Sequence record: PQ464590.1
Strand: one strand, 5' to 3'
DNA: 64,000 nt
Part shown: in pieces, positions 1 to 64,000 of the stretch
Layout: each line of letters opens with the position of its first letter
How positions within the stretch are numbered: the stretch's first letter is position 1
Program-made: the position numbers and the translations under genes
Notes under the pieces: model-generated
Seen by the model: only the letters and a program-made list of their open reading frames with translations
Database searches by the model: none
Told to the model about the DNA's origin: nothing

Positions 1-413
1 TCACCCTCTTCTTTCACTACACCGCAAGCAGCACGCTTAGCTGGGATTGTGCAGACCTTCTTACGGTTACGAGTGGTGTGGCTGTGTCTCCAGCAACGAC
101 CGTAGTAACGGCGTGTACGTGGCTGTTTAGACCAGTAGTACGGCTGATATGCGTGCCATTCACCGATGAATAGATCCGGTGAAACCATTTTCCCATTCAC
201 GAATAGGTAGAAGCCGTGGTCATGCTCGAAGCTTTTATCGAACCATGAACCGTACTGTTGTGACTTCTTCTCTTTGAATGCCCCTAGGTTGAACTTCATG
301 GAACCGTAGAAACGATTGATTCCTCCGAAGTTCCACACATAAGAGTACATATCATCGATGAACTCTACTTTTCCGTTGTCGTGGTAAATTACAAATTTTT
401 GTTCAATGAACAT
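1..413 (-). CDS. hypothetical protein, truncated by the window edge (MFIEQKFVIYHDNGK...)
   Basis: Translated by hand; ATG at 413 with an AGGAG RBS upstream; open to position 1. Confidence 0.7.
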   Translation of the reverse strand, partial: MFIEQKFVIYHDNGKVEFIDDMYSYVWNFGGINRFYGSMKFNLGAFKEKKSQQYGSWFDKSFEHDHGFYLFVNGKMVSPDLFIGEWHAYQPYYWSKQPRTRRYYGRCWRHSHTTRNRKKVCTIPAKRAACGVVKEEG

Positions 414-483
414 AGTATATCTCCTGAGTTAGTGTTAAGTATCACTAAGCAAAAGACATACGACCCTTATGTAGTTTTTTCAA

Positions 484-1107
484 TTATTCATAATCCTGTG
501 TAGTATGAGGGTAAGAGCAAATGATACGGCCTTTGTAAGACAGAATCGTTGCATCTTCACCATTTTCATTTTCAAACTCACGAACTTCAATGAGTCCGAA
601 TTTCACTTTCTTGGTACGCTTCATGTTATTGAGGTTCCAAGTATTTACTAAGTGTTCTTTACAGTCTTTAGTACTGATCTTGTCTTTAGCAGGAACTGAA
701 GGATCAGATAGTGATTCACCAAGAATATAAGTTAGTACTTCATGAACTTCTTTCTTAGGTACATCATCGTAAGATAGTTCAGCAACACTTTCCATCGTAC
801 CAGGGAACAATACCCCTGAATCGATTAGTGGTTTGTAGATGTCATATAGTAGATAATCAAGGAATCCTTGGTCGTCTAAGTAATCAATCATCAACAGACC
901 GAACATCATGATAGCTTCATCACCGTCATCCACTGGACGACCAATGACTAGTGAACCGTCAAATTCACTGAGAACATCGTCGATTTCATCATCTTCGTAG
1001 TCACCACCTGCTAGGGCTAGTTTCTTGATTTCTGAAAGAACCCACTGTTTGTTGTACAACGGACGAATCATTGAATCTTTATTTGCTACGACTTCTGACC
1101 ATTCCAT
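484..1107 (-). CDS. hypothetical acidic protein
   Basis: 207-aa ORF in the minus-strand gene run; GGAG RBS. Confidence 0.75.
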   Translation of the reverse strand: MEWSEVVANKDSMIRPLYNKQWVLSEIKKLALAGGDYEDDEIDDVLSEFDGSLVIGRPVDDGDEAIMMFGLLMIDYLDDQGFLDYLLYDIYKPLIDSGVLFPGTMESVAELSYDDVPKKEVHEVLTYILGESLSDPSVPAKDKISTKDCKEHLVNTWNLNNMKRTKKVKFGLIEVREFENENGEDATILSYKGRIICSYPHTTQDYE

Positions 1108-1110
1108 ACA

Positions 1111-1815
1111 TTACTCCTTTGGAAATAAGATGCGAAACTCGGTCATGAGTTTGTTGTGTAAAGGTTTAGCGTATTCTATCACAGCACGCGAACGCTCGTC
1201 AAGAGTTCCTTCAGTACTGTAATAAATCTCTTCCATCTTTTGACGGATATCGTCCAGGTACATGATGTGCAAATCTTTGCGAATAAGCGTCATATTCATC
1301 GTGTCGTTCGGGAATTCACAAAATGCCCAGATAGCCATTATAGGGAATTTGAACGCATGATACAAGTTCTTTAGTCCCAGTACTGGATCATAATCATGAG
1401 GAACTACCAACTTCTTGCGTCCCTTGTCGAACGCTCTGTCAGTACTGCGGCTAACCAATTTCCGTACTTTGCTCTTTTTCAATCCAGCGGTAAGTCTGAA
1501 CGAGATATGATTCATGATATTCGTTTTGTTGGTCATGAAGCACAGTATCTTCGGTTCTAGATTAGAAGCCAAATCATACACTTCATAGTCCTGCAAGTAC
1601 TCTACATTGATAGGAATTTCACCACATTCTGGTAAGTACACGGTTTCATTCTCACGATTGAAACCCGTTACCATCTGTACTATTACGTCGATGTCACGTG
1701 GTACTGCACTTAGACCCCAATTTGCTTCAGCAAAGGAACCAACAATGATTACACCTTCTGCCCATGACTCATCGAAGTAATCATAGATGGCTTGTGCCAT
1801 TAATTCGGCATTCAT
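1111..1815 (-). CDS. Pol-beta superfamily nucleotidyltransferase-like protein
   Basis: IIVGSF...RDIDVIV (GS plus DxD) and a helical C-terminus KNLYHAFK; start moved to MNAEL because the longer start lies in a terminator. Confidence 0.6.
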   Translation of the reverse strand: MNAELMAQAIYDYFDESWAEGVIIVGSFAEANWGLSAVPRDIDVIVQMVTGFNRENETVYLPECGEIPINVEYLQDYEVYDLASNLEPKILCFMTNKTNIMNHISFRLTAGLKKSKVRKLVSRSTDRAFDKGRKKLVVPHDYDPVLGLKNLYHAFKFPIMAIWAFCEFPNDTMNMTLIRKDLHIMYLDDIRQKMEEIYYSTEGTLDERSRAVIEYAKPLHNKLMTEFRILFPKE

Positions 1816-1828
1816 ATGTATTCCCCAT

Positions 1829-1853
1829 AAAAAAGCCCACAAAGTGTGGGCTT
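1829..1853 (-). terminator. intrinsic terminator
   Basis: AAGCCCAC-ACTTT-GTGGGCTT hairpin continuing into a T-run on the minus strand. Confidence 0.8.
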
Positions 1854-1937
1854 AAAGTGTTTTCTAAACAACATGGAGTCAAATAATATTATTATTCTTA
1901 TAACATTATTTATCAATATTGTTTAGAATAAGCCCGT

Positions 1938-2180
1938 TTAGATACGGGTCCATTGTTGGTTTTTCACCTCAACAACTTTCTTTTTGCCCTGCTTCACTAC
2001 TTCATAGGTAGTGATCATTGGAGAGCCTTTCACGCCAGTTTGTAAACCCTTGTCGGAAACAAGTAGACGGAACTGCTGACGGGTTAGAACACCGTCACGA
2101 CGAAGACGCTTTAGATTCGCTAGTGCGTCAGCACGGTCTTGTTTAGCACGTTGGGTTTGAGCTTGTTGTTTCTGTTCCAT
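1938..2180 (-). CDS. small basic hypothetical protein
   Basis: MEQKQQAQ start with GAGG RBS. Confidence 0.7.
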   Translation of the reverse strand: MEQKQQAQTQRAKQDRADALANLKRLRRDGVLTRQQFRLLVSDKGLQTGVKGSPMITTYEVVKQGKKKVVEVKNQQWTRI

Positions 2181-2193
2181 GTTTATTTCCTCT

Positions 2194-2601
2194 TTAGTTA
2201 CTTTTGGTATATTTGCGGACTGCATCCATATCCAAATACTTCTGGAAACGTTGATACATTTCTTTCAGTACTGGTAGGTCTTGATACAAGATGTTAGGGT
2301 TTTCTATATTATCATAGAATTCTTCTTCTGTACAGTCAAATGATACATTACTTATTCCTGTACCGAAATCTTCAAAATACTCACACTGTTCATCATACGA
2401 ATCGTTATAGAGTTCATCATCTTCTAAATCTTCATCGTAATAATTATAGATAGACATGGTACAATGGTTCAAACTGAAAGTCAACACATCAGTACTGATT
2501 TTTGCTGATTCTTGTAAGAAACATCTCCCATAATCAGATTCGAATTGTCGAATATTATCGACATTTTTCATCTGTTCAAATAATTTTTGAATCTCTGTCA
2601 T
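2194..2601 (-). CDS. acidic hypothetical protein
   Basis: ORF track; contains CTEEEFYD, weakly like the FQ-array motif. Confidence 0.7.
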   Translation of the reverse strand: MTEIQKLFEQMKNVDNIRQFESDYGRCFLQESAKISTDVLTFSLNHCTMSIYNYYDEDLEDDELYNDSYDEQCEYFEDFGTGISNVSFDCTEEEFYDNIENPNILYQDLPVLKEMYQRFQKYLDMDAVRKYTKSN

Positions 2602-2609
2602 ATGCACCT

Positions 2610-2639
2610 ATTATATCACATTATTTGGGTTTGTCCCAA
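2610..2639 (-). promoter_or_regulatory. promoter of the TTGGGA-N18-TATAAT class with extended -10
   Basis: TTGGGA CAAACCCAAATAATGTGA TATAAT. Confidence 0.7.
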
Positions 2640-2680
2640 AACTTTTTATTAAAATGGGGAAATTTCTTTCCCCTTGTAAC

Positions 2681-4147
2681 TTATAGGTTTTTCTCTGCGA
2701 ACTCTGCGAGTGGAGAACGAACAACACCTTCTAGCTCAATTACACGGCAACCAGGCCAGTCTTTGAATTTCTCGGTAACGTACGTTAGACCACTGTTCGT
2801 TGCACTGATGAACTTACTATCAATCTGGGAGAGGTTCCCCATGATGATAACTTTACAGTTCTCACCTGCACGAGTCAGGATTGTTTTTGCCTGTGCTGGA
2901 GTAATGTTCTGGAATTCATCCACGATTAGAATCGTGTTGATGAAACTACGTCCACGGATGAAGTTCAGTGCTTTGAACTGAATCTGATTACGTTTCATAA
3001 TCTCTTCAATGGAACCTTGAGGGTTCGCGTCATCTTTGTGTAGATATTCCAATGCATCAATCGCCGCACCACAGAACGGGATTACCTTCTCCGCTTCTGT
3101 GCCTGGTAAGAAACCAATCTCTTCAAATTGTGAATCCTGTGTCTTAGAGAAGATCACACGCTCAAAATGATTTCCACGGTTCTTAGGCTCCAGTACTAAG
3201 TCCAAAGCACATGCTAAGGTGATTAGTGTTTTACCTGTACCCGCTGAACCTAATAGTACTGTAATGTGTACATCAGGATCAAGAATACTATTGATTGCCA
3301 TCGCTTGCTTCACGTTCTTAGCTTTGATGTCCCAGACTTTCTGACGAAGTGCTTGACTCTGACCAACATCCAAGAATATTTGGTACACAGTTTCATCAAC
3401 TTCACCATCTGTGAACTCGCGATCACCAAGGCCATCATACACTAAAAGTAGCTCATTGTCATCATAAATGTAGTCACCACAGCATAGACCGTCAGGAAGT
3501 AGACCATCAAGAGTACCTTCTGGAACCATGTGGTATAGTTTACGACCTTCTTGTGTACTGAACACTTCTACATTCTTGTCTTCAATCTCTTTCCAGAAGT
3601 CAAAATCAATTAGATGATGACCAGTGTGGATTAGATCCGAGTCAGAAATGGTAACATCATTACGATAATCCTGTACTTCAACACCGTAAGCCATAGCTTT
3701 GATACGCATGTTGATATCACGAGTTACCAGTACTGAACCAGTTGCTAATGCTACAAGAATAATCTTGTCGTCCGGTACGGAACTATGCATTAGTGTAGCT
3801 ACTTTTGCAGCTTCTTCATCAGGTTTGTCCTGATTCATAGCACGCAATAGTGCTTCAGCTTCTTCAGCAGTAACGATTTGCAAACGACTGTCTGAATCCA
3901 AATGTGGATGCAGACGGGACATATCCACTCCAGTAGCTGAAATTTCTTCGTGAGTAGCTTCTTCAAGAATGTTGCTGATGTTACGGATAGCGATACGTGC
4001 ATCACGTGATACGTCAACGTTACGACTCTTGATTGAATCCAACTCTTCCAGTACTGTAAATGGTAGTACTACTGTTGCTCCTTTGAATGCAGTTACTGCA
4101 CTATGGTCACTTAGTAGTACGTTTGTATCGATAGCATATTTTTTCAT
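2681..4147 (-). CDS. phoH: PIN-domain PhoH-family ATPase (PhoH2/YlaK-like)
   Basis: N-terminal YAIDTNVLL and PDDKI..TRDINMRIKA (PIN); GSAGTGKT Walker A; FIRGRS; VDEFQN; MGNLSQID. Confidence 0.93.
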   Translation of the reverse strand: MKKYAIDTNVLLSDHSAVTAFKGATVVLPFTVLEELDSIKSRNVDVSRDARIAIRNISNILEEATHEEISATGVDMSRLHPHLDSDSRLQIVTAEEAEALLRAMNQDKPDEEAAKVATLMHSSVPDDKIILVALATGSVLVTRDINMRIKAMAYGVEVQDYRNDVTISDSDLIHTGHHLIDFDFWKEIEDKNVEVFSTQEGRKLYHMVPEGTLDGLLPDGLCCGDYIYDDNELLLVYDGLGDREFTDGEVDETVYQIFLDVGQSQALRQKVWDIKAKNVKQAMAINSILDPDVHITVLLGSAGTGKTLITLACALDLVLEPKNRGNHFERVIFSKTQDSQFEEIGFLPGTEAEKVIPFCGAAIDALEYLHKDDANPQGSIEEIMKRNQIQFKALNFIRGRSFINTILIVDEFQNITPAQAKTILTRAGENCKVIIMGNLSQIDSKFISATNSGLTYVTEKFKDWPGCRVIELEGVVRSPLAEFAEKNL

Positions 4148-4185
4148 AAATGTCCTTATTCATGATTTGGGGGAGGTTTAGAACC

Positions 4186-4497
4186 TCATTTTGAAGGGCT
4201 GTAGTTCACATAGCACTGTAAACCTTTAACCCGTTCAGTCCAACACTGCTGGTAAACAATTTGACCAACAGAAACTGGATCTGATGATGTTGAATTCATT
4301 GTAAGACCATCACTGGTTTTCAATGTAAACGAACAATCTGTCTTATTACACTGTCCAATCGTCTGAACAGTGCCTGTATTGTAGTATATGTCTAATTTTT
4401 CAGTATCGTAATTTTGCTGAGCAGCACAAAAGCGAATTGAGAAAATTGCAACGATAATACCGATAAAACCCAGTACTTTCATCATACACAGCCTCAC
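4186..4497 (-). CDS. hypothetical secreted or membrane-anchored protein
   Basis: Hydrophobic N-terminus VLGFIGIIVAIFSI; several Cys. Confidence 0.65.
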   Translation of the reverse strand: MRLCMMKVLGFIGIIVAIFSIRFCAAQQNYDTEKLDIYYNTGTVQTIGQCNKTDCSFTLKTSDGLTMNSTSSDPVSVGQIVYQQCWTERVKGLQCYVNYSPSK

Positions 4498-4820
4498 AGA
4501 TGTTTGAAACCATTCTCCAGATAAGATACAATATTCTTCAACCCAACTGGATTTGCACTGTGTACATAGTACTCGAATGGTTCTTTTATATTATTGTCAA
4601 ACATGTACTCAATCAAGTACTTCGCAAAAGTATAACCCGTCTTTTCTACAACCGATTCGGTATCTCCGAGGTCATGGTCGAATGATACAAATTTTGGAAG
4701 TCCGTGCTTTTGTACATACGAAATCGCGTCTTCACATGTGCGTACTACGATAAAACCCTCTCCTGGGTAATATTTTTCAGCATCACGCAAGTCATCAATG
4801 AACAGATTATACATCGTCAT
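4494..4820 (-). CDS. cyclic-phosphate-processing receiver-like (cREC) domain protein
   Basis: LFIDDLR, VSFDHDLG, TGY, HSANPVG motifs. Confidence 0.75.
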   Translation of the reverse strand: MTMYNLFIDDLRDAEKYYPGEGFIVVRTCEDAISYVQKHGLPKFVSFDHDLGDTESVVEKTGYTFAKYLIEYMFDNNIKEPFEYYVHSANPVGLKNIVSYLENGFKHL

Positions 4821-5381
4821 TTACCCTCTGTCAACGTAATCTACAAGAAGATTTTCCTTCTGTACAAGACGTTCAAGTTCAATCTTTGATGTGCCAATAT
4901 ATAGCTGGTTCAGTAGGTTATTGTACCCACATTCGTTACCACGGCCTTTTGTGTACCGACAGATGTGCATGAGGTTCACTCCTGCATTCTCTGCACTAAA
5001 ATGCTCACCCAAGTGTGCGTTGTTGCGAATTTCTTGAATTTCTTCGTACGAAACCTCATACGAGAAACTATGATTGTGTGTCCCATTTGGGCTGCGAATA
5101 CTTGCCAACGGCACTAAACGTGAGATATCGAGGTCGTAATGGATCTCTTCCCATGCTTCACGTTTGATTGCAATTTCAAGGGATTCATCGTCAGGTTCTA
5201 CCCCGCCGCCAACACCACCCATCATACCATCGAAGCGTAACTCTGACAGTACTAAAGATACGTTCGGAATGTCATTATATGGGTAATTCTGGTACGGAGT
5301 GCAATTCCGTGCGAAAATCCACACAAATACACAATCAAAACGAGTACTGCGTTCACCGAATGGTACGTCAACAAATTCCAC
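4821..5381 (-). CDS. Nudix hydrolase, NUDT16/X29-like
   Basis: LRFDGMMGGVGGGVEPDDESLEIAIKREAWEEI Nudix box; GTG start with AGGAG RBS. Confidence 0.8.
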   Translation of the reverse strand: MEFVDVPFGERSTRFDCVFVWIFARNCTPYQNYPYNDIPNVSLVLSELRFDGMMGGVGGGVEPDDESLEIAIKREAWEEIHYDLDISRLVPLASIRSPNGTHNHSFSYEVSYEEIQEIRNNAHLGEHFSAENAGVNLMHICRYTKGRGNECGYNNLLNQLYIGTSKIELERLVQKENLLVDYVDRG

Positions 5382-5391
5382 TTTTGTTCTC

Positions 5392-6150
5392 CTATTTTAC
5401 TCTCTCATTTACGATATCAATAATTTCCAGGATTGCTTTTGTGATCGGCTTGTAGATTTTTTTGTCGAATGTCCAGTCGTTCTCACCACGTTTGAGGTTC
5501 ACATTCACCGTGTAAGCTGGAGTACCTAAGCCAACCATGTCGCTCCATTTCAAAATTGTATCAGAAGAACCAATTATAATAACTGTATCAAGTTCTGTCA
5601 AGCTTTGCAGTACTTTATTTCTTTCCGCATAAAGTTCAAGACGCTGTCCATCAACGTAACGCTCGGATTCACCAAGGAAAACAACGTTAGGTTTAGCATA
5701 TACGTCCTCTTTTGGAATATATGGTTCATAACCAACATCCAGTACTGTAAAGTCGTTGTGAGCCATAGAATATCCCTCAATTACTTCTTTGAGGTTCCCA
5801 TGAAGGTGCATGGCAGTCCCACCAGCACGCTCATACAAATCGTCCACATTAGCTGTAATGTGCAAGAAACGATCACCCAATTCAGCTTCTAGTCCAGCAA
5901 TGGCGTAGTGTGCATCATTTGGTTCTTTATCCTTCAACATCACTCGGAGAGTATTATAGAATGAATGAATGTGAGCGTACTTACTACCTAAGCTTGCAAT
6001 ATTACAAACATCATTGATGTTCACACCTTCCCATAATGCATCTTCTGCATCACGAAAAGTACTAATGCCTGATTCAGCACTAAGACCAGCACCGCTTAGA
6101 ATTAACAAACGTTTCTGTCCCTTAGCTGCAATAAATTTATTCACATCCAT
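5392..6150 (-). CDS. Sir2/CobB-family NAD-dependent deacylase
   Basis: SGAGLSAESGISTFRD, ITANVDDLYERAG, HLHG, KPNVVFLGE, IIGSS. Confidence 0.92.
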   Translation of the reverse strand: MDVNKFIAAKGQKRLLILSGAGLSAESGISTFRDAEDALWEGVNINDVCNIASLGSKYAHIHSFYNTLRVMLKDKEPNDAHYAIAGLEAELGDRFLHITANVDDLYERAGGTAMHLHGNLKEVIEGYSMAHNDFTVLDVGYEPYIPKEDVYAKPNVVFLGESERYVDGQRLELYAERNKVLQSLTELDTVIIIGSSDTILKWSDMVGLGTPAYTVNVNLKRGENDWTFDKKIYKPITKAILEIIDIVNERVK

Positions 6151-6159
6151 AGTAGTTCC

Positions 6160-6591
6160 TTATTTCTTCAAAGCATTAAACTTTTCATTTCCAAACTTAA
6201 GTACTTTAGGAATACCCTTCAATTTGATTAAAAGTTCTAGTAGATCTTTGTCAGTGTCTTTTGGATTGTAGTTAATGCTCATGTGTATTAGTAAACTGGG
6301 GAAGCTATGATTATATCCAGCATTCTTAAGTTCTTTGTGACGTTTAGTAATGCCAGGAGAGTCCATCGTGATTGCTATCGCATCACCTAGCATCTTCACA
6401 CCAGTTACTTTTGCGTTGTATACTTGGGTATTTTTTAGTATTTTGATGTCAGGATCACTTTCATCGTACATTAATGTGCAGTGTAGTTCAGAAGGTGGAA
6501 GACATTCAATTCCTGCCACCTTCATTATTTTATGAATTTCTTTTGCTTGTGCTGCGTCGAGCTTCAAGCTGCAATATCCTTTGCCAGCCAT
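6160..6591 (-). CDS. acb1: Acb1-like (T4 gp57B-like) 2H phosphodiesterase
   Basis: Two HxT/S motifs: LHCTLMY and IHMSINY; T4 57B as recalled has IHSTICY and PHITLSY with similar spacing; start at MAGKGY. Confidence 0.72.
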   Translation of the reverse strand: MAGKGYCSLKLDAAQAKEIHKIMKVAGIECLPPSELHCTLMYDESDPDIKILKNTQVYNAKVTGVKMLGDAIAITMDSPGITKRHKELKNAGYNHSFPSLLIHMSINYNPKDTDKDLLELLIKLKGIPKVLKFGNEKFNALKK

Positions 6592-6602
6592 TATAATTCC
6601 CT

Positions 6603-6827
6603 CTAAAAGATTTGTGAATACGCTCCTATCCAGTACAGAATGTATGCCAATCCCAAGATTGTACAAACGAATCCTAACCGCATGATTACGAACGCTATTT
6701 GATAGTATTTAGAGGTGAATCTGCCGTCCGGTTCAAGAAAACCTTCCTTCCAGCCCTTCCATTCTAACATCATGATTACAACACTAGCAAGGTACAGTAG
6801 TACGATACCCCAGTATAAAATTACCAT
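6603..6827 (-). CDS. small membrane protein
   Basis: Two hydrophobic segments. Confidence 0.65.
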   Translation of the reverse strand: MVILYWGIVLLYLASVVIMMLEWKGWKEGFLEPDGRFTSKYYQIAFVIMRLGFVCTILGLAYILYWIGAYSQIF

Positions 6828-7075
6828 GATAGTAATCCGTTGTGATATAATCCCAGTACTATAAATCCAATTGGATAAATGGACATGTACACGAAGTGTG
6901 CGTTACGGTTCCATTTCAAACGAGTTTTAACTTTTTCATCTGTTTCATTTGAGATGGAACAGTTCAAGTCACTCACTGCAAACGCTGGAGCCGCAAGAAA
7001 TACACAACCACCGATGTAGAACCACACCATGAACGTAAAGATAATGAACGCCCAGTGCTGAATAGTTTCCATCAT
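6821..7075 (-). CDS. small membrane protein
   Basis: Two hydrophobic segments; overlapping start/stop junctions. Confidence 0.65.
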   Translation of the reverse strand: MMETIQHWAFIIFTFMVWFYIGGCVFLAAPAFAVSDLNCSISNETDEKVKTRLKWNRNAHFVYMSIYPIGFIVLGLYHNGLLSW

Positions 7076-7266
7076 ACCATTGCTCCAAAGGCCAATGCCA
7101 GTACTGAACCAACCACTGTCAGTGTGAGCATAATGGAGCTAATGACGTACAAGCAGAAACGTTCTAAACGAGTTTCAGCTAAACCATTCTTACTGAATGG
7201 AATGACGCACAAAACACCGATAAAACCGATTACTGCCAGAATTGCAAACATGTGATACAGTTCCAT
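7072..7266 (-). CDS. small membrane protein
   Basis: Two TM segments; GAGG RBS; directly downstream of a sigma70-like promoter. Confidence 0.7.
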   Translation of the reverse strand: MELYHMFAILAVIGFIGVLCVIPFSKNGLAETRLERFCLYVISSIMLTLTVVGSVLALAFGAMV

Positions 7267-7296
7267 GATATTACCCTCTATTGTTAAAGTACTGAC

Positions 7297-7325
7297 ATCG
7301 TATCATTATCATGAACCGATGTCAA
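7297..7325 (-). promoter_or_regulatory. sigma70-like promoter
   Basis: TTGACA-N17-TACGAT. Confidence 0.7.
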
Positions 7326-7330
7326 GAAAT

Positions 7331-7531
7331 TTATAGAAGAAAAATCAAAATAGGATAACCGACGTAGATCAGAGCTAGACCTAACCAAATGAAGAACCAT
7401 GTTTTATTTTCTTCTTCTTTAGTCGGAAACTGTGTTGAACCTAACATGGTCGTGACGAATAGCACCCACGGGGTAGCAATAGCTAATGTTATGATGATGA
7501 ACAAAGTTTTCAAAATAATCATAGTAATCAT
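7331..7531 (-). CDS. small membrane protein
   Basis: Two TM segments; start at MITMI overlapping the upstream stop. Confidence 0.6.
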   Translation of the reverse strand: MITMIILKTLFIIITLAIATPWVLFVTTMLGSTQFPTKEEENKTWFFIWLGLALIYVGYPILIFLL

Positions 7532-7740
7532 GCGAACACCATTATAGGTAAGACAATGTATACTGATATAATCAGTGCGAAGATGGAAAGCCAATACACA
7601 TAAATTATTTTGCGTGGTGGCTTATCTTGATAAGCTTGGTCTAGACCATATCCCGCAAGTAGTAAAATAACGAACAGTACTGGTGTAGCTATAGTCCATA
7701 TTCCTACTATTATAAGGATGCTTAGTAAAATGCTCATCAT
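7528..7740 (-). CDS. small membrane protein
   Basis: Two TM segments; start MMSILL. Confidence 0.6.
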   Translation of the reverse strand: MMSILLSILIIVGIWTIATPVLFVILLLAGYGLDQAYQDKPPRKIIYVYWLSIFALIISVYIVLPIMVFA

Positions 7741-7892
7741 TCCACCCAAGATTCACTGTCTTTGTGTTCACCACATTCATCACAGCTATATACATACACT
7801 GTTAGCCAATTATCTGCTTTATCTCGAACTACATCTTTGAATTTGTCCGAGTAACTTTGTGTATCTTTTTCACAATGTTTACACCAACTCAT
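7737..7892 (-). CDS. 51-aa zinc-ribbon-like protein (absent from the ORF track)
   Basis: MSWCKHC...YSCDECGEH, two CxxC; AGGAG RBS; stop overlaps the next start. Confidence 0.65.
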   Translation of the reverse strand: MSWCKHCEKDTQSYSDKFKDVVRDKADNWLTVYVYSCDECGEHKDSESWVE

Positions 7893-7914
7893 ATGATACT
7901 CCTGTTTGTTTGAT

Positions 7915-7941
7915 TAAAAAAGAGGGAGGCAATGCCTCCCA
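7915..7941 (-). terminator. intrinsic terminator after nadV
   Basis: GGGAGGCATTGCCTCCC hairpin followed by a T-tract on the minus strand. Confidence 0.75.
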
Positions 7942-7948
7942 ATATCAA

Positions 7949-9427
7949 TTATAGTCCTTTATTTGCACGAGCACGTACATCATCAAAGCTGCTTAGGTTC
8001 ATGATCTCACCGTTGATATACATATCTACCATCATATCACGGAGGAATGGATTCACCTCTTGTAGCTCAATACGTTCGGCTAGGATCTTACCACTGCTGG
8101 TACATTCGTAAGTAGTCACACGACCACGTAGAGAACGTTTACCAACATCGGTAATTGGGTCTTTGAACAGGTCTTCCCAAGTACCATCTGCTAGCTGCTG
8201 TGCAGAACCTTTCATTGCAAAGGAATATGTATCGCGGCCTTTCTCTGGGTGTACAAGTTTACCACCCATACCGAATACGATATTCTCTAAAGAGTACATC
8301 TTAGCTTCTAAGTTCTCAACGATAGTACGGATACTTTCTTCGTTGATGCCGTCGCCTTGAATAACTCCGATATAACCTGGAAGTACAGAATAGCCATTTG
8401 CGTTTACAGTACTACCAAATTTCTCCATCAAAATCTCTAGGATTTCGATAGGCATTGTGGTTGGATCACCACTGTCTGGACGCATAACAAGTTTAGCACC
8501 AGGGCAGCGTTTACCAATCTCTTCAATTGTTGCTTTTAGTTTAGTACCGATGAAGTCACGCACGAAACGTTTAGCGTCATAAGTATCGATAACTACAGAA
8601 ACAATTGGTGGTACACCTACTGAACCGTTAGCAATGTATTTCTCTACTTTCTTCTCCCATAGGCGAACCATTTTGATTGCCATGTTGAAGTCATCGCGTT
8701 TGTCCGCGTCAGAGTTAGAGCAAGTAGCACTGTGCTCACTAGCTGTAACACTGCTCAAGTACGCGTTCGTGGTGCGATAGTAAGCTTTGATGTAACGGTT
8801 AGCCGCTAGGCAGTCTGATCCATTGAACACCACAGCGTGAGAAATACCTGCAAGGATTGCAGACTCATAGCTTGATGCAGAACGGTCGCCAAAGTTATGC
8901 AAGTGGTAATCGACAAAGCGATGACCAGCGTGACGTTCCATAACATCAGCAAGGAACACTTTGATACTACGAGCGTTCGAAGCTACAGTGGTAGGGAACT
9001 GCACTGCACGTTGAAGTTGAGTTTCAATGTACGATGCGATAACTTTTACACGTGGATCAGTACTGAAGGAGCGTAATAGTGGAACTCCAACAGGAACTAC
9101 AGTACCTTCTGGAATTGCACGGATGTGAAGCGGGAGTTTTCCACCATGAACATTCACGATGTGTTCCCAGAATTCACGGTCAAAATCATCACCACGCTCA
9201 GTGGTTTCTAGTTCAGCTTCATCGATATCAGCCGTTGTAATCGTAATATCAAGGTACTCTTGGAGATAAATCTCTAGACCCATCATCACTACATGACTGG
9301 TATATTTTGTTGGCTTACGAGCAACGATGTTAGATTCTAGACCGATTACACCGTCTTTCATCATAGCATCATGACCAGTTTTGTAAGAGTCAACGTTCAG
9401 GATAAAGTTCACATTTAGATTTTTCAT
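7949..9427 (-). CDS. nadV: nicotinamide phosphoribosyltransferase
   Basis: DSYKTGH, LHNFGDRS, ASEHS, SVVIDTYD, LVMRPDSGDP, VIQGDGI, FGMGG, RDTYSFAMK. Confidence 0.93.
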   Translation of the reverse strand: MKNLNVNFILNVDSYKTGHDAMMKDGVIGLESNIVARKPTKYTSHVVMMGLEIYLQEYLDITITTADIDEAELETTERGDDFDREFWEHIVNVHGGKLPLHIRAIPEGTVVPVGVPLLRSFSTDPRVKVIASYIETQLQRAVQFPTTVASNARSIKVFLADVMERHAGHRFVDYHLHNFGDRSASSYESAILAGISHAVVFNGSDCLAANRYIKAYYRTTNAYLSSVTASEHSATCSNSDADKRDDFNMAIKMVRLWEKKVEKYIANGSVGVPPIVSVVIDTYDAKRFVRDFIGTKLKATIEEIGKRCPGAKLVMRPDSGDPTTMPIEILEILMEKFGSTVNANGYSVLPGYIGVIQGDGINEESIRTIVENLEAKMYSLENIVFGMGGKLVHPEKGRDTYSFAMKGSAQQLADGTWEDLFKDPITDVGKRSLRGRVTTYECTSSGKILAERIELQEVNPFLRDMMVDMYINGEIMNLSSFDDVRARANKGL

Positions 9428-9475
9428 ATTGTATTACCTCTTTGGTATTAGTTAGAGAAAGCTACACGCTTTCCA

Positions 9476-10003
9476 TTATGTTAGCAAACTCACCGGAAGT
9501 TTGTACTTCAATTCCGCGTTGGAGAACATATCTTTGTCTCCTGGGATCATCATTTTGAAGTATCTTTCCTCCTTAGAATTCACGATATCCAGTACTGGAA
9601 AAGTATTTCCATTTTTGTGTACTAGGATTCCGTTCGAAGTATATTCATGAACTGCACTCATATACTTCTTTGAAATTGTTAGGGTACAATCGTATACTTT
9701 TCCGTACTGATATACCCACTGACCAATGTCAGTACTTCTTGAACCATCGAATGGATACTGAAAGTTCATATCAGAAGTACCGAACCATTGCCGAGCAATG
9801 AACCAAAACCTATTATGACCTTGTATATCCATTGCCCGATTCAGATGCCTCACCGCATCAAATATAACATCTTCAGATGACGCACTGAACCCCACATTGA
9901 AAAGAATCAACTCTTCCATTTCATGTTTGTTATAAACCATTCCTGGATGGTTACTAAGGGATTTTATTTCATCCAATAGCCCAGGTGTCAGTACGTACAA
10001 CAT
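9476..10003 (-). CDS. hypothetical protein between natV and nadV
   Basis: ORF abutting natV; start MLYVL. Confidence 0.7.
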   Translation of the reverse strand: MLYVLTPGLLDEIKSLSNHPGMVYNKHEMEELILFNVGFSASSEDVIFDAVRHLNRAMDIQGHNRFWFIARQWFGTSDMNFQYPFDGSRSTDIGQWVYQYGKVYDCTLTISKKYMSAVHEYTSNGILVHKNGNTFPVLDIVNSKEERYFKMMIPGDKDMFSNAELKYKLPVSLLT

Positions 10004-10004
10004 A

Positions 10005-11108
10005 TTACAGAATTCCCAAGAAGGTGTCAATGATAGATACGTGATCTACAAAGAATTTATCACGGTTCTTAGCAATCTCGGTCATTGGCATCCAGAAGCA
10101 ACCTTTGAGGTCATCTGAACCTTTGACTTTAGGTAGTTTAGTACCTTCGAGTTTGATGTACGCACACTTCGTAATTACACGCCAGCGTGGGTCACGGTCG
10201 AAGTCACCAAACTCTTCTACGCGTTCAATCGAACCACGGAGTTTCTTCTCAGGTACGTCAATTTTGGTTTCTTCTTTCAGTTCACGGATAGCGGCATCAA
10301 CCTGATCCTTATCTTTCCATGCATCGAAGAATCCACCAGGGAGACAGTACAGACCTTTTCCTGGTTCAGAGCGACGAATACCTACTAGTACGTGACCTGC
10401 ACATACAACAAGGCTATCACCCGTCAGGAACGGAATTGTATCGAACGGTAGCTTTTTCTTCATATCTGATTTGTATTTTTGCGTGAACGCATGTTCTTTT
10501 ACTAGATAGTCAAATACATCAGATTTATCTACACTAAATTTATTCAAGAACTCAATAGATTCAGCAGGAAGATTTTCTGGAATCTGTTTAGTACTGAATA
10601 GTTGATTACGAATAGATGAACTGTTCAAAACTTCAGAACTGTACACCTGAACGGAATTCTGATTTTTAGTTTTGAACCCACTAACTTCAGGGATAAAATC
10701 TTGCTTCCACTGCGGGAAGAACTCAAGATAAAAAGTACTGTCATCGCCTTCTTTACGACAACCAGTTAGAGTAATGTTCTCACTCTTAGTACATGAGCGA
10801 ACTTGCTGCTGAACTTCCATGAGCCATTTCTGGTTGTTGTACACGAAATCATGCACAGGTAGGATGTCAATATTCACACGACGACCTTTCGCCCATTCGT
10901 CTTGTGCAAGACGGATTGTGATACTGTCCAGTACTTTAGCACGCTCATCAAAGGTGAACGGGTTCTTTGGGCTGCGAGCTTGTTCAGCACTACCAACCAG
11001 AACGATTACACGGTCAGCAGTTTTGATTGCATGTTCCAGTACTGCTTCGTGACCATTGTGTGCTGGCTGGAAGCGTCCAATATATACATATACGTTTTCG
11101 TTTTTCAT
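10005..11108 (-). CDS. natV: bifunctional NMN adenylyltransferase / ADP-ribose Nudix hydrolase (NadM-Nudix)
   Basis: GRFQPAHNGH, GSA...KNPFTFDER, SSSIR; C-terminal LPGGF...AAIRELKEET and RDPRWRVIT. Confidence 0.92.
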   Translation of the reverse strand: MKNENVYVYIGRFQPAHNGHEAVLEHAIKTADRVIVLVGSAEQARSPKNPFTFDERAKVLDSITIRLAQDEWAKGRRVNIDILPVHDFVYNNQKWLMEVQQQVRSCTKSENITLTGCRKEGDDSTFYLEFFPQWKQDFIPEVSGFKTKNQNSVQVYSSEVLNSSSIRNQLFSTKQIPENLPAESIEFLNKFSVDKSDVFDYLVKEHAFTQKYKSDMKKKLPFDTIPFLTGDSLVVCAGHVLVGIRRSEPGKGLYCLPGGFFDAWKDKDQVDAAIRELKEETKIDVPEKKLRGSIERVEEFGDFDRDPRWRVITKCAYIKLEGTKLPKVKGSDDLKGCFWMPMTEIAKNRDKFFVDHVSIIDTFLGIL

Positions 11109-11158
11109 ATCTAATCCTCTTAGGTTTTGTTTACACCAACTCCACGTTGGATAATTTT

Positions 11159-11188
11159 ATTATATCACATAATTGAGAGATGTCCCAA
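11159..11188 (-). promoter_or_regulatory. promoter of the TTGGGA-N18-TATAAT class, driving natV-nadV
   Basis: TTGGGA CATCTCTCAATTATGTGA TATAAT. Confidence 0.7.
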
Positions 11189-11809
11189 TTATTTTTTTTC
11201 TTTCACTTCCTGAATTGCACCCCAACGAACGAGATCGCCGCGTTGAACATTTACAATACTGGAACCGTATGTTTGCGAGACTTGTAGAAGCACATCACTC
11301 GGAATACCGTTCGCAGAGTAGAAAGAGATCATCATCGCAGAACGGACTACTGCACGTTGTGCAAAGTCCATTGCATCATGAACTGTCACTGTTACAGACT
11401 TTGTATCAATGGTATTGGTGATACCGAACGAAACATTGTGAAGACCAAGTAACGCATTCGGTGCAATGTCTCGTTGATCAAGTTTAGCTCCAAAGAAAAT
11501 AAATGTACAAGCACTTGCACAGTACCGTGGAACATAAACTGAAATGTTCTTCTGGTAAACCATTTGGGCAATCTTCATGCCAGCATCATAATCACCACCA
11601 TTACTAGTGACGGACATATGTTCAAATGGTTTCAATTTATACATCCTTTGCAAATATGCAAAGGAGTCTTCTGATATTGAAGCACCAAAATGAATGACGT
11701 TTTCTTTATCGCGGACAATCTTATTGGAAAGGTTCTCCGCTGAACTTGGAATCGTAAAAATCATCCACAGCAGGAATACCTGCACCATTTCTAATAAAAT
11801 CTTTTTCAT
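11189..11809 (-). CDS. exported ClpP/crotonase-fold protein
   Basis: Signal-peptide-like N-terminus; SNGGDYDAGMKIA, CASACTFIFFGA, LGLH. Confidence 0.65.
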   Translation of the reverse strand: MKKILLEMVQVFLLWMIFTIPSSAENLSNKIVRDKENVIHFGASISEDSFAYLQRMYKLKPFEHMSVTSNGGDYDAGMKIAQMVYQKNISVYVPRYCASACTFIFFGAKLDQRDIAPNALLGLHNVSFGITNTIDTKSVTVTVHDAMDFAQRAVVRSAMMISFYSANGIPSDVLLQVSQTYGSSIVNVQRGDLVRWGAIQEVKEKK

Positions 11810-11840
11810 ATACCCTCATGTGAAACCATAATGAACGCTA

Positions 11841-11869
11841 ATAATAGCTTTTACATCGACGTATGTCAA
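11841..11869 (-). promoter_or_regulatory. sigma70-like promoter
   Basis: TTGACA-N17-TATTAT. Confidence 0.7.
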
Positions 11870-11909
11870 TATATATTTAAATGTTTTGGGAGCCGATTGG
11901 CCCCCTTTG

Positions 11910-12191
11910 TTACTTAGTTTCGTTCAGTTTTGTCAACACATATTCAGCTTTTATCATGTCTTTATACAAAATACGTTTACCGTACCAAGTACATACTGGC
12001 ACTTCTTTGTTTTTCAAAACGTTCACAATATAATACTTATTTGATTCTGGGTCGAACCGCTTCTCGTAGTTACGAACCAACTTGGTACTTTCTGGTTCAA
12101 CAGTACTGTTTTTTGCGATGTACAAGATTACACCAACAACCAATGCAAGTACTACAAAAATCAAAACGAAACGAGCAAGTAATAGTAGCAT
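11910..12191 (-). CDS. membrane-anchored hypothetical protein
   Basis: N-terminal TM segment MLLLLARFVLIFVV; GGAGG RBS. Confidence 0.7.
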   Translation of the reverse strand: MLLLLARFVLIFVVLALVVGVILYIAKNSTVEPESTKLVRNYEKRFDPESNKYYIVNVLKNKEVPVCTWYGKRILYKDMIKAEYVLTKLNETK

Positions 12192-12219
12192 AATTGCCTC
12201 CTTTATAAATGGTTCAAGT

Positions 12220-12248
12220 ATGATACCCCTGTTTGGGGAGATTGTCAA
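12220..12248 (-). promoter_or_regulatory. sigma70-like promoter
   Basis: TTGACA-N17-TATCAT. Confidence 0.7.
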
Positions 12249-12312
12249 TAAATATTTAATAGTTCCAAAATCCATCAGTTGAAAAGTTATTCGAGTTGTA
12301 GTTTATTAATAC

Positions 12313-12341
12313 AAAAAAGGAGCCTTATGGCTCCTTTTTAT
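12313..12341. terminator. intrinsic terminator
   Basis: A-tract-GGAGCCTTATGGCTCC-T-tract. Confidence 0.8.
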
Positions 12342-12810
12342 TTGCTTCATCTAATGTAATTACTTCAATACCAGCATTCTTCAGTACTGCAATTGCTTCA
12401 TCTGGAGTTCGAGGGTACTCTTTGTCATAAATGACTTTTGTGATCCCTGAACCAGCAATCAATAATGAACATGTATAACAAGGCTGTAGTGTACTATATA
12501 ATGTAGCACCTTCTCGGTCAATAGGTGCACTATATAAAAGTGCATTCATTTCAGCATGAATCTCATGCATCTGACTCCAATGATGATGCTGAACCTTAGC
12601 ATCTTCCGAAACCCATTGTTGTAAAGTTTTGTTGTGCACTAGGTGTGCATTAACGTCACAACAATTAGGTTGCTTAGCTGGAGTTCCATTATATCCAGTA
12701 CTGACAATTCTATCGTTCTTTACTATTACCGCTCCTACGTGATGAGAGATACACTTACTCTCATCTGCTACATCATAAGCGATCTTCATCCAAGTTGAAT
12801 GCTTCATCAT
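12325..12810 (-). CDS. cd: dCMP deaminase
   Basis: VGAVIV, STGYNGTP, HAEMNAL, PCYTC. Confidence 0.93.
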   Translation of the reverse strand: MMKHSTWMKIAYDVADESKCISHHVGAVIVKNDRIVSTGYNGTPAKQPNCCDVNAHLVHNKTLQQWVSEDAKVQHHHWSQMHEIHAEMNALLYSAPIDREGATLYSTLQPCYTCSLLIAGSGITKVIYDKEYPRTPDEAIAVLKNAGIEVITLDEANKKEP

Positions 12811-13291
12811 AAATTCCTTCTTTTAGTGCTAATTCTTTTAGCTGTTCATGCCATTCCAGTACTTTGAAATAGTCTTCTAAATCCGCTCCATCAATCTGGA
12901 ATGGTTGTTTAGCGTACTTTCCCCATTTCTTGACGAGTTTAGAAACGTATGATTTCCGGTTCTCACCGCCAATCCAATACTCATGGATGTGATATTTTAG
13001 GTCAATGAACTCTTCCGAAGTCGGTGGAAGTTCTTTGACAATTGGCATATTACCCATGAAACCAAATACACGGAAAGTACCATCCCAGTAGTGATGGATG
13101 TCATACCAACTGTCAATAGTGTACCGGAAACGTTTCCATTTACTTTTCAGTACTACATTTTCCAGAATACCACGACGATGTTCGATGGTTTCACGGTAAT
13201 GTTGTTGGCACTTGTTGTACAAGTCAGCAAGTTTATCCAAATTGTCCAACCATGTTGTCGTTTGTTTCGGTGTTAGTTCTTTTAGTATCAT
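12773..13291 (-). CDS. hypothetical protein
   Basis: ORF track; resembles 13796..14347. Confidence 0.75.
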   Translation of the reverse strand: MILKELTPKQTTTWLDNLDKLADLYNKCQQHYRETIEHRRGILENVVLKSKWKRFRYTIDSWYDIHHYWDGTFRVFGFMGNMPIVKELPPTSEEFIDLKYHIHEYWIGGENRKSYVSKLVKKWGKYAKQPFQIDGADLEDYFKVLEWHEQLKELALKEGIYDEAFNLDEDRL

Positions 13292-13818
13292 TTTAGAATC
13301 CCAAATAGTTTCATGCGACCCGTACTTTCGCGTGCATGTCTGTGTAGATTGGCAATACGCAAATCTACCAAGAAGTTAGTTCCATACATATCGATGTGTT
13401 TGATAGTACTGTACGATTCACGGATGCATGTCATATAGAACATTTCTATACATGCAAGTTTGATGATGCGGACTTTAGTACTGAAATTAGTTTCATCAAT
13501 TACTGAACCAGTAAGTTTAGCTAATTTCTTTGTGTTCAAACCCCATGAGTACGATTTCGGGGCAACGTACATGAACGGAACTACAGAGTTGCCGTTCGAA
13601 TTGATCTGGAGTGTAGTGAATTTGGTGATTTTATCCAGGAACTTCACGAAGTCCACTTTCTCACCGAACCAAGGCTTAGGTCCACGTGTCAAATACAATT
13701 CATAGAAGTCCAGAAGTATCTGTGCAGCTTCTTTGTTCAATAGTTCAAGACCACGTATGTATGTTTCAAGATCTAATTTGATATCTTGTATAGCATTACT
13801 CTGCACTGGCGATTCCAT
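13288..13818 (-). CDS. hypothetical protein
   Basis: ORF track; overlapping junctions. Confidence 0.75.
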   Translation of the reverse strand: MESPVQSNAIQDIKLDLETYIRGLELLNKEAAQILLDFYELYLTRGPKPWFGEKVDFVKFLDKITKFTTLQINSNGNSVVPFMYVAPKSYSWGLNTKKLAKLTGSVIDETNFSTKVRIIKLACIEMFYMTCIRESYSTIKHIDMYGTNFLVDLRIANLHRHARESTGRMKLFGILK

Positions 13819-14347
13819 TTTTCACTTCCTCTAAGCGTTTGGTCATATGAGATAGATCATCACGCAGGTCATCAATAGCAAGAATATCTTCGGCTGTTAG
13901 TTCAAAGGGACGTTCTGCGAACTTCATAAGAAGATCAGCAAAATTACGATTCTTTTCATGTGACAGTACATAGCGTGTAGCATAACTAGCTAGAGTGAGT
14001 AGTGTTTGATCACATTTTTTATCTAAAAAATAACGGCAGTCGTACCCACTATAATCCACAAACATGAATGGTTCATTATCAGTGAACTGAATAGTTTTTG
14101 GATTTGATACAGTACTGAAACCTGCACTGTACTTACCAAGTATACCACGAATCATACCAGCTTCATCTACTGGTTTGAATGTAAATGGATTCCAAAGGCT
14201 ATATTTGAAATCACGAACGTACGTTTTATGAGCTTCGAGCATACGCTCTTTCAACAACGCATGGATCTCACGAGCGGTAGTTACACGGTCATGAAGCATC
14301 TGGATAATGTCAGCAGTTTCTTTTGGGGTAATCTTACGAATTTTCAT
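13796..14347 (-). CDS. hypothetical protein
   Basis: Start MKIRK after a GGAG RBS. Confidence 0.75.
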   Translation of the reverse strand: MKIRKITPKETADIIQMLHDRVTTAREIHALLKERMLEAHKTYVRDFKYSLWNPFTFKPVDEAGMIRGILGKYSAGFSTVSNPKTIQFTDNEPFMFVDYSGYDCRYFLDKKCDQTLLTLASYATRYVLSHEKNRNFADLLMKFAERPFELTAEDILAIDDLRDDLSHMTKRLEEVKNGIASAE

Positions 14348-14360
14348 ATTTTCTCCACGT

Positions 14361-14381
14361 AAAAAAGCCACATTACGTGGC
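14361..14381 (-). terminator. intrinsic terminator
   Basis: GCCACGTAATGTGGC followed by TTTTTT on the minus strand. Confidence 0.7.
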
Positions 14382-14391
14382 CTATTTTTGA

Positions 14392-14841
14392 TTATTTAGG
14401 TACGTAGTTGTACTGTTTTAGATCAGTACTGTTCAAGATACCCTCATCATAACCTAGTTGTAGGATTTTGTCAAACGCTTCTTCAACCAACCGCACGACA
14501 TCAGAATAACGATAGATATCATCTTTCTGGAACTCTACGTGTTTTATTAGACCATATAAAATTGGACGCATATGATCTGCATGGAGCTTACGCATACGCT
14601 CGTTGCGTGTTGCAGCCAGGATATCATTCCAATCCGGCACAAAGCGTTCAGGGCGACGTGGTACATCGTACAAGGTCGTAGGGAAAGCCACATTACCAGT
14701 ACTTTTAGCCGAGTCTGCTTGGGCTGCACGATAACCTAAACGGAAGAATGGACTTTTCTCTTTTAGCTCAGCAACAGTTAGTGGTGCATTACTGAAAAAA
14801 TAGTCATATCCTAGTTTGCGTTGTTCTGATTCATTACTCAT
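14392..14841 (-). CDS. hypothetical protein
   Basis: ORF track; AGGAG RBS. Confidence 0.75.
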   Translation of the reverse strand: MSNESEQRKLGYDYFFSNAPLTVAELKEKSPFFRLGYRAAQADSAKSTGNVAFPTTLYDVPRRPERFVPDWNDILAATRNERMRKLHADHMRPILYGLIKHVEFQKDDIYRYSDVVRLVEEAFDKILQLGYDEGILNSTDLKQYNYVPK

Positions 14842-14923
14842 TGAATTACTCCTTGTTGTGTTCTATAACTTATTTCTGACAAATATAGTAAATACTTAAA
14901 AGTCTTTTTAAGGGGATTATAAC

Positions 14924-15586
14924 ATGAAACCTATAGCAAAAATGGGAGATTTTCCATTCTCAGTTGATGGTATTTCAGTATTCGCAGCTACTGATGAAGC
15001 TTCTCAACCAATTTCTGATGAATTGTTCATCGTAAATGAACGTTCTACACGTATTTTCGATCTTATCAATAAGGATGAGGACGAAATGTATACATTTAAA
15101 AGTATGGTTCATCGTGACAAAAATAACAATTTACTACCACTATCAGCTACTGCATCTGAATTACAAGCACTACTAGGAAAAAACCAATTCGTTGTTAAAA
15201 TCTACGACATCGACACTGGTGATGTACTTGGTTATGCATACAAATTCTTCACCAATAAGTTCATTCTTAGTACTGGGGTTGAAGTTCCTGTTGTTGATTT
15301 TAACAAGCAAACAACTGCACCAGCACCTGTTGTTGTTCCAGTTACAAGTGTTGCTTTGAATAAAACTACCTCTACTGGTACAGTTGGTGGTGATGAACAA
15401 CTAACTGTTACGGTTCTACCTGCTGACGCTACTGATAAATCAGTCACGTGGTCATCTTCTGGTCCAGAAGCAACAGTATCCAGTACTGGCTTAGTGACTT
15501 TCGTAAGTGAAGGTACAGTAACCATTACAGTAACTAGCACTGATGGTTCACATACTGCATCTTGTGTATTCACACTATCTGTATAA
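14924..15586 (+). CDS. Ig-like (Big_2) domain protein, probably virion-associated
   Basis: C-terminal VPVTSVALNKT...LTVTVLPADATDKSVTWSSS...VSSTGLVT...GTVTITVTSTDG; only convincing plus-strand gene. Confidence 0.85.
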   Translation: MKPIAKMGDFPFSVDGISVFAATDEASQPISDELFIVNERSTRIFDLINKDEDEMYTFKSMVHRDKNNNLLPLSATASELQALLGKNQFVVKIYDIDTGDVLGYAYKFFTNKFILSTGVEVPVVDFNKQTTAPAPVVVPVTSVALNKTTSTGTVGGDEQLTVTVLPADATDKSVTWSSSGPEATVSSTGLVTFVSEGTVTITVTSTDGSHTASCVFTLSV

Positions 15587-15595
15587 TTACTTAAT

Positions 15596-15622
15596 AAAAA
15601 GCCGCATCTGCGGCTTTTTTTT
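15596..15622. terminator. bidirectional terminator between convergent genes
   Basis: AAAAAGCCGCATCTGCGGCTTTTTTT. Confidence 0.9.
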
Positions 15623-15623
15623 A

Positions 15624-15908
15624 TTATTTCTCAATAGCTTTCTTATCTAAGAAAGTACCTTCTTCTTGGCGGCGACTTGCAGCGTGTGCAAATAGTGAAG
15701 TTGCACTGATGTTCTCTTTTTGTAGAATTGAATTGCTCAATTCAAGAATATCACTTAGTGCATCAAGAATATTTGCAGTTTCAGTTTGGTTCTTTAGCAC
15801 TTCAACACGTTCATTGATTGTATCATAACATGCATCAATGAATTCAGAATCTGACAGTACTACCGCTTCTTCAGGGGCTGTTCCACCCCGAACTAAAATT
15901 TTAGTCAT
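15624..15908 (-). CDS. hypothetical protein
   Basis: Start MTKIL overlaps the clpP stop. Confidence 0.65.
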   Translation of the reverse strand: MTKILVRGGTAPEEAVVLSDSEFIDACYDTINERVEVLKNQTETANILDALSDILELSNSILQKENISATSLFAHAASRRQEEGTFLDKKAIEK

Positions 15909-16603
15909 TATACCCATTCCTCAACACCATTACGGCGTTTTACAAGTAGTTGGCCTTTCTCGTTCTGTTGACCAAGATAGATACCATCGATGAAGCCTTT
16001 AGTTCCGTAGTTCAATGCTTCTTCAGCATTTAGCCACATATCACGGTCACAGTCTTTTAGAAATGTCTCATAATCCTGACCTACTGCTTCAGCAATTTCG
16101 GACATTAGTAATGTGTTCAAGTTCAAACTATGTTGTAGTGAAATTTGTTGGTCTTTCACCGTACCTTGAGTACCGGAGCTTACCATATGTGCCATGATTT
16201 GAGCACGCTTACCAGCAAGACGCATACCAGGTGTACCCATAGTACTTTGCATGTAACAGCCCATAGATGCAGCCATACCCATTACTACAGTACGGACCGG
16301 AGAACGCATGTTGTCAATAACATCCGCAATACCAATACCTGCATGTACTGATCCACCTGGAGAGTTGATGTACAGAGTGATTGGGGACGAATCTTGTGCA
16401 TCCAACCATAGTAGCTGCATCTTGATTACATGTGCCATGTGGTCATCAAAACCAGTATCAACCATGATGATACGAGAGTTCATCAAACGGGATGGTAGAT
16501 CGTAAGAACGCTCACCCTGTGGAGTTTGTTCAACTACGATTGGGATAGTGATGTTTTCAGGTGATAGAGAAGAATGAGGTAGTGGTAGAATATTTGCGTT
16601 CAT
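15908..16603 (-). CDS. clpP: ClpP protease proteolytic subunit
   Basis: PIVVEQTPQGERSYDL, YINSPGG, AASMG (Ser), MAHMV (His), DRDMWL (Asp). Confidence 0.92.
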   Translation of the reverse strand: MNANILPLPHSSLSPENITIPIVVEQTPQGERSYDLPSRLMNSRIIMVDTGFDDHMAHVIKMQLLWLDAQDSSPITLYINSPGGSVHAGIGIADVIDNMRSPVRTVVMGMAASMGCYMQSTMGTPGMRLAGKRAQIMAHMVSSGTQGTVKDQQISLQHSLNLNTLLMSEIAEAVGQDYETFLKDCDRDMWLNAEEALNYGTKGFIDGIYLGQQNEKGQLLVKRRNGVEEWV

Positions 16604-16640
16604 ATAAATTCCTTATGTTGTACTACAATTTTCAGTACTG

Positions 16641-16668
16641 ATTATATCATATCAGTGAATAAAGTCAA
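16641..16668 (-). promoter_or_regulatory. sigma70-like promoter for clpP
   Basis: TTGACT-N16-TATAAT with extended TG. Confidence 0.6.
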
Positions 16669-17090
16669 GCTTTTTCATAAAAATGTGACATTGCAATTGC
16701 ATAAATTTGTTCAACCGCTGCTACTGGAAACAAGATTCTTTTCTGAATCTCAACACCATAATGAATTGGTCCTAATCCTGCAATATCTTTACGTGCACGT
16801 GGATAAATCGTATACAGCGGAGCACCAATGCCCTGTTTATTGCACAGTACTATTCTGTCCAGCAATTGGTCTTCAATACGTCTGTCGTAACACCACTGAT
16901 TTATTCGAGTGTACTCTTCTCGATGTTTGAGACATAAAGCACCAATCTTTCCTAGTTCGTACTTATATATCTGTTCTGAATCGTACAGCATTTGTGTAGG
17001 AATACTTAGCTGCCCTGTCATATTTTCTTTGTACTCTGAAACATAAGAGACACCTCTTATGTTCATAAGTATAAATCCATTCTTGTACAT
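16665..17090 (-). CDS. hypothetical protein
   Basis: ORF track; GGAG RBS. Confidence 0.7.
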   Translation of the reverse strand: MYKNGFILMNIRGVSYVSEYKENMTGQLSIPTQMLYDSEQIYKYELGKIGALCLKHREEYTRINQWCYDRRIEDQLLDRIVLCNKQGIGAPLYTIYPRARKDIAGLGPIHYGVEIQKRILFPVAAVEQIYAIAMSHFYEKA

Positions 17091-17099
17091 ATAAGTCTC

Positions 17100-17492
17100 C
17101 TATATACTTACACTGTATACAAAGTCCGCTAACATCTTTGGAGAAACCATGTCAGTATTGAACGGTAACAGTTTATGGTACGAACAGAAGTAATTATCTT
17201 GGAACTGTTCATGTAGTACTGACATGTGTAAACCAGGACGGTTATCACGAACTAAGATGTAGCTATCTTTGTCGATAATGTCCACTGGAGTAGGTATAAT
17301 GCCTAATGGTCCGTGCCTATTCTTTATTACTGAACCATAATGACACCCACTCAAAACCCGAACCATAACGTCCGAGGTTTGAGGAAGAATGTGGGGATGA
17401 AAATACTCTGAACCCGTATTTTTCCAATGTTCAACTGGCCCCAGTACTGTTTTACCGTACACCTTGAATATTATCATCCCATGTTGCATCAT
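17100..17492 (-). CDS. hypothetical protein
   Basis: ORF track; overlaps the ligase stop. Confidence 0.7.
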   Translation of the reverse strand: MMQHGMIIFKVYGKTVLGPVEHWKNTGSEYFHPHILPQTSDVMVRVLSGCHYGSVIKNRHGPLGIIPTPVDIIDKDSYILVRDNRPGLHMSVLHEQFQDNYFCSYHKLLPFNTDMVSPKMLADFVYSVSI

Positions 17493-18913
17493 TTCTTCTG
17501 AATTGCCTCTGTTAGCGAATTACGGAATACCATCACTGCACTTTCTTTGATTTCAAGAATACGCTCGTAACTATCCGCAGTATCTTTGTCAAAACGGAAT
17601 TCTTCCCAAACTGGTAGGAAGATGCTTTGTTGACCAGTACGCTTATCAACAGTTAGACCAGTACAGGAGATTGTAACAACCTTACCTAGTAACTCATCTC
17701 TCTTATCCCAAATACTTTGGAATGTCCATTCAGCACCTTTCTCTTTGATGCCAGTACCACAGTTAGTGATTACTACACCATCAGAACTTTGTAGCTGTAA
17801 TGAACCTAGCATACCAGTACGTTTCTTTTCACCTTCGTTGAAACCAACAACGAGTAGGTCAACGAACATTTTGAGTTTCATTTTCAACTGCTTAGGTGAA
17901 GTGTGGGATTTCCAGATACCGGATTCACATTTCAGTACTGAACCTTCTTCACCACGAATCATTAGCTCGCTATTGTAGTCAAATGCCTCACCGATGTCAA
18001 GAACTTTCTTGTACTCAACCATACGAACGAATTCAGAATCCGTCTTGTTGATTGCAGTCTCTAGGATCTCACGGCGTTCCTTACGCTCAACGTTCCACAG
18101 ACCATCCAGGAATGCATCGTACGGTAAAACATCCCATAGTACAAATACAACCTTCATGCAGTCAGTGAGCGTTATAGAGCCTTTACCAGCCTTTTGTACG
18201 ATACCATTACTGGTTTCACGTGGCAGTACTGCACCATCGTTGTCAAGCATTAGGACTTCACCGTTGAATACTACACCACTAGCGAAACGTGGATCGGTAT
18301 CCTGGATGTGCTTAGCCAGTACTGCCATTTCCGCATCACGAGTTCCGAGGAAGTCATATAGCTTACCATTACGGGAGGTACAGGTCAAGTGACCATTTAC
18401 AACGGTATGGTTCAAGTACTGACCATCCATCTTCACTTCAGATACAGCATAACCGTGAGTCTTGAAAGAAGTGATGTTCTTCACAGTTTTGACATCCACT
18501 AGGGAACAACGCATATACGGCTCATCTTTCACGAAACCTTTACCAAAGATTTCATTCACAATCTTATCACTTGCACCACATGCTAAGTCTTTGCTTAGTA
18601 CACGGCGAACTACTTCTGCATCATCATGGGTTAGAGAACCTAGGATGTTCGCAATGAAGTCACGAGCAGCGTTACCAGTGTATTGACGAGCATAGATTGC
18701 TTCTAGAAGATGTAGTGCCTCATCTAGACCGTACTTCACATTACTTTCCACGACAGTAGGAATCTTCTTGATACCACTAACAATTCCAGGATCGATACCG
18801 AGTTTCAGTACACGTTTTAGTGTGTCATTGCCCTTGTTACGTTCAAGAATCGCTTTCTTCTCTAGAATACTTGCTGTACCTGCCACTTCGTTTAGAATGT
18901 TCAAAATACTCAT
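17489..18913 (-). CDS. lig: ATP-dependent DNA ligase (T4 gp30-like)
   Basis: EVKMDG (motif I), NGEVL, WDVLP, EGSVLK, KMKLK; start MSILNIL. Confidence 0.93.
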   Translation of the reverse strand: MSILNILNEVAGTASILEKKAILERNKGNDTLKRVLKLGIDPGIVSGIKKIPTVVESNVKYGLDEALHLLEAIYARQYTGNAARDFIANILGSLTHDDAEVVRRVLSKDLACGASDKIVNEIFGKGFVKDEPYMRCSLVDVKTVKNITSFKTHGYAVSEVKMDGQYLNHTVVNGHLTCTSRNGKLYDFLGTRDAEMAVLAKHIQDTDPRFASGVVFNGEVLMLDNDGAVLPRETSNGIVQKAGKGSITLTDCMKVVFVLWDVLPYDAFLDGLWNVERKERREILETAINKTDSEFVRMVEYKKVLDIGEAFDYNSELMIRGEEGSVLKCESGIWKSHTSPKQLKMKLKMFVDLLVVGFNEGEKKRTGMLGSLQLQSSDGVVITNCGTGIKEKGAEWTFQSIWDKRDELLGKVVTISCTGLTVDKRTGQQSIFLPVWEEFRFDKDTADSYERILEIKESAVMVFRNSLTEAIQKK

Positions 18914-18914
18914 A

Positions 18915-20123
18915 TTACTTTCCTTGTAGTTTGTAGAAACCAACTTCGAATTCAGTTGGGTCACTGAAGATTGTCAAGTGTGCCAATTCACCGTCTTTGT
19001 ACGCTGGGTAATTATCGGTTGGGTCGTGGAAGATAGTACTGTACCGTCCGAACCCAATTAGTTCAGTGATATCAACACCAATGTCTATTTCACCACTATC
19101 CAGTAATGTTCCAATTCTACCGAACATTTTATCCACTGTAGGTTTCATCGTGTATTCAACTGAACGTGAACGTCCAGTGTATGAATTATAACTATTTGGT
19201 CGGGTGAATCCAAAGATACGATAATGCTTACCATTATTTGGTGAGTACTTATAAATCAAATGTTCTTGGATTGTACCGAATGTGTTCAATTGAACAGTAC
19301 TGTATTCTACTATCATATCTGCACGCTTGAATGGTTTATCATTCACTAACAGAGGGACACGTTCGAAAAGAATACTCATGTAGTTATTATTGCCACAATT
19401 GAAACGTTCGCGGAAGTACTTATTAGTTTCTTGGACTACTTCATCTCGATTCACATCAATATCCAAATGATCCAATCGAATGATATCCATTTCTAATTTA
19501 GAACGGACAAAGTACACATCATCATTCAGTCGCTTGATAACATGCATCAAAGAACTTTTGGCTGGAATCTGATATGTGTAGTTCAACCCATTACAGATAG
19601 CATGGTATCGACCCATGTAAATGTACTGATTACCAAGTTCACTATCTCGGTCACGGAATCGGAATGCAGCACCAGGTTGAAGTTCTTTCATGGCTTCTTC
19701 CATTCGAGCTTTCTTCTCTTCTTTCTTCAGAAGTGATGCGAATAGTTTAGTGTTCTGGTTCACGAGTTTCTTGTTCTCAGTAAAGAATAACTCACTCATG
19801 ATTTCACCATTCTGAATAGTGTTAGTCTGTAATAGGTCACAGAAGTTATCAGAAGCAATCTCGAACTCGAAACCTTCTGGGTGCATCACTCGCCATACTA
19901 CGTTTGAAGTACTGTGACGGGACACGTTAGTTACAATATGGAATCCAGAACGGGGTGTATTATCGACGTAGATTGGTGACATAGAATCACCAGCCCACTT
20001 ATCAGCGGCGGCTTTCTTCTTATCGAACGTCTTCCCTTCTGTAGTTGCATCAACCATGAAACCGACTATCTCATCGGTTCCACGGTACTGTCGTGCAACA
20101 TAAAACTTTTCAGGTAGTTTCAT
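18915..20123 (-). CDS. large hypothetical protein
   Basis: Long ORF; start MKLPEK. Confidence 0.8.
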   Translation of the reverse strand: MKLPEKFYVARQYRGTDEIVGFMVDATTEGKTFDKKKAAADKWAGDSMSPIYVDNTPRSGFHIVTNVSRHSTSNVVWRVMHPEGFEFEIASDNFCDLLQTNTIQNGEIMSELFFTENKKLVNQNTKLFASLLKKEEKKARMEEAMKELQPGAAFRFRDRDSELGNQYIYMGRYHAICNGLNYTYQIPAKSSLMHVIKRLNDDVYFVRSKLEMDIIRLDHLDIDVNRDEVVQETNKYFRERFNCGNNNYMSILFERVPLLVNDKPFKRADMIVEYSTVQLNTFGTIQEHLIYKYSPNNGKHYRIFGFTRPNSYNSYTGRSRSVEYTMKPTVDKMFGRIGTLLDSGEIDIGVDITELIGFGRYSTIFHDPTDNYPAYKDGELAHLTIFSDPTEFEVGFYKLQGK

Positions 20124-20124
20124 G

Positions 20125-20553
20125 TTAGTTTGCTGTCCTCGCATAAGCAAGCAGTGTCAGTACTGAACCGTACGAACCGTACTTGTCAAATAGTTCATCT
20201 TCAGAAATGAATTTACGACGAAGTGCTTCCATGTCGTCAACCATATCTTGAGTACATAGAATTGCAACACTAGTCAGTGCATCATTCAGATCTTCTTCAT
20301 TGAAGTATGCATAAGGCGATTCTTTATTACCTTTTAGTTGAAGTAACATCGATTGTAAATCATAGTGAGAACCACCATTCAGTACTACAACCGTTTTATG
20401 CTTAGTTGCCCAAGTATGGATCATATCTACGAACTTACTGTGAAGTTCTGAATCATCGTAGTACTTAGTCAGTAATTCAACTGCTGCATGAAGTGCCTGA
20501 ATACCGGATTGTGGCCCCATGCACTTAGCATTATTATAGAAATACAATTTCAT
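20125..20553 (-). CDS. peptidyl-tRNA hydrolase 2 (PTH2)-like protein
   Basis: GIQALHA, W...KTVVVLNG, F.EEDL...LTSVAI pattern. Confidence 0.55.
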   Translation of the reverse strand: MKLYFYNNAKCMGPQSGIQALHAAVELLTKYYDDSELHSKFVDMIHTWATKHKTVVVLNGGSHYDLQSMLLQLKGNKESPYAYFNEEDLNDALTSVAILCTQDMVDDMEALRRKFISEDELFDKYGSYGSVLTLLAYARTAN

Positions 20554-20852
20554 TTTATTAGTACCTGTTTACTTTTACCAAAATTACGTTTTAGTTGTTC
20601 GTTATTAGTACATGCCGCGACCGTATCACAAATCTGACAAGTGACAAATATTTCACCGAGTCTACGAACTTCAACAATAGGATGGTTGCACTCTTCAACC
20701 ATATCTTCATGTAGTTCAGTAAGGCGTTCAGCTTCTTGCTGTGCTTCGTACGCCATGAACTCTGCTTTCTTTATTTCGTCACGTTTCAATGCGTGTTCTT
20801 TCTTTTCAAACACCTTGCCATCATCTGATACGTACATTTCCTGTACTTTCAT
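20550..20852 (-). CDS. hypothetical protein with CxH and CxxC
   Basis: ECNHP...TCQICD. Confidence 0.7.
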   Translation of the reverse strand: MKVQEMYVSDDGKVFEKKEHALKRDEIKKAEFMAYEAQQEAERLTELHEDMVEECNHPIVEVRRLGEIFVTCQICDTVAACTNNEQLKRNFGKSKQVLIK

Positions 20853-21097
20853 TTTACTTCCTCATTCATCCACTCGGATAGTTTAGAACCGATAGGTAGT
20901 TTGTGTAGAATAGCACGAACACCGAACCACGGGATAATGAACCAGAATCCAACAGTACTCATTATTAGAAAGAATACACAATCACCACGTTTGGTAACTG
21001 CAAATCCCTCAATATTAGTCCATACCCAACGCATTAGCTGGTACGAAACAAAAATCAATGGGACACAAATTGCTAAAGTGATAAGTAATAAAACCAT
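20849..21097 (-). CDS. small membrane protein
   Basis: Two TM segments. Confidence 0.65.
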   Translation of the reverse strand: MVLLLITLAICVPLIFVSYQLMRWVWTNIEGFAVTKRGDCVFFLIMSTVGFWFIIPWFGVRAILHKLPIGSKLSEWMNEEVK

Positions 21098-21106
21098 AAT
21101 AAACTC

Positions 21107-21412
21107 CTATTCGATTAGTTTGATTGCGTCGGGTGGGACATTCCATAGTCTAGAAGCCCCAGTTGTATAATCAATAAATTTTATTACTACAGAGTATGGA
21201 TTCCCTGCTGGTACTTCAACAAACTCTGGATATGAGTTATGTTTTCTATAAATCATATCATAATAGTTTTCATAATTTGGATGGTCCTCATTTAGTTCAA
21301 TTGATCGACCTTTGTAGTAATGTTCTATTTCAGAAGCGATATGTTCTATTACGTTTTTCAATTGTCGCATTTGACTAATACGAATACGCAAATAATCTTC
21401 ATCGTATTTCAT
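21107..21412 (-). CDS. hypothetical protein
   Basis: ORF track. Confidence 0.7.
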   Translation of the reverse strand: MKYDEDYLRIRISQMRQLKNVIEHIASEIEHYYKGRSIELNEDHPNYENYYDMIYRKHNSYPEFVEVPAGNPYSVVIKFIDYTTGASRLWNVPPDAIKLIE

Positions 21413-22158
21413 TTTGAAGAACCTCGCTTGAAACTATGTTCATCACGTGGAAGTCGTTTATGACGAAGCATGTTACCATCAAGATAAGCTACCGTTAGCT
21501 CACCACTCAAGTACATACTATCAATCCATACGCGATTCCCGTAAATCAATGGATTAGTTACTGATGTATGACCACTGAATACATAGTCCACCCCACTAAT
21601 ACGTGGAGCCATTAGAACGTTGTTCTTCTGACAGTACTTGAACGTGTCAGTACTCCAGTGAATTCCGTCCAGAATATCATTTGAACCGTTCTGTACATCA
21701 CTCTTGAATGTATCCCAATCAGTGTACCTTAGTGGGACGGCTGCATGAGAGACTCCCAGTACTTTACCTCGATGATGTACTTCAATCACAAAAGGTAATT
21801 GTGCTAAGTAATCTCGGAAGAAATTTACTCCAGTTAGACCTACTTCTCGTGTGAACTCTTGACCACCATTGTTGAACCACACATTGTACCAAGAACGGTC
21901 ATGAGCACCTGCAATGCACATGTATTCGTGATTTCCCATTATTGCATACCGATTCTCGTCGAACAAGAATTCAAATAACGTAGCAGCGGTTTTCGGTCCA
22001 CGGTCAATTAGATCACCAACACTGATTACTACATCGTCGTCGGTAATACCAAATGTTTTTAGTGTTCTTTTATACAAGTCATATTGACCGTGTATATCAC
22101 CGACGAAGTATACATTCTTATCATCAGGAATATTCAGTACTAGTACTGGATTATTCAT
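21409..22158 (-). CDS. Ser/Thr protein phosphatase (PphA/NinI-like metallophosphoesterase)
   Basis: GDIHG, GDLIDRGP, GNHE, GHT. Confidence 0.92.
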   Translation of the reverse strand: MNNPVLVLNIPDDKNVYFVGDIHGQYDLYKRTLKTFGITDDDVVISVGDLIDRGPKTAATLFEFLFDENRYAIMGNHEYMCIAGAHDRSWYNVWFNNGGQEFTREVGLTGVNFFRDYLAQLPFVIEVHHRGKVLGVSHAAVPLRYTDWDTFKSDVQNGSNDILDGIHWSTDTFKYCQKNNVLMAPRISGVDYVFSGHTSVTNPLIYGNRVWIDSMYLSGELTVAYLDGNMLRHKRLPRDEHSFKRGSSK

Positions 22159-22838
22159 CGTACCATCTCCATATATCTCAAGGCTTCCATTATGTCAGGA
22201 TCTTCTAACAGTACTGTTGTACCATCCATCACATGCCACCATTCATTTCTGAACTCCAAGTACATGTTTTGAGTGTATCCAACCTTGAATAGATAACCTT
22301 CTTTATCCCAAGTATTAGGTTCAAAATACTCAATCATCTGAGTCATAAAGTAACTGTACTCTTCTAGTGATTTAGTATGGTCCAGAGTGTATGTGTTTCT
22401 GAATCTGTTTTTATTGTAATCCGTTTCTGAACTACGCTTTATGCCATTCTGTTCGAAGTACTGATTCAGTTCGTATTCTGCACCAACATTGGACATATAA
22501 ACCATATCTCCTAATTTCTTTCTGTACGTTGAACGTAATTCACGTTGAACTTGCATAATGTAATTTATCCGTTCATTGGAACGTGTTGTAAGTAAAGTAC
22601 GTTCATTTTGGTACTGGACGTTCATAGTACTGTGCTTGGTGTACGACTCTTCTGCTTCTTTTGAGTAGTACCCGTATTTTTCACATATATCATGATGTTC
22701 ATCATGAAGACGTTTAATCTCATTCACTACTGAATGAAATCGGTCTGGAATCGATGAGCGTTCGCGGTACAGGCGGCTCTCTTGTTTACGCAGCGTATCT
22801 AAAGCAGAAAAACATGCAGCTATATCTTTATCCATCAT
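22155..22838 (-). CDS. hypothetical protein
   Basis: ORF track; GAGG RBS; promoter directly upstream. Confidence 0.75.
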   Translation of the reverse strand: MMDKDIAACFSALDTLRKQESRLYRERSSIPDRFHSVVNEIKRLHDEHHDICEKYGYYSKEAEESYTKHSTMNVQYQNERTLLTTRSNERINYIMQVQRELRSTYRKKLGDMVYMSNVGAEYELNQYFEQNGIKRSSETDYNKNRFRNTYTLDHTKSLEEYSYFMTQMIEYFEPNTWDKEGYLFKVGYTQNMYLEFRNEWWHVMDGTTVLLEDPDIMEALRYMEMVR

Positions 22839-22865
22839 TAATCCTCAATAGGGCTGTTACACCCT

Positions 22866-22895
22866 ATTATATCACATTTTACAGAACCATCTCAG
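22866..22895 (-). promoter_or_regulatory. variant of the N18 promoter class
   Basis: CTGAGA TGGTTCTGTAAAATGTGA TATAAT. Confidence 0.55.
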
Positions 22896-23802
22896 ATTTG
22901 AACGGTTTCAGGACATGTTTATTTGCATTGAAGCGATTCAGATAATCTTCTTCACCGAAGTTACGATAAATGTTGATAACTTCGTAGAAGTGCTCCCAAG
23001 CGTACTCACGGAACCATCCTGAAGTGATACTAGTACAGACCTTGATTAGTGCAGTGATGAAACTATGCTTACAAGTAGGAGCATTCGCGGAATCACCAAA
23101 TGGAATCTGGGAACGTTCTAATGCAAGTACACAAGTCTCTTCGTACACACCAAGTAGACGAATAGTTTCAGGTACAGAGAAGAACTTCTCTTTAGAAGTC
23201 ATTACTTCTGAACCATCTTTCATATAGTGACGGTACGCAGGAATTTCACCAATAGCAATCGCCTCATGGATTGTATCATGGTCGTACTGATAGTCAACAC
23301 CATCACCATCGAAGAACTGGTTCTTGGAAACATCCAGTACTGGATGGCTGTACGTGTAAGTTTCTTTTTCACGCAGTGCCAGTACTGATTCGAGTTCTTC
23401 AGGAATTGTAGCTCCAAGCTGACGCAGTTTCTTGATGTCTTTCATAGTCTTCAGGAAGTGAGGACTATTACGCAGGAAGCGGTGTGACATCTTCAGAAGG
23501 TAAAGTACGTTGATTGGTGCTACTTCACCAAATAGTTTACCATCTTCTTTGTTATTGCAGTACTGTAAAAGTTGTTCAGTACTGTTACCGTTTTTGCCGA
23601 TCATGAACTCAAAGATATAATCGACACCTTTAATGGCACGAGTGTATTCTTTCTCATGAATGATCTCTGCTCCTTGTGAAAGGAGTATTGTCTTGGCGAT
23701 GTCATATTCATTTTCAGTGCACATGAAATCCACATCAGTTTCAGTACTGTCTTGGCGGGAATCCCAGATATGTTTGCAAGCATAGGAACCGATAGTAATC
23801 AT
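22879..23802 (-). CDS. nucleotidyltransferase-like phage protein
   Basis: N-terminal TIGS...DVDF (GS plus DxD); YDHDTIHE. Confidence 0.6.
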   Translation of the reverse strand: MITIGSYACKHIWDSRQDSTETDVDFMCTENEYDIAKTILLSQGAEIIHEKEYTRAIKGVDYIFEFMIGKNGNSTEQLLQYCNNKEDGKLFGEVAPINVLYLLKMSHRFLRNSPHFLKTMKDIKKLRQLGATIPEELESVLALREKETYTYSHPVLDVSKNQFFDGDGVDYQYDHDTIHEAIAIGEIPAYRHYMKDGSEVMTSKEKFFSVPETIRLLGVYEETCVLALERSQIPFGDSANAPTCKHSFITALIKVCTSITSGWFREYAWEHFYEVINIYRNFGEEDYLNRFNANKHVLKPFKSEMVL

Positions 23803-23858
23803 TTATATCTCCAAAATTAGGACGAACGAAAGGGAAGATTTCTCTTCCCTAGTGTTCA

Positions 23859-24101
23859 TTAGCAGAAATCAGAACTACTCAACCAAGCACCTTTACCGTC
23901 ATGGCTGTGATAGTCACAAAGATATTCGTCGTTCTTGATGTACTCATCACTGTAGAACTCTTTGTCCACAGATCGTAGATAGAAGTCTAGACCATTAGCG
24001 TTAGCTAGTGCTTCTAGTTCTTTGATTTTAGCTTCAACTTCTTCAACTCGAAGTGCGAGTTCTTTTCGTGCTAGTTCTTTTTGTTGTGCAGAAACGGCCA
24101 T
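23859..24101 (-). CDS. small hypothetical protein ending GAWLSSSDFC
   Basis: Paralog of 27555..27788. Confidence 0.75.
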   Translation of the reverse strand: MAVSAQQKELARKELALRVEEVEAKIKELEALANANGLDFYLRSVDKEFYSDEYIKNDEYLCDYHSHDGKGAWLSSSDFC

Positions 24102-24298
24102 TTTTTACCCTTTATAAGTTTTACATACGCATAGTCTAGGATCACCCAAGGGACTATGATGTACCAGAAGAATGTACAGACTACTAGTGCTTCCCAGAAG
24201 TCTTTCATTTTCATTTGTTCTTTGGTAATATAGTATTCAAACCATGCAGAATACAATCCTACTATAATACCAAAAACATAAATGATTAGAATTTCCAT
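24071..24298 (-). CDS. small membrane protein
   Basis: Two TM segments. Confidence 0.65.
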   Translation of the reverse strand: MEILIIYVFGIIVGLYSAWFEYYITKEQMKMKDFWEALVVCTFFWYIIVPWVILDYAYVKLIKGKKWPFLHNKKN

Positions 24299-24495
24299 GT
24301 GATAGAAATTTTCCTGAATAGTGATTTTAGCCCATCATAGATTAGTGTTCCAAGGAACACAGGCCAGATGAGTGCACTGATAATATTGAACATGAACTTG
24401 AATTTGAACGAACCATCGCTGTTATATGGAACATCCCAATTACTATTCATCATAACGATGAATGCGAGTGCGACTATTAGTAAGTAAGTTGTCAT
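24286..24495 (-). CDS. small membrane protein
   Basis: Two TM segments; LIWPV. Confidence 0.65.
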   Translation of the reverse strand: MTTYLLIVALAFIVMMNSNWDVPYNSDGSFKFKFMFNIISALIWPVFLGTLIYDGLKSLFRKISITWKF

Positions 24496-24501
24496 ATGAA
24501 C

Positions 24502-24672
24502 CTACTTTTTGATACGAGGCAAGATAAACAGAATCGCTGCTGGAATGATTGGCTGAACAATTAGTGATGCAACGACCCACAGAATGACGTTGCGGCCTTG
24601 GTCACGTGCTTGAATGTATACACACCCTACCAAAATACACCAAAATACAAAAAATAAAATAGTACTGATCAT
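24502..24672 (-). CDS. 56-aa membrane protein (absent from the ORF track)
   Basis: MISTILFFVFWCILVGCVYIQARDQGRNVILWVVASL...; GGAG RBS. Confidence 0.65.
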   Translation of the reverse strand: MISTILFFVFWCILVGCVYIQARDQGRNVILWVVASLIVQPIIPAAILFILPRIKK

Positions 24673-24681
24673 ACGTTCTCC

Positions 24682-24954
24682 TTAGTTGAATGATACTTTA
24701 TCCGAATCAACGAGTACTAATATCCCATCGATATCAATTGTGAGTCGGATTTTTATTCGCCCCGCGAATGTGCGGATATGGGCATGTTGGATTTCGTACG
24801 CAACAATACAGTCCAATGGTGCTGCGTCGTCATCCAGATACTTCTGTACAATCTCTAATGCGTCAGGTAGTAATGTTACCATTTCACCTTCGAGTTTTTT
24901 AAGAATATGTTCACACAAATGCATCATACTCTCTAATTGGCTTATCTCAATCAT
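24682..24954 (-). CDS. hypothetical protein
   Basis: ORF track; overlapping junctions. Confidence 0.65.
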   Translation of the reverse strand: MIEISQLESMMHLCEHILKKLEGEMVTLLPDALEIVQKYLDDDAAPLDCIVAYEIQHAHIRTFAGRIKIRLTIDIDGILVLVDSDKVSFN

Positions 24955-25195
24955 AATATCCGTACACTTTTAAGTTTGCATACAGTTCAACGTACTTATG
25001 ATTACCTTTTGTCGTGATGTATGTAATCACGCTACGAGGTGGGTCTTCTTCGTTAACTTCTACATCAACGACAACACCCTCAAGAAGACGAATTACCTTA
25101 TGTCCTACTAAGTTTCGTAGGATCTCAATCTCACAACGCTTCATCGCATCTTTGAGAAACTTCTTCTTCATCATGATATCATTCATTTCGGTCAT
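24947..25195 (-). CDS. hypothetical protein
   Basis: ORF track. Confidence 0.65.
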   Translation of the reverse strand: MTEMNDIMMKKKFLKDAMKRCEIEILRNLVGHKVIRLLEGVVVDVEVNEEDPPRSVITYITTKGNHKYVELYANLKVYGYYD

Positions 25196-25686
25196 TTGAT
25201 TGTCTTTTTGAGTTGACTAAAAGAACAGAATACATCAGTACTTGTACGTTCAGGTGTAAACGAACCATGCAGTATAATATTGTTGTATTTTACGTACATA
25301 CCAATTGGGTAGAATGATTTATCTCTGTACGTTAGATCGAATTCGTCGAAGTACTGGAAAAGTGAAGTATGACACTGATTGAAAATGTTGTCAAGCATAT
25401 TTTGCTTCTTCATTGTTGAGATTTGCTCATCAGAGTATGAACTCAAATCCATCTCAAGAACATTATCAAGGTACAACGTCATAGCACCCGATTTTTGAAA
25501 ATATGTACCATACTGATCAGTGAACACAAATGCGTCACCAGCCTTAAGCTTCACATGGTCATTACCTGGTACAGAACCACGCCAGTACAGACACTCTTCC
25601 AGAACATATGTATGTTTATTTTGTAGAGCACTGCTGACTCTGTACAGCATTTCACGTTGAAAAAGTTCTTGAAATTTATCATTCAC
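25192..25686 (-). CDS. hypothetical protein
   Basis: ORF track. Confidence 0.7.
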   Translation of the reverse strand: MNDKFQELFQREMLYRVSSALQNKHTYVLEECLYWRGSVPGNDHVKLKAGDAFVFTDQYGTYFQKSGAMTLYLDNVLEMDLSSYSDEQISTMKKQNMLDNIFNQCHTSLFQYFDEFDLTYRDKSFYPIGMYVKYNNIILHGSFTPERTSTDVFCSFSQLKKTIK

Positions 25687-25925
25687 CGTAGTACCTCAAA
25701 GTCTTCTAATATCCCACGATATTTCCCACCATCCTCATCCATAATGATGATTCGTACTGGATAGCTATCTGTGTATGTGAAGTCCAGGTCATAAAAATCC
25801 CCGACAACACCGGATTCTTTATGACGTAATTTTTTATAACACAGTTCTTCAGATAGCTCTTCTTTGGATTGACGAGCTAGTTGCCATAACTGTTCGGTCT
25901 TACTATACATGGTTTGAATGTCCAT
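25683..25925 (-). CDS. hypothetical protein
   Basis: ORF track. Confidence 0.65.
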   Translation of the reverse strand: MDIQTMYSKTEQLWQLARQSKEELSEELCYKKLRHKESGVVGDFYDLDFTYTDSYPVRIIIMDEDGGKYRGILEDFEVLR

Positions 25926-25926
25926 G

Positions 25927-26172
25927 TCAATCTCCTATGCGTTCGATATATTTCACTTTACACTCATGTGATGAATGGTATTTGATATCTCGGTACAAAA
26001 TCATGAGTGTACCATCACGGGAAAGGAAACAACCTTCGAATTTGAATTCTTGGTCCGTAACACCTTTGACATACACACGCTTACCCTTGTTCGTGTCTCT
26101 GAACTCATCAAGCATCTTCGTTGTAATGCTAGCGAAGTACTCCAATTTTGCTGCTTCATCTAATGCATTCAT
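25927..26172 (-). CDS. hypothetical protein
   Basis: ORF track. Confidence 0.65.
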   Translation of the reverse strand: MNALDEAAKLEYFASITTKMLDEFRDTNKGKRVYVKGVTDQEFKFEGCFLSRDGTLMILYRDIKYHSSHECKVKYIERIGD

Positions 26173-26690
26173 ACGTACTCCGGTAAGTTATGAAAATTTA
26201 CATCGTCACAATCTCTGTACTCGTAAAGACCACTACTAGCGGTTAGCTTACATACCCATCTGTTCACACGGTAATTTGCAGTTTCTACATGTAACACTGG
26301 AGCTTTAAAGCCCTCATTCGTGTACGCAGAACGATATGCCAGTACTACACGTTTATAAAATTCAATATATACTTTGAATACGTGGTAAAGTTTATTCAAC
26401 AGATTATATACCAATTCATTTTGAATAACATATTCTCGGTCAAAAAATTTTACCAAATCCTGGCTGAATTCGTCACCGTTATAATCCATAATTATTTCAA
26501 TTCTAGCTTTAGGTGCATCATAATCGTACACGGAAATATACTTGATTTTGCATTCTTCAGAATTTACCAGTACTGTGGTCCCTGGTGCATGTAATCGTGC
26601 GTTTTTTAAAACGGTAAGTACATTCTGCATCAGTACTGGTACAAGTTCTTCTGCTACTTTACGACTAATCTTCAGCATCTTGGTCATCAT
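26169..26690 (-). CDS. hypothetical protein
   Basis: ORF track. Confidence 0.7.
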   Translation of the reverse strand: MMTKMLKISRKVAEELVPVLMQNVLTVLKNARLHAPGTTVLVNSEECKIKYISVYDYDAPKARIEIIMDYNGDEFSQDLVKFFDREYVIQNELVYNLLNKLYHVFKVYIEFYKRVVLAYRSAYTNEGFKAPVLHVETANYRVNRWVCKLTASSGLYEYRDCDDVNFHNLPEYV

Positions 26691-26943
26691 AACTCCCTAA
26701 CAGGACACAATCTCGACTATCTAGGTTAGTAAATCTCCCGTCATCCTTCTGTACTTTATAGAACACAATACCATAGTCCTCAAATACATCAACAATCATT
26801 GCATCATAGTCAATAGTATCGAAGGATGTTTCATAATGAACATGTACATGATGCCGGAATAAGTCTTTCTTCAGTTGTTGGACTTCACGTTCAATTACAT
26901 CAAGCATGTAGAATAGTCTGTCAATCCGATTTTGGCTGTTCAA
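26665..26943 (-). CDS. hypothetical protein
   Basis: ORF track. Confidence 0.65.
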   Translation of the reverse strand: MNSQNRIDRLFYMLDVIEREVQQLKKDLFRHHVHVHYETSFDTIDYDAMIVDVFEDYGIVFYKVQKDDGRFTNLDSRDCVLLGSYDDQDAED

Positions 26944-27187
26944 CTAATATTACCTCATCAAGTTTTACCCAAAAGACCCTCTTTGAATCCTGGGTATCTT
27001 GAACTTCCACTGAAACATTCTTAGTACTGAATGATACGTTAGTTAGTATGTATACACGATCTGTCCCAGCCCACGCTTTAAATAAATCAGCAATCTCTGG
27101 CACTAGTGTTACATGCTTACGGTGATATTCTTTAGTGAACATATCTTGCATAAGACGGTTCATACCGATAAGTGTTTGTGCTATCAT
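26921..27187 (-). CDS. hypothetical protein
   Basis: ORF track; AGGAG RBS. Confidence 0.65.
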   Translation of the reverse strand: MIAQTLIGMNRLMQDMFTKEYHRKHVTLVPEIADLFKAWAGTDRVYILTNVSFSTKNVSVEVQDTQDSKRVFWVKLDEVILVEQPKSD

Positions 27188-27223
27188 ATTTTTCTCCTAA
27201 TTAAAAGTACTACAGGAGTAGTA

Positions 27224-27553
27224 CTACAAGATATTAACTGCATCAAAAAATACACACTGTTTCAAACCATTAGAGTCCACAATCCTAACAACCAGTGATG
27301 GCTCACCATAACGAGTAGATTCAACTACTGCATCAACGGTCAGGCCAATGTTCTCTTCAGTGAATAACTTAGTTGGTTTTTTTGCAAAGTACGCTAAATC
27401 TTCTTCCGATAACTCATTCAATCGGTTGAAGTATGTTTCATTTAGAATACAAGGCTTACCTTTCAGTTCTTGTGAAAGGGACTTTGCAATCCCTTTACAC
27501 ATCTGATGCATATCTTCGAACTGCTTGACCTTATTGAGAAGAGTCTTATCCAT
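27224..27553 (-). CDS. hypothetical protein
   Basis: Start MDKTLL. Confidence 0.65.
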   Translation of the reverse strand: MDKTLLNKVKQFEDMHQMCKGIAKSLSQELKGKPCILNETYFNRLNELSEEDLAYFAKKPTKLFTEENIGLTVDAVVESTRYGEPSLVVRIVDSNGLKQCVFFDAVNIL

Positions 27554-27554
27554 C

Positions 27555-27788
27555 TTAGCACATCTGACTAGAGGAAATCCACGCACCTTCATCATCAGAT
27601 AGGCCGAGATCTTCTTTCATCCAATCATCAACTTCAGATGCTGGGTAGTAAGTTGCACCAGCACCGTAAGTGATTTCGAAATCAAAGGTAATGCCATGTT
27701 CGTCAGCAATGATTTCTGCATCCCAAAGTGCACGCTGTGCTTTTTCTTTGAGTGCTTCAATTTTCTTTTTAGCTTCATCTTTAGTCAT
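27555..27788 (-). CDS. small hypothetical protein ending GAWISSSQMC
   Basis: Paralog of 23859..24101; AGGAG RBS. Confidence 0.75.
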   Translation of the reverse strand: MTKDEAKKKIEALKEKAQRALWDAEIIADEHGITFDFEITYGAGATYYPASEVDDWMKEDLGLSDDEGAWISSSQMC

Positions 27789-27799
27789 TGTATTTCTCC

Positions 27800-28735
27800 T
27801 TAGAAATTACCAAATGCTACCTGGTACACTTTCAGTCCAAGTAGTTTACGCCACATTTTTACAACACGGTCACGGTCATCAAATACTTTCACGACACGCT
27901 TACCAGTACCGAAGACGTGCTTCATGTACAGTTCGTATTTCACGATATCATCGCCACGGTTATCATCAGCACCACGCATGTACAGGTGATGATAAGTGAA
28001 TGCATGTTTCTGTAACCACTGTTCTGTCATTTCACGGCAGGTTTCATGACGACCACTCATTACGATGATACGGGTACGCTTGGTATCCATCTCGAACTCG
28101 CTTTGAATAGTGTTCATTACTTCCCAATCGGGGTCATCCAGATACACTTTGCTTTCATCGTACGGAGAACGTTTGTTGCCCATATGAGCAATCGTACCGT
28201 CGATGTCAACGATGATATAACGGAAACCATCAGACGCTTCCAGTACTGGAAACTTGATTTTACTGTAGTAGTAATCGTCTGCCATTTTATCAATGACAGC
28301 TTCAGGTACAGCAGTACTACGCTTGATATTCCAGTCTTTGCAATGATTCACGTACGCGTTGATTGCAAAATACTCATGTACGAAGTCTTTACCCTTTTTG
28401 AATTCTTCAAAGAAGTCTTGTACTTTTACTGTGTACTTGTTAGCAACAGCGTACTCAACCCACTTATCATGAACTTTAGGATTCAGGTTCGTATCAGCAA
28501 CAATAATGTTCCAACCTTTGGATACAGCAACATCAGCAGAAGAGCACTGTACAGTTTGTACGTACGTTTCGTTTGCTTTGTTGAACTTGTAGTTCCAATG
28601 ACCACCAGCCATTGTTGCACGGACATCATCTTGGTTCAGGATGATGGTTTTACTTTTTGATTTCGAAACGAAATCATTGGCCCAACTAGATTTACCGCAT
28701 CCAGGAAGCCCCTTTGTCAGTGTTAGTACTGGCAT
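27800..28735 (-). CDS. pseT: polynucleotide 5'-kinase / 3'-phosphatase
   Basis: GLPGCGKS P-loop, IIVADTNL; HAD DIDGT, SGR, VFDDR. Confidence 0.93.
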   Translation of the reverse strand: MPVLTLTKGLPGCGKSSWANDFVSKSKSKTIILNQDDVRATMAGGHWNYKFNKANETYVQTVQCSSADVAVSKGWNIIVADTNLNPKVHDKWVEYAVANKYTVKVQDFFEEFKKGKDFVHEYFAINAYVNHCKDWNIKRSTAVPEAVIDKMADDYYYSKIKFPVLEASDGFRYIIVDIDGTIAHMGNKRSPYDESKVYLDDPDWEVMNTIQSEFEMDTKRTRIIVMSGRHETCREMTEQWLQKHAFTYHHLYMRGADDNRGDDIVKYELYMKHVFGTGKRVVKVFDDRDRVVKMWRKLLGLKVYQVAFGNF

Positions 28736-28946
28736 TCTTTGTTACCCCATAACGTTTACAGATTTTTGTTAGTACTATTTCGTTCACACGAATACTAGCA
28801 GTGTCTTTTGCTGAACTATAAGTCAACGGTTCCCATTCTAGATTCGCACTATCCATGAAGGATATACATCTGAAGTAATCACTAAGTTTGTTGAATTTGA
28901 CCATTGACATGTCTTGTACAATACTATGACTAATTTCCACTTTCAT
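28692..28946 (-). CDS. hypothetical protein
   Basis: ORF track; GGAG RBS. Confidence 0.6.
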   Translation of the reverse strand: MKVEISHSIVQDMSMVKFNKLSDYFRCISFMDSANLEWEPLTYSSAKDTASIRVNEIVLTKICKRYGVTKNASTNTDKGASWMR

Positions 28947-28961
28947 GATTTTTCTCTCCAG

Positions 28962-29174
28962 TTATTGAATTATAAAAGTACTTTCTGCATCCATCAAACT
29001 AATGTTGAAGAACGCACCTTCATCGATATATAATTCATTGTCAATAATATATGCTTCATCACCAATACTTCTGGCAAGTTCTGCGTACTTATCCCGTACT
29101 GAATTTGGACAAGAAACATGGTAATATGTCTTATCCTTGTACAGTACTTTATTCAATACAATTCTATTACTCAC
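28962..29174 (-). CDS. hypothetical protein
   Basis: ORF track. Confidence 0.6.
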   Translation of the reverse strand: MSNRIVLNKVLYKDKTYYHVSCPNSVRDKYAELARSIGDEAYIIDNELYIDEGAFFNISLMDAESTFIIQ

Positions 29175-29406
29175 GTGCGTATCTTCCTACATCGTAGATT
29201 CTGGGTTTCTTATTTTTGGGTTTACGTTTTTTCTTATAAGCAGTGCTTGAGACTCCGAAAGTATTGGCAATTCTCTTAGCACTCTTTTTAACTCCTTTAT
29301 GGGAGCGTTCATGCTGTAAAGAATCGATTTCTTCCAAAATCCTTCTCTGCTCTTCCGGTGTACGTACTTCACCCTTTTTCAATTGGTACTTCGGTTTGTT
29401 AGCCAT
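29167..29406 (-). CDS. small basic hypothetical protein
   Basis: Lys/Arg-rich; GGAG RBS. Confidence 0.65.
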   Translation of the reverse strand: MANKPKYQLKKGEVRTPEEQRRILEEIDSLQHERSHKGVKKSAKRIANTFGVSSTAYKKKRKPKNKKPRIYDVGRYARE

Positions 29407-29434
29407 GAACTACTCCCTGTTCAGCTATCAAGTG

Positions 29435-30586
29435 TTAGAAATCCGCTAACACTTCTTTCATGTACTTCTGTAATACTTCTTTGTAATCAACTTTCTTCCC
29501 GTTGTACAAAGCAAAAGCTAGACCTTGACGGTTCAACACATTAGGCAACGTTCCTGTTACCGCAGCGGCGAACTCTTTACGGTCCAAATGTTTATGCTTC
29601 TGAACGAAGCTTTCAACATCCGCCTGTAGCTTATTATAGCACATAAAAATGAGATTTTCCATTTTTTTGATTTTTTCTAAGCAATAATTGTCAGTACTGA
29701 ACAATTGTTTCAGGTCATCGGATGCACCCTGCAATACAGCCTCGTATAAGCGAGAATCCACGTTGATACTGTCCTTTGTGAAGTGTAACGCACAATACCA
29801 GTCAGTCTTCACCTTGAACATCGTGCCGTCTTTTAGACGAACTACGAATCCCTCAACATCCTGCATAGAACGGACAGCTTCAATACTTTCCTTCAACGTT
29901 TCACGCATAGGGAATGTCTTATTGATCTTACCATCTTTCGCCAATACAGAACGTTCGTATAGTACTGGGAAACGTTTTTTCAGTTCATCCGCATCAAGAA
30001 GTTCACCCGTAATACGATGACGCAAACTCAGTACTGTCAACTCATCTTTTTGGTACGGTAGAACAATACGAAACTCAGGTGATGTATACTCCAGTGTTAC
30101 TGTATATTGGGCTAAGTCAGCTTCACGTAATGCATCGTACAAAACCGTATCTGCTAGGATCATTGCATTACTATTGTAAGCATGTTCAGAGTGCAAAGAA
30201 CCATTAGATTTCACACGAAGAACACCGTCATTGTCGGTAAAAGTACTGATAACTGAACCGTCAAGTTTATCCATTGCTGAATCAATTTCAGTACTAAGTA
30301 CATCTTTTGGGAACATTACAAATGGATTCTCATACGCGTTGAAAAACTTGTCCATAGTACGGCAAGCACACCGAATTAGAGAACCGTCTTCGCGAATTTC
30401 CCACATCGATCCACGGGCTTCAAGTGCACTATCTGCAAGGAAGTCCGAGTACGATGCTAAGCGGTACGAGAAGATACGATACGTACCACCACCGATACTA
30501 GTGAAGTCTTTGAAGAAAAAGGCTTCATTAGTTTCGCATAGTTTGTTTAGATTAGAATAAATCTGGATGATCGATTCTTGTGCCAT
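29435..30586 (-). CDS. rnlA: RNA ligase 1 (T4 gp63-like)
   Basis: MDKFFN, KLDGSVI, EYTSP, EGFVV, FKVKTDWY; start MAQES. Confidence 0.92.
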   Translation of the reverse strand: MAQESIIQIYSNLNKLCETNEAFFFKDFTSIGGGTYRIFSYRLASYSDFLADSALEARGSMWEIREDGSLIRCACRTMDKFFNAYENPFVMFPKDVLSTEIDSAMDKLDGSVISTFTDNDGVLRVKSNGSLHSEHAYNSNAMILADTVLYDALREADLAQYTVTLEYTSPEFRIVLPYQKDELTVLSLRHRITGELLDADELKKRFPVLYERSVLAKDGKINKTFPMRETLKESIEAVRSMQDVEGFVVRLKDGTMFKVKTDWYCALHFTKDSINVDSRLYEAVLQGASDDLKQLFSTDNYCLEKIKKMENLIFMCYNKLQADVESFVQKHKHLDRKEFAAAVTGTLPNVLNRQGLAFALYNGKKVDYKEVLQKYMKEVLADF

Positions 30587-31217
30587 TTTTATTTGCCTCT
30601 TCAAAAGCTTTTAGAATTCCAGGGAATTCAATTTCTATATCAGTAAAGAAATCATCACGTAGTTTGAACCCTTCAAAGTCCATGTCTAAGTGGTCATAAT
30701 CAATGATACTACAGCGTTTATATGAAATCAAGTACGGTTGCACTTTCTTCATGTACTGGATAGCTTTCAGTACTGCTTCGTACTCAGGTACATCACGTTC
30801 CATCATTAGCTGGAAATGTTCATCCTCTCCTAATGATTCACTAATAACCAAATATGTTTCTTTACTATTTTTATCGTGGATTGTAACTTCATCACTCCAC
30901 GGAACAATAACACCCCAATTACTGTACAATGTACTTTTAGGTACTTGATATGTAGTACTGAAAACTGCTACATTATCATTTATTTCAGAATCATGAATAA
31001 TGTAAGTAATGTCTCCACGTGGCTTAGATGAAGCCATATGTAACTGGAAACGATCTTCAGGATTGCATAGTCCTTCATATACATCAAAATACACATTCTT
31101 TAGTATAGTATTTTTGTCAACTATATCCCGTAAGCCATAACGTTGAACTAGGTTGTGATAACCAAACTTCTGCAATAGTACAGTACTGGCAAGCACATTT
31201 ATAAGATTAGTAATCAT
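30552..31217 (-). CDS. FQ-motif family protein
   Basis: GEDEHFQLMM. Confidence 0.7.
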   Translation of the reverse strand: MITNLINVLASTVLLQKFGYHNLVQRYGLRDIVDKNTILKNVYFDVYEGLCNPEDRFQLHMASSKPRGDITYIIHDSEINDNVAVFSTTYQVPKSTLYSNWGVIVPWSDEVTIHDKNSKETYLVISESLGEDEHFQLMMERDVPEYEAVLKAIQYMKKVQPYLISYKRCSIIDYDHLDMDFEGFKLRDDFFTDIEIEFPGILKAFEEANKNGTRIDHPDLF

Positions 31218-31770
31218 AATCTGGACTCATCCTCTCTTTACAAACATCAAAATATTCTCCAATTGGAAGATTCTGCCATTTGTCGAATGGAATGTTCGTT
31301 CTTAGTTTATAACAATTAGTTTTCATATGGTATCCGATATCCCACATTTCAATTAGTGGTAATGCGTCAGGGATATCCACAATAGTACTACCTTGGAAAT
31401 TAGTTTCTTCGGACATAAATTGACATGGATCATATAGCACTTCTGGATCGTTCAGATTCATCAACAATAGCTGATCCTTTTCAATGCTATAGAACATAAT
31501 TGTCCCTTCACCAGTACTGATCTGGATAGGAGAACTATCAGAATTGAAAAAGAATGCATTCGTGTCGATGTCAATTTGTAGAAACTGTTTTTCATAGTTC
31601 TTTATTGTTAGAATCATATCACTGTAGTTGAATTCGTAATGATGTATATTCTGCCAATCAAAATAATCATTCGGTAAAGAACAGTCATGCTCCATTAGCG
31701 TATTGAAATCGAATTGACGCAGATCACCCATACCACTAATAATCGCATCAATAAAATTCATGTTAGTCAT
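31207..31770 (-). CDS. FQ-motif family protein
   Basis: SEETNFQGSTIVD. Confidence 0.75.
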   Translation of the reverse strand: MTNMNFIDAIISGMGDLRQFDFNTLMEHDCSLPNDYFDWQNIHHYEFNYSDMILTIKNYEKQFLQIDIDTNAFFFNSDSSPIQISTGEGTIMFYSIEKDQLLLMNLNDPEVLYDPCQFMSEETNFQGSTIVDIPDALPLIEMWDIGYHMKTNCYKLRTNIPFDKWQNLPIGEYFDVCKERMSPDYDY

Positions 31771-31783
31771 ATTTGTCTCCTAT

Positions 31784-31811
31784 TAAAAAGCCCAGTTGCA
31801 GTACTGGGCTT
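31784..31811 (-). terminator. intrinsic terminator
   Basis: AAGCCCAGT-ACTGCA-ACTGGGCTT then TTT. Confidence 0.8.
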
Positions 31812-31815
31812 GATT

Positions 31816-32550
31816 TTAGAAATGAACAGAAATCATTGCTAGAAGTTCAGTGTCTTCTGGACGAACATATTTCTGTTTCTTTATTTTGAAATACATTGAA
31901 TCCGCGTCACGAAGATCATAACGTTTCTTCAGGCATCTCGTATAAGCTTGGTTATTCGGATGAACCCATTCATAAATCTGAACACCTTCATCGTTATATC
32001 CCTCAATACTACATCTATTACCATTGTGCTTTAGATAGTTCTTACTACGTTCAGTAAATGTCTTCTCTGCTACACTAGCTGGCTTATCGTACTGATAAGG
32101 CATCTCCGTAAGTCTGAAGTAAAAATACTCTTCATCTTCTGAATAACCTAGTAAGATAGTTTCAGTACTGCTAACTCCGTAGTGTTGCAGACTTCTACTC
32201 TCATTGTCCCAGATGTCATTCAGTACTTCATCGAATACCTCTGACGGTTCAGCATTCGGATTGGAAACTCCTGATACTCTTCTCTCAATAATGGGATCTG
32301 TGTATCTCCTTTCCTCTTGCATTTCACCGTTCATATATAAACTAACAAACTTGTCTTTGTACGTCTTTACAGAGAATTGCGTTCCCTGCACAGGGCTGTA
32401 CACATCTGCTAACATGTTAGCTTGTCCACATTGAACACCATCTGTTGCTCCAGCAGTTGCGTATTCTGCCATGACAGGTGTTAAAGCTTGAAAGTTAGCC
32501 ATGTTTAGCTCGTTAGCTAGTTCTTGGGCAAATTTTATACGATCCAACAT
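31816..32550 (-). CDS. hypothetical protein
   Basis: ORF track; AGGAG RBS. Confidence 0.75.
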   Translation of the reverse strand: MLDRIKFAQELANELNMANFQALTPVMAEYATAGATDGVQCGQANMLADVYSPVQGTQFSVKTYKDKFVSLYMNGEMQEERRYTDPIIERRVSGVSNPNAEPSEVFDEVLNDIWDNESRSLQHYGVSSTETILLGYSEDEEYFYFRLTEMPYQYDKPASVAEKTFTERSKNYLKHNGNRCSIEGYNDEGVQIYEWVHPNNQAYTRCLKKRYDLRDADSMYFKIKKQKYVRPEDTELLAMISVHF

Positions 32551-32580
32551 CGTTCACACTCCTTGTGAATATTACCCTAG

Positions 32581-33117
32581 TTACTCCTTAAAAAAGTGTT
32601 TCAATGCGTTTACTGCACCCGTGAAAATATAATTATGGTTCAGTTCTATAGAACTCAACTGCTTATGTGCTTTGTCTAGTAGTACCATATTATCATGGTC
32701 CGCATTATACAAAGTACTGAACTGGAACATAGCATCTTCTGCATAAATGTCAGGGATATGATATATTTCAGCATCTGATAGTTTCAATACTAAAGTCTCA
32801 CCCTTATCAAACAACGCGTACTTGATGCCATTGTCAGTTCTTTTTGATTCAGTGTTGAATCCCATACTGAAGCTGTACTTTTCTACGATACCATTTGATT
32901 CATGGATTATATTCAAGTACGGACGGTTCGTTGCAGTCTTGATAATAGTGCATATAGGCCGACCATGTTGGTCGTTATATATCCGTACTGTTTCACCACG
33001 TTGTTCATGCTCATAATACAACGTAAATCCTGGTTGTGACCCATTCAGTACTTCAGGATCTTCACCCCGTTCTAATTCATAAAAAATACTTTCAATAAAA
33101 TTCATCTTGAGATTCAT
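32581..33117 (-). CDS. FQ-motif family protein
   Basis: AEDAMFQFSTLY. Confidence 0.75.
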   Translation of the reverse strand: MNLKMNFIESIFYELERGEDPEVLNGSQPGFTLYYEHEQRGETVRIYNDQHGRPICTIIKTATNRPYLNIIHESNGIVEKYSFSMGFNTESKRTDNGIKYALFDKGETLVLKLSDAEIYHIPDIYAEDAMFQFSTLYNADHDNMVLLDKAHKQLSSIELNHNYIFTGAVNALKHFFKE

Positions 33118-33713
33118 TTCAACTCCGGTACATCAGGAATTTGTAAGTCCACAATTGGATATGTGTACGTGAGAATGATCTTGTCGAACTCCCAGTATTC
33201 TTTTGCTTTCTCTACCAGAAGTACATCAATCATTTCGTCCTGAATATACACGTACTCAGTGGGAATGTCAACGACTAATGAAGTCTGGAACATAACTGCT
33301 TCGTCAGACTTGTCAACCATATGTGCATTAGTACTGCCATATCCGTCACTCATCCACGTGAATTTACCAGTGTTCGAAGCACGGATAGTCACGGTATCGT
33401 CAACTAAATCACGAACCATGTTAGTCTCGACATTACGATAATCAGCACGGATTGCTACGGCTGCAACACCAGCCAACTGATATGAGCTAGCATCTTCAGA
33501 GGTTTGTACCAGTACTGTCACTTTCCCATGAATACGTGTTGCTTTGATTTGAAAAGCTGGCTCATCATCGTCATCAAGCCAGCAGTTCTGTTTATACACA
33601 TGATTATCCACATCATTCTCAACGAAACCGAACTGTACTAATTCTTCTGCTGAAGCTTGGTTGACGAACTTAAACATCTTCCACAACTTCTGGATTTGCA
33701 GTACGTGATTCAT
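33114..33713 (-). CDS. FQ-motif family protein
   Basis: DEAVMFQTSLVVD. Confidence 0.75.
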   Translation of the reverse strand: MNHVLQIQKLWKMFKFVNQASAEELVQFGFVENDVDNHVYKQNCWLDDDDEPAFQIKATRIHGKVTVLVQTSEDASSYQLAGVAAVAIRADYRNVETNMVRDLVDDTVTIRASNTGKFTWMSDGYGSTNAHMVDKSDEAVMFQTSLVVDIPTEYVYIQDEMIDVLLVEKAKEYWEFDKIILTYTYPIVDLQIPDVPELK

Positions 33714-33728
33714 ATTTTCTCCTAATTA

Positions 33729-33752
33729 AAAAGGCATCATAACAGATGCCTT
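33729..33752 (-). terminator. intrinsic terminator
   Basis: AAGGCATC-TGTTAT-GATGCCTT then TTT. Confidence 0.75.
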
Positions 33753-34227
33753 AGATATCGTCAAGACCTGGGAGTATAATGTTTACATCGGCATTAAATC
33801 CCATAATCCTACAGTACTTGAATGCTGGATGTGACTCTATACGACGAGCAGTTTGCCAGATTGGTAGAAGCTGTTCGACATCGCACAGTACTGAATTCTG
33901 GAATATCTCTTCTTCAGTGTCTAAACTTACTGTACCTGAATCCGATTGGTTGTAAAAGTAATTCGCATGTTCTAACGGTTCGGTACTACTAAGTGAACAA
34001 AAGAATTCACCAGGTCGCCAATCCAACAACGGGCCGTACTTATATCCGTTGTGTTCTAGACGAATAGACATAGTCCCATATTTTCGTAGTATTAGAATGC
34101 ATGACTTATTACTTACCCCATGTTCGAACGGTCGCCAATCAATTGTATAAGGACCACCCGAATACACAATCCGAGTAGTTCCATCATACGTGCAAGCCAA
34201 TGCATACATCTGGTCGATTACATTCAT
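33751..34227 (-). CDS. FQ-motif family protein
   Basis: TEEEIFQNSVLCD. Confidence 0.75.
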   Translation of the reverse strand: MNVIDQMYALACTYDGTTRIVYSGGPYTIDWRPFEHGVSNKSCILILRKYGTMSIRLEHNGYKYGPLLDWRPGEFFCSLSSTEPLEHANYFYNQSDSGTVSLDTEEEIFQNSVLCDVEQLLPIWQTARRIESHPAFKYCRIMGFNADVNIILPGLDDI

Positions 34228-34412
34228 ATGTCTTTATCTATTAGTCGCTCGTAAAGGAAGTTACCACACACAGTACAGTACGCTTTGATGTAAACATTCA
34301 TCCCGTACTGGCCTACACATGCATGAGAAGTGTAATCACCCTCAACGTGGTCATCACACTTCCGACAGTACTCCCATTCGATTTGATTATTCGGGAGTTT
34401 TTTGTTCGTCAT
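34224..34412 (-). CDS. small zinc-ribbon protein
   Basis: CRKC and CTVC. Confidence 0.55.
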   Translation of the reverse strand: MTNKKLPNNQIEWEYCRKCDDHVEGDYTSHACVGQYGMNVYIKAYCTVCGNFLYERLIDKDI

Positions 34413-34638
34413 CTTTAGAACATTCCTCTGGTGCTTCGTCAAGGATTTGTTTTACCTTCTCCTGAACTTCAGCATCAATAGTACTAGTAAATGCCCAGGA
34501 AATTAGTGCAGCCACAATTGGTGCAAATATCCATAATGCAATGTCTAAACTTGGAAACATAGCATATACGTACTGACCTATCAGTATTACAGCTAATGCC
34601 ACCACGAATAGAAATAAACGAATTAGCGAATATTTCAT
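34387..34638 (-). CDS. small membrane protein
   Basis: Two TM segments. Confidence 0.65.
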   Translation of the reverse strand: MKYSLIRLFLFVVALAVILIGQYVYAMFPSLDIALWIFAPIVAALISWAFTSTIDAEVQEKVKQILDEAPEECSKDDEQKTPE

Positions 34639-34753
34639 GATATCATCCTAGTTATGTTTCCTACAATTACTTCTAGTGGATAGTACTTATCAAGGTACAC
34701 ACCACCAGCAATTCCTAAAATAGTTAGTATTAGTAATGTCCAATTGTTCATGA

Positions 34754-35485
34754 TCACTCCAGAGAATTGTCATTATCCCACTGCGGCTTGATGTGTGGCA
34801 TCGTTTGCCGTGTATAAGGAACAACGTCTTGTAGCATCTTAGGAGTTATCAATGAAGATGTTGGTTCTGGTTTCACACAAAGTGCACGAATAGTATGTAC
34901 TTGTGTATTCAGCATGAACTTCAATGTTTCGTACACAGAACGTTGTGAGAATTGTTCTTTAGCACTCTTGATAAGATCCAAGAAATACGCATCAACTTCA
35001 TCACAGTACTCATGAAGTTTATAATCAGTGAATACACCAGGTGCAGTACTAAGATTATGAACACGGTCAATCAGTTTCACAACTGAACATACTTCACATT
35101 CAGATAACTCACGGAAGTACTTATGATAAGTACGTAGGCCAGGATGGTCAGGCTCTTTGGCAAGACGGTTGCTGTACTGGACAGTTTCAGGGAATAGCTC
35201 CTGAAGCTCCAGAGCCATCTCTGGGTAGTCTTCCAGCAAATCATGGGCGATGATAGCCATGTACACGTCCAGTGGCTTAGTGAGTGATTCATGGAACGTG
35301 AGGGCTAGTGCTAGCATCTCAAGCTGGTGGCTGAACTCTGGAGAACCATCTTTACGCTCATTGCAATGAATCTTCTCCGCATAAGAGATTAGGCGGCGAA
35401 GGGCATAGAAACTTTTATCAGCAAGGGATAGTCCTTCGACAATCCCCAGTACCTTTGTGCGTAGTTTGATAAAATCTGTTTTCAT
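34754..35485 (-). CDS. HD-domain hydrolase, small alarmone hydrolase (SpoT/MESH1)-like
   Basis: H...RKDGSPEFSH, AHDLLED, VKLIDRVHNL. Confidence 0.85.
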   Translation of the reverse strand: MKTDFIKLRTKVLGIVEGLSLADKSFYALRRLISYAEKIHCNERKDGSPEFSHQLEMLALALTFHESLTKPLDVYMAIIAHDLLEDYPEMALELQELFPETVQYSNRLAKEPDHPGLRTYHKYFRELSECEVCSVVKLIDRVHNLSTAPGVFTDYKLHEYCDEVDAYFLDLIKSAKEQFSQRSVYETLKFMLNTQVHTIRALCVKPEPTSSLITPKMLQDVVPYTRQTMPHIKPQWDNDNSLE

Positions 35486-36048
35486 TATTCACCATCCTGG
35501 TCAAGATAGTCTAGAACAATACCGCTACATTTGAAAGTACTGAATAGTGCTTCGTTTGCACGATCAAACGGAGTTAGTACAAATACATCCATTGGGTCAA
35601 TCTCTGGAAGCTTATCTTCAGAAACACCCATGCTGGTTAGTTGAGAGTAAATCTCATCTTTGTACTCTTCGAACTTCTCTGGAGAACGGAAGTCCATAGC
35701 TAGCTGGCAGATTTCCCCATCTTCAGTGCCGAATAAAATACCAAGCTGGGTGTCACATGCAACTTCGCACCAAACACGTTTCTGTAAGGAAGCTTCGAGG
35801 AAGTTCTGTACTGCTAGAACTTTATCGTGGCGAGTACTGTTTACAATCGCATCCATGTTCTTCAACATTTCAATCATGTCAGTACTGTCACAAGTTTCTT
35901 CATATACACCAGCATCGTTCAGAACGTACTGTACACCATCTACATGCATAGCGTACGCGTATTCCTGCTCTTCCTTCTGCTTGCCGCGAACAGGGCGTAG
36001 TGACAGTCCTAGACGCAAATAACGCATATAAGTATTGCTATTGATCAT
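35485..36048 (-). CDS. hypothetical protein
   Basis: ORF track; AGGAG RBS. Confidence 0.75.
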   Translation of the reverse strand: MINSNTYMRYLRLGLSLRPVRGKQKEEQEYAYAMHVDGVQYVLNDAGVYEETCDSTDMIEMLKNMDAIVNSTRHDKVLAVQNFLEASLQKRVWCEVACDTQLGILFGTEDGEICQLAMDFRSPEKFEEYKDEIYSQLTSMGVSEDKLPEIDPMDVFVLTPFDRANEALFSTFKCSGIVLDYLDQDGE

Positions 36049-36304
36049 CGCTTTCTCCTTTGATTTCTATATAGACTTTATTCGATCCTAAGTATGTTAA
36101 CTTGACCGAATCAGATGCGATATCATTATCTGCATCTTTATATTTGATACTCACCAGTTTACCAGTGTATGTGACTTCTGTCAAGAAGCGTTTCGTTTCT
36201 GTATCAAGTTTTTCGATTACGATAACACTCAATACATTACCATGCATCATGTAAGTCTTTTGCTTGATTTGAACATCATTGATTTGGAACATAATAACCC
36301 TCAA
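36038..36304 (-). CDS. hypothetical protein
   Basis: ORF track. Confidence 0.6.
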   Translation of the reverse strand: MRVIMFQINDVQIKQKTYMMHGNVLSVIVIEKLDTETKRFLTEVTYTGKLVSIKYKDADNDIASDSVKLTYLGSNKVYIEIKGESDDQ

Positions 36305-36315
36305 ATTTAAGGTGC

Positions 36316-36348
36316 AAAAAAGCCGTGTACAATACTATACACAGCTTA
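36316..36348 (-). terminator. probable intrinsic terminator
   Basis: GCTGTGTA..TACACGGC imperfect stem followed by TTTTT. Confidence 0.6.
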
Positions 36349-36358
36349 AAGACCTTTG

Positions 36359-36670
36359 TCAATGAACATCCATCGTATAAAGACGTTCATCAATGAATTG
36401 TTGTGCTTGTTCAGCAGTCATCTCTTCTGGAGTTTCTAAGAACTGCATTAGATTAGGAAGTACTTGAAAAAAACTAACAAATGCAAGTACTGTTTCAGTA
36501 TCATAACTGTAACCCATAGGAACTACAGTACTCTTCCATGCACCAGCATGTTTATGTGCCAGTACTGACATCATATTCACACCATCTAATGAAACCCCGA
36601 TGTGACGATACCCAGTACTTTCATTATCATCCCAAAGCATAGTTGGGACTTTCAGTAGCATTTCAGCCAT
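36359..36670 (-). CDS. hypothetical protein
   Basis: ORF track; GAGG RBS. Confidence 0.7.
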   Translation of the reverse strand: MAEMLLKVPTMLWDDNESTGYRHIGVSLDGVNMMSVLAHKHAGAWKSTVVPMGYSYDTETVLAFVSFFQVLPNLMQFLETPEEMTAEQAQQFIDERLYTMDVH

Positions 36671-37205
36671 TTAGTACCTCATAAATTTGATTGAAATCGA
36701 ATTTGTCATATCCAATACACAGTACTAATAGATTTTCTGACATAGCTAAGTACTGACGAAGCTGGGACATTTCCAGCACTAACGATTGTACCATATCCAT
36801 TTCAATAGGCACTATCAACCCCTTCTGGAATACATCTTCTTCAGAATTGAGGTCCACTTCGCAAATCAAATTCTCTACGAAGTCATTGGAGTCCAGGTAA
36901 TTCACAGTACTGTTAGAATAATATGGTACTCTCATTTGATACCAACTATAACAATTCTTACCATACGTAGTACTATTCAGTGTATGATGTGATAATCCCA
37001 GAAACTGACCGTCATTACTAACACCAGAACCGACTATGATATCAAGCATCTCATCACGATCACCATCTGGAGTACGAATTAGTATCCTACGGGTTGAACG
37101 ACCCATCGTTGTAATCTGAATAATGTATCTTTCAGAATATATAGGGGCCGATGGCTGTTCATCCCAGTTTTGTAAAATGTCCAGTACTTTAGCTATGTAA
37201 TTCAC
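36663..37205 (-). CDS. FQ-motif family protein
   Basis: NSEEDVFQKGLIV. Confidence 0.75.
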   Translation of the reverse strand: MNYIAKVLDILQNWDEQPSAPIYSERYIIQITTMGRSTRRILIRTPDGDRDEMLDIIVGSGVSNDGQFLGLSHHTLNSTTYGKNCYSWYQMRVPYYSNSTVNYLDSNDFVENLICEVDLNSEEDVFQKGLIVPIEMDMVQSLVLEMSQLRQYLAMSENLLVLCIGYDKFDFNQIYEVLNG

Positions 37206-37744
37206 TTACGTATCCTCTCATATACGTCCACGAACATCTTATACTTCAGTACTTCATCATCCCCAGGAAGGGCTAGTCTGAAATTATCGAAGTCCTGATT
37301 TCGTGCACAGTTACGCATCATGGTTGAACTGAATACGCTTTCTTCTCTTTGAGAACCAGCCATTACAGTACTAATATTAGCGAAATTGTATAAGGAACCG
37401 TTGTACTTGTCAAGAGTTTTTTGAAACTCATCTTTGCGGTCAGAACCGCCTACGAAAATTATATTGTGGTATTTCCCATCTAAGTCCGTCATGATGTCGA
37501 ATAGTTGGGATTTAGAACCTTGCAGTACTCTACCAATGTCAGGATAGAATCCATCAATGTAGTACTGCTTCAGTTCAAGAGGAAGTGGATTCTTAACATC
37601 ATCCACTGTTGCACTAAGGAATAGTTTTAGATCCGCATTTAGATCCTTTTCTAACTGTAATGCATGTTCGAACACATACCCATGACCAATGTGGACAGGA
37701 TTCATGCGTCCGAACATAAAGATACACGTATCTCTTTTAGACAT
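37202..37744 (-). CDS. HIGH-family cytidylyltransferase-like protein
   Basis: FGRMNPVHIGH, KNPL, GGSDR, SSTMMR. Confidence 0.85.
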   Translation of the reverse strand: MSKRDTCIFMFGRMNPVHIGHGYVFEHALQLEKDLNADLKLFLSATVDDVKNPLPLELKQYYIDGFYPDIGRVLQGSKSQLFDIMTDLDGKYHNIIFVGGSDRKDEFQKTLDKYNGSLYNFANISTVMAGSQREESVFSSTMMRNCARNQDFDNFRLALPGDDEVLKYKMFVDVYERIRK

Positions 37745-38255
37745 TCTTCATCACCAAGCCTAGAGTCTTTAAGTACTGAATCTTAGAATCAGTTAAATTC
37801 TTGTCCAGTACTATCAAGCATGAAGGGAAAGGAGCCGAGTCTTGTTTCTCGTTCTCATTCTTATTCGGGTCAAAGAACTTCAATCTACCTTTGATAAAGC
37901 AGATGCAGTCACAAACCTTAGCTGCGTACTTCTGGAATGCTACAGTATCGGTCCTTGAAGGAACTAACAGTACTACAGTAGCACCTTTATCGTACGCGTC
38001 TACAGCTTTAGCGAGCCACGTTTTTAGGTCATTGTAAGGGGGATTTAGCCAACAAATTTCAGTACCCCAATCTTGAATTAGACTATTGTCGTCAGGAGTG
38101 AAGTACTTTGAACATAATGCACTGTCTTCAAGACAAGCTACATCTAGTGTGAAATGCCATTCGGCATCTATATCTTTGAACAAATCTCTAGGAGTATTCC
38201 ATGTCTGCGATTTAGAACTGAAATGGACTCCATGTTTATCTTTTTTCTCATCCAT
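37737..38255 (-). CDS. phage DNA N6-adenine methyltransferase
   Basis: WNTPRDLF, FTLDVAC, WLNPPY, LVPSRT, FIKGRLKF. Confidence 0.9.
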   Translation of the reverse strand: MDEKKDKHGVHFSSKSQTWNTPRDLFKDIDAEWHFTLDVACLEDSALCSKYFTPDDNSLIQDWGTEICWLNPPYNDLKTWLAKAVDAYDKGATVVLLVPSRTDTVAFQKYAAKVCDCICFIKGRLKFFDPNKNENEKQDSAPFPSCLIVLDKNLTDSKIQYLKTLGLVMKNV

Positions 38256-38269
38256 GAGTTGTTAGTGTC

Positions 38270-38794
38270 CTATTGTAAACAGCACGCTACAATATCATCA
38301 AATCTCTTTGGAACGTAGTCGTACTCATCTAAAAACTTGAAATAAGCACCATATTGCATATAGATATTGAAATGTTCATCCTCTCCAAATTCATATTGCA
38401 TGAACTCTTCGTTGGAACCACTGAAATTTACAAAACTTCTTATGTCTGCGGTGACTTCTTTACTGTCATTGAAGTAGCGGACTTCAGCCAGTACGCCAGC
38501 ACTTGTGTAGCGAGTATACTCGCCAGATAGTTTGCCGTCTTTATTTACCACGTACCTGGAACTAATCCCTCCGTGGTTATACCTCTCTTCTCTGTAATTT
38601 CCGTATTTGACAGAGAAAATAACAGGGAGTTTAGTAGGTCTAAACGAAATCGTACCTAGTACTTCTCCATCTAGGTATTCAGTAATGAAACTGGGTTTCG
38701 AGTATTCCCTCTTGATTTCATATCCAGTAAAAGATGCTAGATGTACTTCATCAAGGGATTTCCCTGTTAGGTCTTTATATTGTTTGGTGGTCAT
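38270..38794 (-). CDS. MORN-variant repeat protein with a divergent FQ-like motif
   Basis: GKLSGEYTRYTSAGVLAEVRYF; GEDEHFNIYMQY. Confidence 0.65.
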   Translation of the reverse strand: MTTKQYKDLTGKSLDEVHLASFTGYEIKREYSKPSFITEYLDGEVLGTISFRPTKLPVIFSVKYGNYREERYNHGGISSRYVVNKDGKLSGEYTRYTSAGVLAEVRYFNDSKEVTADIRSFVNFSGSNEEFMQYEFGEDEHFNIYMQYGAYFKFLDEYDYVPKRFDDIVACCLQ

Positions 38795-38799
38795 TGGTA

Positions 38800-39463
38800 T
38801 TCTTCTTCTCTGATATTTCTAAATGACAAGAATCACTTCACTCCGTTTCAGTGATTCAGTCCTAATTCTATTAAGAAACTCACTATCGTTCGTTCTTAAT
38901 GAATCAGTACTCTTATAAGTTATTAAGAATAATACTTGACGAGGTTTTGTTGATTCAATTTCATCCCCCACTGGGGAGGGAGAAAAGAGGTTTGACGCTG
39001 GTATGCTTCATCATTTTATGTCACGAATTTCTATAAGAACGGAAGCGGGTTGCCCTGTTTCTTCCTATCGCGGTTCTATGCAACGGTCGTAGTCTTACTA
39101 CGCTTCAATACGTACCACATAAACAGTACTGTACTGTATCCTCAAATTTTGGACGCAACTAGGGCTAGCCCTTAGATGGTCGCTTTAAAATCTGAAAGAT
39201 TCCCTTATACATTTGGTAAGGTGCGATCCTTATATGTCTATCATGCCATAAGCAAGCCGAGTTCTGTCGTATTAAATTGACTCGGTTTAATCAGCCGCAT
39301 TGCCGTGGGAGGTACAAACTATGCCTACACCTAACGGGTTTCTTTTGCTGAACGTACTTGAATGCGTACTCATCTGTCCTCTACATTTTCGAGTGAATCA
39401 GGTTCTGGTCGTACTAGTAATAACTAGTCATTCAAAAATAGGTTCGGGACCGGAAATGGTCCC
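38800..39463 (-). ncRNA. candidate structured ncRNA, long leader or origin-like region
   Basis: About 660 nt with no credible minus-strand gene; several hairpins; predicted start at a GGGACC hairpin about 7 nt below a strong -10. Confidence 0.45.
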
Positions 39464-39469
39464 AATTAT

Positions 39470-39499
39470 ATTATATCACATTTTTTGGATTTATCCCAA
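39470..39499 (-). promoter_or_regulatory. promoter of the TTGGGA-N18-TATAAT class
   Basis: TTGGGA TAAATCCAAAAAATGTGA TATAAT. Confidence 0.75.
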
Positions 39500-39505
39500 A
39501 AATCT

Positions 39506-40309
39506 TTACAGTGCTTCAGTACTGATCCTGTGCATATACACATACATCCTACGATAAAATTCAATCTGATGCGGAGTCAATTCATCTTTACAGGCAAGAT
39601 AGTATTCACCATCATCAAGGTACTGATTGAATAAGAAGTTCAACGCATCCATACTAATATAAGTAAATGGTTTGCGATCTGAATCTTCTGCTAACATTGG
39701 AACATTTATAGAAACTTGAACAGTAGGAAATATTTCTTCTTCCTTTTTCTGTAGTACTGTATTTAGATCCGAGCAAATTTGGTAATATTTCGTGTACACC
39801 CAATGCTCAATTATAGGTTTACAGTACTCATGGAGATTCGAATAGAATGCGGGTTCAACCAGTATCGTAACGTTATCACGAGAATTCGTAGGATTATTGT
39901 TTACACCCCACTCTATCATCTGTGCTGACTTTACTGAACCACCCCACGATACACCCTGAGATTTAGAACCGTCATCGTAGGTAGCATTCTCCGCTGAACT
40001 TAGAGAAGAGCCGAATACGTAATTCTCCGTGTACAGGTTATACACTAGATAATCACCATCCATGATACCTTCCATCATGAACTGGAAACCAATGTCATCT
40101 GGTATATCGATTAGTGTAGTTTTGGTTTCCATATGATAACTATCGACGCAGTACTGCCTGAATTCCTCTCGGAACATCTCTTTGAATGAATATAATTCAT
40201 GATGATGACGTTGTGTAGTATAGGAATTGTGTCCTACTGGATCACTTCCTACACAATCTTCACCCCAGCGGTTAGGGTCGTATGTTGATATGCAGAACTT
40301 GATTCTCAT
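39506..40309 (-). CDS. hypothetical protein with an FQ-like motif near the N-terminus
   Basis: PDDIGFQFMMEG. Confidence 0.75.
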   Translation of the reverse strand: MRIKFCISTYDPNRWGEDCVGSDPVGHNSYTTQRHHHELYSFKEMFREEFRQYCVDSYHMETKTTLIDIPDDIGFQFMMEGIMDGDYLVYNLYTENYVFGSSLSSAENATYDDGSKSQGVSWGGSVKSAQMIEWGVNNNPTNSRDNVTILVEPAFYSNLHEYCKPIIEHWVYTKYYQICSDLNTVLQKKEEEIFPTVQVSINVPMLAEDSDRKPFTYISMDALNFLFNQYLDDGEYYLACKDELTPHQIEFYRRMYVYMHRISTEAL

Positions 40310-41076
40310 TATGGTCCTCTGAATGTATGTTTCGTTCCATCAAAAGTACTGTAATAGTACGGTAACGATTTATCAATTGAACTCTCCAGGAAATCACGTA
40401 ACTTAGCATGACGCTGAACACCGTTTACAATATAATTGTTCACGATATTACGCTCATCATACTGTGTTAGTGGCTCTAAGTGGATTTCATAGTCGAATGT
40501 GTTGGCTAGTTTAGCACTATCCAGCACTTTGTAAACCCCATTGCGGTGCGTTTGTCTAAACATTGATCTGCAACCACGAATAAAAGCACTAGGAGAGCTT
40601 GCAGCGTTCACCGCAGCTTTCTCATGGTCCGATATCATAGTGTATCCATAACGCTCCCAGAACGGCGTAAACGTCGCTCTATTGGAGTGTATGTTACGCA
40701 CACCATCATACATAGCCTGAACTTCTACGCGTGGCAGGAACTCCACATCTTCCTCTAGCCAAGCTTTAGGTTGGTCAACCCACAATCCAGTACGGAGATT
40801 GATTCCGTAATCCTCGAAGTCAGAACATTCCATGAAATCTTCAAAGTACTGTGTCAAGTACTCTTCTTTCATAGTACGTAAGTTCTTCTGGTATTCTTTG
40901 ACTAATGGAAGGATTTGTGTATTGTAACGATCCCGTAAAGAATCATCCATGAGTGTATCATCAAAGATATCACGGAATTGTAGTACTGAAATGAGTTTAG
41001 GATGAATTGATGCTGATAGCTTTAGGATTTCATTGATAGTATCTCTTGAGTACTGTTTGATCTCCTTTATATTCAT
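40309..41076 (-). CDS. hypothetical protein
   Basis: Start MNIKE after an AGGAG RBS. Confidence 0.75.
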   Translation of the reverse strand: MNIKEIKQYSRDTINEILKLSASIHPKLISVLQFRDIFDDTLMDDSLRDRYNTQILPLVKEYQKNLRTMKEEYLTQYFEDFMECSDFEDYGINLRTGLWVDQPKAWLEEDVEFLPRVEVQAMYDGVRNIHSNRATFTPFWERYGYTMISDHEKAAVNAASSPSAFIRGCRSMFRQTHRNGVYKVLDSAKLANTFDYEIHLEPLTQYDERNIVNNYIVNGVQRHAKLRDFLESSIDKSLPYYYSTFDGTKHTFRGP

Positions 41077-41112
41077 ATGATCTCCTTGTGTTGAAATTAA
41101 CAAAATTTAATT

Positions 41113-41144
41113 AAAAAAATAGCACGATACCTAAGCATCGTGCT
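41113..41144 (-). terminator. intrinsic terminator
   Basis: AGCACGAT..ATCGTGCT followed by ATTTTTTT. Confidence 0.8.
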
Positions 41145-41150
41145 TTATTA

Positions 41151-41474
41151 TTACCTACGACCGAACCGCTTCCAGCGACTAGCACTAATTATTGCATTCA
41201 CTAGGAAGAAGATACCGAATCCCCAGAATGGAATCACTGCAACCCAACCTATAATAACGTACGCTAAGATGTTCAGCAACGCTACTAATGCCCAAGGCGT
41301 ATCACTGTCACCAAACAAGTTCCAGCCAGGTAGAATACATACATCATCTAGATTATGATACTCATTGAAAGCCATGACGAATGCATATTTTCCGATACAG
41401 TACAGAACACGTGCGACTAACAGTACGTATAAGAACGCACCCAAGTACAAATAAACATTTAGTACAGCTTCCAT
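41151..41474 (-). CDS. membrane protein
   Basis: Two to three hydrophobic segments. Confidence 0.7.
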   Translation of the reverse strand: MEAVLNVYLYLGAFLYVLLVARVLYCIGKYAFVMAFNEYHNLDDVCILPGWNLFGDSDTPWALVALLNILAYVIIGWVAVIPFWGFGIFFLVNAIISASRWKRFGRR

Positions 41475-41485
41475 TGATTTTCCTC

Positions 41486-41800
41486 TTAGTGATTAGTGCT
41501 GTAAGCGAATACTGGACGCATGTTCTCTAGTGGATTCACTTCAGGTTTCAGTACTGTAACGCGTACTGAATACTCTTCTCCAGTAGTAGGGTGAGTTAGA
41601 GTTTCGTAGTGAACGCTCTCGATACATGCTTCGTATTCTTCTTTAGTACGAGTTGGACCAGAACCAAAACGTTTCTTTCCTTCTTGTACTTCTAGTTCAG
41701 TCTCTTGGTCTGGAACGGTATCGTCATGTACTTCAGGTTGTACAGTTTCAAAACCACGTTCTTCTAGACCGCTGAACATATCAAATTTGTTGTTTTCCAT
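41486..41800 (-). CDS. acidic hypothetical protein
   Basis: ORF track. Confidence 0.7.
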   Translation of the reverse strand: MENNKFDMFSGLEERGFETVQPEVHDDTVPDQETELEVQEGKKRFGSGPTRTKEEYEACIESVHYETLTHPTTGEEYSVRVTVLKPEVNPLENMRPVFAYSTNH

Positions 41801-41837
41801 TTCGTAATTCCTTATTTCCGTATAAAAGTATTTGAGA

Positions 41838-42221
41838 TTATGCGATTAGTAGTGTGCCGTGACGTAGCTGCTCAAGTTGTTTCAGTACTACTTCACGTTC
41901 AACGATAGCTGGGACTTCCTCGCCAAGCTGTTCGCATACATCTTCTAAAAATTCTAGATCAGAATTAGAAGAGTTATAAGCTTCTTGTAGTGATAACCAA
42001 ACTTTCGATGGCTCATCACCTACCGAACTCTTAGGCCATTTGTTACCGTACTGTTCAACTGTTTTGTTATTCAGAACACGAATTGCATTGAACAATTGAC
42101 CGATACTGAAGTGCTTAGTAAAACCTAAGTCCTCAATACATACTAGCTTAGGTGAACCTTCTTTCTCGATAAGAAGTACACCTGTGATTGCCTTTAGAAT
42201 CTGTGAATTAGTGTATTGCAT
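41838..42221 (-). CDS. hypothetical protein
   Basis: GAGG RBS; promoter upstream. Confidence 0.75.
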   Translation of the reverse strand: MQYTNSQILKAITGVLLIEKEGSPKLVCIEDLGFTKHFSIGQLFNAIRVLNNKTVEQYGNKWPKSSVGDEPSKVWLSLQEAYNSSNSDLEFLEDVCEQLGEEVPAIVEREVVLKQLEQLRHGTLLIA

Positions 42222-42250
42222 GTTATATCCTCTCTTTCGAATGATGCCTT

Positions 42251-42280
42251 ATTATAGCACATAAACGCGATTCATCCCAA
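42251..42280 (-). promoter_or_regulatory. promoter of the TTGGGA-N18-TATAAT class
   Basis: TTGGGA TGAATCGCGTTTATGTGC TATAAT. Confidence 0.7.
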
Positions 42281-42288
42281 AAATATTT

Positions 42289-42594
42289 TTACCTGAAATT
42301 GATGCTCTTATGCCACTCACCGAAATCTTCCAGTATCAATAGGAACATATCAGGGTCGGAACAATCAAGTACATGCTCAACATAGCCGTACTGTAAGTAT
42401 TTGACCGATTTCTTGGTCTTGTCAAACTTGCTTTGCATCGTGATTAGTTCAGTGGCATTTTCCGCTGAATTTTGTGGAACCAAATATATTGGAGTTCCAT
42501 CAGGGTGTAGTACCTTCTGACTGCCATTAGGGATGGAACGAAGTCCTAAACTCACCGTGAATGGCCTATCATCCTTGAATTTTATTTTGTACAT
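42289..42594 (-). CDS. hypothetical protein with a divergent FQ-like motif
   Basis: SDPDMFLLIL. Confidence 0.65.
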   Translation of the reverse strand: MYKIKFKDDRPFTVSLGLRSIPNGSQKVLHPDGTPIYLVPQNSAENATELITMQSKFDKTKKSVKYLQYGYVEHVLDCSDPDMFLLILEDFGEWHKSINFR

Positions 42595-42595
42595 A

Positions 42596-43492
42596 TCAAT
42601 CCTTCGTTATGTTTTGAAGCACAGTACTGAGAATAGTACAATTCCCACCTGGCTTCATAGCTCCTTTTATTCTACTAACTACTTCAGTACGGAACGTTTC
42701 AATAATCTCAAAAGATTCTTGATCCGCAAGTAATTCGAATTCGAACATGTACTCTGGATTGAATAGATGTTCAAAACTCGCATCAGGGAAGTTCATCAGT
42801 ACTTTCTTTTTCTTGAACGCATCAAGATTCAGACCGTATGACATTTCCACAACACCTTTCTTCGGTGTCTGTTTTAGAGATATTTCCAAGAAACTCTCTT
42901 TATTTCCATTTATAGTACAGTGACGAACTAGACCGTAACTTTCTCTAGTACTGCCATTTGCACGTTGTTTATCGTGTAATTCTAACACATTAGAGTAACC
43001 TGTGTATTGACCTGTTGCTGAACCATCAATATATTTGTACACGAGAAGAATATGCTTATTGTACTTAGCGTACTTAATCGTACTAAAAGCATAACTATCC
43101 GGTAAGAACACAGTTGTTCTTTTTTGTTTAGTACTGCGAGTAATTCCAAGACCTTTTCCAGTACTGCTGATGTTCATGTCCTTATATACAAGTCCTTTAC
43201 CCTTACGCCATGTGTAATTCATTCCATCCATGTATAACATGATGTTATTTCGTTCTTCAGTGTAACGAATAGCAGGGCAATAGATTTTATCAGAACTTGG
43301 ATAGAAAGCGAAGGAAATCTTTTCAATGATCAGTACTGACCCATCTTCTAATGTCAGATGAATGCGTGGGGTATCCTCCCGTACATAATCGAATGGGAGA
43401 AAAGAATTCCCATCAGTACGGTAGAATTCCTTGAACATATCAATGTACTCTTGAAGAGAGTATTTGGTGAAATCAAAATATGGGTGTTTCAT
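42596..43492 (-). CDS. hypothetical protein with a divergent FQ-like motif
   Basis: NPEYMFEFELL near the C-terminus. Confidence 0.75.
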   Translation of the reverse strand: MKHPYFDFTKYSLQEYIDMFKEFYRTDGNSFLPFDYVREDTPRIHLTLEDGSVLIIEKISFAFYPSSDKIYCPAIRYTEERNNIMLYMDGMNYTWRKGKGLVYKDMNISSTGKGLGITRSTKQKRTTVFLPDSYAFSTIKYAKYNKHILLVYKYIDGSATGQYTGYSNVLELHDKQRANGSTRESYGLVRHCTINGNKESFLEISLKQTPKKGVVEMSYGLNLDAFKKKKVLMNFPDASFEHLFNPEYMFEFELLADQESFEIIETFRTEVVSRIKGAMKPGGNCTILSTVLQNITKD

Positions 43493-43507
43493 GTTATCCT
43501 CAAAATG

Positions 43508-43660
43508 TTAAAAGGACGTGCTATCCCAGCCACGTCCTTTATGTTTGATTTTACCTTTACGGTCTTCTTTCTTCTGATCTACAAACGTCTTAGGTTTGTT
43601 GAACGTTTCCATATGTTTCGCAACTGGGTTGCAAACAGCAGGTTTCTTACTCTTAGACAC
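43508..43660 (-). CDS. 50-aa basic protein (absent from the ORF track)
   Basis: GTG start overlapping the upstream stop; NPVAKHMETFNKPKTFVDQKKEDRKGKIKHK. Confidence 0.65.
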   Translation of the reverse strand: MSKSKKPAVCNPVAKHMETFNKPKTFVDQKKEDRKGKIKHKGRGWDSTSF

Positions 43661-44130
43661 TAGTTCACTCCTGGGTCTTTTAGGGTTAGGCTTTCTATGT
43701 CAGATGCGTAAAGCATAACATTAGGATTATCTTCACTCACTCTGAAATCATGATAACTTTCTTTTACAGTGAAGTTATCAAGTATATATCCTTTTGTCAA
43801 GAAAAGAATGACATTATCACCCTTGATCTTGTAAGTATTCTTTTTCATGTGCACTTCACGTTGTGGAGTACTATCAGGGTTGTTCCGCATCACACATTCA
43901 TTGTATTCGTCGTTCAAACACATAGGCATACCCATAATGAATGATTCAGCCCTGTTCACAGTACAGACGAACATGTTACATGTGTCCGAGTGAAAGAAGT
44001 CATACATAGTCTTAGAGCTATAGAATAAGCACTGCACCACTTCTTTGATGTTGAACATCATGTCATGAATTTCAAAACCATCCCGTAGAATTACTTCATC
44101 TAGTGGTCCACATTCTTCTACTTCAATCAT
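43660..44130 (-). CDS. hypothetical protein
   Basis: Start MIEVEE after AGGAG. Confidence 0.7.
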   Translation of the reverse strand: MIEVEECGPLDEVILRDGFEIHDMMFNIKEVVQCLFYSSKTMYDFFHSDTCNMFVCTVNRAESFIMGMPMCLNDEYNECVMRNNPDSTPQREVHMKKNTYKIKGDNVILFLTKGYILDNFTVKESYHDFRVSEDNPNVMLYASDIESLTLKDPGVN

Positions 44131-44175
44131 AAGTTCACTCCTTGAACTTTTACGCACTATCCATGTGCGTAGTGT

Positions 44176-44661
44176 TTATTCTTCTTCGTACAGCTTCGTG
44201 GCTTCACGAACACTTTCAATAGCGGCCTCAAGAGTAGGCACATGTACTTTCTTATCAGTCTTCGGTGCTGAACGTAGCACTTCAAGAACTTCTAAGTATT
44301 TAGGTACGATATCTTTCAGGATTCCGAAGTCAAAATCGTACACCGTGCTCAACTGGAATGTCTCTGCACCAGAGATGTACAGAGAACTAACATCTTTACG
44401 GAAGTCAGTATTGTACAACGCGAGCTTCAGTTCACGTGGAATAACCAAAGAACCAGCCTGAACCTCAGTAGGAACCATAGTAATACTCGCGAACTTATCA
44501 TTATCCACGTACAGAAGACGTAGACTATTCAAACCGATAACAACAGTAACGCCATCGTTGACGTACTGAATATGATCATCCGTTAGTGTAACGTTGTGTG
44601 CTAGTGTAGAATGAGAATTTAGAAAATCAATAATCTCATTGAAACCGTCAATGTGGGTCAT
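44176..44661 (-). CDS. FQ-motif family protein
   Basis: GAETFQLSTVYD. Confidence 0.75.
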   Translation of the reverse strand: MTHIDGFNEIIDFLNSHSTLAHNVTLTDDHIQYVNDGVTVVIGLNSLRLLYVDNDKFASITMVPTEVQAGSLVIPRELKLALYNTDFRKDVSSLYISGAETFQLSTVYDFDFGILKDIVPKYLEVLEVLRSAPKTDKKVHVPTLEAAIESVREATKLYEEE

Positions 44662-45170
44662 GATAGATCCTTTCTGATAACATCAATTAGTTTGACCAGT
44701 ACTTCACGACTAATAGGAAGTATTGGGTTTAGTGTTTCGAACTGGAAGAAGTCATACTCATTCATCAGTTCAAATGGGACTTCAATTTCGAAGTCATCAT
44801 AGCCATAATCATGACTAGGTTTAGTTTCACGAAGCCGAACAACTTCTTTCTTCGGATCTACATGAATAAGAAACTCTGCATGTTTAGTACATTCAAGTCC
44901 AAGTTCATTGTACCCGATATACACTGTAGTATTATCTTTTGTTTTAGTACCGTCTGAATCACGCTCATAAACAGTATGAACTTCTAAACGCATCAATACT
45001 GAACCATATTGAGCAGTAGTGTTTCGCCCGTCCCGCGTAATGTATAATGGAATACCATCATAGTACTGACACGCTCGAAAATCTGACCAACAATCAACTA
45101 CGTGCTTAGTGATCTCGTCACATGAAGATTTACGTGTTCTTGGTTTGAATAAACGATATAAATGAGGCAT
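44658..45170 (-). CDS. FQ-motif family protein
   Basis: NEYDFFQFETL. Confidence 0.75.
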   Translation of the reverse strand: MPHLYRLFKPRTRKSSCDEITKHVVDCWSDFRACQYYDGIPLYITRDGRNTTAQYGSVLMRLEVHTVYERDSDGTKTKDNTTVYIGYNELGLECTKHAEFLIHVDPKKEVVRLRETKPSHDYGYDDFEIEVPFELMNEYDFFQFETLNPILPISREVLVKLIDVIRKDLS

Positions 45171-45597
45171 GTACGCTCCAACATAATTTTATAGTTTCGA
45201 TCATTGTATCAAAATCGAAATCAACTGTCAATGGAATACCAAAACCAATTGTGTTCTGGACGAAGAAAGTCGATTCCATCTCTGATAGCTCAAATGAGTC
45301 ATCGAACAGATTAGTACTGACCATCCCGTTTTTAGTCTTCACCTTCAGTATGAACTGAGGACCGTAACGTAATGTGAAACAATCCTTCTCCATGTACACC
45401 GTACATAGTGTCTGTAAATACGAAGTACGAATTCTGAAATTCATACTGTTCGAACCTTTACCCTTGATGATGTCCACACCGAAACCATCACCGTTGAAGA
45501 ATCCACTCCTGAACTCCAACGGGCGGATAAGAGCCTGTTTCATTCCTTCCTGGATAATATAGTTCACTGTATCAATATTTTTTAGTACATCCAACAT
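45130..45597 (-). CDS. FQ-motif family protein (divergent)
   Basis: MESTFFVQNTI. Confidence 0.7.
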   Translation of the reverse strand: MLDVLKNIDTVNYIIQEGMKQALIRPLEFRSGFFNGDGFGVDIIKGKGSNSMNFRIRTSYLQTLCTVYMEKDCFTLRYGPQFILKVKTKNGMVSTNLFDDSFELSEMESTFFVQNTIGFGIPLTVDFDFDTMIETIKLCWSVHASFISFIQTKNT

Positions 45598-46162
45598 TCT
45601 TATCAATCCCTTCTTTTAGTATAGCCATAAATTGTTCTGGAGGCATAGGTAAGTTTTCAAATTGAGTGAACCGGATCTGGAAACCAAAATCATCAAGACA
45701 ACGAAGCATCGTTCTGTAGATAGAATCCAACTCTTCATACGCTGGCATATCAAATAGAGTACTGTACTGGAAATGATCTTCCTCTGGAAGATAACCAGTA
45801 CTGAAAGTGTTGTTCATTTTATCTATTATGTCAAACATCTCTTCCGAGTACTGCCCACGCTGATGAATCTGCATCCCAGTCAGGTAGTGTACTGATGTGA
45901 AGTCAAAACTATCAAAAGCAGAACCTTCAGATTTAGCATCTTCATCATGGTATAATGAAATCAAATCCAGTGAACCAGTACCAGTACTGTATATTACACG
46001 TGCTTCGTACCCATCAATATGAAGAGATATCTCATCATATTGTGATTTGTGAATAATATGACGACCTAGCCAGCGAGAAGAAAACTTTTGCAGTACTGGA
46101 ATCAGGTCAATGAATTGATTCACTACTTCTAAACGTTGTTCATTGCTCTTCCAAAAACTCAT
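45572..46162 (-). CDS. FQ-motif family protein
   Basis: PEEDHFQYSTLFD. Confidence 0.75.
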   Translation of the reverse strand: MSFWKSNEQRLEVVNQFIDLIPVLQKFSSRWLGRHIIHKSQYDEISLHIDGYEARVIYSTGTGSLDLISLYHDEDAKSEGSAFDSFDFTSVHYLTGMQIHQRGQYSEEMFDIIDKMNNTFSTGYLPEEDHFQYSTLFDMPAYEELDSIYRTMLRCLDDFGFQIRFTQFENLPMPPEQFMAILKEGIDKNVGCTKKY

Positions 46163-46532
46163 TTATCATATCCTCTGCGTCATCCATATGAATAGGGTCA
46201 ACATCAAGTACTTGTACTCTGGATGCATCCCATACCATATAAGATGGTTGTACATCCGGTTCATATTTGTTAACGTACTGAACTGAATCATACTCAGTAC
46301 TGAATACGTCACGCCACTCCTGGTCACCCCCTAAATCATCCATACAAGCGATTCTGCCGAGATCCACTTGTACCTTATGCAAGTACACTGTTTCCTCATA
46401 CAAAGGGCAGTCATCGCTTCTGAGCTTCCGTAGAGCCGCTTCTAGAGCCGAGTATAACCCGCCCAAGTGCAGACCACCGTACGGGATGTAGAATTCAGAG
46501 ATTTTCACAGTACTGGCGTGGTACAAAATCAT
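46140..46532 (-). CDS. putative ADP-ribosyltransferase-fold protein
   Basis: LYHAS, GLHLG, YDSVQYVNKYE, SYMVW pattern. Confidence 0.5.
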   Translation of the reverse strand: MILYHASTVKISEFYIPYGGLHLGGLYSALEAALRKLRSDDCPLYEETVYLHKVQVDLGRIACMDDLGGDQEWRDVFSTEYDSVQYVNKYEPDVQPSYMVWDASRVQVLDVDPIHMDDAEDMINEFLEEQ

Positions 46533-47155
46533 ATAAGATTTCCAGTTATAAAATTAGGATAAAAAACATAATCAGCGAAGTCAGTGGCATCACAGTAGAA
46601 TTCAGTGCCAATCGGCAACGCTTCGACAGCAGCACTTGCAGCAGCTAACTCACGAAGGATATGCTCAATTGGACGTGTCTCATGATCCATGCTGTACAGG
46701 AACACTGTCTCTTCGACACCACCATGTTCTTTCCCAGAATGATAACAAATGTCGTCCTCAATTGCAACCGTCATTTCTTGTTTAGGTGAACTTTTGCTAT
46801 CGGAGTCAATCCGAACAATACACCCTTTATCATGTTGATATAGAGTGAACCGATTATCATGAACTGAAATCTCATTCAAACTCCATGATTTATCTTCAGG
46901 ATTAGTATAACGGAATCCAATAACGGCATCATCCATATTACGTTCAGAGCAAACATATAAGCCCTTGACATCATAACGCAAAAAGATCTTACCTAACAGT
47001 CTAGTACTGTAACCTGTTGGAATGTATAGAATTGCACCATGAACATAAGTCTCTAAGAACTTAGCATGAGACTCATATACTTCCTTTAGAATTGGAGTCA
47101 AGAACTCTACCACTTCAACTGCTTGAACTTCATTATCACGAAGAAAATTCTTCAT
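46529..47155 (-). CDS. FQ-motif family protein (divergent)
   Basis: VEETVFLYSMDH. Confidence 0.7.
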   Translation of the reverse strand: MKNFLRDNEVQAVEVVEFLTPILKEVYESHAKFLETYVHGAILYIPTGYSTRLLGKIFLRYDVKGLYVCSERNMDDAVIGFRYTNPEDKSWSLNEISVHDNRFTLYQHDKGCIVRIDSDSKSSPKQEMTVAIEDDICYHSGKEHGGVEETVFLYSMDHETRPIEHILRELAAASAAVEALPIGTEFYCDATDFADYVFYPNFITGNLI

Positions 47156-47766
47156 ATATTCTCCAGTAATTCTTTCAGGTTCATTGGAAATTTATATGAC
47201 CAAATCTGTACATTGCTATTCTTTGGTAAATCGTACGATTTGAATTTTTCAATACTTGATAATGCTGATTGTAGTTCATCGTATGAAATAGTGTGCTCGA
47301 ATTCTAAGTTCAATTTGAATAGAATCTCTTCTTGATCTTCACGAGTACTGAATGCGTATTTTTCATATGAACTGAATTCAAGAACATCCGATTCGAATGT
47401 AATAGTACTGTCGGTGGTATCATACGTTACCAAAACATCCTCACCCGATATCTGTGCATGAAATGACAAATACAACTGGAACAATGTATCGGATGTATTG
47501 GCATCGCACTCAAAGAATTGTGGTTGAATAGAGCCAGAATAAGATTCAAAATTGAATTCAATATTAGCGAATGTGCTACCCTTTTCATTCAAAAGACGAA
47601 TCTCATCATCACAAATAACTACACCAAACTTTTCATCTTTAGTATAGTACTCAATGAATGATTTCTTAGAGTACCGAGAATAAAACTCCTCCCGACGTTT
47701 CACGAGTACTTCAAATAATTCCATAACTTCATTTGTTTGGTGATTCTTATTTTCTAATGTGTTCAT
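47152..47766 (-). CDS. FQ-motif family protein (divergent)
   Basis: QEEILFKLNLE. Confidence 0.7.
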   Translation of the reverse strand: MNTLENKNHQTNEVMELFEVLVKRREEFYSRYSKKSFIEYYTKDEKFGVVICDDEIRLLNEKGSTFANIEFNFESYSGSIQPQFFECDANTSDTLFQLYLSFHAQISGEDVLVTYDTTDSTITFESDVLEFSSYEKYAFSTREDQEEILFKLNLEFEHTISYDELQSALSSIEKFKSYDLPKNSNVQIWSYKFPMNLKELLENI

Positions 47767-48401
47767 TAGTAACCTTTTAGTAATTCATCGAAGTCCACTA
47801 GACTCTCACGATCCATCATTCCTAAGTTGTTATACAACGTTAGTTCATAATTAGGAAGGAGAGGTAAGTTGTATAAACGGTTCACAATCTCACGAATCTC
47901 TTCTTCAGAGAGAACCGAATACATAGTACTGTACTGGAATAATTCAGCACTGATGTCATTAGTGTAATGAGAACCGTTCAATAAAATATAAACATCTTCT
48001 AATTCTTTCTTCAGGTCTGGATTGTTAGTAAGGAGGGTTGTTGGATTCATGTCTATATTAGCACTATCTTTATTCAAACGAATCATGCCTGGATAAATGT
48101 GAGTACTGCCTCTGTACTGAACTCGTCTATAACGAAGTACACCCGATTCATACAATTCTATTTCAGCTTCAGATTTACCAATACGTAATGAAATACCATC
48201 AATGCTTTCATATATGGACCGATGTAGTGACCCAGTACTGTTCAAGATGAAATTATTACAACGCTCCAAAAATCTGAATAACATAAAGTAATCATTATCA
48301 TTCATAAGAGTAGGGTACAGTACTGAAGTCTGATCCTCACTACTAGTTCTAGCCATTGATGCTTGGATTTGTGTGTTTATCTGGCTTAGAGTTGTAGCCA
48401 T
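47766..48401 (-). CDS. FQ-motif family protein
   Basis: ISAELFQYSTMY. Confidence 0.75.
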   Translation of the reverse strand: MATTLSQINTQIQASMARTSSEDQTSVLYPTLMNDNDYFMLFRFLERCNNFILNSTGSLHRSIYESIDGISLRIGKSEAEIELYESGVLRYRRVQYRGSTHIYPGMIRLNKDSANIDMNPTTLLTNNPDLKKELEDVYILLNGSHYTNDISAELFQYSTMYSVLSEEEIREIVNRLYNLPLLPNYELTLYNNLGMMDRESLVDFDELLKGY

Positions 48402-48885
48402 CGATTAGCTCCTTAGCTGCTTTGATAGCAGGATTCAAACGACGAATGTCCATTGATGCCAAAAAGATTGAATTCACTTCAGGAATACGTTCACGAATCT
48501 TTTCTTTTACATAATTCTGGTACAATTCATGTTCATCATGAATCATGAGTAATTGGAATTCATGTTCTTCTGAATTGTTTACAGTACTGAATTCGTTTGT
48601 ACCTTCACGATCCCGAAGGTTCATTTTATACCCACCACGTTTCATCAGTGGTTTCATTTCACCAAACATTGCTAGTTCATGGTATATACTGGACTGTGCA
48701 TTCAAAGTACTCACGACCATTGAATCACTGAACTTGAATGCATAAGTCCTTATACATGCGTCGAAGTAATTTGCATTGAATATACCCTTCTTGCACATAA
48801 CTTCATGCAACTCACACATGCAGTTGTATAATTCAACTACACGGTTCACAAATGAATTAGCCTTTACATAGATTTTCGTACGCAT
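48349..48885 (-). CDS. FQ-motif family protein
   Basis: SEEHEFQLLMIHD; start MRTKI. Confidence 0.75.
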   Translation of the reverse strand: MRTKIYVKANSFVNRVVELYNCMCELHEVMCKKGIFNANYFDACIRTYAFKFSDSMVVSTLNAQSSIYHELAMFGEMKPLMKRGGYKMNLRDREGTNEFSTVNNSEEHEFQLLMIHDEHELYQNYVKEKIRERIPEVNSIFLASMDIRRLNPAIKAAKELIDGYNSKPDKHTNPSING

Positions 48886-49405
48886 TTTGTAATTCCTCAA
48901 AATCTGATTCAAGAACAAGACAATCATCGTACGAGGTATAGTTCAAGTACGCTAAATCATTATTATTCAGTAACCCTAACGCGGACCTATAAACACGATT
49001 GAATAGTTCTGGATCTGGAATATCTTCTTCAACAGTACTCAACTGGAAGAGGGTACTTTCTAAATCATCATCTTCTAATTGGTAAGTACTGTTCATGAAT
49101 GTGAACCCAGCAACACCGCAAGTATCAATGTAGAATCCTTCTTGGCTCACATTTACTTCAGTACCTTTGAGTTTGATATCTCGTGCGTCATCAAACAAAT
49201 CACTGTTATCAACAACGAAGAACACAGCAGGACTAGCTTCCTCATGATTCATTAGTTCGCCAGTAATACTACGTACTCCAGTCTGGAGATTATTCTCCAC
49301 TACGAATTTGAGAGTAACACCATCTGATACGATATCAGTACTGCCAATGTAACTCCCATTCAGTAACATCTGGAGAATACGCAGAACGAATGGAAAGTTC
49401 TTCAT
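48857..49405 (-). CDS. FQ-motif family protein
   Basis: LESTLFQLSTVE; start MKNFP. Confidence 0.75.
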   Translation of the reverse strand: MKNFPFVLRILQMLLNGSYIGSTDIVSDGVTLKFVVENNLQTGVRSITGELMNHEEASPAVFFVVDNSDLFDDARDIKLKGTEVNVSQEGFYIDTCGVAGFTFMNSTYQLEDDDLESTLFQLSTVEEDIPDPELFNRVYRSALGLLNNNDLAYLNYTSYDDCLVLESDFEELQNAYENLCKG

Positions 49406-49406
49406 A

Positions 49407-50021
49407 TCACTTTTGTTCAGCAACATACATTTTCCTTAGTAAAGCCGGTAGTAATGACCACGCCTCATCACAAATAGGTTTCATGATTTCGTCATTATGA
49501 AGTTCATGGCGTTCAATGAAATTCACGGCGAATTGTACTTCTTTATCAATGAAGTCATAGATCTCGTGAATCTCTTGTAAAGATTTGAGTAGTTCAATCG
49601 TTGGTGCGTTCTGCACAGTACTCAATTGAAATAGCTCTTCTTCAGTACTGTACAGTTTTACATCATGGAAGTTCAATCCATTTTTTTCAGAAGTGAATGT
49701 ACAGTACGGATTATCATCCCAATTATTGGATCTGAATTTGAAACGACCTAATGTGTAGTTGTGTGAGTTCGTAACGAAACTGTATGAAGTATTCTCACAC
49801 TCTGGGCGATTCACCACGATCTCAACTGCTTCAATATGACCATTGAAACGTAGCCGTATAGAGCACTCTAACGGGTCATACGCAATGATAAGCTGTACTG
49901 TATCGTTGTCTACAGTAATCTTATTCGAACCAGTACACCCAGCCTTGTACGCAATATGATACGCTAAACGAGTGAGTGGTGTAAGCTGCTCATGCAACTG
50001 GACCAACGTTTTATCGAACAT
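49407..50021 (-). CDS. FQ-motif family protein
   Basis: TEEELFQLSTVQ. Confidence 0.75.
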   Translation of the reverse strand: MFDKTLVQLHEQLTPLTRLAYHIAYKAGCTGSNKITVDNDTVQLIIAYDPLECSIRLRFNGHIEAVEIVVNRPECENTSYSFVTNSHNYTLGRFKFRSNNWDDNPYCTFTSEKNGLNFHDVKLYSTEEELFQLSTVQNAPTIELLKSLQEIHEIYDFIDKEVQFAVNFIERHELHNDEIMKPICDEAWSLLPALLRKMYVAEQK

Positions 50022-50022
50022 G

Positions 50023-50619
50023 TTACCTCACATATTTCATGTATTCTTTTAGCTCTTGCATCAGACCCAGTACCGTTTTGTCAGTACTGCCAAGGTGCGA
50101 TGTTAGACGAAGCTTGAATGTTATCATCTTCTTCAGAAGAAGTCCAGCTTTATGGAGGCACGCAACGCCATATTCTTCAGAGAAATCAGAAACCAATGAT
50201 TCCTGGAAGATAATACCTTCTAAATCTTCTACACAAGTTGCATCCAGAAGATCATCATACCGTACTGAATCGACACCGTAACCATTACCGATGACGAATT
50301 CATGTACGTACTTACAGTTTCTGCTATTATTCAGCACTATACTATTATGCTTATCCCACGGACTTACAATTGTCCTACCAATAAAAGTACCATCATTTGA
50401 CCAATGTTCAGGATCTGTAGTATAAGGAGTTGCATCACAAATGATTCCGTGCTTAGAGCGAATAACAAAAGTATCAGCCCCATCATTCATGTACTTGTGT
50501 CTTTCTAATGAAATACTACCGTTGTTGAATTTACTCTTCAGCCACCCACGTTTCTTCTCAAATAACAAGAAGTACCGCTCGAATACTGAAATAACTTCAC
50601 AGTACTGTTTAGCGTCCAT
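50023..50619 (-). CDS. FQ-motif family protein
   Basis: LEGIIFQESLVSD. Confidence 0.75.
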   Translation of the reverse strand: MDAKQYCEVISVFERYFLLFEKKRGWLKSKFNNGSISLERHKYMNDGADTFVIRSKHGIICDATPYTTDPEHWSNDGTFIGRTIVSPWDKHNSIVLNNSRNCKYVHEFVIGNGYGVDSVRYDDLLDATCVEDLEGIIFQESLVSDFSEEYGVACLHKAGLLLKKMITFKLRLTSHLGSTDKTVLGLMQELKEYMKYVR

Positions 50620-51196
50620 GACGTTCCTCTATAACTTTTACTAATGCAGGAATGAATTCATCGTACGGTAACTTATGTATGCGTAAACCAGTACGGCGAT
50701 AATGTACCATATCAGGGATAAGGAAATTATACATCTGACTATTCAGTACTACACCCAATAGAACTTCAGGTTCAAGAACTGTACTCAGTTGGAATAATGT
50801 ACTCTCCGAAGAAGGATCGCGAAAATCTTCCAGAAGTACCTCGTGTGTAGTAATCTGATTATCAAATTGAACAGATTTGAATTCAAGGAATGTTGTCAAA
50901 GCATTCTCATTGTACAGGTAGATGTTACCAGGCTGCATGTATGGTTCAGAATCTGAATTGTCATAAATTCTATTACGATCCACTTTAGCACTAATGCACG
51001 TGAACAACATCGAAGTCCAATCTTCTGGAGTTCTTGTCACACTAACACGATCATGATGGAATAACAATGTATATCCAGGGCATAATTCATAAGTTTTTTT
51101 ATTCCCATCCACCAATTCAGCCAATTGTGCCATCAAGTGCAGTACTTGAACCTCATTATCAATGTCATTGACATCGATTAGTACTTTATCAGTCAT
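50609..51196 (-). CDS. FQ-motif family protein
   Basis: SESTLFQLSTVL. Confidence 0.75.
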   Translation of the reverse strand: MTDKVLIDVNDIDNEVQVLHLMAQLAELVDGNKKTYELCPGYTLLFHHDRVSVTRTPEDWTSMLFTCISAKVDRNRIYDNSDSEPYMQPGNIYLYNENALTTFLEFKSVQFDNQITTHEVLLEDFRDPSSESTLFQLSTVLEPEVLLGVVLNSQMYNFLIPDMVHYRRTGLRIHKLPYDEFIPALVKVIEERHGR

Positions 51197-51854
51197 TCGT
51201 CAAAATCCCTTCTCTCAATTTTTGTAGAACCTCATCCATCCCAGCAAGGGAATCTTCCCACATAGATAGATCAGGTGCAGTTATGTTTATCGTATCACGG
51301 ATATTGTCCGCTGTCAATAAGGACAGAATCCCGTACTGAATCATTGATACATCATTGAAATTCAATAGAGTACTGTACTGGAACTCCATTTCTTCTGTTG
51401 AACCCTGTAATAGTGTATTACATTCAGCAGTAGTTAGTACTTCTACCTCTTCGTTAGAAACGACTATAGTACTGTCAGTATAATCCCCGTAGTACATCGA
51501 AGCACCTAAATGTGAAATCCAAGCATGTGAAGCACGCCTCGATGGATAAGAATAATTATACTGAATAGCCCTAATGTGTTTTTGTTTAGGTAAACCATCT
51601 TCATCTAACCAACTATTCTGAATCTGAAGCTTTACGCTATTGTTCGCGTACTGTATTTGAAGTACTAACCTACTAGTAATTTCTGTACCTGATGTACTAG
51701 AAACATAAGTCCTCTGACCTATACTAAAGTTGCGATCAGTCAGCCATTCATCGTTATCGTTTGAAATCTTTTGGTGTTCTTTGAGAAACAAACTCATAAG
51801 CTGCATGTAGCTAAGGAACTTGTATGTCAGTACTGATTTGTCGAAATTATTCAT
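51189..51854 (-). CDS. FQ-motif family protein
   Basis: TEEMEFQYSTLL. Confidence 0.75.
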   Translation of the reverse strand: MNNFDKSVLTYKFLSYMQLMSLFLKEHQKISNDNDEWLTDRNFSIGQRTYVSSTSGTEITSRLVLQIQYANNSVKLQIQNSWLDEDGLPKQKHIRAIQYNYSYPSRRASHAWISHLGASMYYGDYTDSTIVVSNEEVEVLTTAECNTLLQGSTEEMEFQYSTLLNFNDVSMIQYGILSLLTADNIRDTINITAPDLSMWEDSLAGMDEVLQKLREGILTND

Positions 51855-52449
51855 ATGAATTCCTATACGGATTCTTATCCTTTATCAGTTCCAGAACTTT
51901 ACGAAGATCTACATCATCATTGAAGATGCGTTCATATATCTGCCACCGAGAACCACGAATTTGCAAGTTCCGTGCAAATGGCTCGAACATGATTCCATAC
52001 AGATCAGTATTTTCATGTAGTAAAGAATTCTGGAAACAAACAGAATCAAATGTATCTTCGTCATGAATAATATCAGTACTGACATTTATATCCTGAATCT
52101 CAGTACTGTACCGTTTGTGTATTAGAATCACATCATTGCCGCGACATTCACGGAGTTTAACTGTGAAGTACGGAACTGCACGCCAAGGATCAACAACTGG
52201 TAGAATAGCGACTGAACTACTATAGTATTCCGGTGTAATAGTGTAGTTCAGAATAAAATTATTATGATGGTACACAATACCCTCACGATCATTTACGTAC
52301 CATTTGTAATCACCATGATAGTACGTAGTAGTTCCTACAATACTGGCATGATTGCCAATGTGTTCAATAATCTCTTGGAGTAATAAACATTTCTCGTGAC
52401 TAAACATAAGGAACCTCTGAAGTCTTGAAGTGCTTGAAATAAACATCAT
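51847..52449 (-). CDS. FQ-motif family protein
   Basis: FDSVCFQNSLLH. Confidence 0.75.
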   Translation of the reverse strand: MMFISSTSRLQRFLMFSHEKCLLLQEIIEHIGNHASIVGTTTYYHGDYKWYVNDREGIVYHHNNFILNYTITPEYYSSSVAILPVVDPWRAVPYFTVKLRECRGNDVILIHKRYSTEIQDINVSTDIIHDEDTFDSVCFQNSLLHENTDLYGIMFEPFARNLQIRGSRWQIYERIFNDDVDLRKVLELIKDKNPYRNSYE

Positions 52450-52945
52450 CAATCAAGTCATTTACTTTATGCGGATCAATTGGAATATCCCGTAGACCAA
52501 ATGGATGTAGTTGCATAATCAAACATGCAGAACCCTCTAATAAGGGTAGCAGTACTGAACTAATAATCAGTCCGTATATTGAGGTTTCTAACATACTCCC
52601 ACTATGCAGTACTTCGAATTGGAATACAGATTCCTCAAAAGCATCTAGTGTAACTTCACATGGGTTAGTTGGCATCTCTCCATTGCCCCACCAATGAGAT
52701 GGATGTGTATTGTCACCCCATAGATTTCTCGTATTACCTAACCAATTAGAAGCGTCAGGACATATCTCGATGTAGTTGTCACCAATGTAAGTATTCACAG
52801 TACGGGAACCCGCTGTCAAGTCCACGCTAATACCTAAAGAACTTTTAGTACTGCTAATGGAACCTACACCATTAGATTCCTTCGCTAACTCAATAGCCTT
52901 ACGTGTTAATGCACGTAATTGATATGCAGATTTTAGTGAAATCAT
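52400..52945 (-). CDS. FQ-motif family protein
   Basis: FEESVFQFEVLH. Confidence 0.75.
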   Translation of the reverse strand: MISLKSAYQLRALTRKAIELAKESNGVGSISSTKSSLGISVDLTAGSRTVNTYIGDNYIEICPDASNWLGNTRNLWGDNTHPSHWWGNGEMPTNPCEVTLDAFEESVFQFEVLHSGSMLETSIYGLIISSVLLPLLEGSACLIMQLHPFGLRDIPIDPHKVNDLIDDVYFKHFKTSEVPYV

Positions 52946-53544
52946 ACTAGTTCTAGTTCCCGTAGTTTCTTATATTGGCGTTGTAGTAGATTAGCCATAG
53001 TACGAATCTCATTCTCACTCAACTGGTACAGTACTGCATTAGTACTAATTTTGGAATCTGACCCAATAAGAATATCACGAACAAATAGATTCACCAATAA
53101 CATTGACGCGACTTGTGGATCGTATATAGTACTCAACTGGAATAAAGCACTCTCGTAATCATCTACAGTACTTGGGGCATCAATGATAAGTAAATCATTT
53201 GGCTCAATACGATTGGTTTCGGAATTGTAAAATCCGAAGTTATCATAAGTACTACCTAGATAATCTGCCATCTGAATACGCCACCCCTCGGAGTGTGTTG
53301 CAGCGTACATCGAGTGAACTGTACCATTAGGACCAATACTGATTACTTCAGAAACAGTTGGACTAAGGCGATTCAGATATATCTCGTGTTGAAAATCAAA
53401 TACAATAGCGTGATTACCAAATACTTTATCAAGTTGTTCATCACCGAACTTCATATTGATGTTCGAAGACAGCCAGTACTGACGAACCTCAACCAGTAAT
53501 TTTACCAACTCACGAATAGCAACGCATGTCTCAAAAGGAATCAT
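52942..53544 (-). CDS. FQ-motif family protein
   Basis: YESALFQLSTIYD. Confidence 0.75.
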   Translation of the reverse strand: MIPFETCVAIRELVKLLVEVRQYWLSSNINMKFGDEQLDKVFGNHAIVFDFQHEIYLNRLSPTVSEVISIGPNGTVHSMYAATHSEGWRIQMADYLGSTYDNFGFYNSETNRIEPNDLLIIDAPSTVDDYESALFQLSTIYDPQVASMLLVNLFVRDILIGSDSKISTNAVLYQLSENEIRTMANLLQRQYKKLRELELV

Positions 53545-53558
53545 AAAATTTCTCCCAT

Positions 53559-53591
53559 AAAAAAAGGCATTGTACCATACGATACAACGCC
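53559..53591 (-). terminator. probable intrinsic terminator
   Basis: AGGCGTTGTA..TACAATGCCT imperfect stem followed by TTTTT. Confidence 0.7.
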
Positions 53592-53598
53592 TGTCAAA

Positions 53599-54138
53599 TC
53601 AATCGAAGAAGTATTTGTGCACCGCAAGGACTTTGTTATGATCAAATTCCCCAGCAGTCATCAGCAAATCAGTGTTCAACGTGAAGATATATTTTGGTTC
53701 CATCAAATCTTTGATAAAATTGAACAGTACTAAACCATCAACCAGACCATCATCAATACCAGTACTGATACAATCAGCCTGGAAAGCAGCAGCCTCCCAA
53801 TCCGCACAGAAATCCATATCACTAAATGGATCTTGTACACGATCCAGTTTAGCATTAAATGCATCAGCGTACCATACGGAACCAGTACCGATCTGTTCAA
53901 CTGCTTCAGTACCACACAACTCAATATATCCCCTGTACTCACCAGCAGCAATAGCTACCTGTACTTCATCGGATCTAGGGAATGAATCATTTCGGAACAA
54001 GCGTAGCCGGAAAATACAATGATAATCATCGTTAATGACTATCCCATCTTCTACTGCTGGTACTTGACCTTGTTCTAAATTATACTTCGCTAAACGAAAT
54101 ATATCACGTATCATCCATGCACAATCTTTAGAAATCAT
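53599..54138 (-). CDS. FQ-motif family protein
   Basis: WEAAAFQADCI. Confidence 0.75.
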   Translation of the reverse strand: MISKDCAWMIRDIFRLAKYNLEQGQVPAVEDGIVINDDYHCIFRLRLFRNDSFPRSDEVQVAIAAGEYRGYIELCGTEAVEQIGTGSVWYADAFNAKLDRVQDPFSDMDFCADWEAAAFQADCISTGIDDGLVDGLVLFNFIKDLMEPKYIFTLNTDLLMTAGEFDHNKVLAVHKYFFD

Positions 54139-54715
54139 TACTCGCCATCTCCACTGTATTCTTTAGTGCTCTTAGTAAGAACTTAGCATCTTGCTCGCAG
54201 AACTTAGAAGTACTGACCGATACCCTAAGAACATATTGTAATTCTATATCTAACAACCTATCAAGATGCTCTTTGTACATTATTGTTTCTTTACATAATT
54301 CTAATGGTGGAACCGAACCTATAGTACTGAACTGGAAGTGAGTCTCTTCTACATTCTCATCACTGAAGAACAATTCATCATTACCAGTACGAGTAGAATA
54401 ACTAACAGTAGGATTCTTCCTACTCAGGTATGCAAATTCAGTATAGTCTGGATCTGTCCGTAGACGGAAACCAGAATCACCTTCTTCTGAACCACCATGC
54501 TTACCATAAGTACAGTTACAAATTTCAACAGTATGCCCCATTCTGGACTTAGTGTTAAGAATAAAACGAATAGTCCCGAAAGAACGACTGAAAGTAAGTT
54601 TATATGAATTAGCCCCACTATCCATCTCCAGTTCTGTATCAAAGAAATCTCCAGAACCAGTTTCAGCCATAAATGTCAGTACTTCATCTAATAATCTAAG
54701 CTTTTCCATATTCAT
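54128..54715 (-). CDS. FQ-motif family protein
   Basis: VEETHFQFSTI. Confidence 0.75.
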   Translation of the reverse strand: MNMEKLRLLDEVLTFMAETGSGDFFDTELEMDSGANSYKLTFSRSFGTIRFILNTKSRMGHTVEICNCTYGKHGGSEEGDSGFRLRTDPDYTEFAYLSRKNPTVSYSTRTGNDELFFSDENVEETHFQFSTIGSVPPLELCKETIMYKEHLDRLLDIELQYVLRVSVSTSKFCEQDAKFLLRALKNTVEMASNDF

Positions 54716-55232
54716 CCATCATAATAAGTTCTAGAGTATCACAGTTCACCATAATGAATCCAAAGAAACGTTCAGTGAAAATCTGTACATCTTTAGCCTG
54801 TAACCGATTCATTTCAGTCAAGTACTCGTAAGTGAAGTACTCCCACTTGTCCAGTACTAAACTCTGCTGGAACATGTCCTCTTCAGTACCAGAACCAACA
54901 TAGAACTTCTCAGTCATTGAATTATCAACATCGTACTCAGTGGCATCTTTCTTGTAAAACATATTAGCAGGGAATGTAGTACCGACCTCTCTGCTAATAC
55001 GTGGTCCACCCATAAATCCCCTGAACTTAGCAAGGATGTATTGATTATCCAATGAGTCCAAACGATGCGGTACATCAATGATGTTTTCAGGCTTTACACC
55101 TTCGAAGTAGTCATTACTCACTCCCATAATACGATTATGATACTCTGGGAAGTACTTAGGGAATATACCATCATGGATTGAGTTCGTAAAGACATTTACG
55201 TACCGTGCCAGTTCCTTTCCATTCATAATCAT
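54696..55232 (-). CDS. FQ-motif family protein
   Basis: TEEDMFQQSLVLD. Confidence 0.75.
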   Translation of the reverse strand: MIMNGKELARYVNVFTNSIHDGIFPKYFPEYHNRIMGVSNDYFEGVKPENIIDVPHRLDSLDNQYILAKFRGFMGGPRISREVGTTFPANMFYKKDATEYDVDNSMTEKFYVGSGTEEDMFQQSLVLDKWEYFTYEYLTEMNRLQAKDVQIFTERFFGFIMVNCDTLELIMMDEYGKA

Positions 55233-55810
55233 ACAATTCCCCTCATGTATTCAGCAGCAAAAGCATCTAACTTATCTTTATGTAAAATAAGGTACTTGCA
55301 GAAGTTCACAGTATAAACACGGAACGGTACTTTGATATTCGATTCACGTAGTACTGAATATATTTCAAACGCAGCAGCTTCAGCACCATCTACAGTACTT
55401 TGTTGGAAAATCATCTCTTCAGTTAGTTCACTGAAATCGTACTTAGTAAATTCGGAAGCACTAGTACCATCAACATCAGTATCGTCGAATTTCTCAAACT
55501 GGAATCCAGTAGCTTTAGGATGATACTCAATATTGAAAATGTATCCAGGACGAATTGGACATGTGATATTACTATTACCAGCACTCCAAACTTCGAGTAC
55601 CCTAGCAGACAAATCATTCGTCCGAAGGTACTTTCTGTGCTGTAATTCTTCACCAGCAATATACGAATCATTCTGTACACAGTATCCAGTATTTTCATCA
55701 GGATCTTCCAGTACTGAAGAATAACCGTTCTCACAACAGTACAACATAATGACTAAGTACCGTGCGAATTCATGAGGACTAAAAAATGATACTTCTTTAT
55801 CTGTGTACAT
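55229..55810 (-). CDS. FQ-motif family protein
   Basis: TEEMIFQQSTVD; start MYTDK. Confidence 0.75.
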   Translation of the reverse strand: MYTDKEVSFFSPHEFARYLVIMLYCCENGYSSVLEDPDENTGYCVQNDSYIAGEELQHRKYLRTNDLSARVLEVWSAGNSNITCPIRPGYIFNIEYHPKATGFQFEKFDDTDVDGTSASEFTKYDFSELTEEMIFQQSTVDGAEAAAFEIYSVLRESNIKVPFRVYTVNFCKYLILHKDKLDAFAAEYMRGIV

Positions 55811-55840
55811 CACGTTAATCTCCAAGATAAAAATTAATTT

Positions 55841-55860
55841 CGCGGCGGGGGAGGGCCGCG
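55841..55860. other. GC-only hairpin in a short intergenic gap
   Basis: CGCGGC-GGGGGAGG-GCCGCG; GC-only arms in an AT-rich genome. Confidence 0.6.
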
Positions 55861-55947
55861 TATTACATAGCATCTTACACTTTATCTATACTTTTGGAAG
55901 CGGAAAATTTTTTGACCCCGATACAAACGTATAAAGGGTCTTATTTA

Positions 55948-56649
55948 TCAAAACAAATCTGCACCAAATTCACGCATGAAATATTCATGATGCTTATCAG
56001 CCATCTCCGTCCATTCTCCCTTCGGTATTAGGTCATACAATTCCTGTACCGATTCAGGTTCTAAAACACTGTAAAAATGTAATCCATATACTGAATTGAA
56101 CTTGCAAAATGAATCCATGTAAAACTTCCATACTGAATACCATTGCCCATAATCACCTTGGATTGTACTGTTCTGGAAAAACGATTCCTGTACTGAATCT
56201 GAACTAATCGTCTTAGCGTGCATCTCTTTGGATAAATTTTTCAAACCATCAAAACGATTACCATGATCCATCAAATGAATTATGTCTTCATTCTTAGCGG
56301 ACATGTAATAACATGATGATGGATGGAATATCGGATTTATATCATGTTTGCCAGCATAAGGCTTGGAACAAAAATAAACGACACTTCCTGTCAAAAATGC
56401 ATCCCAAAAATCCCGTACCTTCCATGAACTAATCTTGGCACAATTGTTCACCGATGACATAATCGCTAAACCATGCTTGTCCAAATATACTGGTCCTTCT
56501 TTGCCCACACCTGGTTCGCCTACCTCATAACCGAATACGGCATTAACGGACTCAATATTTGGATTGATTTCCTGCAACATCACAATAGCAAGCATCTGCT
56601 TGAACATCACAAAATCTGATACGTCAATTTGTGGACCACACGGTTCCAT
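55948..56649 (-). CDS. FQ-motif family protein
   Basis: VQESFFQNSTIQ. Confidence 0.75.
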   Translation of the reverse strand: MEPCGPQIDVSDFVMFKQMLAIVMLQEINPNIESVNAVFGYEVGEPGVGKEGPVYLDKHGLAIMSSVNNCAKISSWKVRDFWDAFLTGSVVYFCSKPYAGKHDINPIFHPSSCYYMSAKNEDIIHLMDHGNRFDGLKNLSKEMHAKTISSDSVQESFFQNSTIQGDYGQWYSVWKFYMDSFCKFNSVYGLHFYSVLEPESVQELYDLIPKGEWTEMADKHHEYFMREFGADLF

Positions 56650-56658
56650 TATGCACCT

Positions 56659-57270
56659 CTAACTTGTCTCTCGCAATAATTGCTTGTACGCCAATTCACA
56701 TACATGGAATGTCTCTTCACAGCACTCCACCTCTAAATCAACTGAATCAAAATCCTGATTGAATAATGCATTCACAATGAATGGTACAATGTACGATTCA
56801 TTCATATCCATCAACAATTCAAAATTCAATTCTTCTGTTCTGGTACGGATATCCTGTACTGAAGGTACTTGACGAACACTACTGTCTGGAAAACTAACTG
56901 TACTATCCGCTCCTAATCCACCTGTACCCATTCTCTTGAAAGGATTATCCAATGTACTGACCGATGTCCCACGCATCTTCTTATCAAGAACTGCGTTCGG
57001 ACGGAACAACATCGTAGGCATCTTGTGAATACTCATAACGCATAAATCACCTACTGATTCTAAGGAACAATACAACTGAATACCATGACGGGAACGAATG
57101 TATCTCGCATTACGCATGATAATCGTTCCTACATCATCATCAAAACGTACTACACGTGAATTCTCTGACTCGTACATCAGCCCATATAAGGGCTTCAGTA
57201 CTGAATCATAAAAATCCAAAGCTATCTGTACTTTGTTATCACTACTCAAAATTGAATTCCTTTGAATCAA
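56659..57270 (-). CDS. FQ-motif family protein (divergent)
   Basis: TEELNFELLMDM. Confidence 0.7.
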   Translation of the reverse strand: MIQRNSILSSDNKVQIALDFYDSVLKPLYGLMYESENSRVVRFDDDVGTIIMRNARYIRSRHGIQLYCSLESVGDLCVMSIHKMPTMLFRPNAVLDKKMRGTSVSTLDNPFKRMGTGGLGADSTVSFPDSSVRQVPSVQDIRTRTEELNFELLMDMNESYIVPFIVNALFNQDFDSVDLEVECCEETFHVCELAYKQLLRETS

Positions 57271-58261
57271 ATTTGGAACGTACGCGAATGGAATGAGCTA
57301 AATCACTTGTGCGTTCACCGTACTCAATCATTCTAGCACGCTGCTCTGCGATAATCAACTCCAAAATGATCGAAAAATCATCGTTCGTTTCGGACGCTTG
57401 AAGGTACTCAAGGTTCATATCTAATGTATTGAAATTGTACGGAATACGATCCTCACATGATGATGCTAAACACTCCGCCACTGTCGTATTCATTCTGGTA
57501 TGTACTAAGGAACCCTGGAACATGTACGCTTCCATATCGGAAGCTTGCAGTACTGGTACGCTCGTATTATTGTCCTCTGCATTATAACATACAATGTCCG
57601 CCCCCACTACTGCGGTACGCATGAATCTCCAACGATCCAATACGTACATACCACCCACTTTCTGACTCTGGGGATGACGTAACTCAATAATGTTATTCGA
57701 TTTCCATGCATCAGCATCTTTCTGTACTGAAATCTTTATCTCCCCCGAATTGTACCGTACTGAATAACGCTTCCCATTGATCTGGAAATATTCCTGCTGC
57801 CGATTGAACTGACGAGCATTCAACCAATCTGGCTCAATCTGCCATCCGAATACGGATAACATCAACTCCCATAACTGTATCGTCTTGGCAATTGTGTTCA
57901 TCGTCTTGTCATGCATCTTCACTAATTCTGGAATGTCACCGTCTGTGATATCCATAATATCAGGTGTCTTGATTTCCACGTAGCCCTCTTCTACACGTTT
58001 TTTCTGTGCAAGGTAATGAGCCATCCACATAAAATTGGATTTACCTGAACTACGACTTGAACCAATTACATTCAATTGCCCAGGAGCGAAACCACCGTTG
58101 ATTCCGCTAATCCCCATCATTGGTGTAGCGTACATCGATGCTATATCATAATCATATGTGAATGTACCTGGTGTACCACGATTAGCACGACCTTGAGCTT
58201 GGACATTGGTAGGAATCAATTTCTTGAAAGCATACGCATCAGCAACATTCATGAACGGCAT
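57242..58261 (-). CDS. FQ-motif family protein with an N-terminal extension bearing PolB-like and helicase-like motif fragments
   Basis: MEAYMFQGSLVH; YDIASMY; GGFAPGQLNVIGSSRSSGKS. Confidence 0.75.
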   Translation of the reverse strand: MPFMNVADAYAFKKLIPTNVQAQGRANRGTPGTFTYDYDIASMYATPMMGISGINGGFAPGQLNVIGSSRSSGKSNFMWMAHYLAQKKRVEEGYVEIKTPDIMDITDGDIPELVKMHDKTMNTIAKTIQLWELMLSVFGWQIEPDWLNARQFNRQQEYFQINGKRYSVRYNSGEIKISVQKDADAWKSNNIIELRHPQSQKVGGMYVLDRWRFMRTAVVGADIVCYNAEDNNTSVPVLQASDMEAYMFQGSLVHTRMNTTVAECLASSCEDRIPYNFNTLDMNLEYLQASETNDDFSIILELIIAEQRARMIEYGERTSDLAHSIRVRSKFDSKEFNFE

Positions 58262-59004
58262 TATAATTCCTCAATATCCTGTACTGTAGCTGGTTGTAAA
58301 CCGAAACGCTCTAATAACATCGGTACGTCATTAGGGTCAATGTCAATCCCTGGGCAATTGTACTTCTGAAGGTACGCCATCAACAACTCCACAACAGGAC
58401 TCATCGAACGGAATAACCAAGCCTCCGCATTCAAATTCGCATCTGAAGCGTACTGGTCAAAATCCTTCAATTTCATATCCACGTCTACTTTCCCACCCTT
58501 ACTGAACTGGTAAAACGTGTACTCACCGTTGTTCACAGGAGCGAATACTACGTTGCTCAACTGAGAACCAATAATGGTGTACTGACAGGAACGTTTATAC
58601 CGAGCATCCTCTGGGGTACGGAAAATAGCAACACGTGTACGAATATCCTGTACCGTTGTTGTTTCTTCACCTGTCTCTTCATTCTTCGTTTTAGATTCGG
58701 TTTGCTGACCCGTCAAATAATGATACACGCGATCCATGTATCCATTATCTGGTGTCTCAATCTCTTGTACTTCTTCTTGTACCAGGTCAGCATTAATCTG
58801 ACGTGCACCAATCTTATTCTGCATCTTAGCTTGTTCTTCAGGCGAAATCTTCAACGCATTACTGGTGTCCATATCTTCTGTACTGAAGAATTGATCCAAC
58901 ATGCGTACATTATTGTGCATGAATGTACTGATGTTCAAAATGTTCTTAGCTAATAGCAATGTTTCTACGTAACGGGATAACTTACCCTGACGCATTCTTT
59001 TCAT
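58261..59004 (-). CDS. hypothetical protein, possibly with a divergent FQ motif
   Basis: AEAWLFRSMS. Confidence 0.75.
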   Translation of the reverse strand: MKRMRQGKLSRYVETLLLAKNILNISTFMHNNVRMLDQFFSTEDMDTSNALKISPEEQAKMQNKIGARQINADLVQEEVQEIETPDNGYMDRVYHYLTGQQTESKTKNEETGEETTTVQDIRTRVAIFRTPEDARYKRSCQYTIIGSQLSNVVFAPVNNGEYTFYQFSKGGKVDVDMKLKDFDQYASDANLNAEAWLFRSMSPVVELLMAYLQKYNCPGIDIDPNDVPMLLERFGLQPATVQDIEEL

Positions 59005-59642
59005 TATTCTTCTCCATCTTTGCAGTACTGGTAAATTTCTTGAACGAATCTGTGATCGTCTTCGTCAAATTCTGGAATCACCTTCATCACAGCAACTAGC
59101 GATGCCATGCGGTGAACGAAACTGTACTTCAATATACTATCATGAAGGTACGATGTCAAGATCTCATTGAACAAATATCTCTCATCATGTATCAATGAAA
59201 GCTGGAATAACATCTCTTCTGTGTACTCACGTAGCAGCAAAACATTATGATCATCCGATGTTGAACTGTACTTATAACCCCTACGCATCGTCGTATGGAT
59301 ATTGAATAATGTATTGTCCTTTTCGAACAATGGTGTGCACGGTACATGCATGTTATTGCGTTCTTCACAATAAATTGGATCGTCAAATACAACAATACCT
59401 AATGATATTTTGTTCGTTGTGAATTCTGTACCGTACACTTCTTTATTGTCAGGGTTACGTGTTACATAACATTGCTGCGTATATAACTCTTTATTCATTG
59501 GTGCTTTCTGGGTAAGGTACTGTATTAACCGTACTAAGATGGAACCGTACCGTACTGCATCATTGTAATACTTCGGATTTGGCATTTTCATTCTCGAATA
59601 AAGGGGAGGGTAAACTCTTATCCCTGTGTGCGTAAAATTCAC
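59004..59642 (-). CDS. FQ-motif family protein
   Basis: TEEMLFQLSLIHD. Confidence 0.75.
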   Translation of the reverse strand: MNFTHTGIRVYPPLYSRMKMPNPKYYNDAVRYGSILVRLIQYLTQKAPMNKELYTQQCYVTRNPDNKEVYGTEFTTNKISLGIVVFDDPIYCEERNNMHVPCTPLFEKDNTLFNIHTTMRRGYKYSSTSDDHNVLLLREYTEEMLFQLSLIHDERYLFNEILTSYLHDSILKYSFVHRMASLVAVMKVIPEFDEDDHRFVQEIYQYCKDGEE

Positions 59643-60225
59643 GAACAGCTTGCATTCGCTCCTTTGGACTATTCTGGATTATAACACACATATGACCAAT
59701 GTCAACCCGTGCTGACAAAATCTTTTCGTACCTCAATGTACTCAACAAAATGAATGATAACAATTCCCAATATGTATGTACTAAACTCTCCTGGAAATAA
59801 TACTCCTCTGTCCACTCCGATAAATCAGGATATCTCTGGTACGACATATCCTCGTACTGAATCTGATTCGTATCCATACCTGTACTACTGGAATTACGAA
59901 CCTTCACAAATTTATCTTCTATTTTGTACGATACAACACAGGACTCATATGCTCCACTGTATATTGTACTACTGTAAAGCAATGAATTATTTGTCTGTAC
60001 CTCATCAGATAGAACACTAAAATAAGAATCGAATAATAGTTCTCGCGTTCTTGGGGGAGGTGGAATCATTCGAGTATCACCTATACTTATCTTGTACTCA
60101 TTGTTATGATAACCCCAAAGACCTACTACTAAATCTTTGTCATGGTACATTGTGTACAGAATAGCACAAATATCATCAGCTAATCCTAATGACTCTTCTA
60201 ATGTACTAGGAAGAATAAAACTCAT
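59560..60225 (-). CDS. FQ-motif family protein
   Basis: TEEYYFQESLVH; start MSFIL. Confidence 0.75.
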   Translation of the reverse strand: MSFILPSTLEESLGLADDICAILYTMYHDKDLVVGLWGYHNNEYKISIGDTRMIPPPPRTRELLFDSYFSVLSDEVQTNNSLLYSSTIYSGAYESCVVSYKIEDKFVKVRNSSSTGMDTNQIQYEDMSYQRYPDLSEWTEEYYFQESLVHTYWELLSFILLSTLRYEKILSARVDIGHMCVIIQNSPKERMQAVREFYAHRDKSLPSPLFENENAKSEVLQ

Positions 60226-60715
60226 CGTATCGTTTCTCCAATTGATGATATAACTGCTCGAACTCATTCAAGAATTTGTAGAACTCTCCCAGTACTATAA
60301 AAACGCTAGGAACATTCAATGCCCTACATTCTCTGAAATACTCTAATGTATAAAGTTCTAAATCGGTCAGTACTAAACTCTGCTGGAATTCTTCTTCTTC
60401 AGATAATAAAGGAATAGATATCTCTTTACTTTCTTCTGTTGAATAAGCCCCTAAACCCAGTACTGCGAATACAGTACTCTCTTCTAATAAAGACATCTCT
60501 ACATGTTTAGGTGATGCATAAGCTGTATAAGAATGACGTATGCTCTTATTCTCTCTAAGGAACAAAGTACTATGCGTACATAACTTCCATGAATCATCCC
60601 TGTTCTTGAACATCATTGACATTATCATAAGTGGATGATGATACATTGCATGTAACAGTACTGCTGTAGCTTTTGCTAATTCTTTTGCTGTATAACGAAA
60701 ATCAAAATGAATCAT
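60206..60715 (-). CDS. FQ-motif family protein
   Basis: SEEEEFQQSLVL. Confidence 0.75.
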   Translation of the reverse strand: MIHFDFRYTAKELAKATAVLLHAMYHHPLMIMSMMFKNRDDSWKLCTHSTLFLRENKSIRHSYTAYASPKHVEMSLLEESTVFAVLGLGAYSTEESKEISIPLLSEEEEFQQSLVLTDLELYTLEYFRECRALNVPSVFIVLGEFYKFLNEFEQLYHQLEKRYDEFYSS

Positions 60716-61170
60716 ATATGAACACCTTTTGGTAAAGGGAACAATCTCTCCATAGCATTCAGTACTACATATGTACTTCCATCAACATGTCTTTCTGTAC
60801 CATAATTACCGTACAGTGCGTAGTATATTCCGTTTATGAATCTCTGTGTATTAGAGAGTGCCATAAGACATTCTGTATTAGAAGGATCTGTTATGTCAAT
60901 GTATATGAATGATACACCCATCATAGTAAACGTACTTCCATTAGGAGAAAAAGACAAATTTCGGTACTCGGTTCGGTTACGCTGTGTCTTATTACCCTCT
61001 AGTATAAGTACCTCTCTGTTATAATCACGTACTGTAACACGATTGGAATTGTTCCTGCGAACATTGAAATGTAATGATGAATCTAATATGTCAGTACTGG
61101 GTAAGCTCATAAGAGAACGTATCATAGCACCGTACAGTACTCCCTCTCTTGTGTAATAATCGAATTTCAT
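60712..61170 (-). CDS. hypothetical protein (no FQ motif seen)
   Basis: ORF track; ATGA overlaps. Confidence 0.7.
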   Translation of the reverse strand: MKFDYYTREGVLYGAMIRSLMSLPSTDILDSSLHFNVRRNNSNRVTVRDYNREVLILEGNKTQRNRTEYRNLSFSPNGSTFTMMGVSFIYIDITDPSNTECLMALSNTQRFINGIYYALYGNYGTERHVDGSTYVVLNAMERLFPLPKGVHI

Positions 61171-61562
61171 GAATGGCGTAGTACCTGTAATGTAATAGGA
61201 TGATAATAATCTGGACCATAAACCGTCTGTAGTACCCTAGTTACACTTTTACAGTACTTTTGTGCTGCATGAATAACATAAGGGTCAACCCCACCGAAAT
61301 CAGTAACACACATCAGTTGGAACCACTGTGCTTCATTTTCATCAGATAATTCGATACATGATAAATCAACTAGTGGTGTCTTGTCAAGAATGAACTCTAA
61401 TTCATCAGCAGTGTAATGGATGAAATAATCCTCATATCCTGAAGTACCTTTGTTACCCCATGATGTATATTCAATCCTATCTTCACCTATCCTGATAGTC
61501 AGAACTTCAATCGCTCCTAGATTATAGTACATGATCTGTGCTTGTATATCTTGTGATATCAT
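61167..61562 (-). CDS. FQ-motif family protein
   Basis: NEAQWFQLMCV. Confidence 0.75.
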   Translation of the reverse strand: MISQDIQAQIMYYNLGAIEVLTIRIGEDRIEYTSWGNKGTSGYEDYFIHYTADELEFILDKTPLVDLSCIELSDENEAQWFQLMCVTDFGGVDPYVIHAAQKYCKSVTRVLQTVYGPDYYHPITLQVLRHS

Positions 61563-61576
61563 CTCTAACTCTCCAC

Positions 61577-61936
61577 TTACTCAACTTGTACTATTATTCT
61601 TGTATTGAAAGTACAGTCCTTGTAGTTCTTCATTATCGTCTGAACTAAACGTAACATGTAATCATACGGTATACGACCATAGTCAGCCACTAAAGATTCT
61701 TGGAATAGTTCCTCTTCACTCATTAGATGTAAGGGTGGTAAATTCATAATACCATTCTTAGGAAGAACCAAGTACAGTACTGAATCATCCTGACCTGGAT
61801 TCTTGATATGCAGGATATATGGGTTCTGATGTGGCTCACCTTTCTTACATGATGGCAGTACTATACTATAGTAATGTGCACCAGTACTGTTGTTGTGCCA
61901 CATGAATACTTCTTCTGGCATGTCGATGTAGTCCAT
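61577..61936 (-). CDS. FQ-motif family protein (short subfamily)
   Basis: PPLHLMSEEELFQESLV. Confidence 0.75.
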   Translation of the reverse strand: MDYIDMPEEVFMWHNNSTGAHYYSIVLPSCKKGEPHQNPYILHIKNPGQDDSVLYLVLPKNGIMNLPPLHLMSEEELFQESLVADYGRIPYDYMLRLVQTIMKNYKDCTFNTRIIVQVE

Positions 61937-61937
61937 T

Positions 61938-62273
61938 CTATACTCCCACCTCTATTTTGTCATCATGGTCTTTTTTATTTGAGTTTATACAGTACTTCAA
62001 ATGTTTCTGAAGAGCTATCATTTGGTGTACCGTGATTGGATGTTCCCATACGCACATTAGTTGGAATAGTTCTTCTTCCGAAAGACTTTCTAAGTCAGGG
62101 AGACTGTACCGTTGAACTTCACCTTTCTCACTATATGTATTGTACCTAAAATCAGTTGAACCATCTTTTAGAACAATACAATGATCAAAGTTATCTGGAT
62201 GTGTGAAGTACAGAGTGTAGTCTTTTGAGATATTACTTCCTTTATATTCACGGTACTGTATATATAATTCCAT
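61938..62273 (-). CDS. FQ-motif family protein (short subfamily)
   Basis: PDLESLSEEELFQLMCVWEHP. Confidence 0.78.
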   Translation of the reverse strand: MELYIQYREYKGSNISKDYTLYFTHPDNFDHCIVLKDGSTDFRYNTYSEKGEVQRYSLPDLESLSEEELFQLMCVWEHPITVHQMIALQKHLKYCINSNKKDHDDKIEVGV

Positions 62274-62274
62274 A

Positions 62275-62607
62275 TCAGTACTCCAATGTTAGTTCAAATG
62301 ATCTATATCCAGACCACTTGTTGATATTGTATTTTACATATTTCTGAACCATCAAAACGAAGTATATAGAACATGGTTCATCCCAAAGTAGCGAGGCTTG
62401 AAAGAATTCACTTTCATCCAGAATTGTCAAATCTGGAACTTTAATGCATGGTTCGTGTTCTTGTATATCTTGGATTTCAGTTTGTGGTTCATCTGTTCTC
62501 CAGTTATTATAGTACACAATGAAGTAATCATGGTCTTCTTCTTGCACCTGTACTTCAAACTCACCATTCGCTTCCCTGTAATAAGATACGATCACATTAG
62601 CTTTCAT
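62275..62607 (-). CDS. FQ-motif family protein (short subfamily)
   Basis: PDLTILDESEFFQASLLWDEP. Confidence 0.78.
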   Translation of the reverse strand: MKANVIVSYYREANGEFEVQVQEEDHDYFIVYYNNWRTDEPQTEIQDIQEHEPCIKVPDLTILDESEFFQASLLWDEPCSIYFVLMVQKYVKYNINKWSGYRSFELTLEY

Positions 62608-62933
62608 TAGTACTCCAGAATAAGATTAGCGTGTGAGCATCCGTTGTACACATGAAGGTTCTCCAATATGAACTCCTGTGCCGCGAGTACAAAGTATATC
62701 TGGTACGGTGCATCCCATATTAGTGAGGCTTGAAAAACCTCTTCCTCGGTCATGCGAGTAAAGTCTGGAATAGGAATGCTTGGTTTATAGTCATCATCGG
62801 ACTGAATTTTGAATGCAGGTGCAGCATTGTTTATTGAGTAGCACGCCACATAGTACTCCGATGATGTATCTCTAAGATGAAATTCATATTCACCATTGAC
62901 ATTGTAATAAAATAGTTCTACTTGTGTTTTCAT
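62607..62933 (-). CDS. FQ-motif family protein (short subfamily)
   Basis: PDFTRMTEEEVFQASLIWDAP. Confidence 0.78.
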   Translation of the reverse strand: MKTQVELFYYNVNGEYEFHLRDTSSEYYVACYSINNAAPAFKIQSDDDYKPSIPIPDFTRMTEEEVFQASLIWDAPYQIYFVLAAQEFILENLHVYNGCSHANLILEY

Positions 62934-62941
62934 TTTGATTC

Positions 62942-63274
62942 CTAGTATTCAAGACCGTATGAATAGAAAGTATCACCTTTCCATGTTGGTTGACGTTCGT
63001 AAACATATTTCTGGATAGCGTATACAAGATAGAATTCTAATGGTTCATCCCATACTACACTCGCTTGGAATAACTCTTCTTCTGATAGTGTTGTTAAATC
63101 TAGTACAGTATCATCATACGGGCCGTGATTGTCTATATGTTGGATGAGCCATTCTAACTCTAAGTTTTCGTTATGACATAGAATCAACATATAGTCAGTT
63201 CCAGTACAGTCAACGTGAGCCTCATAACATCCGTCATCCCATTCGTAATAGTTTATCCCGATAGTGTGTTTCAT
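62942..63274 (-). CDS. FQ-motif family protein (short subfamily)
   Basis: LDLTTLSEEELFQASVVWDEP; start MKHTI. Confidence 0.78.
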   Translation of the reverse strand: MKHTIGINYYEWDDGCYEAHVDCTGTDYMLILCHNENLELEWLIQHIDNHGPYDDTVLDLTTLSEEELFQASVVWDEPLEFYLVYAIQKYVYERQPTWKGDTFYSYGLEY

Positions 63275-63609
63275 TAGTACTCCAACTCTATATCCCAAGT
63301 GAATGAACCATACTCATATTCATATAGTACATCATAACCATACTTCTGAATAGCATGAACAAGTTCAATATCCAATTCATGGTCCCAGACACACATCTCC
63401 TGGAAATATTCTTCTTCAGAGAGTGTAGGTAAGTTCTTCACATCTTTACGTGGGGTCGCAAGTTTATCCATAGTACATTCAATTGTACCCAGATTATATG
63501 AGAGCCGAATTACCGTTTTCGTTTTATCATCGAATGCATGGAACTCTACAGAGTCAGCTAGTGAAAAGTATATCCTACATTTTAGATACTTACTTCTCAA
63601 AAAGTACAT
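63274..63609 (-). CDS. FQ-motif family protein (short subfamily)
   Basis: LPTLSEEEYFQEMCVWDH. Confidence 0.78.
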   Translation of the reverse strand: MYFLRSKYLKCRIYFSLADSVEFHAFDDKTKTVIRLSYNLGTIECTMDKLATPRKDVKNLPTLSEEEYFQEMCVWDHELDIELVHAIQKYGYDVLYEYEYGSFTWDIELEY

Positions 63610-63618
63610 GTTGCACTC

Positions 63619-63954
63619 CTAGTATATCAAGTCTCTGAATACAAGTTCATTCGATTTTTTTAGGTACTCAAGATTTTCTAGCACGTATTTTTGGACGGCT
63701 AACATTTTTTCAGTCTCTGAAAATTCTTGAACGAGAGAATATTGGAATAGCTCTTCTTCCGATAGTACAGTCAAATCTGGAACTGTACCCGATTTTTCCC
63801 ACGAGTGTATCATACCATGTTGCCATACGCAACCGTTCGAACCAAATAGATATTCGAGGAAAAAGATGTTATCTACCTTACAACGAATCAGACTTACAGA
63901 AGAATATGGAAGGTATTTGAAGTTCACGGTTATAATGTCGTACGTTGTTTTCAT
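63619..63954 (-). CDS. FQ-motif family protein (short subfamily)
   Basis: PDLTVLSEEELFQYSLV. Confidence 0.78.
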   Translation of the reverse strand: MKTTYDIITVNFKYLPYSSVSLIRCKVDNIFFLEYLFGSNGCVWQHGMIHSWEKSGTVPDLTVLSEEELFQYSLVQEFSETEKMLAVQKYVLENLEYLKKSNELVFRDLIY

Positions 63955-64000
63955 AATAGTATGAATACCCTTTTATGTAGTTGAGAAATACGCTCGGCTA

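Follow-up and report, generated by a model that had tools for sequence, protein, structure and literature searches.

The question raised by this locus was what occupies the longest gap in an otherwise densely packed stretch of phage genome. The window, the whole stretch of DNA analysed (64,000 nucleotides), is the final 64 kb of Erwinia phage Hallingskeid (PQ464590.1, 366,158 bp; record positions 302159-366158). Window positions 38300-40000 were 100% identical to PQ464590.1 340458-342158. All genes around the gap are on the minus strand in both the window ORF list and the record annotation. The upstream gene stops at 39506 and the downstream gene has its ATG at 38794, which leaves 711 nt (38795-39505) without a minus-strand ORF of at least 60 aa, the cut-off used, and no minus-strand ORF longer than 50 aa was found in the gap. 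It is the biggest such gap in the window, as the initial annotation had noticed, the second biggest internal gap being 331 nt. That annotation had placed a candidate large non-coding RNA at 38800-39463. The gap is real and these limits miss a little of the 5' promoter end. The GC content had also been described as raised, and it was: 39.4% in the gap, 42.5% in the conserved core and 33.1% in the remaining minus-strand ORF-free gaps. Downstream lies a gene for a 174-aa phrog_16210 protein (38270-38794, minus strand), assigned from the ORF list, its translation and PHROG and Pfam matches, and then a Dam methyltransferase gene (37737-38255, minus strand). No minus-strand terminator was found at 38795-38930. 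As no terminator separates them, the phrog_16210 gene is probably co-transcribed with the RNA, which would then form the 5' part of an operon transcript.

The GenBank record PQ464590 annotates five plus-strand ORFs of 31-78 aa over the RNA region, and this annotation is what speaks for small proteins as the real products of the region. All neighbouring genes are on the other strand, and in EJP2, Munch, 121Q and one metagenome relative these ORFs are broken by stops or frameshifts. In most curated relatives nothing is annotated at the locus. Conservation was seen as invariant blocks of 8-15 nt between variable stems, and codon periodicity was absent. On these comparisons the annotated small ORFs are judged to be effectively excluded as an explanation. 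A mini-ORF following GGGGGG-AUG was the sole recurring candidate and was rejected as a 1-nt indel between copies shifts its frame.

Homologues were found in approximately 72 RaK2-like jumbo phage genomes, and each genome examined in this group had 2-5 diverged copies. When a 1.7-kb query was used in megablast the non-coding part alone matched other phages. Using blastn the core (window approximately 38930-39402) matched 71-72 phage records at 68-82% identity, with no extension into the flanking genes outside Hallingskeid. The matched phages included those of Escherichia (121Q, PBECO4, EJP2), Salmonella (Munch, 7t3), Klebsiella, Erwinia, Yersinia, Serratia, Pectobacterium (CBB), Cronobacter (GAP32) and Xanthomonas, and all are RaK2-like jumbo phages. 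The blastn match in RaK2 was just 50 nt long. An nhmmer profile found a full-length divergent copy in RaK2 (E = 6e-42), which sits behind the same TGTGATATAAT element. None of the matched records annotates the region as an RNA, the region being empty or labelled 'hypothetical protein'.

The best GAP32 match was in a genomic context unlike that of the syntenic CBB locus. With the GAP32 copy as query a second set of loci was found, at 336.3 kb in CBB (besides 32.4 kb) and at 90.4 kb in 121Q (besides 192.8 kb). Motif scans of IMG/VR and metagenomes, confirmed by nhmmer, gave four distinct loci each on 121Q, CBB, fHe-Yen9-04 and Serratia BF contigs, and also on several metagenomic contigs of 355-371 kb. 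GAP32 has three or four loci, as two of its four matches may be one copy, and RaK2 has two. The extra contigs from a looser IMG/VR motif scan were all RaK2-like, and six chance matches were rejected by nhmmer. One bacterial assembly had a copy on a 185-kb contig, which is probably co-assembled phage. Hallingskeid has at least three copies. The two outside the window are at 119.5 and 196.5 kb of the record, on the same strand as the window copy, and blastn reports a fourth place. No B-type copy was found in Hallingskeid, and no copy at 38-52 kb of its record. Membership of a multi-copy family had not been part of the initial annotation.

The window copy belongs to the A class of paralogues, which is always followed by a phrog_16210 protein of approximately 175 aa and then a Dam methyltransferase. 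The same order of RNA, protein and Dam was found in EJP2, Munch, 121Q, CBB and XaC1. The paralogue classes occupy syntenic positions in different genera, meaning that the duplications predate the divergence of the genera. Neighbouring genes are unlike between classes. Copies of the E type are antisense to both adjoining genes and are followed by a terminator hairpin with the T-run scoring on the opposite strand. The Hallingskeid E-type copy is flanked by the genes for endonuclease VII and the baseplate hub, an arrangement shared by Munch-like and 121Q-like phages. At the A locus of XaC1 the copy has its own terminator before the next gene. Together with the stand-alone E-type copies this terminator means that the family cannot be only a leader.

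The fold of the minus strand was examined in the single sequence and in alignments. The single-sequence fold had a predicted energy of -183 kcal/mol compared to -152 ± 6.5 for shuffles (z = -4.7). From 30 unique copies RNAalifold predicted 64 pairs, and compensatory changes were seen in 26 of these. A consistent set of helices also emerged when 51 unique copies (minimum identity 54%) were scanned for covariation. Helix counts were taken from an alignment of 44 sequences, RaK2 and XaC1 included, with 15 curated helices and 72 pairs. In these helices 95.4% of cells were paired, compared to 79.5% in shuffled alignments and approximately 40% when the partner strand was slid by 1-3 columns. Changes on both sides were found in 48 of the 72 pairs. 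The covariation score was 0.434 (0.165 shuffled, at most 0.124 slid), and none of 500 shuffles attained any of the five observed measures. Covariation with homologous regions, which had been proposed as a check of the initial reading, thus gave a strong signal. G-U pairs frequently alternate with G-C or A-U, which assigns the RNA to the minus strand. The fold is under purifying selection in each of the paralogue classes.

The five stems listed initially were re-read from the sequence and all lie where they had been reported: GGGACC/GGTCCC (39446-39463), ACTAGT/ACTAGT (39413-39428), CCGAGT/ACTCGG (39257-39285), AGGGCTAGCCCT (39161-39172) and CGTAGT/ACTACG (39088-39102). Those at 39413-39428, 39257-39285 and 39088-39102 correspond to consensus helices with compensatory changes. 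The stem AGGGCTAGCCCT was kept in close relatives only.

By blastn and nhmmer homology and the alignments, the conserved core is approximately 500 nt long (38936-39435, minus strand). Its invariant blocks, all on the minus strand, are GAUGAGUA (39374-39367), AGAAACCCGUUAG (39343-39331), GGCAUAGUUUGUACC (39325-39311), CACGGCAAUGCGGCU (39307-39293), GAUAGACAUAUAAGG (39242-39228), UAAGGGA (39207-39201), CGUCCAAAAUUUG (39155-39143), CGACCGUUG (39089-39081), CAACCCGCUU (39052-39043), GGGGGAUGAAA (38969-38959) and CUCGUCAA (38943-38936). The core is predicted to consist of three helix-closed domains, after which come a C/G hairpin and the invariant GGGGGAUGAAA...CUCGUCA.

Domain 1 (39354-39435, minus strand) comprises helices 1-4 of the consensus and is defined by compensatory changes. 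P1 pairs 39435-39429 with 39364-39358, its register in the Hallingskeid sequence having been read directly. A hairpin (39428-39423/39418-39413), a helix (39401-39399/39376-39374) and a pseudoknot helix (39369-39367/39356-39354) complete the domain. The pseudoknot helix is one of two that cross other helices, and its loop bears the 3' strand of P1. Compensatory examples are CUGAAUGA/UCAUUCAG compared to CUGUUUGA/UCAAGCAG, and GUA/UAC compared to GAA/UUC and GCA/UGC. A helix of 5' GAC with 3' GUC given by RNAalifold was replaced by P1, for which the covariation is far better. Domain 2 (39217-39351, minus strand) contains helices 5-8, which were 91-99% paired with double changes in 11 of 19 pairs. 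The helix 39351-39347/39295-39291 encloses 39337-39334/39306-39303 and a hairpin with the conserved loop CAUAGUUUGUA. Further hairpins follow at 39285-39280/39262-39257 and 39232-39229/39220-39217. The hairpin with the CAUAGUUUGUA loop is swapped for a longer, unrelated module in other copies, even closely related ones.

Domain 3 (39015-39123, minus strand) is pseudoknotted and is the most conserved part of the RNA, being the sole part matched by blastn in RaK2. Its helices 9-14 were 97-100% paired, with compensatory changes in 22 of 29 pairs. A long-range helix (39123-39117/39021-39015) closes the domain. Within it are a hairpin (39102-39099/39091-39088), the second crossing pseudoknot helix (39084-39080/39053-39049) and the helices 39072-39068/39026-39022, 39065-39061/39045-39041 and 39038-39036/39032-39030. 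Helix 15, the C-rich/G-rich hairpin (38965-38979, minus strand; 38979-38975/38969-38965), leads into GGGGGAUGAAA. It was 98% paired and its changes were one-sided, C/U only (G-U wobble). In D- and E-type paralogues a terminator-like hairpin and U7 lie just upstream of this C/G hairpin. No internal hairpin and U7 of that kind is present in the window copy.

The core is followed by a 3' module of two hairpins (38830-38903, minus strand), identified by stems which stay paired though they differ between orthologues. H1 (38903-38866) has the loop GAACGAUAGUGA (38891-38880) and H2 (38857-38830) the loop GAAACGGAGUGA (38849-38838). Across copies the module has one to three long hairpins and the GAACG-N-AGUGA loops are kept. 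The stems are wholly different between orthologues and still paired, with the loop [G/U/A]AACG-N(1-4)-AGU[G/U][A/G] retained. By strict pattern this loop motif was found in 27 of 51 copies, RaK2 included. A pairing of the 3' loop GAACG with CGUUC in the core was dropped as no covariation was visible by eye. The block CGUCYAAAAUUY sits in a different helix in D-type copies, and peripheral modules in general are swapped or relocated between copies. Large tertiary-folded RNAs typically exchange modules in this way while the core stays constant.

A consensus scan placed a sigma-70-type promoter at 39470-39499 on the minus strand. It consists of TTGGGA (39499-39494), an 18-nt spacer and the extended -10 element TGTGATATAAT (39480-39470), and has 10 of 12 consensus matches (TTGGGA-18-TATAAT) plus the TG extension. 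Five occurrences of the 30-nt promoter motif were counted on the window's minus strand, compared to 0.04 expected by chance. This excess indicates a phage promoter class and not a chance match, in agreement with the strong promoter of the initial annotation. There are no paralogues of the RNA inside the window and the promoter is the sole repeated part there. TGnTATAAT was invariant upstream of 30 of 30 aligned copies of the RNA, the promoter is nearly identical in the three Hallingskeid copies, and a phage sigma-70-type promoter lies directly upstream of every copy. From the distance to the -10 element the transcription start is put at approximately 39463-39464. A possible link to a sigma factor, suggested by a putative sigma gene upstream of the RaK2 copy, was rejected as the proteins upstream in Hallingskeid are unrelated to the RaK2 protein. 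In the paper on CBB, where the RNA itself is not described, a promoter class with TGAAACG at -35 was reported upstream of DNA-synthesis genes in CBB and GAP32 (PMC5259590). The TGAAACG motif also precedes the CBB-type copies of the RNA.

The first 18 nt of the predicted RNA form the hairpin GGGACC-AUUUCC-GGUCCC (39446-39464, minus strand), which is followed by UAUUUUU (39440-39434) and was flagged as terminator-like. It had been pointed out initially. In the orthologues a canonical hairpin and U-run occupy this position with different sequences. The Munch record labels the hairpin as a terminator, and it is missing from the other paralogue classes. It probably also ends transcription coming from the upstream gene.

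Comparative analysis showed a predicted RNA family that is conserved, non-coding, structured, multi-copy and linked to a promoter, with two pseudoknots. The initial reading, in which a strong promoter drives a large structured non-coding RNA, is borne out by its presence in approximately 72 genomes, the lack of a conserved ORF, the compensatory changes and the pseudoknots. We estimate a probability of roughly 60% that the gap is a gene for a minus-strand non-coding RNA of approximately 0.65 kb which acts through its fold and probably in trans. Host RNA polymerase would start near 39463, and the 5' hairpin would stop read-through from the upstream gene and cap the 5' end of the RNA. The core would fold into its three helix-closed domains, leaving the invariant unpaired blocks available for tertiary contacts, as a binding surface or as an active site. 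The 3' hairpins with GAACG..AGUGA loops may be a site of protein binding or processing. At the window locus transcription would run on into the phrog_16210/Dam operon, while another paralogue class would stand alone. The product would be a trans-acting RNA particle, either RNA-only or RNP. The analysis found no partner protein, ligand or target for the RNA. A more specific proposal, a new large RNA class with a catalytic or self-assembling core whose paralogues act jointly and are needed for the RaK2-like infection cycle, is offered tentatively as a possibility. A hetero-oligomeric RNA particle, or a set of ribozymes or RNPs with different specificities, would be examples of such joint action.

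A role as a cis-acting leader, in which a folded 5' untranslated part controls the downstream operon, has some appeal and is on the whole unlikely. The routes would include processive antitermination, RNase protection, translation control and ligand sensing. In its favour, the RNA of the window locus and of the A, B and D classes reaches as far as the ribosome-binding site of a co-directional gene, and no terminator intervenes. The internal terminator-like hairpin and U7 before the conserved 3' part of the D and E types also resemble an expression platform. However, no co-directional gene lies downstream of the E-type copies, a terminator closes the A-locus copy of XaC1, and the downstream genes are unrelated between classes. 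At the window locus the 3' hairpins are clear of the ribosome-binding site, which is unpaired in the model. A length of approximately 500 nt with invariant blocks is also far above that of known leaders. The leader for the methyltransferase operon suggested in the initial annotation is therefore retained to the extent that the window copy lies directly upstream of a co-directional gene, while a pure leader role for the family is contradicted by the E type.

The dispersal of 2-5 copies per genome, each with its own promoter, would also suit a transcript that primes replication origins or a selfish element. In the former case a persistent R-loop would prime leading-strand synthesis, as in T4 oriF/oriG or ColE1 RNA II, and several copies would mean several origins of the 366-kb genome. 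ColE1 RNA II, at approximately 0.5 kb, is similar in length and depends on its fold. The TGAAACG class before DNA-synthesis genes and CBB-type copies also points in this direction. Set against this are the selection on RNA pairing (G-U wobbles, pseudoknots) and approximately ten invariant single-stranded blocks, none of which known T4 origin transcripts need. The cumulative GC skew had no inflection at the 39 kb locus, and neither a conserved AT-rich unwinding element nor a conserved 3' end point was seen. Origin priming, a replication primer having also been among the options of the initial annotation, is considered improbable. A selfish or mobile non-coding element spread within genomes, for example an intron remnant or a promoter-carrying cassette, would also account for the exchange of modules between copies, and is very improbable. 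The paralogue classes are syntenic across genera and the duplications are thus ancient and stable. There are no terminal repeats, target duplications or associated transposase, RT or endonuclease, no Rfam intron model matched, and the structure is under purifying selection in every class. A trans-acting structured RNA is the reading preferred over these.

The RNA was compared to known RNA families. Rfam 15 at gathering thresholds gave no matches over the whole window, and at E values up to 10 only chance-level matches of 13-18 bits were obtained. No recurrent family was found over eight homologous loci. The Rfam/Infernal search suggested for the initial candidate was thereby carried out, and no catalogued family matched in the window or at the eight loci. 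Literature searches found no description of the element. Fragments of the family may be among the short candidate structured RNAs of a large IMG/VR screen, which mentions some that are located upstream of Dam methyltransferase genes (PMC10690425). Several look-alikes were rejected. For a group I or II intron the flanking ORFs fall in separate PHROG families, each copy has its own promoter and no intron model matched. ARAGORN found no tRNA or tmRNA anywhere in the 64-kb window. CAGAUGAG...GAA was considered as a hammerhead-like motif, but it has A in place of U4, and its 'GAA' varies and is base-paired. For AGAAACCCGUUAG, read as RNase P-like, no model matched and the pairing is local. No antisense targets beyond chance were found within the window.

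The RNA has the features of the large ornate RNAs, being over 400 nt and non-coding with 15 covarying helices, two pseudoknots and conserved unpaired blocks. GOLLD and ROOL are alike in being phage-borne, non-coding and several hundred nt long with covarying helices, pseudoknots and conserved unpaired blocks (PMC12286853). Unlike in their case, the carriers of this family are jumbo phages of Enterobacterales and Xanthomonas with 2-5 diverged paralogues per genome. The Rfam models gave no match and there is no tRNA gene in the 64-kb window. The likeness is one of kind only and the families are not related. The RNA family has no known relative, and GOLLD and ROOL are the closest in kind.

Phage PA5oct, a distant relative of the RaK2-like phages, has four ORF-free RNAs per genome (ncRNA001-004, 236-619 nt) found by RNA-seq, two of which made up 1-5% of phage reads during infection (PMC7318152). 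Neither nhmmer with all filters off nor blastn found similarity of the RNA family to these lncRNAs, and no invariant motifs are shared. The PA5oct RNAs were also not similar among themselves by nhmmer or blastn. No structure or covariation is reported for them and the comparison is an analogy only. ColE1 RNA II and T4 oriF/oriG are alike as promoter-driven non-coding transcripts, with several origins per genome in T4, whereas the conservation of this RNA follows the pattern of tertiary-folded RNAs and no origin features were seen. HK022 put, EAR and riboswitches are structured RNAs between a promoter and an operon, as at the window locus. They are 60-200 nt long and always upstream of their targets, compared to approximately 650 nt and one class without a downstream gene in this family. 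The phi29 pRNA is likewise a phage-encoded structured RNA and acts as a multimeric particle, but it is a single-copy RNA of 174 nt, unrelated in sequence and context, and a packaging role is unsupported here.

Very few phage or bacterial RNAs of such size and structural complexity are known, and such classes are either ribozyme or RNP cores or prominent open puzzles (GOLLD, ROOL, OLE). Several anciently diverged copies per genome are unusual for a structured RNA and hint at sub-specialisation or co-assembly. Since the carriers are cultivable phages, genetics, RNA-seq and cryo-EM are directly possible, with hosts including E. coli, Salmonella, Klebsiella, Erwinia, Yersinia, Serratia, Cronobacter and Pectobacterium. 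The annotation is corrected for dozens of phage genomes, in which these loci now bear spurious small ORFs or nothing.

With regard to expression, the RNA is inferred to be transcribed. Of four wastewater runs labelled as RNA, two are probably DNA, as they also covered the flanking genes. From the remaining two only tiny contigs within the core were obtained. As these runs had been chosen by that same stretch, the contigs prove nothing on expression. Wastewater metatranscriptome assemblies contained 0.3-0.5 of the words of the 121Q copy. A near-identical sequence was present in many metagenomes.

The promoter of the RNA at 39470-39499 belongs to a phage promoter class with the motif TTGGGAyA-N11-TGTGmTATAAT. 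Five copies of this motif were found in the window compared to 0.04 expected. The other four are located at 2610-2639, 11159-11188, 22866-22895 and 42251-42280, and all five are on the minus strand. These promoters are probably markers of transcription units in the gene-dense terminal region of the Hallingskeid genome. The gene downstream of the RNA (38270-38794, minus strand) encodes a phrog_16210 protein of 174 amino acids which had no match in Pfam. For this protein, language-model features gave a weak indication of similarity to MORN-repeat/YwqK-like proteins. An A-class copy of the RNA, the class to which the window copy belongs, was followed by a phrog_16210 homologue in every genus examined.

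Two further copies of the RNA are present in the Hallingskeid record, at about 196.5 kb (L194:2425-3021) and at about 119.5 kb (L195:2430-2962). One of the two is flanked by the endonuclease VII and baseplate hub genes, and its orientation is antisense to each of them. Downstream of the other are a small ORF and a gene for an ADP-ribosylglycohydrolase. Some paralogue classes of the RNA, and only these, contain an internal terminator-like hairpin followed by U7, located between CAGCGUCA and the C/G hairpin near the 3' end of the core. It was found at L194:2887-2904 and at the same position in D/E-type copies, corresponding to columns of about 575-605 in the alignment of RNA copies (A3). In the D/E-type copies this hairpin could give rise to a shorter RNA isoform, or else it may be a structural element.

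GenBank entry PQ464590 has rows of tiny ORFs annotated over each Hallingskeid copy, mostly on the strand opposite to the RNA. These are found at 38823-39557 of the window (plus strand), L194:2459-2963 and L195:2477-2979. The reading frames of the tiny ORFs in the window are broken in relatives, and these ORFs are therefore gene-caller artefacts.

Kaldavass (PQ464595) is a second Erwinia aphidicola jumbo phage with a genome nearly equal in size to that of Hallingskeid. It carries a B-type copy at 44428-44915 with 96.5% identity to a metagenomic B-type query, to which Xanthomonas phage XbC2 showed 96.9% identity. No B-type copy is present in Hallingskeid, and the two Erwinia phages therefore appear to represent different lineages of the RaK2-like group.

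Among 185,579 genomes of bacteria and archaea, the only match to the RNA was on a 185-kb contig of Silvania hatchlandensis (NZ_JAMGZK010000045.1). The contig probably represents a jumbo phage that was assembled along with the isolate, and not a copy of the RNA in the chromosome. Sequence near-identical to 38800-39500 of the window (0.85-0.94 of words) was present in public metagenome runs from wastewater, sludge, landfill, groundwater and food fermentation. Hallingskeid-like phages, or at least the window RNA, appear to be widespread.
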